A stretch of 43,175 bases of DNA from Patescibacteria group bacterium. Its GTDB lineage: Bacteria > Patescibacteriota > Patescibacteriia > DYGC01. The DNA lies in contig DAIPKK010000002.1 in assembly GCA_036769805.1 (NCBI GenBank), forward strand, positions 1 to 43,175, given 5' to 3'. Positions 1-43,175 of the stretch are shown here, piece after piece (positions within the stretch are counted from its first letter, which is position 1; each line of letters begins with the position of its first letter). The translations under genes were made by a program, and so were the position numbers. The notes under the pieces are model-generated. The model saw only the letters and a list, made by a program, of their open reading frames with translations. It did no database searches and was not told where the DNA came from.

Positions 1-231
1 ACCCCGACAACTCCAACTATCCCGACAGGTGCTGCCCCCGCCGCCCCTTCCACTGCTCTCTCCGATCGCGCGCGCGCTGCCAAAGAAGCCAAAAAAGCTG
101 AATTAGGTAATAAGAATATTGAAGAAAAACCGGGTGCGATGTTGGAAAAAATTGAAGAAATGATTGCCGAAGAGAAAAAAATCAAAGGTGCCGACGACGA
201 CACCAACGGAGCGGTAACCAATATTATCTAA
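1..231 (+). CDS. 3' end of an unidentified protein, truncated by the window edge (Pro/Thr/Ala-rich, then a Lys/Glu-rich tail)
   Basis: Frame 1 is open from base 1 to TAA at 229-231. There is no start codon in the window and no recognisable domain. Confidence 0.35.
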   Translation, partial: TPTTPTIPTGAAPAAPSTALSDRARAAKEAKKAELGNKNIEEKPGAMLEKIEEMIAEEKKIKGADDDTNGAVTNII

Positions 232-250
232 AAACCGAAACAATTTTTCT

Positions 251-676
251 ATGCCAAAAATATTTCAAGAATTCAAAGAGTTTGCCGTTAAAGGTAATAT
301 CATGGATTTGGCAGTAGCCGTGATTATCGGCGGGGCGTTTGGCAAAATTGTCACCTCCCTGGTTAATGATATTATCATGCCGTTCTTTGGTTTTATTATG
401 GGTGGCGTTAAATTTACCAATTTAAAATGGGTGATGAAAGACGCGATTATCGGTAATGATGGCGCCGTTATAAAAGAAGCAATTAGTCTGAATTACGGAA
501 ACTTCATTCAAAGCACTGTTGATTTTCTGGTCATTGCCTGGAGCATTTTCATTATGATCAAAATACTCAATAAAGTCCGCCGGAAACAAGAAAAAGAAGA
601 AACGGTTAAGGAAAATAAGGAGAGTAAAGAAGAAATATTGTTGACTGAGATTAGGGATTTGTTAAAAAAGAAATAA
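251..676 (+). CDS. mscL: Large-conductance mechanosensitive channel MscL
   Basis: 141 aa. The N-terminus FKEFAVKGNIMDLAVAVIIGGAFGKIV..DIIMP and the C-terminal LLTEIRDLL helix match the MscL family along its full length. Confidence 0.92.
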   Translation: MPKIFQEFKEFAVKGNIMDLAVAVIIGGAFGKIVTSLVNDIIMPFFGFIMGGVKFTNLKWVMKDAIIGNDGAVIKEAISLNYGNFIQSTVDFLVIAWSIFIMIKILNKVRRKQEKEETVKENKESKEEILLTEIRDLLKKK

Positions 677-683
677 AATTAAA

Positions 684-710
684 AGGGCGCAGCTAATGCG
701 CTCTTTTTGT
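684..710. terminator. Bidirectional intrinsic terminator between mscL and the convergent 636-aa gene
   Basis: Stem 684-691/697-704 (core GCGCA/TGCGC, loop GCTAA). An A-run lies upstream and a T-run at 704-708 downstream. Confidence 0.55.
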
Positions 711-734
711 TTTATTTCTGTCATGCTGAACTTG

Positions 735-2645
735 TTATCTATCCAACAATCTTTGATTATCAACCCACGCTTGGCCGGTAACCGATTTCAACAAACAACC
801 GGCATCAACACACTCACCGGCAGAGGAAAACACCAGAGAAAAAGAACAAACTCCGGATAAACATTTTTCCGAATTACTAAACTTCACCACTGCTTGTTTT
901 GCGTTTTCATCATAATATTGACTGTAATTCACACTTTGGTTACCTTGGTTCAAATTGGAATCCTTCAACCAATCCAAATAATTAACCTTATCAGCTGGGC
1001 TAAAACGATATTCAATATTATACGCGGTTTTGCCGGCTGGCAAAGCCAAATCATAATTTAACTTATATAAAAATTTACCATCAGCGTTACTGCCTAAAGC
1101 TTCCAGTTTGTTTAATTTAAGACTCAAAGCATCCTTAAAGTCAAAGATGATTATTTGACTGTCCACGGTTTGGCGCGCCCCGCCCTCGTCTTCATAAGTC
1201 AATTGCAAGTGATTCTTGATAGCGAACTCCCTCCATTGTGGTAAATTGGTAAATTTTGCCAAATCTTGCCGATCAATTGTCACGGAAAACTCTCCACTTT
1301 CACCGTCTTTCAATAAGGCAAAACCGGAAACATTACTTTGATCCCAATTGATTTTCGCCCCCGGATCGGTCCGATGAACCGAACCATCATGTTCATCAGC
1401 CACCCGATTCCAATTTAAAATATGCAACAACGGATCTTTGCTAATGAAATCATCCACAAACAATTCCAACTCCACGTTTTTAAAATCAACGCCACTTTGA
1501 TTGGAATAAGAAATTTTATAAACCACTTGATTTTGATCGGACAATGATTGCGTCCCAACCTGATCAAGCACCTTTAATCCTAAAGAAACCGCTTTGCCCT
1601 CAACCGATAACAACACTTTGTCATCAGCTAAAATCGTTTTTTTATCATCTTCGCCCATAAATAATTCTCCATAAATTTGCACTTCCGCTTGATCGGCCGG
1701 CGCGTCCTTAAAATATCCGTCCAATAAAACATACTGGGTGGTTTTTCCTAATAGTTCATCAATTTTCCAAAATGCCTCATAAAAATCATCGTGGGGTTTT
1801 TTATCAGTCAATTCCGGCTGAGAAGATACCAAAACAAAATTATTCGGCAAATTAGCCTTCACCACCAAACCATTCAAATTAGATTCTTCTTGGTTTTCAT
1901 AATTAAAAACAATGGTAGAGTTTTGATTGGCTTGCCAATTCCCCAAACTTTCCATATTAAACAAAACAGCCGGCTGACGAATCACCACCTGAGATTGAGC
2001 GGAGGCGTTAAACAAAGAATTAAAATTCTCGGAATTATAATAAAAATCCGCATCAAAAAAACGATAGATATTATCGGAAACACTGGCATCGTTGGTGAAA
2101 TAACCGGTCAAAAGCAATTTTCCATTACTGTTCGGCCCCAAATCCGGTAAATTCCAAGTGTTTAGCGAACCATCAACCGCCGCCGGTTCACTTGATAGCA
2201 GAACAAAATTATCCGGATAATTGACAATCATTTTTAAATTTTTCAATTTGGCATTTTCTTGATTATGATAAGTAATTTCATAATTGACGGTTTCTCCGGC
2301 CACGACCGTATTGTTTCCGCTAATACTAACCGCCACCTCGCTACCGGTAAAACGCCCGCCATAAGTAAAATAAAAATAACCGGCCACCAAACCAACCCCC
2401 ACAAACGCAGCCAAAATTAAAAAATAACGCAAAGCCAACATCCACCAAGTGCGTTTGCGGTGATAAAATTTAGTTAAATCATCAGTGCTAAATTCATCAT
2501 TAATTTTAACGGCGTAAATTTTTTCCAATAATTCAGTTTGCTCCTCTTCTTTTTCCTTATCAACTTTGATTTTTTCCATCGGACGATTCTCTTGATGAAC
2601 TTCCTCCACCGGATGATGCACTTTTTTCTTTCGCTTTTTCCCCAT
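735..2645 (-). CDS. Membrane-anchored surface protein with beta-sandwich (DUF11/CARDB-like) repeats; function unknown
   Basis: 636 aa with a Lys-rich cytoplasmic N-terminus and one TM helix (WWMLALRYFLILAAFVGVGLVAGYF). Repeated segments read ...N...Y.I.Y.N....L.N..I....P..F. It is the last gene of the glycosyltransferase operon. Confidence 0.5.
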   Translation of the reverse strand: MGKKRKKKVHHPVEEVHQENRPMEKIKVDKEKEEEQTELLEKIYAVKINDEFSTDDLTKFYHRKRTWWMLALRYFLILAAFVGVGLVAGYFYFTYGGRFTGSEVAVSISGNNTVVAGETVNYEITYHNQENAKLKNLKMIVNYPDNFVLLSSEPAAVDGSLNTWNLPDLGPNSNGKLLLTGYFTNDASVSDNIYRFFDADFYYNSENFNSLFNASAQSQVVIRQPAVLFNMESLGNWQANQNSTIVFNYENQEESNLNGLVVKANLPNNFVLVSSQPELTDKKPHDDFYEAFWKIDELLGKTTQYVLLDGYFKDAPADQAEVQIYGELFMGEDDKKTILADDKVLLSVEGKAVSLGLKVLDQVGTQSLSDQNQVVYKISYSNQSGVDFKNVELELFVDDFISKDPLLHILNWNRVADEHDGSVHRTDPGAKINWDQSNVSGFALLKDGESGEFSVTIDRQDLAKFTNLPQWREFAIKNHLQLTYEDEGGARQTVDSQIIIFDFKDALSLKLNKLEALGSNADGKFLYKLNYDLALPAGKTAYNIEYRFSPADKVNYLDWLKDSNLNQGNQSVNYSQYYDENAKQAVVKFSNSEKCLSGVCSFSLVFSSAGECVDAGCLLKSVTGQAWVDNQRLLDR

Positions 2646-2654
2646 AAAACATCT

Positions 2655-5117
2655 TTATTTATCGGCAATTATAAAATCCATTTGATAATCATTAGTTAAC
2701 GTTCCGGCATAGCCGTTTTGCGCATTCAACGGATAAGCATCGCTTACCGACCACTGATCAGGCAAAACAAAACTATGCTCAATATCAGTATAAATATCCC
2801 CTGATTGCTTTTGTACCAATAAACTGTAGGCGTAAGAACCACGCGCAATCGCCAAATCATACAAAGTAAAAGGCAAGCGATAAATCAAATTAAGATTGGC
2901 TTCTTTCCCCGGATCAACCGACACCCAATTGGCAAAAACCGTTTTACCAAATTCATCATGAATATTCATACCAAATTCATTATTTTGGGAAGTAGCATAT
3001 AAATCCGCCAAGTCCTTATCGGTTTCCGTATAATTTTCAATCGTTTTGTATTTTTCCTCAGCCATCCCGGTGAAACCATAAGCACTCAACAACTCACTGC
3101 CCTGAGGAACATAAATTTGCATGTAAACAGTGTTCGGTCCTGTCAAAAATGCTTGATTGGCCTGGGCGGTATTTTTGCGTTGAATATTCAATGAACAAAC
3201 AATAGATCCGTCTTTTTCAATAACCGTTTGATGGTCAATGTGTTGGCGTACTACCGCGTCACTCTTATTCCCTCCCAAATTGGCATTAACCACCAGTAAA
3301 TAATTGGATTTATCGTTTTGTAAAATTTCACCGCCGAAATTATAAGCACGAATCAAATTTTCGATTTTTTCATTATTGGAATAAAGCAAAATTTCCTTAT
3401 GCCAAAGATTTTTTAAAATCACTTTGAAAAAAGTTTCTTTTAAAGCGACATCACCGGCCAACAATTTTTCCTGCAACTGAAACAACAAATCACCGACAAT
3501 CTGTTTCGGTTTATTTTCTGCTTTATCATAATCAAGCTCCACCGCTTTTTGCAATTCATACCAAACATTGGAAGCGTCCAAAACCTTACCATCCAATTCC
3601 AATTTGATTTCTCCTAAATTATGCAACAAATCTTCCAAGACGGAAAAATTAACGGTAATTAAACCATCCACACTGGAACCGCCACTGGTCTCAAAAAACC
3701 ATAAAATCTTTTTAGCGGCGCTCGGAAAATCACTAAACCAATTACTGTCATGAAAATACCAGCGATCCTGCAAAACCTGCAACGGTTCCGGAGGCGCAAT
3801 ATATTCATTTAAACCACCTTTATAATCATAAAGGCCACCGCCGGGAACTTCAATTTTTTTAATGGCCCCGCGATCAATATCAACAATCGCCATACTCCCC
3901 ATAAAACCACCGGTCGGGCGTAATTCTTTATTGTTTTGGAAAACCACCAAATAACGACGTTGGTGCTCATGTCCCAAAGCATCTAAAACCGCCACGCGAT
4001 TATCCAAAAGTTGACGATTGATTTGCACCAATAACGGCACATACATTTGCAGCTGTTTAATTTGACCGGCATATTCCGGAATATCAGTGACTTTAATCGA
4101 TTGTAAATAATTATTACCCTGCTCCACCAAAACAGCAATGGCGGATAAATTATCCAGATAGTCTTTCACCAACAAATCCATACTTCGATCGCCTTGCTTG
4201 GTGAAAACCGTACGAATCAATTCCACAAAACGAATTCCCGCCAAATCCAAATTAACGGCGGCATTTAACAAATTATCCACCGCTTGATATTTCTGATTGA
4301 CCGACGGAATGATTTTTATAACCAACAAACTGATTGGATTGACTTCTTGCAAACGAGCATGCGCCTGAATGAAAGATCGCCCACTGACACGCAATTTATA
4401 TTCCACGCTTTGCCAATCCTGAGATAACAAATCTTCTTTTATGCTATCCAAATTATAAATGCCCTCTTGTCCCAAAGCGGCCGCCTTGGAAATATCCTGC
4501 AAATTCACCAAAAACAAAATTACCAAAGAAAATATAAATAACAACAACAAGGCAATCGCTTTAACCGCAACATTCAATGTTCCATAAAACTTTAACCAAC
4601 GATAACGCCAGGAACTGTAAACCACATATTGCTCAGCTTCAAACTTTGCTTGCTCTTTTTTGGCTTTTTCTTCGGCTTTCGGACCCAATTCTCGAATTAA
4701 CGGTTTGACACCGGATGCCGATTTCTTACGACGAGCCACTTTTACGGCGCGCAAATCTTTTTCCAATTTCAAAACTTTTTCCTCACGCTTTTTATAATCA
4801 CGCCAATCACGATCAGCGGCCGCGCCTTTTAATCTGGAAATTGATGACAAATCCAAAACATAAGGCGACAACTTTTTACCTTTATTCAAAGCAATAATTC
4901 GATGTTCCTGTGAGTCATCGTCCACCAAAAACAACTTCTCCACCTGCTCATTGTAATCATCCAAAACTTCATTGACTTGTCTGATACCAACATCCTTAGA
5001 CAACAAAAGATCCAGTTTTTTCTGGTATTTTTGCGCCAAATCATTAAAACCGATTACCTGCTCCTCCGAATAGACCGATTTTGTTTTGTTTTTTTTGTTT
5101 TTGTGGAACCGCATCAA
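2655..5117 (-). CDS. DUF4012 domain-containing membrane protein
   Basis: 820 aa with one TM helix after a Lys/Glu-rich N-terminus. The central RPTGGFMGSMAIVDIDRGAIKKIEVPGGGLYDY block is as I recall for DUF4012 proteins. It is operonic with GT4 genes. Confidence 0.6.
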   Translation of the reverse strand: MMRFHKNKKNKTKSVYSEEQVIGFNDLAQKYQKKLDLLLSKDVGIRQVNEVLDDYNEQVEKLFLVDDDSQEHRIIALNKGKKLSPYVLDLSSISRLKGAAADRDWRDYKKREEKVLKLEKDLRAVKVARRKKSASGVKPLIRELGPKAEEKAKKEQAKFEAEQYVVYSSWRYRWLKFYGTLNVAVKAIALLLLFIFSLVILFLVNLQDISKAAALGQEGIYNLDSIKEDLLSQDWQSVEYKLRVSGRSFIQAHARLQEVNPISLLVIKIIPSVNQKYQAVDNLLNAAVNLDLAGIRFVELIRTVFTKQGDRSMDLLVKDYLDNLSAIAVLVEQGNNYLQSIKVTDIPEYAGQIKQLQMYVPLLVQINRQLLDNRVAVLDALGHEHQRRYLVVFQNNKELRPTGGFMGSMAIVDIDRGAIKKIEVPGGGLYDYKGGLNEYIAPPEPLQVLQDRWYFHDSNWFSDFPSAAKKILWFFETSGGSSVDGLITVNFSVLEDLLHNLGEIKLELDGKVLDASNVWYELQKAVELDYDKAENKPKQIVGDLLFQLQEKLLAGDVALKETFFKVILKNLWHKEILLYSNNEKIENLIRAYNFGGEILQNDKSNYLLVVNANLGGNKSDAVVRQHIDHQTVIEKDGSIVCSLNIQRKNTAQANQAFLTGPNTVYMQIYVPQGSELLSAYGFTGMAEEKYKTIENYTETDKDLADLYATSQNNEFGMNIHDEFGKTVFANWVSVDPGKEANLNLIYRLPFTLYDLAIARGSYAYSLLVQKQSGDIYTDIEHSFVLPDQWSVSDAYPLNAQNGYAGTLTNDYQMDFIIADK

Positions 5118-5120
5118 ACT

Positions 5121-6221
5121 TTATTTTTGATAAATTTTTAATATATCCTCTGCCATTTTAGTCCAAGAATATCGCGCCAACCATTCATCAATATTTTCCA
5201 ATTTGGCCCGCGCCTCAGGAAGTTTATCCAAGGCCGCCAATAATGATTCAAAATTTTCTTCAAAGTAAACCGCTTTATCTTGCAAAACTTCCGGTACGCA
5301 AGTACGGTTTAAAGCCAAGACCGGACAATGTTGCTTTAAAGCTTCCAACGGTGGCAAGCCAAAACCCTCATAACGAGATGGGAAAATAAAAGCTTCCGCA
5401 TAATGATACAAACACGCCAATTCATCGGGGAGCATAAAACCGGTAAAAATCACTTGCTCTGACAAACCCAAATCGGAAACCATTTTTTCCAATTGCTCAC
5501 GAAAAAAATCTTTTTCCACCGCCAACAATAATTGGTAGTCATATTTTTCCACCACTTTTTTCCAATTCTTAATCAAAAATTCCAAGTTCTTATGCGGATA
5601 AGCACTGCCAACGTACATCAAATACGGCTTTGTTATATTATAGCGGATTTTCATTTCTTTGTCATCTGTTACGCAAGCGGGAGTTGGGACTCCCAAACCC
5701 TCGTAAACAGTAGTGATTTTGTTTTCTGACCAAGGGAAAATTTTCACCAAATCTTGCTTAGTGTAATTACTGGGGACAATGATATTTTTCGCGCGCTTCA
5801 CGGCATTCTTTAAAATCACTTTATAGGAGAATTTCTTCAATGCGTATTTCAAAGGACCAAGCGTGGTGGCGCGCTTTTGTGTATCAAACCACAAAATCAA
5901 ATCATGAATGGTCACGACATAGGGGCGATGATAAAAATAAGGAACATTAAAATGCGGGAAATGAACCAAATCAAGCTTATAAGAATTTAACAGTCGCGGA
6001 AAAAATATTTGCTCCTTCAAGCCATACCAATGCCAAGGCGCTAAAACCTTGGTAAAACGTGGGTTGGCTGGACGATAATCATCAATATTTTCCAAACCTA
6101 AAAAAATAAAATAATCATTTTCTTGATCAACTTTTTCCAAATTCTTAATCATTTCTTCAATATAACGCCCAATCCCCCGCGCAATTTTGCCATACATTCT
6201 AGCATCAATGCCGATTCTCAT
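5121..6221 (-). CDS. Glycosyltransferase, GT4 (GT-B fold) family
   Basis: Has the EGFGLPPLEA (E-x7-E) motif. I chose the start at MRIGIDAR (6221) because it makes an ATGA start/stop overlap with the upstream gene, whose stop is at 6218-6220. The longer ORF-track start at 6266 would overlap that gene by 49 nt. Confidence 0.85.
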   Translation of the reverse strand: MRIGIDARMYGKIARGIGRYIEEMIKNLEKVDQENDYFIFLGLENIDDYRPANPRFTKVLAPWHWYGLKEQIFFPRLLNSYKLDLVHFPHFNVPYFYHRPYVVTIHDLILWFDTQKRATTLGPLKYALKKFSYKVILKNAVKRAKNIIVPSNYTKQDLVKIFPWSENKITTVYEGLGVPTPACVTDDKEMKIRYNITKPYLMYVGSAYPHKNLEFLIKNWKKVVEKYDYQLLLAVEKDFFREQLEKMVSDLGLSEQVIFTGFMLPDELACLYHYAEAFIFPSRYEGFGLPPLEALKQHCPVLALNRTCVPEVLQDKAVYFEENFESLLAALDKLPEARAKLENIDEWLARYSWTKMAEDILKIYQK

Positions 6222-7402
6222 AATGATTCCATTAAATTTAATAAGTTTTCCGCGTAATTTTTCCAAGAATATTTTTCAACATTAAATGACTTGGGAAAGG
6301 CCAACTCTTTGTTTATTTTACCATGTACAAAAGCAAATAAAAGGTCTTGCAATTCATCGGGATTATCAACATCAATCGTTATTGCTTCGGAAAAATTTTC
6401 CAATAAGGCGGAATTTCCACCGACAATTACCGGACAAGCACAGGCCAAAGCTTCCAACGGCGGCAAACCAAAACCCTCATAACAAGATGGGTAAACCAAC
6501 ACTTCAGCCAGATTGTAAAAATATGGCAAATCACCGGGCGTGGCATCACTAAAAATTCTGATACCCACGTCCCCCCATAACTGATCGTAATTCCGACGCC
6601 CCCCGCCCCAGCGATCCCGCGACAACGTTTCCCAATAAGCGGTTTTCTTACCGATTAACAATAATCGGCAGGCGCGGCGGGCGGTGGCCGGTAAACCCAA
6701 CCATGCCTCAATCAATAATTTTAAGTTTTTTCTCGCCCCCAAAGTAGCCACAAAAATAAAAAATCTTTCCGGCAAATTATATTTCTGTTTAAAATCACTG
6801 AGCTTATTTTCGTCAACGATTTTATAAAATACGGATGTCTCAACCCCCAAAGGTAAAACTTTTATTTTTTCCACCGGAATACCCAAGCTTTGCAAATCAT
6901 GAGCGGTTGACTGGGAAACACTCAATAAACGGTTGGCGCGTTGAAATAATTTTTTATAACCAATTCCCCAATGCCACAAACGTTCTTTGAAACTGTAAAA
7001 GTCAGGAAACAAATGAAAAGATAAATCGTGAACCGTTAACAATAATTTTATGTTTGATGATAAATTCAAATAATTCATATTGGGTGACCACCAACAATCA
7101 ATCTTTTCAATGATATTTCGCCGGCTTAAAATTTTATCCAAACAAACCAACTTGAATTTTAATAAAAAATTTAAAATCTTATTGGGCCAATGCAAATTAA
7201 AATAACGAACATTTTGATTTTTCGTCCACTGAGCAATCAAAAATTTAAGATTTTCATTCTCCGAATAATAAGTATTGTTAAACAACAAATAATTATTGGT
7301 TTTGTCCAATGAAAAAAGATTATTGAGTACGGCGATGGCGTAAGTAGGCACGCCGGTCAAGGGATATTCGTTAAGACAACGAACATCAATGACAATATTC
7401 AT
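6218..7402 (-). CDS. Glycosyltransferase, GT4 family
   Basis: 394 aa with an YEGFGLPPLEALACACPVI motif and a GT-B architecture. Confidence 0.85.
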   Translation of the reverse strand: MNIVIDVRCLNEYPLTGVPTYAIAVLNNLFSLDKTNNYLLFNNTYYSENENLKFLIAQWTKNQNVRYFNLHWPNKILNFLLKFKLVCLDKILSRRNIIEKIDCWWSPNMNYLNLSSNIKLLLTVHDLSFHLFPDFYSFKERLWHWGIGYKKLFQRANRLLSVSQSTAHDLQSLGIPVEKIKVLPLGVETSVFYKIVDENKLSDFKQKYNLPERFFIFVATLGARKNLKLLIEAWLGLPATARRACRLLLIGKKTAYWETLSRDRWGGGRRNYDQLWGDVGIRIFSDATPGDLPYFYNLAEVLVYPSCYEGFGLPPLEALACACPVIVGGNSALLENFSEAITIDVDNPDELQDLLFAFVHGKINKELAFPKSFNVEKYSWKNYAENLLNLMESL

Positions 7403-7408
7403 AAAAAA

Positions 7409-8542
7409 TTATAATTTCATTTGTATTTGTTGGTTGGCAATGGCGTCCTTTTTTTCTTGGTGTTTTTCATTCACAAAATTACTGATTTGCGTTTTAAAAT
7501 TTTCCACGCTAAATCTTTCGGCATATTGTTTAATGGTCTGCGCATCATAATCCTCCGGACGGAAACGCATTACCGCGTCCACCAAATCGGCCCAATCTTG
7601 ATGTTTAAAAAATGTCCCACTGACGCCTTCTTTCACGGTTTCCAAAGAACCACCCTTGGCATAAGCGATTACCGGACGACCGCTGGCCATGCTCTCCACC
7701 GCGGTGATTCCAAAATCTTCCAACTGTGGTTGAATATAAGCAATCGCTTCACTATATAAACGTGTTAAATCCGCATCACTCAATTGACCGGTGACAAATC
7801 TGATATTTGATTTGGCGCGCTTTCGCAAATTTTCATATTCCGGACCATCACCATAAATCACCAACGGCAATGCCAGACGGTTAAACGCATCAATGATTAA
7901 ATCAAAACGTTTGTATGGAACCAAACGCCCGCCGGCCAAATAATAAGCGCCCGGCTTATCGGTAATATAAAACTTATTCGTTTCCACCGGTGGATAAATC
8001 ACCGTACTGGGACGATTGTAATACTTGGCAATCCGATCTTTCACAATGTGCGAATTGGCAACAAAATAATCCACGCGCTCGGCTGCCAACTTATCCCAAA
8101 CTCTTAATTTATTCAATTGCAATTCCAATATTCTTTTCATAAATCCCGGCATCTTTAAATTTTCCACATACTCATGAGAATCAGACCATAAATACCTGGT
8201 CGGTGTATGACAATAGCTGACATGCACTGTTTCCGGTTTAGTAATCACACCTTTGGCAAAAGCGCTGACACTGGACAAAACAACATCGTAATCATTTAAA
8301 TTCAACGATTCAATCGCCGAAGGCATCATTGATAAATAATAACGATACTTACTCAAAATCAGAGGCATCTTTGCCAAAAAAGACTCTTTAATATCAGAAG
8401 GAGAAAAAGTATTGGCGAATTTTTGTTTATCGGCAAACAACACGTAAATCGGGGCTTCAGGATAAGCTTTTTTAAAAGCCAGTAACACCTTTTCGGCGCC
8501 ACCGTTTTGCGTTAAAAAATCATGAACTAAAGCGATTTTCAT
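7409..8542 (-). CDS. Glycosyltransferase, GT4 family
   Basis: 377 aa with N-terminal MKIALVHDFLTQNGGAEKV and a C-terminal EDFGITAVESMASGRPVIA motif. Confidence 0.85.
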   Translation of the reverse strand: MKIALVHDFLTQNGGAEKVLLAFKKAYPEAPIYVLFADKQKFANTFSPSDIKESFLAKMPLILSKYRYYLSMMPSAIESLNLNDYDVVLSSVSAFAKGVITKPETVHVSYCHTPTRYLWSDSHEYVENLKMPGFMKRILELQLNKLRVWDKLAAERVDYFVANSHIVKDRIAKYYNRPSTVIYPPVETNKFYITDKPGAYYLAGGRLVPYKRFDLIIDAFNRLALPLVIYGDGPEYENLRKRAKSNIRFVTGQLSDADLTRLYSEAIAYIQPQLEDFGITAVESMASGRPVIAYAKGGSLETVKEGVSGTFFKHQDWADLVDAVMRFRPEDYDAQTIKQYAERFSVENFKTQISNFVNEKHQEKKDAIANQQIQMKL

Positions 8543-8553
8543 AAATTTTGATT

Positions 8554-9933
8554 TTAACTGGCCTTACGATTTCGCAAAATCGCAAAAGGGGTTTTTAAAA
8601 TAATCCACAAATCAAGCCAAATCGTCCAATGCTCCATATAATATAAATCCAGCTTAACTTCATCATCAAAGCTCAAATCCGAACGTCCACTCACCTGCCC
8701 CATACCGGTAATTCCCGGCTTCATCGCCAAAACTCGTTTGTGTTGTTCCTCATATTCATAAGTAAAATGCGGTCGCGGTCCAACCAAGCTCATATTACCG
8801 ATTAAAACATTAAAAAATTGAGGTAACTCATCAATACTCCACTTACGAATAAACGCACCGACTCTGGTAATGCGCGGATCTTTATCCAATTTAAATAAAC
8901 CGTCACGTTCGCTTTGCAATTTTGCTTGATCTTTATGCGCCCCCACGTACATGGAACGAAATTTCAAAAATCTAAACGGTTTTCCATACTGTCCGGCGCG
9001 CTCCGGAATATCCGCCAAAATTGGCCCCTTACTGTTCCACTTAATGGCAAGCGCCGTGATAATCATAACCGGGCTGAATAAAATAACTCCGACTAATGCT
9101 CCCAAAATATCCACAAAACGTTTAACAATCCGCCCCCAACCCTCCAAAGATGTCCGCTTTAATTCAACCAAAGGAATCCCGTTAATGACGTTAACATCAA
9201 TATTGGTGACACGACTTTCAAAACTGCCACTGACATATTTGAAAACCAAATGATATTTAATACACACATCAATCAACTTAACACTGGTTTGACGCGAAAA
9301 ACTCTGATCACACTGCCACACTTCTTTAACATGCGGATTGGCATCCAAAGTTTGATATAAATCAACAAATAAAGTTTCCGGGGTACTCAAAACTTTCACC
9401 ACCCGATAACCCAAATATTTTTGCTGCTGCCCCAACCAATCAATCATTTGCCGACTAATGGAATCATTACCGACCACCACAATATGCTTTAACGCAAAAT
9501 CTTTTTTATACAAATATTGCCGAATAAACAAGATCGCCAAACGTCCGATAATCAAAAAAATCGTACTGCCTACCCAAGTGAACAATACGATAAAACGCGA
9601 GGCAAAATTTTCTTTAATAAAAAATAAATACAACAACGCCACCATTAAAGTCGCGGCGGTCGCGAATAAAATTTTAGCAAAATCCTTATAAAACGGACGG
9701 CGATTACTTCCATATAATCCATTTAAAGCCAACAAAACGACGCCGATGCCCGCCACCAACAAAATCGCTTTAAAATATGAAAACAAATCAATGGAAAACA
9801 AGGCCGGACGCCAATTCAAAACAAATTGATGAAACCGCAAATAATAAGCAAATAGTCCACCCAAAACAATCATCGTAAAATCCAAAGGCAACAATAAAGC
9901 CAACAAAAACAAGTCAACTTTGCTATACCGCAT
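8554..9933 (-). CDS. Polyprenyl-phosphate sugar-phosphate transferase (WbaP/PglC-type bacterial sugar transferase); initiating enzyme
   Basis: 459 aa with N-terminal TM helices and the C-terminal catalytic block KFRSM......DELPQFFNVLIGNMSLVGPRP....E. Confidence 0.88.
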   Translation of the reverse strand: MRYSKVDLFLLALLLPLDFTMIVLGGLFAYYLRFHQFVLNWRPALFSIDLFSYFKAILLVAGIGVVLLALNGLYGSNRRPFYKDFAKILFATAATLMVALLYLFFIKENFASRFIVLFTWVGSTIFLIIGRLAILFIRQYLYKKDFALKHIVVVGNDSISRQMIDWLGQQQKYLGYRVVKVLSTPETLFVDLYQTLDANPHVKEVWQCDQSFSRQTSVKLIDVCIKYHLVFKYVSGSFESRVTNIDVNVINGIPLVELKRTSLEGWGRIVKRFVDILGALVGVILFSPVMIITALAIKWNSKGPILADIPERAGQYGKPFRFLKFRSMYVGAHKDQAKLQSERDGLFKLDKDPRITRVGAFIRKWSIDELPQFFNVLIGNMSLVGPRPHFTYEYEEQHKRVLAMKPGITGMGQVSGRSDLSFDDEVKLDLYYMEHWTIWLDLWIILKTPFAILRNRKAS

Positions 9934-9964
9934 ATATATGTTTAAGTATTTAAAGAATATTCAA

Positions 9965-10336
9965 TAATATAAGCCGAATTCTGTCCCGCCCGAAAGCGGT
10001 GGCAATCATCTATCTAGTCGTAAAATCACTTTTACGATCAAGCGAGCTACCTGTCTCTAGCACCGAAGTGCTAGGCTTGCTCTTGCTCCAACCGGGGTTT
10101 GCCGTTCATTCATGTTGCCATGAAGAAAGAAAAGTAGCCTTGCGACCTCTTTTCACTTTTCACCTTTCACCGCCGAAACGGTTAGTATTGTCTCTGTGGC
10201 ACTTTCCGTCGCCGAGTGTTATGTATTATACTCGGATCGCCAGGACGTTATCCTGCGGTTTTGTCAGCTTCCCAAAGGAAACCGGGAGTTCGGACTTTCC
10301 TCAAATCGCCGGGGCGATTTGCGATTACCCATATTA
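9965..10336 (-). ncRNA. rnpB: RNase P RNA (bacterial type A ribozyme)
   Basis: The minus strand reads ...AAATCGCC-CCGG-GGCGATTT (P3) GAGGAAAGTCCGAACTC ... GGGCGGGACAGAATTCGGCTTAT. These are the universally conserved P4 strands GAGGAAAGUCC and ACAGAAnnCGGCUUA. The 5' AATATGGG pairs with the 3' CTTATATT. Length is about 372 nt, and G+C is raised relative to the flanks. Confidence 0.9.
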
Positions 10337-10389
10337 AATATCCTTAGCTCAATTTTAATGACAAAGTCAGAAAAAAGCAACCCTAAAAC

Positions 10390-10398
10390 TGTGGATAA
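10390..10398 (-). promoter_or_regulatory. Isolated perfect DnaA box (TGTGGATAA on the plus strand) between rnpB and the radC-like gene
   Basis: Exact 9-mer match to TTATCCACA on the minus strand. Confidence 0.4.
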
Positions 10399-10464
10399 AT
10401 CGTGAAAAGTTTATGCTAGATTTATGGTCCATATGCTATAATATAAAAAAATAAGAAAAATGAA

Positions 10465-10911
10465 ATGAGTAAAAGCCAAAGACTTCGGATCGATTCTCCG
10501 GAAATTGTCTTAGATTACCTAAATTTTCTCCAAAATGAAGGAGGAGAAAAGCTTTACCTGATTACCGTAAACGCCGGGCTGGAAATAATTGACTGTCACC
10601 ATCTAAAAAGTGGCGGGGCCAACATCGATTTGATTCACCCCCGCGACGTGATTCTCCCCGCGCTCACAGACAAAGCCAAAGGTATTATTCTGGTTCACAA
10701 TCACCCCTCCGGCCAAAGCTGTCCCAGTTCCACTGACCACATTTTTACCAAATATATCAAAAAGATTTGCGAATTGCTAAACATCGCGCTCGTCGATCAT
10801 TTGATAATCGGAAAAGATGAGGTCTATTCGTATAAAAAATCAGGCACAGAGATTTTTCCCTGTGCCCGATACTATACTGACAATAAATTATGCAAATCTT
10901 TTTCCGTTTAA
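10465..10911 (+). CDS. radC: RadC-like JAB/MPN domain protein
   Basis: 148 aa with the JAMM motif ILVHNHPSGQSCPSSTDHIFT, typical of the RadC C-terminal domain. Confidence 0.8.
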   Translation: MSKSQRLRIDSPEIVLDYLNFLQNEGGEKLYLITVNAGLEIIDCHHLKSGGANIDLIHPRDVILPALTDKAKGIILVHNHPSGQSCPSSTDHIFTKYIKKICELLNIALVDHLIIGKDEVYSYKKSGTEIFPCARYYTDNKLCKSFSV

Positions 10912-11546
10912 ATTTCTTCCACCTTAAGCCACCCGGTAATCCTGATGCCTTTGTCTTTTTCCTCCCACTCAAATTCCAATTCATCATCCAAACTCTCAAG
11001 GTCAATGGATAAATTATCAAACATAATTTCATCGCTCGGCACAAACTTTCTCAATGTTTCCGGCAAATTGGATTCATTGAATAAATCACTAAAGTCAAAC
11101 ATCAAACAATCCTCATCTTTAATTACCCGCAAAACCGAATTGTCATTTAATTTCCAAACAGTACGACCGCTTTCGACTTTACGGGCCTGTAAATCATCCA
11201 AATAGGCGACCACCGTGGCCTGACTCTCCAAATCATTGTCATCCTCCTCATAAGACTCATCGTAATCCTCACTGAAATCGGTTGTCATTGGCCCGATGTT
11301 ATGATTTCCACTTGGTACCAAGCCCTTTAAATTAGCCGAATAAAAAACCCGTCCGTCAATTATAATTTTCTCCCCCTTCTGTTCCCCTTTTAAACAAAAA
11401 TCAATAATAATATTATGAGTAGGCACAAAATCATCGCCCGCTTTGTCACTCGCCCCGCCCCCTTTTAAATTAAAAGATTTATCTGACATAAAATCAGACT
11501 CCGGCTCGGCGTCGTTATCGAAATCAACATCGTATTGGTAAGTCAT
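10908..11546 (-). CDS. Highly acidic hypothetical protein
   Basis: 212-aa ORF, very Asp/Glu-rich throughout, with no TM helix or signal peptide and no recognisable domain. Its stop overlaps the radC-like stop in a shared TTAA (10908-10911). Confidence 0.55.
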   Translation of the reverse strand: MTYQYDVDFDNDAEPESDFMSDKSFNLKGGGASDKAGDDFVPTHNIIIDFCLKGEQKGEKIIIDGRVFYSANLKGLVPSGNHNIGPMTTDFSEDYDESYEEDDNDLESQATVVAYLDDLQARKVESGRTVWKLNDNSVLRVIKDEDCLMFDFSDLFNESNLPETLRKFVPSDEIMFDNLSIDLESLDDELEFEWEEKDKGIRITGWLKVEEI

Positions 11547-11634
11547 AAAAATTTTATTTATTTTTTATATTATAAACAATAAAACAAAAATGTAAAATCA
11601 AGAAATAACCAATAAAAACGCTGATAAAAACCAA

Positions 11635-12363
11635 CTATTTGAGAGTTAAATAAAATTTTCGTTGTTTGTCCGTCAATTTTTCAATAGCGTAACGAAGCAT
11701 CACGCGCGGCATTTGTTTTGCATTATTATCCAAAAATTCGGTAAGACTTTTCTCACTGACGCGCTTACCAAGCTCACGCAACATCCAACCAACCGCCTTA
11801 TGGATCAAATCATGCTTATCATGCAACAATGTTTTGGCCACAAAAAATGTTTCATCACCGCGACCGACGCGCAAACAAGTAAAGGTCGCCAACACTGCAA
11901 TCCGACGAATCCACAAATTTTTGGATTTCAACCACACGCGCAAAAACTTTTTCGCATCCTTCTGGCGCAATAAAAAGTCACCGACTATTTTCGGGGCGCT
12001 CAAATCCACCAAATCCCAATTATTAATAAATTCAACATTATGCCAATAAAAATTGTAAATTGCCAACTTGGACAAATCATCGGCTTTTTGGTACTGCTCC
12101 ACCAAAATCAAAAGCGCCGTCAGCCGCGCTTCGTGAAATTTACTGCTGATTAAATTCTGCAAATCCAACAAACCGATGTCCTTCCAATATTTTTTCACAA
12201 TCGCGCGTTGTTGGGGAACAGTAACCCCCAGAAACAAGTCGCCTTCCCCATATTCACCTTTTCCGGTTTTGAAAAAACGAGCGAGATTTTTCGCTTGCGC
12301 GGGGCTAGCGGCGTTGCGCAATTCAGCCAAAATTTTCTTGTCTAAATTCTTATCCATAAACAA
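11635..12363 (-). CDS. DNA alkylation repair protein (AlkD/AlkC-type HEAT-like repeat glycosylase family)
   Basis: 242 aa. The blocks ARFFKTGKGEYGEGDLFLGV, NNWDLVDLSAPKIVG and HKAVGWMLRELGK match the DNA alkylation repair enzyme family. The start could instead be 12357. Confidence 0.8.
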   Translation of the reverse strand: MFMDKNLDKKILAELRNAASPAQAKNLARFFKTGKGEYGEGDLFLGVTVPQQRAIVKKYWKDIGLLDLQNLISSKFHEARLTALLILVEQYQKADDLSKLAIYNFYWHNVEFINNWDLVDLSAPKIVGDFLLRQKDAKKFLRVWLKSKNLWIRRIAVLATFTCLRVGRGDETFFVAKTLLHDKHDLIHKAVGWMLRELGKRVSEKSLTEFLDNNAKQMPRVMLRYAIEKLTDKQRKFYLTLK

Positions 12364-12374
12364 ATAATATGTTC

Positions 12375-13145
12375 TTAGACTTCAATCTCCAACGCGATCG
12401 GGCAATGATCAGAGCCCTCAACCCCAGGCAAAATATAGGAATTTTTAACGAACTTCATAAAAGATTTATTCACAAAAAAATAATCAATGCGCCAACCCAC
12501 GTTGCGCTCGCGCGCTCGCGTCCGCACCGACCACCACGTGTATTGGGCAGGCGCTTTGTTAAACTCCCTAAAAGTATCAACGTATCCGTGATCGATAAAT
12601 TTATCAATCCAAGCACGCTCTTCAGGTAAAAACCCGGATATTTTTGAATTTTCTTTGGGATGTGCCAAATCAATCTCCTTGTGCGCAGTGTTAACATCGC
12701 CGCACACAATGATATTTTTGCCGTCTTTACGCAAACGTTCAACAATTTCCAAAAAATGATCATAAAATTCCATCTTATAAGCCAAACGCTCATCGGACAT
12801 CTGTCCATTTGGAAAATAAATATTGAACAAAATAAAATTTTCGTATTCGGCCATAATTACCCGCCCCTCAGTATCAAATTTTTGCTTACCAAAACCAAAA
12901 GTAACCTTCAATGGCTCAATCTTACTATATAAAGCAACGCCACTATAACCCTTCTTATCCGGCTTGGAATAATAAACATGATATCCGGGAACATTTAATA
13001 ATTTTTCACTAAGCTGCTCAGGATGGGCCTTGGTTTCTTGTAAACCAATAATATCCGGCTGCGCCCCCAACAACCACTCCACAAAACCCTTCTTCTCCAC
13101 CGCGCGAATCCCATTCACATTCCAAGAGTATAATTTTTGCAACAT
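12375..13145 (-). CDS. xth: Exodeoxyribonuclease III (AP endonuclease)
   Basis: 256 aa with [26 protein letters not shown] and a GSDHCPI C-terminus, the ExoIII/EEP family motifs. Confidence 0.92.
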
Positions 13146-13213
13146 AATTTATTATTAAAAAATTAAAGCTTAATGTTATTTTAACCAAAAAGAAAAAAAA
13201 TCACAAATAAAAA

Positions 13214-13232
13214 AGAGTGCGGCTTGCACTCA
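13214..13232 (-). terminator. Intrinsic terminator after the 100-aa gene
   Basis: The minus strand reads GAGTGC-AAGCC-GCACTC followed by TTTTTTATTTG. Confidence 0.55.
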
Positions 13233-13243
13233 TGAAAAAATGA

Positions 13244-13546
13244 TCAGTCCGTCAGCCGATTGAGATCAGCCAACAGCTTTTCCCGAACTTCATCAGGAAT
13301 ACGTTCGGTGGGACGCCGACCGTCCTTTCGGGGACAGTAAGCATCATCTACAAAAACACCGGTTTGGGCGACACGCTTCTCCATGCTCACGAACAAATTC
13401 GCATCCATAGACGGAAGCTCCATCGTCGTCACCCGTAAATCTTCTTCAGACAAGGGGACACCAAAAAACTTCCGTTCACCATTTTGGTTCCCCATCGCAA
13501 AAACCAATTCTGTCACCGAATCCTTACCCAAATTTTTGTCGGTCAT
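13244..13546 (-). CDS. Small cytoplasmic hypothetical protein (100 aa)
   Basis: The start at MTDKNLG is preceded by AAGGAGG with a 5-nt spacer. Two 60-nt lines counted by hand (13261-13380) are 52-53% G+C, against about 25% in a line of the next gene. The longer ORF-track form would overlap sdpI-like. Confidence 0.6.
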   Translation of the reverse strand: MTDKNLGKDSVTELVFAMGNQNGERKFFGVPLSEEDLRVTTMELPSMDANLFVSMEKRVAQTGVFVDDAYCPRKDGRRPTERIPDEVREKLLADLNRLTD

Positions 13547-13604
13547 GACACCCTCCTTTGCGTGAAAACGCATAGATAAAATACCACAAGGGGAAACAAA
13601 AAAC

Positions 13605-13645
13605 AACAATAAAAAATCGCCCCAAACGATGAGACGATTTTTATT
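13605..13645 (-). terminator. Possible intrinsic terminator after the sdpI-like gene
   Basis: Stem 13612-13619/13635-13642 (AAAAATCG/CGATTTTT), 15-nt loop, then a T-rich run on the minus strand. Confidence 0.4.
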
Positions 13646-13655
13646 CAGAAAAAAC

Positions 13656-14291
13656 TTATTTTCCACTACGACGATAAAGATAATAAGAATAAACAAACGG
13701 CACAAACACCATCAAAATCACCAAACTCAGCGTAGCGGCAACAATTTGCCATTGCCAAAAAGCCTCCAATAAAAAAACCAAACCGGCAATCACGAACATC
13801 CAGCCGCCCACGCGCTGCGTTTGATTCCAATTATCAACATCATTCAGCGCCCAAGGTGTTTTCACTCCAATAAAATAATTTTGCTTAATTTTTCCCATGT
13901 AATTTCCAATCAAAACAAACATGATTCCCAAACCAATCAAAATCATCTTGGTAAAATCCAACCCCGGCATTAAAATATAAGCAAACATAATCGCCTGCAA
14001 ATAAACAAAAAACACTAAAAAGACCATCTGTAAAATATTCCAGGCGTCAACAAACAATTGATATTTTTCCTTTTTGGGGTCAAGTTTTGGCAAAAAGGAG
14101 AATAAAATCCACATTGCCAAATAAATCCCCGGAGCAAAAAACACCGAATAAATTCTCGGCCAATAACGATCAGGCACGCCTTCAAAATTCCAATGAGATG
14201 GTACCTGCTCGGGCAAATACTGCCAAACCAACAAACTTCCCCCCAACAACAAAATGAACAAAACCAATTTAATGTAAAACCATTTTTTCAT
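13656..14291 (-). CDS. SdpI/YhfL family membrane protein (DUF1648 + SdpI domains)
   Basis: 211 aa. The N-terminal LPEQVPSHWNFEGVPDRYWPR matches DUF1648. The multi-TM body with NYFIGVKTPWALNDVDNWNQTQRVGGW matches the SdpI motif. Confidence 0.8.
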   Translation of the reverse strand: MKKWFYIKLVLFILLLGGSLLVWQYLPEQVPSHWNFEGVPDRYWPRIYSVFFAPGIYLAMWILFSFLPKLDPKKEKYQLFVDAWNILQMVFLVFFVYLQAIMFAYILMPGLDFTKMILIGLGIMFVLIGNYMGKIKQNYFIGVKTPWALNDVDNWNQTQRVGGWMFVIAGLVFLLEAFWQWQIVAATLSLVILMVFVPFVYSYYLYRRSGK

Positions 14292-14303
14292 AAAATTATA
14301 AAA

Positions 14304-14561
14304 TTATTCTTTAAAAAAATTAAATAAAAATTTAACAACACTTTCAAAGACCGATAAATTCAAGGAATAAATCATAAATTGCCCCTGTCGCTCGACCGTC
14401 AACAGTTGCGCTCGCTTTAGAATATCCAAATGATGAGAAAGCGACGCTTGGGTAAAATTAAAATGTGACTGCAACTCGGAAACGGACATGTCCTTTTTCC
14501 GTAGCAAGTCTAAAATTTTTCGACGATTGGGATCAGACAGCGCTTTAAAGATTAAATCCAT
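14304..14561 (-). CDS. ArsR/SmtB family transcriptional regulator (SdpR-like)
   Basis: 85 aa with FKALSDPNRRKILDLL....MSVSEL......TQASLSHHL..L, a winged helix-turn-helix. It lies directly upstream of sdpI-like. Confidence 0.85.
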   Translation of the reverse strand: MDLIFKALSDPNRRKILDLLRKKDMSVSELQSHFNFTQASLSHHLDILKRAQLLTVERQGQFMIYSLNLSVFESVVKFLFNFFKE

Positions 14562-14571
14562 AATTTTAACA

Positions 14572-14605
14572 TATTAATATATAGACACCTATCTATATAT
14601 TAATA
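14572..14605. promoter_or_regulatory. Perfect 14-bp inverted repeat; candidate ArsR/SdpR operator
   Basis: TATTAATATATAGA (14572-14585), a 6-nt spacer, then TCTATATATTAATA (14592-14605). It starts 11 nt upstream of the regulator start codon. Confidence 0.6.
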
Positions 14606-14642
14606 CTATAAAAATATTTTGTCAAATGAAAAATCGCCCCAC

Positions 14643-14673
14643 GCACTCACTGCGTAGGACGATTTTTTTATAA
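14643..14673. terminator. Bidirectional intrinsic terminator ending the six-gene envelope operon
   Basis: 13-position stem (11 pairs) ATCGCCCCACGCA/TGCGTAGGACGAT with loop CTCAC. An A-run lies on one side and T7 on the other. Confidence 0.6.
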
Positions 14674-14700
14674 ATAACGTTTTCACCTGCAAATCACTTA

Positions 14701-16086
14701 TTATTTTGAATGCTGATAGGTATAGGACTTCTTCATGGATTTCCAAAAAACTTCCTTGTTCAGACAATGCGGATTGGAACCATCACAATCTTTATTTTCA
14801 ATCAGATTACCATATTGGGCAAAAGTATGAGAATCTTCATAGGTATAAGGATCTTTCATTAAATTGGCGGTGACGGCGGCATGGGCTTTTTCCACATCAC
14901 CTCCGGCCTTCGCCAATTCCTCTTCCATACCCATATTATAAGCGCGCACCAAACCACGAAACTCAGCGGACTTTGCTTCGGCTTTAACAACATCCAATGC
15001 TTCACCAACTACCGCAGTCGTAATTCCGGCTGCTTTACCGGTCGCTTTACCAAAAATTGACTCAATTACATAATCCTGAATTTTGTTACCGGCATAATCG
15101 GCGACGCCCCCACCAACAATTCCCATATCACGATTGAAATCCTGCTCTACTTCACTCAAGCCTTGATTAATCGCTTCTTGGCGCTCCAACATTCTCTCAT
15201 AGAAACGCAATTGCTCATCCAATGCTTTTTCCTTATCTGTCGAATTAGACTTCCAAAATTTTACTTTTTCAAAAGCATTACCCAACTTCTCATTCCAACG
15301 ATCTTTCAAAATATCTTTTGGATCCATATTTTCAATATCATTAGTCGGATCATTGAGATATTTTATGTATTCTTTAACGGAATTATATTGTTCATCGGTT
15401 AATTTCACTCCCTTGTCTTTCAGTTTTGCATTCAAATCCAATAATTGATCTTTGGTACTTTCATCAATTTTGCCATCAATATAATCATCAGAAATTTGAC
15501 GATTGGTTGGATCGGTTAAAAACTCATAAGACCGCTTATTTTCATCAGTCATTACACCAAGCAGTGAATTACGCTTGTCTTCCAAACCTTTTAACTGACT
15601 TTCCAATCCCGGATCAGAACCATTTTTTAATTCTTCTTGTAAAATTTTGATTTGTGCATCCACCTCCATCACTTTATCGGCGGTAATTTTCGGTCCGACT
15701 GATGCGATACAGCTATCTTTATCACTACCACTTAACTTGGCACATCCCTCCGGTAATTCATTTTCAATGGAAGTTTCCAAAATACATTCTTCTTTGGTAT
15801 AAGACATCAAGCCACCTTCAATTTTATCACAAACCGACAAATCGCCGGTGTTGGTGGCAATTTGCAAATAACACTTATCTTTTGGCGGATTGGAACCTTC
15901 AAAACCTTCGCCCTTAATTTTTTCACAACCGGCCGGATCACCATCCTGCACCGCCGAAGATTGATAACAATGATCAGGATCATCAAAAAATAAACAAGCC
16001 CAACCTTGAATATCCCCCAAACAACCACCCAAAAATATTGGTGCGCCGGCAATCAAGAAAAAAGATAAAAATCTGAATTTATTCAT
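14701..16086 (-). CDS. Predicted lipoprotein with an N-terminal Cys-rich repeat region and a coiled-coil/helical C-terminal part; function unknown
   Basis: 461 aa with a signal peptide ending in the lipobox FLGGC. Three repeats follow the pattern C.KI.G....(K/D)(D/E).C........D...C. Confidence 0.6.
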   Translation of the reverse strand: MNKFRFLSFFLIAGAPIFLGGCLGDIQGWACLFFDDPDHCYQSSAVQDGDPAGCEKIKGEGFEGSNPPKDKCYLQIATNTGDLSVCDKIEGGLMSYTKEECILETSIENELPEGCAKLSGSDKDSCIASVGPKITADKVMEVDAQIKILQEELKNGSDPGLESQLKGLEDKRNSLLGVMTDENKRSYEFLTDPTNRQISDDYIDGKIDESTKDQLLDLNAKLKDKGVKLTDEQYNSVKEYIKYLNDPTNDIENMDPKDILKDRWNEKLGNAFEKVKFWKSNSTDKEKALDEQLRFYERMLERQEAINQGLSEVEQDFNRDMGIVGGGVADYAGNKIQDYVIESIFGKATGKAAGITTAVVGEALDVVKAEAKSAEFRGLVRAYNMGMEEELAKAGGDVEKAHAAVTANLMKDPYTYEDSHTFAQYGNLIENKDCDGSNPHCLNKEVFWKSMKKSYTYQHSK

Positions 16087-16095
16087 AATTGATGA

Positions 16096-16590
16096 TTATT
16101 TATTTTTTTTAAAAATAAGATATAACACATTCCCGACAAACCACACGCCGCCGATAATCGCCAAAACCACGCAAGTGTACCATAACGGCTGCGCCACATA
16201 ATCAATAATCGCTCGTCCGATGTTGGTAAAACGCGGTTCATTAAAATAAATTTGATATGACAAAATCCCCCACAAACCCACGCCCAACAGGTAAGTCACA
16301 GGATTCGCCAATGAATATTTTCCCAAACGCAACAAGGATTTTATACCGTATAAAACATACCACAATAATAATGATAAAATCGCCAAAGCAAAACCAAAAT
16401 ATTGTCCATAATTTTCAAACACATTTAAAATTTTCTCGCTGTCTATATCTTCCGGCGCCGGCTCAATAAACCAATAAACCAAATAATAAACCACCGCAAA
16501 CAAAAGCATCGCCAAGAAAGGCCACCACGCACGGTTGATAAAAGATCGTTTGTCGCTGTCCTTCAAATCAATTTGCAAATTTTCCGTCAT
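16096..16590 (-). CDS. Integral membrane protein (about 4 TM); function unknown
   Basis: 164-aa ORF with hydrophobic helices, spaced 9 nt from the next gene. Confidence 0.55.
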   Translation of the reverse strand: MTENLQIDLKDSDKRSFINRAWWPFLAMLLFAVVYYLVYWFIEPAPEDIDSEKILNVFENYGQYFGFALAILSLLLWYVLYGIKSLLRLGKYSLANPVTYLLGVGLWGILSYQIYFNEPRFTNIGRAIIDYVAQPLWYTCVVLAIIGGVWFVGNVLYLIFKKNK

Positions 16591-16607
16591 AAAAATTTTT
16601 ATTTAAA

Positions 16608-17255
16608 TTAATATTGAATTTCTTTTAAAGGATGGGTACTTAAATCCACCTTAAAAACACCATCGGTCACGTTAATTTTGTTTTCATAATGATAGCCATC
16701 CGGTTCCAAATTTGTCAAAATACCGGAAAAGGTTCCCTCAATGAATTGCTCATCAAAACGAGTAATGTTGACTTCAATCGCATCACCGGTGATATCAACG
16801 GTATTGGTATAACTCCAAGATTTATCATCTTTATAAAAACCATAATGCAACATCGGCTCAAAATATGGCTCGCGGGCTTTCATACCAATAAACTTTTCCA
16901 CGCGCTTTCCCGGAAACGTGACAGACATCGTTCCGTTTTGATAATCACCAAAAATCAACAAGGTTTCGCCGTCATCCGGATAGTTAACACTTTTCGGCAA
17001 ATGCTGAACGGTTTGCACTCCCAAACTTTTATAAGTCACGCCATCCACCACCCACGAAGCAAAACTTTTTTCCACATCCACGACTTCGCTCGACTGAACA
17101 TCGTCACCTTCCTCCACGGAGTTAGTGGTACTTTCCACCACCGCTGTTTCGTCTGGTAAATTTTCCTCCGCCCCTTTCTTACCGCTAACCATGAACAAAA
17201 AATAAGAAACCGCCACCACCAACATCAGAAGAGCGATAATTTTCAAATTTTTCAT
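16608..17255 (-). CDS. Secreted or membrane-anchored hypothetical protein
   Basis: 215 aa with an N-terminal signal/anchor MKNLKIIALLMLVVAVSYFLF, an acidic linker, then a globular domain. Confidence 0.55.
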   Translation of the reverse strand: MKNLKIIALLMLVVAVSYFLFMVSGKKGAEENLPDETAVVESTTNSVEEGDDVQSSEVVDVEKSFASWVVDGVTYKSLGVQTVQHLPKSVNYPDDGETLLIFGDYQNGTMSVTFPGKRVEKFIGMKAREPYFEPMLHYGFYKDDKSWSYTNTVDITGDAIEVNITRFDEQFIEGTFSGILTNLEPDGYHYENKINVTDGVFKVDLSTHPLKEIQY

Positions 17256-17266
17256 ACGCGTAATTA

Positions 17267-18601
17267 TTATTTGATAATATGGAAATCACTGATTTTTACC
17301 CCATCGGAATTAACCGTAAAATTGAAACCGGCCTTCAAAGCGATGTGACCGTCTTCATATTCCACTTCCCCATAATTTAAACTCAAAACGTCCAACTTGG
17401 TAATATAAAATTTACCGCCCAATACCGCCGGCTCGGGAGAAAGCTGCGCCAAATTATTTTCCACAAAAGTATAAAGATTCAATTCATCATCAGCTGATAA
17501 TAAATTTCGATCGCAGCGTCCTTGATACAAATCATCAAGCAAACAAGTCTTACCATTGGCAAATGTACAAACACTGCCACCGGCCGTCGTTTGCCCACCC
17601 AAAATGGCGCAATAAATTTCCGATTCATAATCAAAACCGGTCACCTTCACACCACCTTCCGGACAATAACCGTAAAACAGAGACCATTCTTCACATTGTC
17701 TATTATCCTCAAATAAACAAACTCCATACTGCCCCAAAGCATTTTCTTTCATCATAATTTGCCCGCCCTTATCCTGACAATTTAAAGAAGCGGGATTGGC
17801 CAAACCGGTCCACTCGCCTTGCCCACCCAAATTATTAATCCAAGGAAACTCCACTGTAAAATCACCTAAAGCATAAGCCGCCACTTGGTATGGCGGAAAA
17901 TAAAAAGTGATACTATCTTCATCAAAAATAAAAGCTTGGAAATTTTCAGCTTCCGGCGACACGCCATCTTTTAACCATTCTTCATCCATATAATCATCGC
18001 CGGTTTTTTCCTGAATTTGTTTTCTTAAATCATCAAAACAAAATTGGGAAATATCATTAAGATAATTGGGGCGGTCAACAAACAAATCAGACAACTTCAT
18101 TTCTTTGTCATTTTGCAAATCATAGGCAAAACCATAATACTCGCGACCACCATGCGCACCGCCGCTATAATATTCAAAGGCTAAAACAAAACTGACATAA
18201 TTTTCATCAAAACGCCCTTTATCATAACGAGCATGCAAATAATAAGTAATCGGAAAAACTTCACCGTCTTCCGCCAAATCGTCCATTGCCGACTCATAGG
18301 AATTGGCCGATTCTTTGAAATTGGCAACGTAATCGGTCACAAAATTTTCAATCAACGAATTCAAATTATCCTTACCATCGAACGTCGGGTAAGTAATCTC
18401 AATGTCCCAATCACCTTCTTTTTCCTCAATCTTTTGATCCTTCACAATCAACATTTTATTATCCGGCAAATCAGTCGTCCCGGAATTATCAGTGACAATA
18501 TTTTTATCACCCCTAAAATTCAAATAATAAAATGCGGCCGCCCCGCCAATCAACAACGCCAAAGCAACCAAGACCAAAATGATTTTAAAAGTTTTTGTCA
18601 T
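17267..18601 (-). CDS. Membrane-anchored protein with a DUF3298/DUF4163 (RsiV-like) domain followed by two DUF333-like Cys-rich modules
   Basis: 444 aa. YYSGGAHGGREYYGFAYDL is the DUF3298 hallmark. NPASLNCQDKGGQ....G.C.....CEEWSLFYGYC matches DUF333. A degenerate second copy reads YCAILGGQ...GSVCTF..GKTC. Confidence 0.6.
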   Translation of the reverse strand: MTKTFKIILVLVALALLIGGAAAFYYLNFRGDKNIVTDNSGTTDLPDNKMLIVKDQKIEEKEGDWDIEITYPTFDGKDNLNSLIENFVTDYVANFKESANSYESAMDDLAEDGEVFPITYYLHARYDKGRFDENYVSFVLAFEYYSGGAHGGREYYGFAYDLQNDKEMKLSDLFVDRPNYLNDISQFCFDDLRKQIQEKTGDDYMDEEWLKDGVSPEAENFQAFIFDEDSITFYFPPYQVAAYALGDFTVEFPWINNLGGQGEWTGLANPASLNCQDKGGQIMMKENALGQYGVCLFEDNRQCEEWSLFYGYCPEGGVKVTGFDYESEIYCAILGGQTTAGGSVCTFANGKTCLLDDLYQGRCDRNLLSADDELNLYTFVENNLAQLSPEPAVLGGKFYITKLDVLSLNYGEVEYEDGHIALKAGFNFTVNSDGVKISDFHIIK

Positions 18602-18610
18602 AACTATATT

Positions 18611-19240
18611 TTATTTCTTTAGTTTAAACGGTCGCGGAACCGACCAGGCAATAAACACCGCCAAAGCCATAAACAACAAAGTATAACCATCAACCATTTC
18701 CATGATGGAGTTAATAAAAGTCATAAATAAATCCACATTCAGCCACTTAAAACTAAACAAAACCCCCACGCCACTGCCGCCTTCCAAAACCAATTGATTA
18801 AAATAATAATAAAAAATCAAATATTGAGCCAAGAAAATCGACAGTGCGGCACAAACAGCCGCGACAATTTGCAAGCCACGAGAGCGCTTTTTACCGGCAA
18901 ACCACAAAACCAAATATCCCACAAAAAGACCTACCCCCAATGCCATATAACCGATTTCATAATCAGTTAATGCAACGATCACCGCCCACACCAACGCCGA
19001 AAACAACGCCCCCACCATACCTCCCAACAAACCCATATAAACCGATCGGGAATCGACTTGACTGTCTTTATGTAATTCCAAGGCTTCTTGCTCTGCCTGC
19101 TGGGCAACACTATCAATTTCAGCTTCGGTCGTTTCATACTCATCCAAAATAAACTTTTTTGCTTGTGCCAAATCACGCCCCTCACAAAAATGTTCGGTTA
19201 AAATTTTTTTCAAATCATTAGTACCGTTAATCTTTTTCAT
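18611..19240 (-). CDS. Integral membrane protein with a roughly 65-aa cytoplasmic N-terminal domain; function unknown
   Basis: 209-aa ORF with 4 predicted TM helices; in the operon. Confidence 0.55.
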   Translation of the reverse strand: MKKINGTNDLKKILTEHFCEGRDLAQAKKFILDEYETTEAEIDSVAQQAEQEALELHKDSQVDSRSVYMGLLGGMVGALFSALVWAVIVALTDYEIGYMALGVGLFVGYLVLWFAGKKRSRGLQIVAAVCAALSIFLAQYLIFYYYFNQLVLEGGSGVGVLFSFKWLNVDLFMTFINSIMEMVDGYTLLFMALAVFIAWSVPRPFKLKK

Positions 19241-19258
19241 AAAATTAAATGTGATGAT

Positions 19259-20104
19259 TTATTTTCTGCTCCCAAAATAATGATAATACAAAGGCACAGC
19301 CAAACACCAACCACTAATCGCTTGATACAACATTAAGCCCGCCACCACGAACAGCAACAAACTCCAGAAAAACGCCCCTAACACGAAAAACACCAAAAAT
19401 CCCAAAACCCGCCAGCCACGCGCTCGGCCGGATAACGTTTTACCAAACCAACCGGGATATTTCTTTACAATCCTTTTCAAAATTAATCGCAACAAGACCA
19501 TAAACAACATTGTCACCAAAATAATGAAGACAACCTGAATTGCGCCGAACGGTGATAATAAAAAGTTGGCCGGCACTTCATTGAAAAAATCTTTTTTCAA
19601 TTGCGGAAGCAATTTATAAACATTCATGATTTCGGCGAAATCAAAACTTTCCAGTTCACCGATTGCCAAAGCATATTTTCCTTGATTGAATTGATTAAAC
19701 ACCGCCACCCGATATTGTCCGGCCGGCATCACGGTTTTATATTCCGGACCTTCCAAATAAGTATCGTAACCAAATGGTTCAAAAAATTCTTTCCACTCAA
19801 AATTCTCTCCATCCAAAAAATATAATTCTTCATCAGTGGTCATATCATACAAGGCGGCGGAAAAACGTCCCTCCGGATTACTATTTTGGGGAACCAATAA
19901 ATTCAGATACAAATTAAATTCCTTGTCACTGTTAATATAATAAGTATGTGGCACACCGGTTAATTCCGCATAGTAAGCCTTGGATACTTCCGGGGCAGGC
20001 ACTTCAATCGTGGAATCATTGACCAAGCGTGGCTGGTGGGCGGACACCGACAAAGGCAAAATAAAAAAGCTCAAAACAATTAAAGCTTTAAAAAATTTGG
20101 ACAT
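19259..20104 (-). CDS. Signal-peptide protein with an extracytoplasmic domain and a C-terminal DUF2892-like two-TM module
   Basis: 281 aa with signal peptide ...LSVSAHQP. The C-terminal GRARGWRVLGFLVF....AGLMLYQAISGWCLAVPLYY resembles the YgaP/DUF2892 membrane motif. Confidence 0.5.
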   Translation of the reverse strand: MSKFFKALIVLSFFILPLSVSAHQPRLVNDSTIEVPAPEVSKAYYAELTGVPHTYYINSDKEFNLYLNLLVPQNSNPEGRFSAALYDMTTDEELYFLDGENFEWKEFFEPFGYDTYLEGPEYKTVMPAGQYRVAVFNQFNQGKYALAIGELESFDFAEIMNVYKLLPQLKKDFFNEVPANFLLSPFGAIQVVFIILVTMLFMVLLRLILKRIVKKYPGWFGKTLSGRARGWRVLGFLVFFVLGAFFWSLLLFVVAGLMLYQAISGWCLAVPLYYHYFGSRK

Positions 20105-20140
20105 AAAATTATCCTTTAAAATTTTTGATTTACTAGTAAA

Positions 20141-20169
20141 ATTTTAACACTAAAAAATAAGAAAAACAA
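20141..20169 (-). promoter_or_regulatory. Candidate sigma-70 promoter of the six-gene envelope operon
   Basis: The minus strand reads TTGTTT-17 nt-TAAAAT with a TGT extended -10. It is followed by AAGGA and the ATG at 20104. Confidence 0.4.
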
Positions 20170-20176
20170 ATGCCGA

Positions 20177-22435
20177 TTAAGTTAAAATTTTCTTCAAATA
20201 TTTCCCCGTATAACTTCTTTCGCAATTAAGCAAATCCTCCGGCAATCCCTCAAAAAGGATTTCACCACCTTTTGATCCGCCCTCCGGACCCAAATCAATA
20301 ATCCAATCGGCATGCTTGATAACATCCAAATTATGCTCGATCACCACCACCGTATTGCCATTATTAACCAAATTTTTGACGATTATTAACAGTTTTTCAA
20401 TATCAGCCATATGTAAACCGGTCGTCGGCTCATCCATTACATAAATATTACCTTTTTTATGCAATTCCGAAGCCAACTTGATTCTTTGACATTCGCCGCC
20501 CGACAAGGTGCTAAGAGGTTGCCCCAATTCCAAATATTCCAAACCAACATCACACAAAATCTGTAATTTTCGATTAATTTCTTTGGTTTCAAAAAATCCC
20601 AACAAATCACGCACCGTGGTATGCAAAATATCATCAATATTTTTATCTTGATATTTCAAGGCCAACACCGCCTCGGTATAACGTTTACCATTACATTCAT
20701 CACAAATCACTTTAACCTCATCCATAAAACTCATTTCATAACTGATTGTTCCCAAACCCTTGCATTTCGGACAGGCCCCCTTGGAATTAAAACTGAACAA
20801 AGCGGCGGTAGAACCGGTTTTCTTGGCAAATTCCTTACGAATATCATCAAAAATTCCAATGTAGGTCGCCGGATTGGAACGGGATGATTTACCAATAGGC
20901 GACTGATCAATGATCACCGCCTGACGATTTTCTTTCAAAAAAACATCATTGATTAAACTACTCTTGCCGGAACCGGCCACTCCGGTGACACAAGTCAAAA
21001 CCCCCTTAGGAATTTTTGTGGAAACGTTCTTTAAATTATTCAAAGAAGCATTTTTGATTTCCAAATAATCAGTCCATGCTTTACGTTGATAAACACCCTG
21101 CTCTTCCCGATTTAAATATTCAGCCGTCACCCCATTGGAATTTTTTAGACCGGCCAAATCACCGGCGTAAACAATTTCCCCGCCCCGACTGCCGGCGCGT
21201 GGCCCGACATCAATAATATACTCAGCCGCCTTAATCAGGGCCGGATCATGCTCAACCACAAAAACACTATTACCCTTCTCTTTAATTTGCCGCAAAATTT
21301 CAATCAATTTATTTATGTCGCGCGGATGCAAACCGATTGACGGTTCATCCATTATATACATCATATCCACCAAATCACAGTCTAATTGACGCGCCATCTT
21401 TACCCGCTGACTTTCCCCACCGGACAAAGTACCAACCGGACGATTTAATGATAAATAGCCCACTCCAATGTCAATTAAATGAGACAAAATTTGGCGCATC
21501 TTTTTAACAATCGGCTTGGCAATTTCCCCCTCTACAGTTAGTAAAAATTGATCTAACTCTATTAACTCACAAGATGATAACTCGGCGATATTTTTTCCGT
21601 TTATTTTCACGCTCCGTGCTGTTTCATTAATTCTTGAACCACCGCAAGCATCACAATCGGAATAAACAAAATATTTTTCATAAGCGTTTTTGCGCCCTTC
21701 TGATAATTCGTTTTTTGCTTTATCAACATAAGTTCTTTCCAATTTTCGAGCCACGCCCTCAAAATTTTTCTGATAAGTGCCGGCACCATGCGCCTTTGTT
21801 ACCGGAATCGCTTTAGCATATAAAAAATCTTTCCATTCCTGCTCGGTAAAATCTTTTAAATTTTTATCAACATCAAATAAATTCATGGCCATAAATTCTC
21901 GCCAATGCCAACCCTCCACTCGATAATCAGGATGAGTAATCGCCCCTTCACGAATGGATTTTTCTTTATCAATCAATAAATCAACATCCACCTTAATTTG
22001 TTTGCCCAAGCCCTTGCAATCAGGGCACATTCCCAATGGATGATTAAACCCAAAAACAAAAGACGGACCGATAAATTTATCGCCGCAACGAGAAAACAAT
22101 AAACGCAAATAAGTGGATAATTCTGTAGCGGTACCGACCGTACTACGCAAATTTGCCCCCATCTTCTTTTGGTCAATAACAATTGCCGTAGAAATATTTT
22201 TGATTTCCTCCACCGGAGGACGAGAAAGCTTGGGCATGCGGGCACGGGCGAACGACGAAAAAGTTTCAATCAGCTGGCGCTGCGCTTCCGTGTAAATGGT
22301 ATCAAAAACTAAAGATGATTTACCCGAACCGGAAACGCCCGTAAAAACCACCAACTTATTTTTGGGGATTTCCACTGACACATTTTTTAAATTATGTGTC
22401 TCAGCGTTTTTAATAATGATGGTATTATGGGACAT
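20177..22435 (-). CDS. UvrA-family ABC ATPase, short (class II-like) paralogue
   Basis: 752 aa with two Walker A sites ([20 protein letters not shown]), two LSGGE signatures and CxxC zinc modules ([16 protein letters not shown]). It is about 190 aa shorter than canonical UvrA. Confidence 0.85.
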
Positions 22436-22450
22436 ATTATAAAATAAACT

Positions 22451-22543
22451 TGGCGGTGGGGGCGGGATTTGAACCCGCGATCAGCGTTTTAAACCGATAC
22501 CGCTTTTCGAGAGCAGCGCCTTCAACCTCTCAGCCACCCCACC
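22451..22543 (-). tRNA. tRNA-Ser (anticodon CGA), CCA encoded
   Basis: Acceptor GGTGGGG/CCCCACC, anticodon stem CTGCT/AGCGG with loop CTCGAAA, a long variable arm, T-arm GCGGG-TTCAAAT-CCCGC, discriminator G and a 3' CCA. Confidence 0.88.
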
Positions 22544-22664
22544 AAACACTGCCATTATTATGGCGGATTTTTTAAATTTTATCAAATCCGACAAACTTGC
22601 CTAACCGGCAGAAAAATATTATTATAAATGATAATATAAAAAATTTATTTTTAATATCAAACCT

Positions 22665-23897
22665 GTGCAATATTTTTTCCTTCTGGGCAATAACTACAAT
22701 TTAGCGGCAGTGGAAGTTTATACAGTCCTGCAAAGTTTTAAAATTCGATACACCACGGCTCTGGAAGAAGCTCCTATTTTAATTATTGATAGCCCCAGTG
22801 AAATTAATTTACCGGAAATTCAAAACATTCTTGGCGGAAGCATCAAATGCGGGCTCATTTTAAATTCTTTTGAACAAAAAAATCAGCAAAAATTAGCTGA
22901 TTTTATTCATAAAACCTTATCCACATACCACCCGCAACTACATTTTGGCATCAATGTTTTTGATAAAAACGAAAATAACCAAAACGACCAATTAAGATTT
23001 TGGAAAAAATGGGCCCTAACCTGGAAAAAAGAAAACAAAAACAATTATCAACATTTACGCTTTGTTGAATCCAATGAAGGCAACCTTAGCTCGGTAATCA
23101 TCAAAAAAAATAAGTTACTCGGTGAACATGGCTGTGATTTAAATTTGATTTATAACCAAGAAACAATTTTTATCGGACAAAGCCAAAGTGTTCAAGATTT
23201 TGAGCTTTACTCCCAACTTGATTATGGTCGGCCGGCCTATGAAGCCAAGGTCGGCATGCTTCCTCCAAAACTTGCCCAAACTATGATTAACCTATCGCGC
23301 CAAAGTGATGAAGATATCCACAGTTTACACATACTGGATCCTTTCTGCGGTTCTGGCACGGTTCTTAATCAAGCGGTTTTCAGTGGATTTATCCACATTT
23401 ACGGAACTGATATTGATCCCCAAGCAATTCAACGCAGTAAAGAAAATTTATCTTATGTTAGCGATTTATTAAAGACTGTGGATATTAATTTAAATTTACA
23501 AATAATTGATGTGAACAAGTTATCCACAATGTTAACAAAAGCCAATATTGATAAGGTGATTAGTGAAGCTCATCTCGGTCCGGCACTTAGTGGAAAAGAG
23601 TCCAAAGAGCAATTAAACGAAAACAAGCGGCTCCTGGAAGTTATATACAAGGGGGCTTTTCAAGAAATTTACAAAGTCATGAAGCCGGGAGGAATCTTGG
23701 TTCTAACCATTCCGATTTTTTTATACAAACAACAACTGATCAAATTTGATATTCAAAATTTGATTTATAATAATTTCAAAAAGGCCAAAGTTCTTGGAAA
23801 ACACAAAAACCTTTACACAGAACGCAATTCTTTAATCTATAAACGCCCTAATCAAAAATTATGGCGCGAAATATTCGTCTTTCAAAAACAAAAATAA
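22665..23897 (+). CDS. SAM-dependent methyltransferase, Trm11/TrmG10-like (putative RNA guanine-N2 methyltransferase)
   Basis: 410 aa with an apparent GTG start. LPPKLAQTMINLS....LHILDPFCGSGTVLNQA is the substrate-loop plus motif I pattern of the UPF0020/Trm11 family. Confidence 0.6.
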   Translation: MQYFFLLGNNYNLAAVEVYTVLQSFKIRYTTALEEAPILIIDSPSEINLPEIQNILGGSIKCGLILNSFEQKNQQKLADFIHKTLSTYHPQLHFGINVFDKNENNQNDQLRFWKKWALTWKKENKNNYQHLRFVESNEGNLSSVIIKKNKLLGEHGCDLNLIYNQETIFIGQSQSVQDFELYSQLDYGRPAYEAKVGMLPPKLAQTMINLSRQSDEDIHSLHILDPFCGSGTVLNQAVFSGFIHIYGTDIDPQAIQRSKENLSYVSDLLKTVDINLNLQIIDVNKLSTMLTKANIDKVISEAHLGPALSGKESKEQLNENKRLLEVIYKGAFQEIYKVMKPGGILVLTIPIFLYKQQLIKFDIQNLIYNNFKKAKVLGKHKNLYTERNSLIYKRPNQKLWREIFVFQKQK

Positions 23898-23916
23898 AAG
23901 TTTCACCTGAAACAAA

Positions 23917-24993
23917 TTAAACGCTAAAACGAAAATGCATTACATCGCCATCATTAACGATGTATTCTTTTCCTTCCAAACGAATCAATCCCTTTTCTTT
24001 AGCTTTCACTTCCCCATCGCAATCAACAAAATCCTTCCAAGAAATAACTTCGGCGCGAATAAAGCCCTTTTCAAAATCAGTATGGATTTTACCGGCCGCC
24101 TGAGGCGCACTGGAACCATTAATTACGGTCCAAGCCTTAGTTTCCTTCTCTCCGGACGTAAAATAAGTAATTAAATTCAATAACTTATAAGATTTTTTAA
24201 TCAATTGATCCAAACCGCTTTCCTTAATCCCCAATTCAGCCAAAAATTCTTTACTTTCATCAACATTTAAACCAACCAGCTCAGCCTCAACTTCGGCCGA
24301 CAAAACAATAATTTGCTCTTCAGGAATGCCTTTTAATTCCGGCTTAGAGACCAACTGCCCCTCCCCAACATTATAAACATACAAAAATGGCTTCATTGTT
24401 AAAAATGAGTATTCTTTTAACAATTTCTGATCTTCTTCAGACCAATCAATAGAGTTTAACAACTGACCATCTTCTAAACACTTAACCACCCTTTCCAAAG
24501 CCTCCTTTCGTTGCTCAGCAATTTTCTCCCGATTCCCCTTCAACGAACGAATTGCCCCTTCCAAAACCTTGGTGGCCAAAGACAAATCTGCTAATGTTAG
24601 CTCTAAATTAATAACTTCGATATCATCATTGGGGTCAACTTTCCCGCTAACATGAATCACGTTATCATCATTAAAAGCACGCACCACCTGAACAATAGCA
24701 TCAGTTTCCTTAATGTTGGTCAAAAATTTATTTCCCAAACCTTCACCCTGGTGAGCGCCGCGGACCAAACCGGCAATATCCACAAATTCAATCGCTGTGG
24801 GTATAACTTTTTGGGATTTTGACACTTCTGCCAAAGCCTGTAAGCGTTCATCAGGCACTTCCACTACCCCAACATTTGGATCAATGGTACAAAAAGGATA
24901 ATTTTCCGCAGCCACTTGCTTTTTAGTCAAAACTTTAAACAAAGTTGACTTTCCCACATTCGGCAAACCGACAATTCCAATTGAGAACGACAT
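23917..24993 (-). CDS. ychF: Ribosome-binding ATPase YchF (Obg-like GTPase family)
   Basis: The start was chosen at MSFSIGIVGLPNVGKSTLF. It has a C-terminal TGS-like domain with HTDFEKGFIRAEV. The 16-codon upstream extension in the ORF track reaches the adjacent tRNA and is rejected. Confidence 0.92.
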   Translation of the reverse strand: MSFSIGIVGLPNVGKSTLFKVLTKKQVAAENYPFCTIDPNVGVVEVPDERLQALAEVSKSQKVIPTAIEFVDIAGLVRGAHQGEGLGNKFLTNIKETDAIVQVVRAFNDDNVIHVSGKVDPNDDIEVINLELTLADLSLATKVLEGAIRSLKGNREKIAEQRKEALERVVKCLEDGQLLNSIDWSEEDQKLLKEYSFLTMKPFLYVYNVGEGQLVSKPELKGIPEEQIIVLSAEVEAELVGLNVDESKEFLAELGIKESGLDQLIKKSYKLLNLITYFTSGEKETKAWTVINGSSAPQAAGKIHTDFEKGFIRAEVISWKDFVDCDGEVKAKEKGLIRLEGKEYIVNDGDVMHFRFSV

Positions 24994-25040
24994 AAAAATA
25001 TAATTAAAAAATAAAGACAAACTATGTTTCACATGAAACA

Positions 25041-25115
25041 TGGCGTCCCCGACAGGAATTGAACCTGTATTTATTTCTTAGGAGGAAACCGTTCTATCCG
25101 TTGAACTACGGGGAC
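25041..25115 (-). tRNA. tRNA-Arg (anticodon CCT), CCA encoded
   Basis: Acceptor GTCCCCG/CGGGGAC, D-arm GTTC-AACGGATA-GAAC, anticodon stem GTTTC/GAAAT with loop CTCCTAA, T-arm ACAGG-TTCAATT-CCTGT, then G-CCA. Confidence 0.85.
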
Positions 25116-25557
25116 CTTGTTCCTTATATTCAAGATACAACCACGACATTGCGCCCCCAACAATCAAAATATCAGCAAAATTAAACACCGGAAAACGCCA
25201 AATCGTAATATAATCAATAACATAAGAATAGAGAATACGATCAATAAAATTCAACAAAGCCCCGCAAAGCAACAAAGCCACTACTATTTTTTTGCTAAAA
25301 TTAACGTTTTTTCGCCACCGAATAAACAATAAGTAAAACAGAAAACCAATCAATAAAACATTAATAAGCATCAATAACCAAAAACCAATGGGAATACTAA
25401 AAGCAATAAACTTATTATAATGCAAGTCCAAGCCAAGCCAATCACCAAACAAATAAAAAGCTTGGCCATCCAAAGTATGAAGCAAAAAATATTTCACGAG
25501 AAAATCAATAGCGAATATTCCGCTAAAAATACACAAAAAAACAAAGAAAAAAGTCAT
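25078..25557 (-). CDS. lspA: Lipoprotein signal peptidase (signal peptidase II)
   Basis: 159 aa, 4 TM, with the catalytic-Asp motif FNFADILIVGGA. The last 13 codons (25078-25115) lie inside the tRNA-Arg gene on the same strand. Confidence 0.75.
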   Translation of the reverse strand: MTFFFVFLCIFSGIFAIDFLVKYFLLHTLDGQAFYLFGDWLGLDLHYNKFIAFSIPIGFWLLMLINVLLIGFLFYLLFIRWRKNVNFSKKIVVALLLCGALLNFIDRILYSYVIDYITIWRFPVFNFADILIVGGAMSWLYLEYKEQGPRSSTDRTVSS

Positions 25558-25931
25558 TAGTGCCCCTTTAATTTAAGTTTGCAAGCCATACAGGAACTTG
25601 ATGTCGGTCTGGCGCGTAAACGATTTTCATCGATTTGCTTGCCGCAATACTTACAAACACCATAAGAACCGGCATCAATCCGTCTCAAAGCATGAATCAC
25701 GTCTCGTAAAGATTTCTCCAAGCTGTCCTCAATCGCTAAATTGTCCTGATAAACCTCAACTTCATTGCTGTTGTCTTCCAAACTGTCGCCAAAACTCGGA
25801 AAAACCGTTTCAAAGTCTTCCGGATTTTTGCTGTTTGGTTTTGCAAAAGATAATAGATCTTTTTCTAGTTTTTCCTTCTCTTTATTAAGGATTTCGCGCA
25901 TCTCTTGCAAGAGTTTTTTAGATAACACCAT
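25557..25931 (-). CDS. DksA/TraR family C4-type zinc-finger protein
   Basis: The start was chosen at MVLSKKLLQEM (124 aa). It has a coiled-coil N-terminus and a C-terminal CKYCGKQI...R......C..C finger. Its TAA overlaps the lspA ATG by 1 nt (TAATG). Confidence 0.8.
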   Translation of the reverse strand: MVLSKKLLQEMREILNKEKEKLEKDLLSFAKPNSKNPEDFETVFPSFGDSLEDNSNEVEVYQDNLAIEDSLEKSLRDVIHALRRIDAGSYGVCKYCGKQIDENRLRARPTSSSCMACKLKLKGH

Positions 25932-25976
25932 AATTATCAAAGTAAAAAATAAAATAGATAAACACAAGTTTTTAAT

Positions 25977-26004
25977 AGTATAGCAAATCGTCGTAAAAAT
26001 GCAA
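25977..26004 (-). promoter_or_regulatory. Candidate sigma-70 promoter for the dksA-like/lspA/tRNA-Arg/ychF unit
   Basis: The minus strand reads TTGCAT-16 nt-TATACT, with TGC immediately upstream of the -10 (extended -10). It lies about 45 nt upstream of the start at 25931. Confidence 0.5.
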
Positions 26005-26059
26005 ATCGTATTTTTAAAGCCTAAAATCAAGGTAAATGTAGTGTGTTCGCGTAAAAAAG

Positions 26060-26596
26060 TAAAAGGCGCAGTACTCAAGATCTCGCCGTAAAAAGTAAAG
26101 ATTTAAGTGCTACGCCCATGATTGTATCTACGGGCGTTCGCTGTGGGAACGGTCCCATAGAATTGATAATGTGTCTGAGGCCACCTTTCACCAAGGCCAC
26201 CGCCTCTCCCTTCGGGTACTCCCCGAGGATACCGACATCAGCTGAAACGCCGAGGTCGTTTTTGTTTTGATTTTAATTTTTTTGTTTTTTGTTTTTATGT
26301 TCGCGGGTGAAACTGCGAACGATTTTTTGTGGATCTCTCCGCGGTAAGGGAGAAGTAACATGTGAATGCCTCACATGTCATGATACATGTCCGAAGACAT
26401 GCAATGATTGCTTTCACCGAAGTTTGTTTGAGCAAAGCTTAAAGTGGTGAAAGACTTAAATGAGTGTTTAAGAAAGAACTAAGTGAAAGAACTTTGATAA
26501 GTCCCGAAGAACGAATCAAGAAGTTTTTTTTGTTTTGTTTTTTTGATGATAACCGCAGGTAGAGGAGTGAGGTCGCTTTACCTTCAACTATCACCT
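26060..26596 (-). ncRNA. Unclassified, highly structured noncoding RNA candidate (about 540 nt, three hairpin-rich domains joined by A/C-rich linkers). The strand call is tentative.
   Basis: No ORF of 60 aa or more on either strand. Many perfect 5-8 bp hairpins are present, including two well-stemmed UUCG-capped ones (plus a weaker third) when read on the minus strand. A dedicated promoter lies at 26603-26631 and a weak hairpin plus T-run at 26065-26087. See the findings for details. Confidence 0.45.
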
Positions 26597-26602
26597 ATGG
26601 AC

Positions 26603-26631
26603 AGTATATCACAAAATCAAAAGTGATGCAA
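26603..26631 (-). promoter_or_regulatory. Near-consensus sigma-70 promoter driving the noncoding locus
   Basis: The minus strand reads TTGCAT-17 nt-TATACT with TGA directly upstream (extended -10). The hexamers are the same as in the promoter at 25977-26004. Confidence 0.55.
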
Positions 26632-26699
26632 ATTTTTTAAAGCTTTAAGTTTTTTATCTAAAATTAGAGAAAAATTTGAATAAAATTTTTGTCCACACC

Positions 26700-27956
26700 T
26701 TAGTCACAGGCGCTAAAAATATAATTGGAAATTTTTTCTTCAATCTTTAAATTTTGACAAGTATCCGGTAAAAACTTCCAAGGAAAAATTTCTGACAACA
26801 AGTTTTTTTGAACAAGAACTTTTGGAGTGGAAAAGTTTTTTACCTGAAGGTCGGTCGGCGATAAAAATAAATTTTCTGTTTGATACAAATTTTTGTCAGA
26901 TGACAAAATTAAATTTTTTTGAAAAGGGTAGGCGTATAAAAAATTCTCCGACTTTTGGTCGAGGGGGATCTTTTTTAAAATGTAAGAATTAAAATTTTCT
27001 TCCTGCCATGAAAAAGTTTCAAAATTCAAAATCTCATCATGGTAATGGCTGCCATCCAAAAGCTCATTATCCCGAATTTCTCGGTTTTGATAAGCCACTT
27101 GATACTGAATATCCGACAATAACTCATTATTATCAACATTTTCCAAGAAAATTGCCCAATTATTAACAAAAAACTGACTTTCTTGATCAAAAATAGCCAA
27201 AGAAAGCTCTTTATCAGACAATGGAGACAGCAACAACCTTAGGTTTTCCGGTAAAAATTGGCTGATTTCAGACAATTTTAACTGATTATTAACGTAAAGC
27301 AATTTATTTTGTAAAGCATCAATGTTGAAAACATTAGCTTTTTCCAATGGTCGCAAGGTATTGTCATTTAAAGAAACACGTATGGTTTTTTCATCAAACT
27401 CGCACGAAAATGATTGTTTTTGCCAACGCCCCACGCAAATATTGTTAAAAATCAACAAATCCGGCAAGGCTTGTTCCCGAATCTGCAAATCATCACCATT
27501 AATAAGCAAAACCTGTTGATCATAAGAGTAGGGGATTTGCGCAGACTCAAGTTTGGCTAAAAATTCAGCGGGTAGGGGAGAGTAGGAAAAAATTAGCAAT
27601 TTTGCTTTTATATCAGCGGAATTTTCCCAGTATATCGCCCAATAAGCTTGGTCGGTGGCTAAGATATCCTCCCACAAACCACGCTCCAACCCCAACAACT
27701 CGTGCGTCGCCCGCCCCCCAAACTCCTGCCAATTGGAATTATTCTGATAGCCCTTCTTGTTAAAAATCGCGAAAAACTCCACTTGTGCTACCGGAATACT
27801 TCGATAAATACTCCAATAAGCAAACATACTACGTCCGGCCAAAACAAATACCCAGACTAAAAAAGAAATCCAAATGGCATTAAAGATCAATTTAAACCAA
27901 TTGAATTTCTTTTTTGGCTGTAACTCCGGACTTAAAGTTAATGTTTCACTCATCAT
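26700..27956 (-). CDS. Membrane-anchored hypothetical protein
   Basis: 418-aa ORF with one N-terminal TM helix (LIFNAIWISFLVWVFVLAG) and no recognisable domain. It lies 6 nt downstream of pnp. Confidence 0.55.
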   Translation of the reverse strand: MMSETLTLSPELQPKKKFNWFKLIFNAIWISFLVWVFVLAGRSMFAYWSIYRSIPVAQVEFFAIFNKKGYQNNSNWQEFGGRATHELLGLERGLWEDILATDQAYWAIYWENSADIKAKLLIFSYSPLPAEFLAKLESAQIPYSYDQQVLLINGDDLQIREQALPDLLIFNNICVGRWQKQSFSCEFDEKTIRVSLNDNTLRPLEKANVFNIDALQNKLLYVNNQLKLSEISQFLPENLRLLLSPLSDKELSLAIFDQESQFFVNNWAIFLENVDNNELLSDIQYQVAYQNREIRDNELLDGSHYHDEILNFETFSWQEENFNSYILKKIPLDQKSENFLYAYPFQKNLILSSDKNLYQTENLFLSPTDLQVKNFSTPKVLVQKNLLSEIFPWKFLPDTCQNLKIEEKISNYIFSACD

Positions 27957-27962
27957 TGGTAT

Positions 27963-30131
27963 TTATTTACTATCACGATCGGGACGAGGCAATAAAGCTT
28001 TACGAGATAAATTAACGCGTCCTTGGTTATCAATTTCTTTAACAATGACCTTCACGGTGTCACCGATATTTAAAACATCAGTCACCTTATTAACGCGGAA
28101 ATGTTCCAGTTCGGAAATATGAATCATTCCTTCCTTTTGTGGTAAAATCTTCACCATTACGCCAAAGTCAAACAATTTGCTGACTTTACCTTCATAAATA
28201 TCGCCGACTTGAACCACTTTCACCAAAGACAAAACGATTTCCTTGGCTCGATTGGCCATTTCGGCATTGTCAGAGGTGATGAAAACCGAACCATCATCAT
28301 CAATATCAATATCAACCTTAGTTTCTTCCACGATTTTCTTAATGATTTTCCCGCCCGGTCCGATAACTTCACCGATTTTTTCCGGATCAATGGAGAAACT
28401 CAAAATTCTCGGGGCAAACTTTGATAATTCAGCCGGCTGAGAAATCGCTTTTTCCAAAACATCCAAAATTTGATTACGGCCTTCAATCCCACGAGCCAAA
28501 GCTTCTTTCACCATCTCAATAGTCAAACCATCGGTTTTGGTATCCATTTGGATGGCCGTTACACCATGGCGGGTGCCGGTAACTTTAAAATCCATTCCGC
28601 CTTTACCATCTTCCAAATCTTGAATATCAGTCAAAATTTTATAACGACCACTACCATCACTGGCCAAACCAATGGCCACGCCAGCCACGTGCTCTTTAAT
28701 GGGCACGCCCGCCGCCATCAAAGACAAACTGGAACCGCAAGTGGAAGCCATAGAACTTGAACCGTTTGATCCCAAAGTTTCAGAAACCACGCGAATCGTA
28801 TAAGGGAAATCCAACTTCGGTGGCAAAACCGGCAACAAGGCTTTTTCCGCCAAGGCACCATGCCCGATTTCGCGGCGACCAACGCCCCGCAACGGACGAA
28901 TTTCCCCCACGGAATATGGAGCAAAATTATAATGATGCATATAACGTTTGGTGCTATCATCTTCTTCCATGGTATCCAAAGTTTGTTCTGCCCCCGGAGC
29001 GCCCAAAGTCACGATGGACAAAATTTGCGTTTCACCGCGACGGAACAAAGCACTACCATGCGGACGAGGCAACAAGGCAACTTCCGCTTCCAAAGTACGA
29101 ATTTGGTTCAAAGCGCGACCGTCAACCCGTTGATCTTTATCTAAAATCGCTTTAGTAACTTCTTCTTCCGCCCAATTCATAAAATTCTTGTTTAACAAGA
29201 AATCCACTTTTTTGGCGTTCAATTCCTTCTTTTCCACCAATTCCGTCTTGGCCAAATCAATCATGTGGTGCAAGGTTTCCTTACGAGCACTCTTGCTGCC
29301 CACCGGAATATTAAACAAATATTCAGACCATAACGGTTGAAAAAATTCTTTAATTTGACGGCTTAACATTTCTTGTTCTTCAACGGTAAATTCCTGGTCA
29401 TCAATTTTTACCTTTTCCACCGGAACCGCCACTTTTTCTTTCCCGATTTGTTTTCGCAAATCTTCAATAAAATCAATCAATGGTGCGACTTCTTGCAAAG
29501 CCTTGGCAAAAGCGCCTTCCACCGCGGTGTTGTCAACAATATTGAAATCGGCATCCACCATCAAAACTTTTTCTTTATTGGCGGTCACCACCAAATTGAC
29601 ATCAGATTTAGTCAATTCTTCTCTGGACAAATTTACCTTATATTCATTGTCAATTCTTCCAACGCGAATACCGGCCACCGGTCCGTTCCACGGAATGGAA
29701 GAACAATGCAAAGCAATGGAACCGGCAATGATCGCCACCACATCCGGCAAATGACTCTCATCATAAGATAACACCGTTAAAACCAATTGCACGTCATTGC
29801 GCAAAGTTTCCGGAAACAAAGGACGCAAACCGCGATCAATCATTCTACCGATCAAAACCGCGTCTTCGGTCGGTTGACCTTCACGTTTGATAAAACGAGA
29901 ACCCTTGATTTTACCGGCGGCATACAATTTTTCTTCGTAATCAACCATCAACGGGAAGAAATCAATTCCCGGACGGGCTTCTTTAGCCATGTTAACCGTA
30001 GCTAAAATAACCGTGTCACCATATTGAACAGTACAACTGAAATCAACTTGTTGAGCCAATTTCCCGGTTTTAACAGTAATTTTTTTACCTAAAAAATCAC
30101 AACTAAAAGATTTTTCTTTGAAATCCATCAT
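27963..30131 (-). CDS. pnp: Polyribonucleotide nucleotidyltransferase (PNPase)
   Basis: 722 aa with two RNase PH domains and C-terminal KH (IGPGGKIIKKI) and S1 (GDIYEGKVSKLFDFGVMVKI) domains. Confidence 0.95.
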   Translation of the reverse strand: MMDFKEKSFSCDFLGKKITVKTGKLAQQVDFSCTVQYGDTVILATVNMAKEARPGIDFFPLMVDYEEKLYAAGKIKGSRFIKREGQPTEDAVLIGRMIDRGLRPLFPETLRNDVQLVLTVLSYDESHLPDVVAIIAGSIALHCSSIPWNGPVAGIRVGRIDNEYKVNLSREELTKSDVNLVVTANKEKVLMVDADFNIVDNTAVEGAFAKALQEVAPLIDFIEDLRKQIGKEKVAVPVEKVKIDDQEFTVEEQEMLSRQIKEFFQPLWSEYLFNIPVGSKSARKETLHHMIDLAKTELVEKKELNAKKVDFLLNKNFMNWAEEEVTKAILDKDQRVDGRALNQIRTLEAEVALLPRPHGSALFRRGETQILSIVTLGAPGAEQTLDTMEEDDSTKRYMHHYNFAPYSVGEIRPLRGVGRREIGHGALAEKALLPVLPPKLDFPYTIRVVSETLGSNGSSSMASTCGSSLSLMAAGVPIKEHVAGVAIGLASDGSGRYKILTDIQDLEDGKGGMDFKVTGTRHGVTAIQMDTKTDGLTIEMVKEALARGIEGRNQILDVLEKAISQPAELSKFAPRILSFSIDPEKIGEVIGPGGKIIKKIVEETKVDIDIDDDGSVFITSDNAEMANRAKEIVLSLVKVVQVGDIYEGKVSKLFDFGVMVKILPQKEGMIHISELEHFRVNKVTDVLNIGDTVKVIVKEIDNQGRVNLSRKALLPRPDRDSK

Positions 30132-30133
30132 AA

Positions 30134-30697
30134 TTATTTATTGATAATTCTCTTAATATTTAAATTGTTATTTTTTCTTAAACGATTTTGCGGACGATAA
30201 TTAATCAAATATTTTCCCTTATCTTCGCTTAAATTGATATGATCATCCACCAATTCCAAGAGCTTGGAAGAGGTTGTTTCTTGGAAAGAAACCACTTCCA
30301 CCACGCAACCTTTATTTTCTTGCAAGTATTGAACCAGCGGGGCGTAATCGCCATCGCCGGTTACCAAAATCACGCTGTCAATCTTATCAGCTAGTTTGAT
30401 TGTGTCAACTGTAATGCCAACATCCCAATCGGATTTCTTGCTACCATCAAAAAATATTTGCAAATCTTTGATTTTTACTTCAAAACCTTGTTTTTCCAAA
30501 GCGTCAAAAAAGGTATTTTCGGCGACGGTTTCGGCGCGCGTGGTGTAGGCAATTGCCCGAATCAATTCACGGTTAGCCACCGCCACCTTTAAAACTTCGG
30601 CAAAATTAACATTGGCATTATAGAGATTTTTAGCGGAATGATACATATTTTGCACATCCACAAAAACCGCCACCCGTTGTGATTTGTATTTTCTCAT
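30134..30697 (-). CDS. NYN (LabA-like) domain protein, predicted ribonuclease
   Basis: 187 aa with VAVFVDVQNMYHSAK at the N-terminus and LVTGDGDYAPLV, the NYN/LabA hallmarks. Its stop lies 2 nt before the pnp start. Confidence 0.75.
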   Translation of the reverse strand: MRKYKSQRVAVFVDVQNMYHSAKNLYNANVNFAEVLKVAVANRELIRAIAYTTRAETVAENTFFDALEKQGFEVKIKDLQIFFDGSKKSDWDVGITVDTIKLADKIDSVILVTGDGDYAPLVQYLQENKGCVVEVVSFQETTSSKLLELVDDHINLSEDKGKYLINYRPQNRLRKNNNLNIKRIINK

Positions 30698-30764
30698 AAA
30701 AATCTTTAATTTTAATAAAATTTACCTTTATTCTATCAAATAATTTTTACGAATACAAACCGCT

Positions 30765-30793
30765 TTGACTAATATCAAGATAAACTATAAAAT
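30765..30793 (+). promoter_or_regulatory. Candidate sigma-70 promoter of rnpA
   Basis: TTGACT-17 nt-TAAAAT, ending 18 nt upstream of the ATG at 30812. Confidence 0.5.
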
Positions 30794-30811
30794 ATAGAAA
30801 ATGATAATTTT

Positions 30812-31162
30812 ATGTTGGAAAAAAAATACCGTTTAACTTTACAAAAAGACTTTGATTTGACTTTCAAAACCGGCAAATATAAAAATCTGCCGAATTTTTT
30901 AACTTTACATTATCGGCCGGCTACTGAAAATGAACTGAAAATCGCCTTTATCATTTCTAAAAAAACTGAAAAACTGGCCAATAAACGACATTTAAACGTC
31001 AGACAAAGCCGCCACATTATTCAAACTCTACTAAAAGACAATAAAATTAAAAGCGGTTATCATTTAATTTTTATTCTCCGTCCCAATTATACGCAACTTG
31101 ATTTTCAAGAAAAAACAAACAAAATGATTGAAATTATCAAAAGTGCCGGACTCTTGAATTAA
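30812..31162 (+). CDS. rnpA: Ribonuclease P protein component
   Basis: 116 aa, basic, with N-terminal YRLTLQKDFDLTFKTGK and an ISKKTEKLANKRHLNVRQSRH block (RNR-like motif). It sits next to dnaA. Confidence 0.72.
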   Translation: MLEKKYRLTLQKDFDLTFKTGKYKNLPNFLTLHYRPATENELKIAFIISKKTEKLANKRHLNVRQSRHIIQTLLKDNKIKSGYHLIFILRPNYTQLDFQEKTNKMIEIIKSAGLLN

Positions 31163-31319
31163 TTTTTAATCTCAAATAATACACAAATTATCCACAGATT
31201 AAATTTATCTAATATAAAATAAATTTATATTAAACTATAAAGTTATCCACAAATCAATCTTTTATTTTTTTATATATTTGTTAAGATAAAATGGACTTAA
31301 AAATTATAAAATAAAACAA
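31163..31319 (+). promoter_or_regulatory. oriC part 1 / dnaA promoter region: two perfect DnaA boxes plus AT-rich DNA
   Basis: TTATCCACA occurs at 31188-31196 and 31243-31251 in the same orientation, 55 nt apart. The surrounding sequence is almost pure A/T. Confidence 0.7.
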
Positions 31320-32705
31320 ATGGATAACTCCGTTGACCAAAGCCAACTGCAACAACTTTGGCGATCAATTTTAGGAGAAATCGAACTGATGACCACCAAA
31401 GCTGAATTTAATACATGGTTTCAAGGTTCGCATATTTTAGATTTAAATGAAAAACAAATTACCATCGGGACCCCGAATGGTTTTGCGCAAATTTGGTTGC
31501 AACAAAAATTTACTGATACCATAAAAAAATTGTTGGAAAAACATTGGCAAAAACCGGTTGAAAAAATTGTTTTTACTTATTCCAAAAACAAGAATACTCC
31601 TGTCAATTATAATAATTCCAATACAATTACTTTAAAAAAGACGGAAATTTCCAATAATCCGCCGCAACAACAATCAACAATTGCCGAATTCGGTTTAAAT
31701 CCACGTTATACTTTTGAAACTTTTGTGGTCGGTCCGGGTAATGAATTGGCTTTTGCCGCCGCCAAAGCGGTCGCGGACTCGCCGGGCTTGATATACAATC
31801 CCTTATTTATTTATGGGGGAGTGGGTTTGGGAAAAACTCACTTAATGCAAGCGGTTGGTAATCAAATAAAAGCAATGTTACCGCAAAAGAAAATTCTTTA
31901 TATCAGCACCGAAAAATTCATTAATGATTTTATTTATTCCATCAAACAAAATTCCGTCAATGAATTTAAAAGAAAATATCGCACGGTTGATGTTTTATTG
32001 GTTGATGATATTCAATTTATTTCCGGAAAAGAAAGCACCCAAGAAGAATTTTTTCATACCTTTAATGAACTTTATCAAAATAATAAACAAATAGTTTTAA
32101 CTTCCGATCGTCCACCAAAAGAATTGGAATCTTTGGAAAATCGTTTATTATCAAGATTTGAATGGGGGATGATTGCCGATATTCGTACTCCGGATTTGGA
32201 AACAAGAATCGCCATTTTACAAAATAAATCACAGGAAAAAGGCTTGCTGTTAGATTCAGACTCAATTATTTATATCGCTAAAATGGTCCAAAATAATATT
32301 CGTGAATTGGAAGGATTTTTAAATAAGTTATTGGCTTACCAACAAATAAATAATACCCCTTTGACTTTGGAAAATATTAAAGTCATTATGGGAAATAATA
32401 TTAAAGTAAATCAAGCAAAAAAGAATCTTACACCTCAAAATTTATTAAATAATGTTTGTAAATATTTCAATGTAACTCAAGATGAAATATTAAGTAAAAC
32501 CAGAACCAAACATTTGGTTTATCCGAGACAAATCTTATGTTATTTATTAAAAAATGAAGCTAATTATTCTTATCCGGCAATTGGTAAATTTCTTAACGGC
32601 CGCGATCATACCACAATTTTACATGCCGTCGCTAAATTGGAAAAAGAAATTCACCATAATGAACAATTAAGACAAGATATTGAAAATATTAAAAAAGCAT
32701 CTTAA
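31320..32705 (+). CDS. dnaA: Chromosomal replication initiator protein DnaA
   Basis: 461 aa with the AAA+ Walker A GGVGLGKTHL, the DDIQF box, and the domain IV DNA-binding helix DHTTILHA. Confidence 0.97.
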   Translation: MDNSVDQSQLQQLWRSILGEIELMTTKAEFNTWFQGSHILDLNEKQITIGTPNGFAQIWLQQKFTDTIKKLLEKHWQKPVEKIVFTYSKNKNTPVNYNNSNTITLKKTEISNNPPQQQSTIAEFGLNPRYTFETFVVGPGNELAFAAAKAVADSPGLIYNPLFIYGGVGLGKTHLMQAVGNQIKAMLPQKKILYISTEKFINDFIYSIKQNSVNEFKRKYRTVDVLLVDDIQFISGKESTQEEFFHTFNELYQNNKQIVLTSDRPPKELESLENRLLSRFEWGMIADIRTPDLETRIAILQNKSQEKGLLLDSDSIIYIAKMVQNNIRELEGFLNKLLAYQQINNTPLTLENIKVIMGNNIKVNQAKKNLTPQNLLNNVCKYFNVTQDEILSKTRTKHLVYPRQILCYLLKNEANYSYPAIGKFLNGRDHTTILHAVAKLEKEIHHNEQLRQDIENIKKAS

Positions 32706-32956
32706 TTATAATGGTATAAATTGTGGATAACTTAAACTTTACTTGTATATAAGATTGGTATAAATAATTAATATAATAATAATCCCAAAATAATCCACCG
32801 GTTAACACTGAATAATACACAGACATATCAACAGACTGTGCATAATAATGATCTTATAAATCCAGGGTTTTCTAACCTTTTCCACATATTCACAACACTT
32901 ACTACTATTACTACTAATTTAATATATTTATATATTAATAATAATAAAGATAATTT
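32706..32956 (+). promoter_or_regulatory. oriC part 2 (dnaA-dnaN intergenic): DnaA boxes, a trinucleotide-repeat tract and an AT-rich unwinding element
   Basis: There is a perfect box TGTGGATAA at 32722-32730. Degenerate boxes lie at 32791-32799, 32813-32821 and 32878-32886 (TTTTCCACA). A CTA/TTA trinucleotide tract spans 32899-32917, followed by about 40 nt of pure A/T up to the dnaN start. Confidence 0.7.
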
Positions 32957-34096
32957 ATGAAATTCACTTGTACCCAAGAAAACTTAAATCAAGGTTTTCA
33001 AATAGTGCAACACGCGACCAGTAAGAATTTAAATTTGCCTATTTTAAACAATGTTTTAATAAACTTAAAAGAAAATGAAATTAAACTGTTAACCACTAAT
33101 TTGGATATTGGTATCAGTTATACTGTCAGAGGTAAAATTGAAAAAGAAGGATCTTTTACGGTTAATGCTAAATTAATCAGTGATTATGTTAATTTATTAC
33201 CGAAAGAAAATATTGATGTTGAATTGGATAATAAAGAACAATTACATGTTAAATGTTCCGGTCATCAAACAAAGATTAAAGGTTTAAACGCCGCTGATTA
33301 TCCTTTAATTCCGGAATTGAATAAAAAGAATAAAGCAATCATCACCGTTGAATTATTCAGAGAAGCCTTAAATTCAGTATTGTTTGCCGTTTCTAAAAAT
33401 GAAAATCGCCCGGAATTGAACGGTATATTATTTAAGTTTGTTAATAATCAATTGGTTTTGGCCGCCACTGACAGTTATCGTTTGGCGGAAAGAAAGATTA
33501 ATATCAAACAAAATGGTTTAGGATCGGTTAATGTGATTGTTCCTTCCAAAACATTACAGGAATTGGTTAGAGTTTTATCAATTCTAAAATCCAATATAAA
33601 AGAAGGTTCGGAAATGGAAATTTATTTGTCAGAAGGTCAAATATTGTTTATTTTTGATAATTTTGAGTTGGTTTCCCGTTTAATTGAAGGTAATTATCCG
33701 GATTATGAACAGATTATCCCCGTTAAATTCAATACTCAAGTAATTTGTTCGGTTTCCGATTTATTGAAAAACATTAAAACCGTCAGTTTGTTTGTTAAGG
33801 AGAATATCAATGATATTAACTTACAATTCCAAGTTAATAATGATGATCCTTTAAAGAGTGCCGTTCATATTCGGGCCGCCAATGAGCAATTGGGTGAATC
33901 TGACGCCACCACCAACGCCAATATTACCGGTATGGATAATAATATTGTGGTAAATTATGTTTATTTATTGGAAGGTTTGAATAACATTAAAACGGAAGAA
34001 GTGAAATTGGAAATCATTGATAATTTATCTCCGATTGTTATTCGTTCCGCCAATCAAGACCAGTATTTATATATTGTCATGCCGATTCGGCAGTAG
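32957..34096 (+). CDS. dnaN: DNA polymerase III beta sliding clamp
   Basis: 379 aa with N-terminal MKFTCTQENL, the ATDSYRLAE motif and a three-domain length. Confidence 0.95.
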   Translation: MKFTCTQENLNQGFQIVQHATSKNLNLPILNNVLINLKENEIKLLTTNLDIGISYTVRGKIEKEGSFTVNAKLISDYVNLLPKENIDVELDNKEQLHVKCSGHQTKIKGLNAADYPLIPELNKKNKAIITVELFREALNSVLFAVSKNENRPELNGILFKFVNNQLVLAATDSYRLAERKINIKQNGLGSVNVIVPSKTLQELVRVLSILKSNIKEGSEMEIYLSEGQILFIFDNFELVSRLIEGNYPDYEQIIPVKFNTQVICSVSDLLKNIKTVSLFVKENINDINLQFQVNNDDPLKSAVHIRAANEQLGESDATTNANITGMDNNIVVNYVYLLEGLNNIKTEEVKLEIIDNLSPIVIRSANQDQYLYIVMPIRQ

Positions 34097-34106
34097 GTTT
34101 TATAAA

Positions 34107-34138
34107 TAAAAAATCCCCGTTTATTCGGGGATTTTTTA
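34107..34138. terminator. Bidirectional intrinsic terminator between dnaN and the convergent PBP gene
   Basis: AAAAAATCCCCG-TTTATT-CGGGGATTTTTT: a perfect 7-bp GC-rich stem flanked by A6 and T6. Confidence 0.8.
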
Positions 34139-34145
34139 TTTTCAC

Positions 34146-37100
34146 TTATCGGAGAATAATCAAGCGAGCTTCGGTTTGGGTGTTACCACTCGCCGTGGTA
34201 AGTTCCAAATAATATTTATATGAACCGGTCGTGGGCGGAGGGGTGTTCCATTTGAAGGTATTGCTACCATTTAAGAAAGTTTCATTTATATCAAAACAAG
34301 TTATGGAACTGCTTTCAATATTTTGATAACAGAATTGACTTTCTTGAATTTGATTGGCTCCCAAAACATCAGCTGTAAATACTAAAGGAAAGGCGCTTAA
34401 TGAATAGGTGTTATTATTTTGAGGATAAATAATATTGAATTCCACCGGATAATCATTGCTGGATAATGTGATGGTAATGATTTGTTCTTGAAAATTACCG
34501 ACATCATCACTGACTTTTACTCTAACAATATGATCACCCAAGCTTTCGTCATATAAAGGATATTCCACGTAATTGCTATTATTTCCCGGAATTACCTTTT
34601 CATCAAAATAATATTCGTATTTACTGACGCCGCGCGGGGCGGTCGCTTGTACGGAAATAACCAATTTATTACCACTGATGATTTGTCCGTTTTGCGGTTG
34701 AATAATCGTTAGATTTGGTTTATTTTCCGGAAGATAAACATTATCATCGGTTTCGGTTGGTGGGGAAGATACTTCAATCGGTTGTAAATCATCATTGGGG
34801 TCGGCATTTGCCTTCTCGTTGTATTTTACCAACCAAGCCTGGATGGCAGCCTCCCAACGTCCATAAAATGGATCAGCGGCCGGATTTGTCGGGTAAGGAC
34901 CATTTGGGTTGTCTTTGTCACAATAATGTAAAATGGAATGAACTTCACGGAAAGTTTTTTCTTCCACATATTCCGGCGGTGTGAATTCAGAAGCGATTTT
35001 TCCGGAAACTTTATTTATTTTTAGAGTGATACCTTTCAATATTCCACCGTTTAAAACCGCTTTACTGCTGTTGTTGTGGGGTGGGGCGGGGAAATATTCA
35101 GCCGCCTTACCTTCCAAGGCTTTTTGCATAAATTCTTTCCAAATCGGACCGGCAACATAAACCGCATCCGCTTTCGGTCCGGTCATTTCTTTATTGTCAT
35201 TTCTACCAACCCAAACGCCGGTGGCGATGGATGGCGTATAACCCATGGTCCATCCGTCTTTATTATTATTGGTGGTACCGGTTTTAGCGGCCGCTTGGCG
35301 TCCCGGTAAATATAAGGCGCTATTTGCCCCGAAAATATATTGACGAGAAGCATCATCACTTAAAACACTGTTTAACATTCTGACTGAATCTTGTCTGATT
35401 ACTTGTTCGCCGATAGTTTTATTTTCATAAATGACATTACCCTGTCTATCAACGATTTTTACAATCGGACTGGGTTTCATATATAAACCATCATTGGCAA
35501 AAGTGGCGAAAGCGGAAGTGTGTTCCAATAATTTTACCTCAGCACCACCAAGCACGAAGGTTAAACCGAAACGATCCGGATCATTTAAAGTGGTATATCC
35601 GAATTTTTTGGCGATATCCAAAACATAATTCAATCCGGCCAAATACAAAGTTTTAACGGCTGAGATATTTAAAGAACCTTGTAAAGCTTTGCGCATGGTC
35701 ACTGCTCCATATTCTTTAAAATTATAATTGTATGGTTTATAACCGTTAAAATCAGTGACGACATCATAAATAACGGTTTCCGGATAATATCCTTTTTCAA
35801 AAGCCGATAAATAAACCAACGGTTTGATGGAAGAACCAGGTTGACGCAAGGCTAATGCGACATTGTATTGACCGTTATGCTCATCATCAAAATAATCACG
35901 TGAACCGACCATTGCCAAAATATAGCCGTTTTTCGGATTGATTGAAACCAAAGCGGCATTGTCACCACCTTGCAGTTCAATGTTTTCCATATTGGCGCTA
36001 ATGGTTTCCTCGGCAAGTTTTTGTAGGTTCAAATCAACCGTGGTGTATATTTTCAAGCCACCGTCTCTCAATAATTGTTCACTGTAGTCATCACCCAATA
36101 ATTCATTAACATAATCAATGGTATACATTACAAAATGAGGAGCAATTATTTTTTGATCATTTTTGTTTTTAAAAATGATTTCGTCATCTTTAGCATTATC
36201 ATATTCTTCTTGGGTAATATAACCTTGATCCAACATTAAACTTAAAACCAATTGTTGTCTGGATAATAATTCATCCACATGGCTACCGAACGGTGAAAAA
36301 TAAGACGGACGTTGAATAATAGCCGCCAAAACCGCCGCTTCGGCGATATTTAAATCTTTGGTACTTTTACCCAAGTAATTTTGAGCAGCTGATTCAATTC
36401 CATAATAAACAGAACCAAAAGGAATTTCATTCAAGTACATCTTTAATATTTGTTGTTTGTTGAATTTCTTTTCCAGTTGCCACGCTAAAATCATTTCTTT
36501 CAATTTGCGGGTAATTGAAAATTCATTGGTTAAAATGGAGTTTTTAACAAGTTGTTGAGTGATGGTTGAAGCACCTTGATAGAAGGTTTTTGCTTTTCCG
36601 GTAAAAATTTTCCAGACAATGTTAATAGCATCAACATAGGCGGCTTTTAAAACGCGGCGTGGCACCAAACCTTTGTGATTATAAAAATCTTTGTCTTCAA
36701 TCGCCACCACTGCATTGTAGACATAAGAAGGTAAATTATCCAATTCAATGGAAGTGCGTTTTTCATCGCCGTGCAATTCATATAATAAAGTTTTGCCTTC
36801 GGAATCATAGATTTTCGTGGTTTCCGGAACGACGCGGTTGATTAAACCGTCCGTGTCTGGCAAATCTTTGGAAACATAAGCTACGAAAGCGGAGAACATG
36901 ATGCCGCCGACGAGCGCGGCAATTACCCCGATATAGAGAACCCAGGAAAAAATCTTTTTCCAGTTTCTTTTTTTCTTTTGTTTGATGTTTTTGTCCATAT
37001 TAAGATCGATTTGATATTTTTCTTGATTGTTTTCGTCGTTATTTTGAACCAGCGTGGGTTCGGGGTTATTTATTGTGTCGTTCGTAATGTTGTTTTGTAC

Positions 37101-37208
37101 TTCTTTTGTTACTTGGATGTTTTGCTGCTCGTTAAAATCATTTTTAATTTCACCGATGGTTGATTTGATGAAATTTTTCTGATGAAAACGTTTTTTCTTT
37201 TTGGACAT
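34146..37208 (-). CDS. Class A penicillin-binding protein (bifunctional transglycosylase/transpeptidase) with a C-terminal Ig-like extension
   Basis: 1020 aa. GT51 motifs are EDKDFYNHKG, GASTITQQL and RKLKEM. Transpeptidase motifs are SSIKP (SxxK), SLN and KTGT. There is one N-terminal TM helix. Confidence 0.93.
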   Translation of the reverse strand: MSKKKKRFHQKNFIKSTIGEIKNDFNEQQNIQVTKEVQNNITNDTINNPEPTLVQNNDENNQEKYQIDLNMDKNIKQKKKRNWKKIFSWVLYIGVIAALVGGIMFSAFVAYVSKDLPDTDGLINRVVPETTKIYDSEGKTLLYELHGDEKRTSIELDNLPSYVYNAVVAIEDKDFYNHKGLVPRRVLKAAYVDAINIVWKIFTGKAKTFYQGASTITQQLVKNSILTNEFSITRKLKEMILAWQLEKKFNKQQILKMYLNEIPFGSVYYGIESAAQNYLGKSTKDLNIAEAAVLAAIIQRPSYFSPFGSHVDELLSRQQLVLSLMLDQGYITQEEYDNAKDDEIIFKNKNDQKIIAPHFVMYTIDYVNELLGDDYSEQLLRDGGLKIYTTVDLNLQKLAEETISANMENIELQGGDNAALVSINPKNGYILAMVGSRDYFDDEHNGQYNVALALRQPGSSIKPLVYLSAFEKGYYPETVIYDVVTDFNGYKPYNYNFKEYGAVTMRKALQGSLNISAVKTLYLAGLNYVLDIAKKFGYTTLNDPDRFGLTFVLGGAEVKLLEHTSAFATFANDGLYMKPSPIVKIVDRQGNVIYENKTIGEQVIRQDSVRMLNSVLSDDASRQYIFGANSALYLPGRQAAAKTGTTNNNKDGWTMGYTPSIATGVWVGRNDNKEMTGPKADAVYVAGPIWKEFMQKALEGKAAEYFPAPPHNNSSKAVLNGGILKGITLKINKVSGKIASEFTPPEYVEEKTFREVHSILHYCDKDNPNGPYPTNPAADPFYGRWEAAIQAWLVKYNEKANADPNDDLQPIEVSSPPTETDDNVYLPENKPNLTIIQPQNGQIISGNKLVISVQATAPRGVSKYEYYFDEKVIPGNNSNYVEYPLYDESLGDHIVRVKVSDDVGNFQEQIITITLSSNDYPVEFNIIYPQNNNTYSLSAFPLVFTADVLGANQIQESQFCYQNIESSSITCFDINETFLNGSNTFKWNTPPPTTGSYKYYLELTTASGNTQTEARLIILR

Positions 37209-37291
37209 ATAAAATAATTATCATTATAAGTGATTCTATAATGTTTATTGTATGAAATATTAAGAATTTAATCAAACCCTGAGACGGATTT

Positions 37292-38566
37292 TTATTTCAG
37301 ACCAAGAGTTTCTTTGATAAACTCAATGGTTTTTTTATTCAAGAGATTTTGTTCAATATAATGACGGAAACGTTTGTTGGTTTTCATTTCTTCGGACGCC
37401 TCACCATATTGGGCAAATTGTTTATCAATATCCTCTTCGGTCACGGATAAATTATTTTTATCGACGATTTCTTTTAAAATTAAAGAAATTTTAACGCGTT
37501 TCTCAGCTTCAGGACGCATTTCCTTCAATAAATCCTCTTCGGTTTTTTTGATATGTTCCAAGTAATGTTCGTAGTTACCGCGTTGTTTTTCAATATTTTG
37601 CTTTAATTCATTTAACATTACGCGAGTTTCTTGATCAATAAAAGCATCATTTATATGATCAAAATCGGCTTTTTTCAATAATTCATCAAAAACTTGGTTC
37701 ATATTTTGAATATCGGCATTTTTGGCTTTTTCTCCCAAAAGATTCTTTTTCATGGATTCTTTTAATTCAGCCAAGCTTTCATATTTTAGTTCTTTTGCCA
37801 AATCATCATTGACTTCAGGATATTCGCGTTCCATCACCTTGTTGATTTTTACTTTAAATTCAGCGGCTTTTCCGGCAATCGGTTTGTGCGGGTAATCCTT
37901 GGGAAAATTCAAATTAAAGATTTTTTCTTCGCCGGCGCTCAATCCGATTAAAGCTTCTTCAAAACCGGGAATCATGCTTTGTTGCCCAACCACCAAATGA
38001 TAGTCTTTGGCTGATCCGCCTTCCAAAGGAACATTGTCCACGGCCACGTCAAAATTTAAAATAGCGACATTACCATTGGCAATCGGTCGTAAAATTTCTT
38101 TTTCTTTAACCAAATATTCCAATAAACCTTTCATTGATTCGTCAATTTCTTTATCTTCAACCTTGATTTCCTCGGATTTAATTTTGATTTTATCCCAAGC
38201 TTTTAAGGTAAATGTCGGTAATTGGTGAATCGTGGCTTTGAATTCAATCGGGTTGTTCGGAGCCAATTTGTCCATTTCAATCTTTGGAGTAATGAACAAT
38301 CGTAAGTCATTTTCTTTTAAGATTTGATTTAAAGCGGTATCAACGATGTCTTCCATTGAGCTTTGTAATAGATACATTTCACCGACTTGTTTTTTGACCA
38401 CATCAAACGGGATTTTGCCGGCGCGGAATCCGTCAATTTTTAAATCTTTATTGATTTTTTTTGCGGTTTTTTCCAAAAATTGTTCAATTTCTTCATAAGG
38501 GATGTTAATTTCAAAGCAAATTTCACCCTTTTTTTCATCAATTTTTTTGTTGGCAACTAATTTCAT
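37292..38566 (-). CDS. tig: Trigger factor
   Basis: 424 aa with the N-terminal ribosome-binding GFRAGKIP motif, a central FKBP-type PPIase region and a helical C-terminus. Confidence 0.9.
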   Translation of the reverse strand: MKLVANKKIDEKKGEICFEINIPYEEIEQFLEKTAKKINKDLKIDGFRAGKIPFDVVKKQVGEMYLLQSSMEDIVDTALNQILKENDLRLFITPKIEMDKLAPNNPIEFKATIHQLPTFTLKAWDKIKIKSEEIKVEDKEIDESMKGLLEYLVKEKEILRPIANGNVAILNFDVAVDNVPLEGGSAKDYHLVVGQQSMIPGFEEALIGLSAGEEKIFNLNFPKDYPHKPIAGKAAEFKVKINKVMEREYPEVNDDLAKELKYESLAELKESMKKNLLGEKAKNADIQNMNQVFDELLKKADFDHINDAFIDQETRVMLNELKQNIEKQRGNYEHYLEHIKKTEEDLLKEMRPEAEKRVKISLILKEIVDKNNLSVTEEDIDKQFAQYGEASEEMKTNKRFRHYIEQNLLNKKTIEFIKETLGLK

Positions 38567-38664
38567 AAAGAATTATTTATGGATTAATAAAATTTTTATG
38601 TTTTTTAAGATTATCACAGGTCTTTTTCTTTGTAAAGTTTTGATAATTGGTGTTTATTAACAAG

Positions 38665-38673
38665 TTATCCACA
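38665..38673 (+). promoter_or_regulatory. Isolated perfect DnaA box in the tig / sORF divergent intergenic region
   Basis: Exact TTATCCACA. Confidence 0.4.
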
Positions 38674-38732
38674 GGTGTTTAATTGAAAAATTGTTTTATT
38701 TTAGATAAATTGTGATTGGTTTTTCATTTTTA

Positions 38733-38761
38733 TAGTCAAGTGTGCACAGGCGTGCTATAAT
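38733..38761 (+). promoter_or_regulatory. Candidate sigma-70 promoter for the structured leader and sORF
   Basis: TAGTCA-17 nt-TATAAT, with TGC immediately upstream of the -10 (extended -10). Confidence 0.5.
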
Positions 38762-38773
38762 GGCTTTGTGAGT

Positions 38774-38820
38774 AGGTGATTCGGACTTAAAACTTAGGTC
38801 GGGGTCCAAGATAATCGCCT
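38774..38820 (+). ncRNA. Compact structured 5' leader element (unclassified)
   Basis: An 8-bp closing helix AGGTGATT/AATCGCCT (one G-U, valid only on the plus strand) encloses a 7-bp hairpin GACTTAA-AAC-TTAGGTC (38784-38800) and a GGGGTCC tail. Confidence 0.4.
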
Positions 38821-38852
38821 ATAAACAAAATTTAAAAAACAAAAATAAAAAT

Positions 38853-38978
38853 ATGCAACAATTTAAACAAGCTATGTATCGCGAATTGTTCGTGAATGAT
38901 TGCACCAATATGTCCTACTTTGTGCTTTTCGCCTTGGTGGTCGGTGCTAACTTGGCCTTAGCCGGTGGTTTGATCTAA
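38853..38978 (+). CDS. 41-codon sORF encoding a small hydrophobic-tailed peptide
   Basis: Translates ATG..TAA as MQQFKQAMYRELFVNDCTNMSYFVLFALVVGANLALAGGLI. The C-terminal 20 aa form a TM-like helix. It lies between a promoter and a terminator. No clear Shine-Dalgarno sequence. Confidence 0.4.
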   Translation: MQQFKQAMYRELFVNDCTNMSYFVLFALVVGANLALAGGLI

Positions 38979-39013
38979 TAACCGTCGTCTAAATTCAAGT
39001 ATTGGGTAAATAC

Positions 39014-39056
39014 TAAAAAAACGCTTATTTCTCCTTGAGAACCAAGCGCTTTTTTA
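39014..39056. terminator. Bidirectional intrinsic terminator (sORF unit versus the convergent coiled-coil gene)
   Basis: A8, then CGCTT-at-TTCTC-ctt-GAGAA-cc-AAGCG, then C and T6. Confidence 0.6.
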
Positions 39057-39080
39057 GTTTTATGGGAAAGTTTTTAATGA

Positions 39081-40706
39081 TTATCTTCGCCCACGATTGC
39101 CACCTCTGCCACGGTTGCGCCCCCCACGTTTTTTGTTGCGGTTATTATCTCTTTGTTTTCCTCCTGATTGTTTGTCCCCTTCTTTTTTATCGTCATCATC
39201 CTTTTCTCCATCTTTTTTCTTTTTTGGTTCGGGGGCTTCGTTTTGAGCTTCTGGATGAATGATTTGATCAATGAATTCAAGGATTTTTCCATTTATAAAT
39301 TCGTCTTCCGTAGTGATTTTATGCAAATCATAAATGGATTTTTGTGATTCCAGGAGTGCTTGCGCGGCAGTATAAATGGCTTTAATTATTTTTTGCCCAT
39401 TTTTTGCGGAAACTAATTCCTTTTCTATTTTTTCCAGTTTTCCCGCAATTTTTTCCCGAAGCTCTTTTAGTGTTTTTATTTTTTTCTTGGCCAGTTCTTC
39501 ACTTTCCTTTTTTATTTCTTTTTTAAGTTCGTTTTTTTTTAATTCCAATTGGTCAATTTCTATTCCGTCTCGTTGGTTGTAAACCGGCTTGTTTAATAAA
39601 AGATTGAGGGCTTCCAATGTTCTTTCCAGTTCTTTTTGTTTATCGTCAAGGCTACTTTGTTCAGGGGAAGGATTTTGTAAAGTACCCAAGACTTTTTCCA
39701 ATCCTTGTAGTTTTTTTATCATTTCTTCAATCCTTTTTTTATAACTGCTGTTTTTGTAGCGAAATTCCGCCAAATCTTTCATTTGTTGGGTTTGGCTTTT
39801 GCCTAATGGACGACCCAGTTCTTCTGCTATTTTCTCTTTTAATTTTTGTTTATTTTTCAGGTTATCATTATTGTAGTTGTTAAAGGCATTTAAAAGATTT
39901 TTGGCTTGGACTACCACTTGATTATCTTCATTTGAAAAGTTTTTTCTGTTTATAATGTTAAGTCCATGGTCAATTTTCCCGATATTTTTTAGATTATTTA
40001 GTTTATTTATTAAATCATTGAATTTTGCAGTTTTATGCATTATTAAGTGATTATAATGGTTTACATCCAGTGAAAAAGCCTTTTGTTCTTCAGTGTTACT
40101 GGTTTGTCCCAATAATCTCTCTGCTTCTTTCTTTTTTCTTTGATAAAACTTTATTTCAAAATCAAATAGTATTTCCACGCCCCTTATTCCCTGCAATTTA
40201 TCTTTTATTTTTCCTTGTTCAATCAGGTCTTGTTTGTAATTATTTTTTTCAATTTTCTCAAAAGCAATAATTTTTTGGCTGATTTTTTTTAAATGTTGAT
40301 TTTGCTTTTTAGCTTTTTTTGCCTCGTCTATTATTTGATGCAGTTCATTGGCGCCCGCTTGCTGTTTCGCTTCTATTTTTGGTAAAATTTTACGATAGTT
40401 ATTAATCGTTCCTTGATACAATGAAATATCTCGCCCAGCTTTTTGTTGATCATATTGACTGATTTCGCCTTTTTGGATTCGTTTTTGGTTAAAATCTACC
40501 AACTCTATTCGTTTGTTGATTTCGTATTGGATAATATCGATCAGTTTTTGCGTGGAAAAACGTTCAACGTGGGTGCTTGGTGTGTTGGTGCGCCCTAAAG
40601 CATTTTTAATTTCACGCATTTTGGTTTCCACCGTTCTGGCTTTTTCTGCAAATTCTTGCCAGGGAGTTTTTTGGGGGACAATGTTTTGTTCCGGAAAATT
40701 TTCCAT
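39081..40706 (-). CDS. Long coiled-coil protein with a C-terminal Lys/Asp-rich then Arg/Gly-rich (RGG-like) tail; function unknown
   Basis: 541 aa, Lys/Glu/Gln/Asn-rich with heptad-like character throughout. The tail reads KKKKDGEKDDDDKKEGDKQSGGKQRDNNRNKKRGGRNRGRGGNRGRR. Confidence 0.6.
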   Translation of the reverse strand: MENFPEQNIVPQKTPWQEFAEKARTVETKMREIKNALGRTNTPSTHVERFSTQKLIDIIQYEINKRIELVDFNQKRIQKGEISQYDQQKAGRDISLYQGTINNYRKILPKIEAKQQAGANELHQIIDEAKKAKKQNQHLKKISQKIIAFEKIEKNNYKQDLIEQGKIKDKLQGIRGVEILFDFEIKFYQRKKKEAERLLGQTSNTEEQKAFSLDVNHYNHLIMHKTAKFNDLINKLNNLKNIGKIDHGLNIINRKNFSNEDNQVVVQAKNLLNAFNNYNNDNLKNKQKLKEKIAEELGRPLGKSQTQQMKDLAEFRYKNSSYKKRIEEMIKKLQGLEKVLGTLQNPSPEQSSLDDKQKELERTLEALNLLLNKPVYNQRDGIEIDQLELKKNELKKEIKKESEELAKKKIKTLKELREKIAGKLEKIEKELVSAKNGQKIIKAIYTAAQALLESQKSIYDLHKITTEDEFINGKILEFIDQIIHPEAQNEAPEPKKKKDGEKDDDDKKEGDKQSGGKQRDNNRNKKRGGRNRGRGGNRGRR

Positions 40707-40768
40707 ATTTGTATTTTAAATAAAAAATAAGAAAAGTTACGTCCCTTCTATTTTAGTAAATTTTTAGG

Positions 40769-40777
40769 TTTTCCACA
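40769..40777 (+). promoter_or_regulatory. DnaA-box-like 9-mer (TTTTCCACA, one mismatch) in the divergent rpsT / coiled-coil intergenic region
   Basis: 8 of 9 positions match. It overlaps the putative -35 (TTGTGG) of the minus-strand gene. Confidence 0.25.
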
Positions 40778-40908
40778 AATCACTTGCCAAGCTTGAAAAC
40801 TTGTGTTAAATTAGACCTGCGTTTGACAAAGATCTTGGTGTGAAGATTTTTTCAACGAACTCTACTTGCTCTGTGCTCTCAACTATATTTTTAATATTTA
40901 AGAAAACT

Positions 40909-41178
40909 ATGCCTAATTTACGAGCGGCGAAGAAGGATTTACGACAATCCAAGAAGCGCCAAGAAAGAAATGAATTGACTTACACAAAATTGCGCGATTT
41001 GATGCGTCAAACCCGCAAGTCAGCCGATGCCAAGGACGTTAAAAAGACCGAGGAATTGGTGAAAACCGCCATTAAAACCTTGGATAAAGCCGTTAAAAAA
41101 GGCTTTATGAAGAAAAATACCGTTTCCCGACGTAAAAGCATTTTGGCTCGTCGTTTGAACGAAACCAAGAAAGCTTAA
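40909..41178 (+). CDS. rpsT: 30S ribosomal protein S20
   Basis: The start was chosen at MPNLRAAKKDLRQSKKRQERN (89 aa). It is a basic helical protein with the S20 N-terminal signature. The longer ORF-track form adds a non-homologous extension. Confidence 0.9.
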   Translation: MPNLRAAKKDLRQSKKRQERNELTYTKLRDLMRQTRKSADAKDVKKTEELVKTAIKTLDKAVKKGFMKKNTVSRRKSILARRLNETKKA

Positions 41179-41189
41179 TTGTTACATAT

Positions 41190-41218
41190 AAAAAATAGGA
41201 CTTTTGTCCTATTTTTTT
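41190..41218 (+). terminator. Intrinsic terminator of rpsT
   Basis: AATAGGAC-TTTT-GTCCTATT followed by TTTTT. Confidence 0.75.
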
Positions 41219-41308
41219 GTATTTGCGCTATTACCGGTCTTTGTTATAATTAATCTTGTAATAAATAAAATTTATTAACGTTTTATAAATGTAAAAAATA
41301 TCTAATTT

Positions 41309-41848
41309 ATGGCCAAATTAGCGAACGAAGAACAACTTATCAGGGAAGCGCAGGCAGATCAGTCCAAGTTTTCCCTGTTGTATCGGCATTACTTCGAACA
41401 GATTTACTATTTTTTGTTAGCCAAAATCCGCAACGAAGCCGACGCTGAGGATTTGACGGCAATCACTTTTGCCAAAGCTCTTAACAATTTAAAAAAGTAC
41501 AAAGAAGGAAATTTCCGTGCCTGGTTGTATCGGATCGCCAATAACAGTTTTTTAGACTTTGTGCGTAAGGAAAACCGTATTTCCCATGATGAAGATCAAA
41601 TGATGAATTTGGAGGATACTCATTCTGAAGATGCCAGCGAGACGGTGGATAAGGCGATTATGTTGGATAAAGTTAAGTCTGTGATGAAAACTTTACCGGA
41701 AAAATACCAAAACGTTTTATCGCTGAAATATTTTTCCGATATGAGTAATGGGGAAATCGCGGAAATGTTGAATTGTCGGGAAAACAGCGTGGCGGTGCAA
41801 CTTCATCGTGGAGTGAAGATGCTGACTGAACTTTTAAATAATAATTAA
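41309..41848 (+). CDS. ECF-type RNA polymerase sigma-70 family factor
   Basis: 179 aa with region 2 (LLYRHYFEQIYYFLLAKI...AEDLT..TF.KA) and a region 4 helix-turn-helix (MSNGEIAEMLNCRENSVAVQLHRG). Confidence 0.9.
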   Translation: MAKLANEEQLIREAQADQSKFSLLYRHYFEQIYYFLLAKIRNEADAEDLTAITFAKALNNLKKYKEGNFRAWLYRIANNSFLDFVRKENRISHDEDQMMNLEDTHSEDASETVDKAIMLDKVKSVMKTLPEKYQNVLSLKYFSDMSNGEIAEMLNCRENSVAVQLHRGVKMLTELLNNN

Positions 41849-41860
41849 AATTTTACATAT

Positions 41861-43175
41861 ATGAAAAAATTTGACGAAAAATTGGTGGAAAACTTGCTGT
41901 TTGAAGACGGCAAAGTTTCCCGCGCCACCGCCGCGCACGTCAGCGACGCGAAACGCGATGAGATCTACGAGAAGGTTTTAAGATATTCTCAAAATTTATC
42001 ATTAAATGAAACAACTATGAAAGCCTCAAATTCGTGGCTGAAGAGTTTTATGTTATTGGTCAGCGGTGCCGCCATCGCCGCGATTGCCTTTTTCTCTTTT
42101 AGTTATTGGCCGGGTGATAGTGGAAAGATTGTTGTTAATCCGGAAGAAAATCAAGCGAGCGAGGTGGCGGTGGAGCAGGCTATTCCTTTGGCCGCGACCG
42201 TTGCTTATATTGATGGCTCTTTGAGTTTGAAAGTCGGTGAAAATTGGGAAAATTTAGCGGTTGGTGATGATTTGAAGGCCGGTGACCTTGTGAAAACCGC
42301 CGCCCCCGGACGCGCCATTATTAATTTTGATGATGGCAGTGCCGTGCGTTTGGATGCCAACACAGAAGTTTTGATTCAGCAATGTGATAATGAAGCGATT
42401 GTTTTGGCTCAATCCAATGGTCAAATTTATAATCGCGTTCACAAATCCGATACTTTGGAATTCAGTGTTTTGGGAAAAGAAACCAAAATCACCGCTATGG
42501 GTACCGCTTTTACCGTTAATATGAATCGCGCCGATCAAGTGATTGTTAAGGTTTTGGAATCAAAAGTGAAAGTGGAAGAAAAGCAAAAACAGGAAGAAGT
42601 GCTTGCCGGTGAAGTGGCTGTGGTTTATCAAAAAGAAGAAACCGTTAGCAAAAATAAATTGGCTTACGAAGAATTACAAGATGATTTTCATCAATGGAAT
42701 AAAGATGAGGACGTAAAAATTGAAGCGCCTTTGGGAGTTTTGGAGGAAGTTCCGCCGGTTTTAAAAATTAGCGCCCCCAGTGATTCTTTGGAAACTTATT
42801 CTTCCAGCGTGGAAGTTAAGGGTATGACTGATGGTATAAAAGTGTTGGTTAATGGTGCTGAAGTGGCGGTGAGCGAGGAGAGTTTTATCAAGAGTGTTTC
42901 TTTGTCTTTAGGTAAAAATGTTATCACTGTAAAGGCTATCAACGAATTTGATAAGACAACTGAAAAATCAATTATTGTTTATAAAAAGGAAAAAACCGAA
43001 GAGCCGGTGGAAAAACCAACAAGCAGCGGTATTTCTTTGAGTGCTTCCGTGGTGGATGGTAAAGTGAAATTATCTTGGTCATTGAGCAACATGACTTCCT
43101 CTATGGGGTTCAAAGTTGTTTATAATGAAAGCGGTTATCCGGTTTATCCTGGGGATACTTATCACTATCTAAGTA
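41861..43175 (+). CDS. FecR-domain membrane protein (putative anti-sigma factor) with Ig-like C-terminal modules; 3' truncated by the window
   Basis: ATG at 41861, 12 nt after the sigma-factor stop. I checked codon by codon that the frame stays open to the window end. It has one TM helix (FMLLVSGAAIAAIAFFSF) and the FecR pattern GDLVKTAAPGRAIINFDDGSAVRLDANTEV. It is absent from the ORF track because it has no stop. Confidence 0.8.
   Translation, partial: MKKFDEKLVENLLFEDGKVSRATAAHVSDAKRDEIYEKVLRYSQNLSLNETTMKASNSWLKSFMLLVSGAAIAAIAFFSFSYWPGDSGKIVVNPEENQASEVAVEQAIPLAATVAYIDGSLSLKVGENWENLAVGDDLKAGDLVKTAAPGRAIINFDDGSAVRLDANTEVLIQQCDNEAIVLAQSNGQIYNRVHKSDTLEFSVLGKETKITAMGTAFTVNMNRADQVIVKVLESKVKVEEKQKQEEVLAGEVAVVYQKEETVSKNKLAYEELQDDFHQWNKDEDVKIEAPLGVLEEVPPVLKISAPSDSLETYSSSVEVKGMTDGIKVLVNGAEVAVSEESFIKSVSLSLGKNVITVKAINEFDKTTEKSIIVYKKEKTEEPVEKPTSSGISLSASVVDGKVKLSWSLSNMTSSMGFKVVYNESGYPVYPGDTYHYLS

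Follow-up and report, generated by a model that had tools for sequence, protein, structure and literature searches.

To our knowledge, the large and widely conserved structured RNAs of bacteria are very few (among them the rRNAs, RNase P RNA, tmRNA, SRP RNA, 6S RNA, OLE, raiA and ROOL/GOLLD), and each of them has revealed basic biology. The Patescibacteria comprise a large share of bacterial diversity and have minimal genomes, and we know of almost no experimentally characterised non-coding RNA from this group. In the 43,175-nt stretch of patescibacterial DNA analysed here (the window), the gap upstream of a dksA-like gene holds what looks like an undescribed major RNA of the Patescibacteria, absent from Rfam 15 and from the literature searched, in which no description of the family was found. 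Like OLE, ROOL, GOLLD and the raiA-motif RNAs, this dksA-upstream RNA has several domains and a length of several hundred nucleotides, and combines numerous covarying helices with highly conserved single-stranded stretches; it shares with them its own promoter and terminator, confinement to one large lineage and a function that cannot be guessed from the sequence. Where OLE has oapA as its constant protein-gene neighbour, this RNA has dksA. The comparison with OLE, GOLLD and ROOL, already drawn in a first-pass annotation of the window, nevertheless holds only as an analogy of type and not as homology: neither sequence nor structure matches these RNAs in Rfam 15, where none of the OLE, GOLLD, ROOL, HEARO or raiA models scored at or near its gathering threshold, and the RNA is found in Patescibacteria rather than in Firmicutes or phages. 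Blastn searches of phage and plasmid collections gave no match, and in viral contigs a pattern for the 3′ domain had no matches, while a pattern for the A-rich linker had 60, all low-complexity chance hits without further similarity. Hallmarks unique to the dksA-upstream RNA are an A/C-only strand in a junction closed by a long-range helix, the motif GUUCUUU and upstream DnaA boxes.

Other systems resemble the locus in part. The RNA-polymerase-binding RNAs 6S and Ms1 are likewise stand-alone RNAs of an abundant type with a strong promoter, and the linkage to DksA, an RNA polymerase secondary-channel factor, hints at polymerase-related regulation; however, 6S forms a rod of about 185 nt, closed by a stem of its two ends and interrupted by a central bubble, whereas the dksA-upstream RNA is branched, 2–3 times longer and has ends that do not pair with each other. 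CrcZ-type sponges also carry several conserved unpaired A-rich motifs between hairpins, and CrcZ was the sole faint Rfam echo of the second linker, but a CrcZ-like Hfq/Crc sponge was rejected because the score was 14.3 bits against a threshold of 95 bits and the spacing of C residues in the tracts is irregular, without periodic A-R-N repeats. No Hfq/Crc context is known for these organisms, and outside these tracts the RNA shows much more structure and conservation than a sponge would require. The DnaA-box clusters of Bacillus subtilis and datA/DARS of Escherichia coli are similar in having 2–4 consensus boxes in an intergenic position away from the GC-skew switch, and boxes at fixed distances upstream of a promoter recall DnaA-regulated promoters. 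Known clusters of this kind regulate protein genes or titrate or recycle DnaA; the literature searched describes none in which the conserved downstream unit is the gene of a large structured RNA. Finally, ssrA-smpB, OLE-oapA and HEARO-IscB also show adjacency of an RNA gene and a protein gene that is constant across large distances and kept after rearrangement. In contrast to such pairs, there is no evidence that the DksA-like protein binds the RNA, and DksA-family proteins are known to us as binders of RNA polymerase, not of RNA.

The first-pass annotation had seen in the locus a large structured RNA of no known class, transcribed from a promoter of its own, in a gap without any ORF of at least 60 aa. 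The absence of such ORFs was borne out for 26079–26699, and the proposal is supported by the lack of an Rfam match, by conserved homologues, by compensatory base-pair changes and by conserved synteny with dksA. The promoter that it had placed on the minus strand is also real by the test of conservation: read as TTTGCA-18-TATACT with an upstream TG (26632–26603), it is conserved in every homologue. The 5′ end of the RNA was placed about 7 nt after the −10 element and the 3′ end at the U-tract of an intrinsic terminator, no expression data being at hand. This terminator, a separate dksA promoter, the long-range helix and the upstream DnaA box were features that the annotation lacked (Table 1). 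Two-tier terminators close the RNA in all lineages, ending 50–90 nt before dksA, and because a separate promoter for the dksA-like gene lies beyond the terminator in the window, the RNA can be regarded as its own transcription unit; distant loci of the Magasanikbacteria type have equivalent promoters (TTGACA-17-TATACT) before dksA. The minimum free energy (MFE) of the minus strand is −163.9 kcal/mol (z = −7.0; 0/100 shuffles as good), against z = −3.1 for the plus strand, and the RNA was assigned to the minus strand because of the promoter, the terminator, the UUCG loops and these z-scores. A further argument for this strand, from G-U pairs that would be A-C on the other, was not decisive, as two stems favour the minus strand but two favour the plus strand.

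Table 1. Features of the dksA-upstream RNA locus in window coordinates, listed from 5′ to 3′ on the RNA strand.
Feature	Position	Strand	Remarks
DnaA box TGTGGACAA (RNA strand)	26689–26697	−	one mismatch to consensus; directly after stop codon of 418-aa gene
−35 element TTTGCA	26627–26632	−	conserved in all homologues
Extended −10 element TGATATACT	26603–26611	−	kept as TGnTATACT in homologues
dksA-upstream RNA, ~540 nt	26053–26596	−	fold z = −7.0, homologues, covariation; ends inferred from promoter and terminator, unmapped
P1, 5′ hairpin	26545–26595	−	helix 1: 16 pairs, 2 with double changes, 96.9% paired
Linker 1, A/C-only, AAAAAAACAAAACAAAAAAAA	26524–26544	−	long form only; missing from short-form homologues
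P2′, UUCG-capped hairpin, variable length	26492–26523	−	length and sequence vary; hairpin fold kept in every homologue
Single-stranded motif AGUUCUUU, two copies	26473–26493	−	
P3, stem CUUUCACC/GGUGAAAG around conserved CUUUAAGCUUUGCUCAAACAAACUU	26411–26453	−	helices 2 and 3
P4, CAUGUC-UUCG-GACAUG hairpin	26385–26402	−	helices 4 and 5, double changes
P5, 8-bp hairpin ACAUGUGA/UCACAUGU	26358–26378	−	helix 6
Long-range helix, 5′ strand CUUCUCCCUU	26346–26355	−	pairs with 26203–26212 in independent MFE folds of 10/11 homologues
P7, hairpin GUUCGC/GCGAAC	26299–26320	−	immediately 5′ of A/C-rich strand; helix 8: 3/6 pairs with double changes
Linker 2, A/C-rich strand AUAAAAACAAAAAACAAAAAAAUUAAAAUCAAAACAAAAA	26259–26298	−	inside loop closed by long-range helix
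P8, variable hairpin	26233–26258	−	
P9, UCGGG-GAGUA-CCCGA hairpin	26212–26226	−	helix 9: G-C to A-U double change in locus L091
Long-range helix, 3′ strand AAGGGAGAGG	26203–26212	−	
P10, GGUGGCC...GGUGGCC with CCUU-GGUGA-AAGG hairpin	26179–26201	−	helices 10 and 11: U-A to G-C double change
P11 and P12, 3′-domain hairpins	26112–26160	−	helix 12
Two-tier terminator hairpin, long, GGGCGUAG...CUGCGCC	26065–26117	−	helix 13, 100% paired
U-tract UUUUACUUUUUU after terminator stem	26053–26064	−	
Separate promoter of dksA-like gene, TTTGCA-17-TGCTATACT	25977–26005	−	context

Most of the structural detail in the first-pass annotation survived inspection. All 12 of the hairpins that it listed were found where it had put them, with 4–8 bp each and at most one non-Watson-Crick pair, and the two stems said to be capped by C(UUCG)G (26386–26401 and 26501–26512) were seen, together with a third UUCG on a 2-bp closure. 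The three blocks described as enriched in G+C contain 55%, 41% and 48%, compared with 10% in the linkers and 37.5% in the whole window. Both linkers had been called T/G-only on the plus strand; this is correct for linker 1, which is pure T/G, but linker 2 contains four A residues. The 5′ arm of P1 carries GAAGGU, for which most homologues have GGAGGU, and the eight long-form homologues all have the string CCUCACUCCUC within its loop, except for L082, which has UCUCACUCCUC. The idea that the 3′ arm of P1 in the window, ACCUGCGGUU, is complementary to helix 45 of 16S rRNA was dropped, as the string occurs only in the window sequence and not in homologues. Within linker 2, the string ACAUAAAAACAAAAA is invariant in 13/13 homologous loci, and distant members have AAACAAAAACAAAA or a CAA-rich equivalent at this position. 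The A-rich linker sequence is unique to the RNA locus within the window, and the linker was accordingly rejected as a repeated genomic element.

The locus had been described as an orphan, which it is not: homologues exist and the family is spread across the Patescibacteria. The homologous intergenic regions proved to be conserved and to carry compensatory base-pair changes. Eleven syntenic homologues were identified, in forms of about 550 nt and about 400–430 nt, all of which keep the promoter, the terminator and an A/C-only linker. The two forms match each other (E = 3e-5 with the short-form profile); the short form lacks the first block and linker 1. Over the eight long-form sequences the model contains 97 pairs, 96.1% of which are paired, and double changes were found in 11 pairs, compared with 4.7 ± 1.5 in shuffled alignments (0/500 as many) and 0–2 in slid controls; the shuffle controls do not correct for phylogeny. 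Hairpins of variable length still fold in every homologue, and the terminator stem, always fully paired, is nearly invariant.

In more than 35 distant patescibacterial loci this slot is likewise filled by an RNA of 400–550 nt, whose elements follow one another in the same order. An nhmmer profile built from 27 of these gaps matched 38 of 81 loci (80 pnp loci and L161) at E ≤ 1e-3, with 35 at E < 1e-10; the matches include 12 loci outside its training set, eight of them at E ≤ 3e-15. The order [gene of 400–530 aa]-gap-dksA is kept in about 28 of 32 distant loci. For two distant members the fold z-scores were −7.2 and −6.2, and in the P2 and long-range helices of the distant group 13/23 pairs had double changes (42 cells against 13.1 ± 3.2 in shuffles). 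In the long-range helix, CUUCUCCCUU/AAGGGAGAGG in the window, all 10 pairs covary across 26 sequences, the window clade lying in the same register, with double changes in 52 cells against 16.4 ± 4.0 (0/500 shuffles), and cognate pairs of strands are more stable than non-cognate ones (0/20000 permutations as good). The shared order runs from a 5′ hairpin through single-stranded GUUCUUU and further hairpins to a long-range pyrimidine/purine helix that closes a multi-helix junction, followed by 3′ hairpins and the two-tier terminator. The junction holds an A/C-only strand (A/C-rich in the window), which is unable to pair with itself.

The window RNA has each of these elements. Its long-range helix encloses the unpaired A/C-rich linker 2; it has two copies of GUUCUUU (family consensus TnGTTCTTT), as do members of the Magasanikbacteria type, and the (c)GUUCUUUc motif follows the 5′ hairpin in short-form and distant members too; and it lies immediately upstream of the dksA-like gene, co-oriented with it, with its own promoter and two-tier terminator. 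However, the 27-sequence distant profile did not match the window RNA in nhmmer searches, and conversely neither the short-form nor the long-form profile of the window clade, nor the single window sequence, found any distant pnp locus. Since no profile connects the two groups, the case for membership of the window clade is built on synteny, on the sequence in which the elements are arranged, on short motifs common to both and on the register of the long-range helix. The P2 hairpin GGGAAGUUUCCCGAA/UUCGGGGAA, found in distant members between GUUCUUU and the long-range helix, is absent from the window clade, which has P3–P5 in its place and is therefore best regarded as a divergent subfamily. These results establish the RNA as the local, diverged member of a family that occupies the slot immediately upstream of dksA in many Patescibacteria, with the qualification that orthology of the window RNA is supported by synteny and architecture only.

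The adjacency to dksA is kept over large distances, and where dksA is unlinked from pnp and pnp lies elsewhere the RNA is still found upstream of dksA in the same arrangement. A simple pattern for a C4 zinc finger was found downstream of 26/38 RNA matches, and four of the remaining 12 have a DksA-like tblastn match directly after the gap. On the other side of the RNA, every close or short-form homologue has TGTGGA(T/C)AA at an equivalent position, which in the window is about 95 nt before the inferred start of the RNA. This DnaA box is perfect in most members of the window clade, which keeps a single box, imperfect in the window itself. Distant lineages have 2–4 perfect boxes in the gap, each subfamily having a fixed spacing between boxes and −35 element, and in 12/15 distant loci of 22 kb all perfect boxes fall in the gap. 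The 418-aa protein encoded upstream had no match in Pfam, NCBIfam or the PDB. By reading of its translation it has an N-terminal membrane helix. It was considered as an RNA-binding partner and set aside, as neither the membrane helix nor the lack of database matches gave any clue to such a role.

Known families were excluded as far as the available models allow. Rfam 15 cmscan searches of the window at gathering thresholds and of the region, on both strands, at E ≤ 10 returned no family for the locus, nor did those of 17–18 related loci (six close ones at E ≤ 1, 11 distant ones at gathering thresholds and one distant one at E ≤ 10); over all these searches there were only chance-level matches (snoRNAs, miRNAs and CrcZ). 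ARAGORN detected no tmRNA in the window or in 10 homologous loci, and no tRNA-like feature.

Our reading of the locus, which we hold to be probable though by no means secure, is that the minus strand encodes a non-coding RNA of about 540 nt that is highly structured and stands alone, its transcription starting at a sigma-70-type extended −10 promoter of its own and stopping at a long intrinsic terminator shortly before the separate dksA-like promoter, and that the RNA would act in trans as a scaffold, perhaps tuned by DnaA and partnered by DksA; expression data are lacking and the ends are inferred. The rival with most to recommend it, although still unlikely, is that the RNA is a very long cis-regulatory leader of the dksA-lspA operon, attenuator- or riboswitch-like, in which the terminator is a regulated platform and read-through controls dksA. 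Even where genes have been rearranged, the RNA does always directly precede dksA in the same orientation, and it ends in a terminator a short distance before that gene. Against a leader stand the strong and conserved separate promoter between terminator and dksA, a length (400–550 nt) far in excess of known leaders, the near-invariance and complete pairing of the terminator stem, with no evident anti-terminator or other competing pairing, and the absence of a match to any riboswitch or T-box model. On the strength of the promoter and the missing alternative pairing we rejected a riboswitch, T-box or ribosomal leader, but without transcript mapping read-through is not excluded. Still less likely is a precursor from which cleavage at the single-stranded A/C-rich linkers releases two or three small stable RNAs with separate actions, for example base-pairing sRNAs using CCUCACUCCUC or GUUCUUU: long unstructured A-rich linkers, typical endonuclease targets, do separate the three structured blocks, and the loss of the first block and its linker from the short form points to modularity, but the covarying long-range helix unites the sequences flanking linker 2 in a single domain, and linker 2 is the most conserved sequence, which argues for function rather than a spacer.

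The other explanations fare worse. We give little credence to a DNA element in which RNA structure would be incidental, namely a locus that binds DnaA to control replication, as datA/DARS or a secondary origin would, and that has an AT-rich tract for unwinding. The specific clustering of DnaA boxes in the gap of distant lineages, the long A/T tracts and, in the window, a distance of about 5 kb from dnaA with its flanking oriC-like boxes would fit; but many helices have compensatory base-pair changes, UUCG loops and the conserved promoter and terminator indicate selection at the RNA level, and the boxes precede the promoter and are not part of the structured region. Most lineages have no dnaA nearby and no GC-skew turning point was found at the gap in the 22-kb loci, for which reasons oriC at the RNA locus was also rejected. 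Equally improbable is a strongly diverged universal RNA (tmRNA, 6S, SRP RNA or RNase P RNA) missed by standard models in Patescibacteria. A single-copy, broadly conserved RNA of 400–550 nt in very small genomes invites the thought, and GGGGAAGUUUCCCGAAGCCCAC and CAGAACCCGAC in distant members faintly resemble the CR-I and CR-IV strings of RNase P. However, these strings form local hairpins and not a P4 helix, the bona fide RNase P RNA lies elsewhere in the window (9954–10340, 181 bits) and the RNA locus gives no match to that model. A tmRNA was ruled out because the ends form a local 5′ hairpin and the terminator, with no tRNA-like domain, and because there is no tag ORF or conserved tag frame across homologues; 6S because the folds are branched, 400–550 nt long and without a closing stem between the 5′ and 3′ ends; and SRP RNA because no domain IV hairpin, with its GNAR tetraloop and conserved symmetric and asymmetric loops, was seen by eye in the alignments, neither of the latter two having an Rfam match at E ≤ 10. 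That the locus encodes one or more small proteins, such as a Lys-rich peptide read across the A-rich linker, is barely credible. Sense-strand ORFs of 57–94 aa span linker 2 in several homologues, and gene callers predicted ORFs of 68–80 aa in three loci (L083, L096 and L099), but an A/C-only sequence cannot hold stop codons and open frames across it are trivial. Coding potential was rejected as homologues agree neither in start codons nor in frames or ends: the frame that crosses the most conserved block, CCUCGGGGAGUACCCGAAGGGAGAGG, changes from one homologue to another, indels in hairpins are not multiples of three, and there is no conserved pair of Shine-Dalgarno sequence and start codon.

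What a stand-alone RNA of this kind does is unknown. Our best guess is a trans-acting scaffold, possibly controlled by DnaA and possibly working with the DksA-like protein. The folded RNA would act as the scaffold, an inference made without an identified partner, and the exposed A/C-rich strand and GUUCUUU may provide binding surfaces for a protein or nucleic-acid partner. Judging from context, DnaA may tune transcription by way of the upstream box or boxes, whose spacing from the promoter is fixed, and such control would tie the level of the RNA to the replication or growth state of the cell. The constant adjacency to dksA may reflect a partnership with the DksA-like zinc-finger protein or regulation of RNA polymerase. 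Strict adjacency to dksA would fit a role in cis as well.

The presence of an RNA of 400–550 nt at one conserved locus across classes of Patescibacteria suggests that its role is likely to be important. The broadest interpretation, which we put forward tentatively and at somewhat less than even confidence, is that it represents an undescribed class of large structured RNA and a core component of patescibacterial (CPR) cells, kept in genomes of about 1 Mb, with a DnaA-box-controlled promoter and working with the DksA-like protein; it might then be a new ribonucleoprotein or RNA regulator through which transcription is linked to replication status, or its biochemical role might be entirely new. 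The RNA is a new target for structure determination and could serve as an annotation marker for thousands of metagenome-assembled genomes in which gene callers place spurious small ORFs, and its unvarying association with dksA and with a DnaA-box cluster provides testable hypotheses on the coupling of replication and transcription in these bacteria.

All twelve of the hairpins by which the first-pass annotation had recognised an orphan structured RNA of ~540 nt were confirmed, including the two stems capped by C(UUCG)G, as were the absence of any ORF of 60 aa or more from the gap and the greater G+C content of its three blocks (41-55%) relative to the linkers (10%). The description of the linkers as T/G-only on the plus strand held for the shorter one but not for the longer, which has four A. 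A promoter scan recovered the minus-strand promoter (TTTGCA-18-TATACT, with TG just before), and the fold gave z = -7.0 against shuffled controls on the minus strand and z = -3.1 on the plus strand. The minus-strand assignment therefore stands on the promoter, terminator, UUCG loops and z-scores, but not on the G-U pairs also invoked for it, as the stems split two versus two. The terminator had been overlooked; together with the separate dksA promoter it makes the RNA its own transcription unit of ~540 nt.

Features of the RNA locus and of the surrounding window
Feature	Position	Strand	Remarks
RNase P RNA, class A	9954-10340	minus	181 bits
tRNA-Ser(CGA)	22451-22543	minus	
tRNA-Arg(CCU)	25041-25115	minus	
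dksA-like gene	25557-25934	minus	125 aa, DksA/TraR-type zinc finger; downstream flank of RNA gap
Second promoter	25977-26005	minus	same type as RNA promoter; serves dksA
Two-tier intrinsic terminator	26065-26117 + U-tract	minus	long
Long-range helix, 10 bp	26346-55 (CUUCUCCCUU) with 26203-12 (AAGGGAGAGG)	minus	independent MFE folds, 10/11 homologues
418-aa ORF	26700-27956	minus	upstream flank of RNA gap
dnaA	31320-32705		perfect DnaA boxes on both sides and GC-skew turn
Perfect DnaA boxes flanking dnaA	31188-31251 and 32722-32886		G+C down to 29%; cumulative GC skew turns at ~31-33 kb

In this organism, a Patescibacterium near Candidatus Paceibacter, pnp lies on the upstream side of the locus and lspA, tRNA-Arg and ychF on the downstream side. 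Comparison of the 418-aa ORF with Pfam, NCBIfam and PDB gave no match; read from the window translation, its product apparently has an N-terminal membrane helix. Its counterparts on other contigs (e.g. L009:12378-13568 and L038:6552-8150) encode ~400-530-aa proteins without family assignment, with a DUF3352 match in one distant case. This protein diverges very fast (43-79% identity, versus 85-96% for DksA), and despite this its gene stays adjacent to the RNA in most lineages.

Relatives were gathered from homologues of the proteins encoded on either side and from a single metagenome pattern scan. A long form of ~550 nt was represented by eight distinct sequences, the window included, and two partial ones, and a short form of ~390-430 nt, without the first linker and with a different P1 loop, by four; all occupy the same genomic slot. 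The promoter, the terminator and the second A/C-rich linker were near-invariant, the linker sequence ACAUAAAAACAAAAA being present in 13/13 homologous loci, and the hairpins varied in sequence and length with folding retained. A 97-pair structure was 96.1% paired on the eight long-form sequences, in which 11 pairs showed double-sided changes compared with 4.7 ± 1.5 in column shuffles (0/500 as high) and 0-2 for slid partners. Thus, the syntenic relatives and compensatory changes that the proposal of a functional RNA called for are present. The long-range helix closes a junction that holds three hairpins (P7, P8 and P9) and the A/C-rich strand, and presents this strand in an obligatorily unpaired state. 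One JGI contig (L090:4050-5188; Ga0209717_1013540) is identical to locus L001 over the upstream region, promoter, P1 and first A/C linker, and exactly inside the A-run switches to unrelated coding sequence; this reflects either a chimeric assembly across low-complexity sequence or a genuine rearranged or deleted version of the RNA locus.

A wider survey covered 80 pnp loci, with each species represented by a single genome. Of the 32 with dksA on the pnp strand, about 28 had a non-coding gap of 540-1200 nt before dksA, bordered upstream by an ORF of 160-530 aa (~400-530 aa in most). Represented among the loci are Uhrbacteria, Magasanikbacteria, Falkowbacteria, Kuenenbacteria and Parcubacteria-type MAGs. 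The distant gaps are mutually alignable and share elements in a fixed order, conserved single-stranded motifs among them: DnaA boxes, a promoter (TTGACA-17-TAtAAT), a 5' hairpin, (c)GUUCUUUc, a long hairpin P2 (GGGAAGUUUCCCGAA/UUCGGGGAA), AUCUCAC-GCUnUACUG, AAACAAAAACAAAA, AAUGGUAGAGnGG, 3' hairpins and a two-tier terminator. A profile built from 27 gaps matched 38 of 81 loci at E <= 1e-3 (35 at E < 1e-10), including 12 outside the build set, 8 of these at E <= 3e-15. Two distant members folded with z = -7.2 and -6.2. Covariation was strong: in 20 sequences P2 and the long-range helix showed double changes at 13/23 pairs (42 cells versus 13.1 ± 3.2).

Sequence profiles, in the directions tested, gave no connection between the window RNA with its close relatives and the distant members, and other hairpins take the place of P2 in the former. 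Membership therefore rests on six points of agreement: position in the genome and strand are identical, the elements come in the same order, GUUCUUU follows the 5' hairpin, the long-range helix encloses the A/C-rich strand in the same register, the terminator is two-tier, and a DnaA box comes right after the upstream stop codon. When both groups were set in that register (26 sequences), all 10 pairs of the long-range helix had double changes (52 cells versus 16.4 ± 4.0); none of 500 shuffles reached 52 and slid controls gave 19 at most. An independent test agreed: cognate 5' and 3' strands formed more stable duplexes (-14.4 kcal/mol) than non-cognate ones (-10.1; 0/20000 permutations as good). 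Between L161, a related locus (CUUCUCUACU/GGUAGAGAAG), and the window, the first six pairs are identical, and of the last four, three differ at both positions and the remaining one at a single position. We consider it very likely that the window RNA is orthologous to the distant family.

The RNA is linked to dksA, not to pnp: its slot before dksA is kept in relatives with or without pnp linkage. In Magasanikbacteria-type loci, where dksA lies on the opposite strand and in a different place relative to pnp, it is still preceded by DnaA-like boxes, a promoter, an RNA of ~520 nt and a separate promoter for dksA. This RNA has two copies of GUUCUUU and an A/C strand rich in CAA, together with UGGUAGAAC and a two-tier terminator. 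A simple pattern search found a C4 zinc-finger ORF downstream of 26/38 RNA matches, and 4 of the remaining 12 had a DksA-like tblastn match directly past the gap. Four Magasanikbacteria-type loci (L063, L064, L071 and L076) also conserve an unidentified hairpin-like element, ..CGG(C)nCnnACGGGUGUACCCCUCCnnnGUACACC..GCCG.., before the DnaA-like boxes, ~150-250 nt upstream of the RNA promoter in the dksA sense; possible readings are a small RNA or the terminator of the adjacent gene.

The linkage to DnaA boxes is likewise conserved. Twelve of 15 distant 22-kb loci had all of their perfect boxes (2-4) inside the RNA gap. Offsets of the boxes from the -35 are constant within subfamilies (-110/-82/-46; -123/-92; -66 in the window clade). 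An oriC at the gap was rejected, as the distant 22-kb loci have no GC-skew turn there and dnaA lies within 10 kb in three loci only. The arrangement resembles a promoter regulated by DnaA, or a cluster of DnaA boxes away from an origin, and not an oriC. The 2-4 perfect boxes between upstream gene and RNA promoter (L002, L009, L021, L024, L028, L032, L053, L059, L061 and others) fall in the first ~100 nt past the stop of the ~400-aa gene (e.g. L009:13568-13690; window counterpart 26689-26697), frequently as a convergent pair, TGTGGATAA-N19-22-TTATCCACA, which itself forms a terminator-like hairpin with a T-run after it, and look like a conserved non-origin cluster. In the window, the boxes flanking dnaA probably mark oriC, at a distance of ~5 kb from the RNA gene. 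Over the window as a whole, perfect and one-mismatch boxes taken together are ~3x over-represented (44 versus 14 expected); a 600-bp coding stretch (22917-23528) inside a plus-strand 410-aa methyltransferase ORF (22665-23897) contains three perfect (22917, 23389, 23520) and two one-mismatch boxes. Many contigs (L002, L007-L009, L011, L019, L028, L029 and others) that clearly belong to Patescibacteria by gene content, synteny and closest relatives are titled 'uncultured Gammaproteobacteria bacterium' in GenBank; the MAG submission concerned probably mislabelled them.

Searched against Rfam 15 with cmscan, the locus gave no family at gathering thresholds and only chance-level matches at E <= 10; no distant locus tested matched Rfam either. 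No similar RNA was found in the phage, plasmid and viral collections searched. OLE, raiA, ROOL and GOLLD are alike in type but not homologous, and full-text literature searches turned up no account of such an RNA from Patescibacteria/CPR. We rate it a new class of unknown function, a very recent description beyond the searchable literature not being excluded.

Among rival explanations, taken in rough order of likelihood, a cis-acting leader of dksA comes foremost; it would fit the slot before dksA, and has against it the separate promoter between the terminator and dksA. A precursor cut at its linkers is next in order; the absence of the first linker from the short form speaks for it, and the place of the second within the junction of the long-range helix against it. 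That the RNA is a diverged universal RNA ranks third. Besides the negative Rfam result, ARAGORN found no tmRNA in the window, and RNase P RNA is excluded because the genuine class A copy sits elsewhere in it.

A DNA-level DnaA element, fourth, would explain the boxes; the compensatory changes in the helices count against it. Last comes a small-protein gene. Open frames do run over the A/C tract, but are uninformative because A/C-only sequence gives them trivially; homologues differ in their start codons and in the frame that reads through the most conserved block, which excludes a coding gene. Public gene callers placed hypothetical ORFs of 68-80 aa within the RNA gene of three homologous loci (L083:5703-5945, minus; L096:2678-2911; L099:1434-1640). 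Neither strand nor position is consistent among these ORFs, and the stop-free A/C tract has likely produced them as artefacts of annotation.

The original finding is thus real and its interpretation supported, with a scope wider than first stated: the RNA forms a transcription unit of its own, conserved, non-coding and highly structured. We infer that it may be a folded scaffold acting in trans, to which partners would bind at the A/C strand and at GUUCUUU. Its transcription may be modulated by DnaA, and it would work with the DksA-like protein or in the regulation of RNA polymerase.
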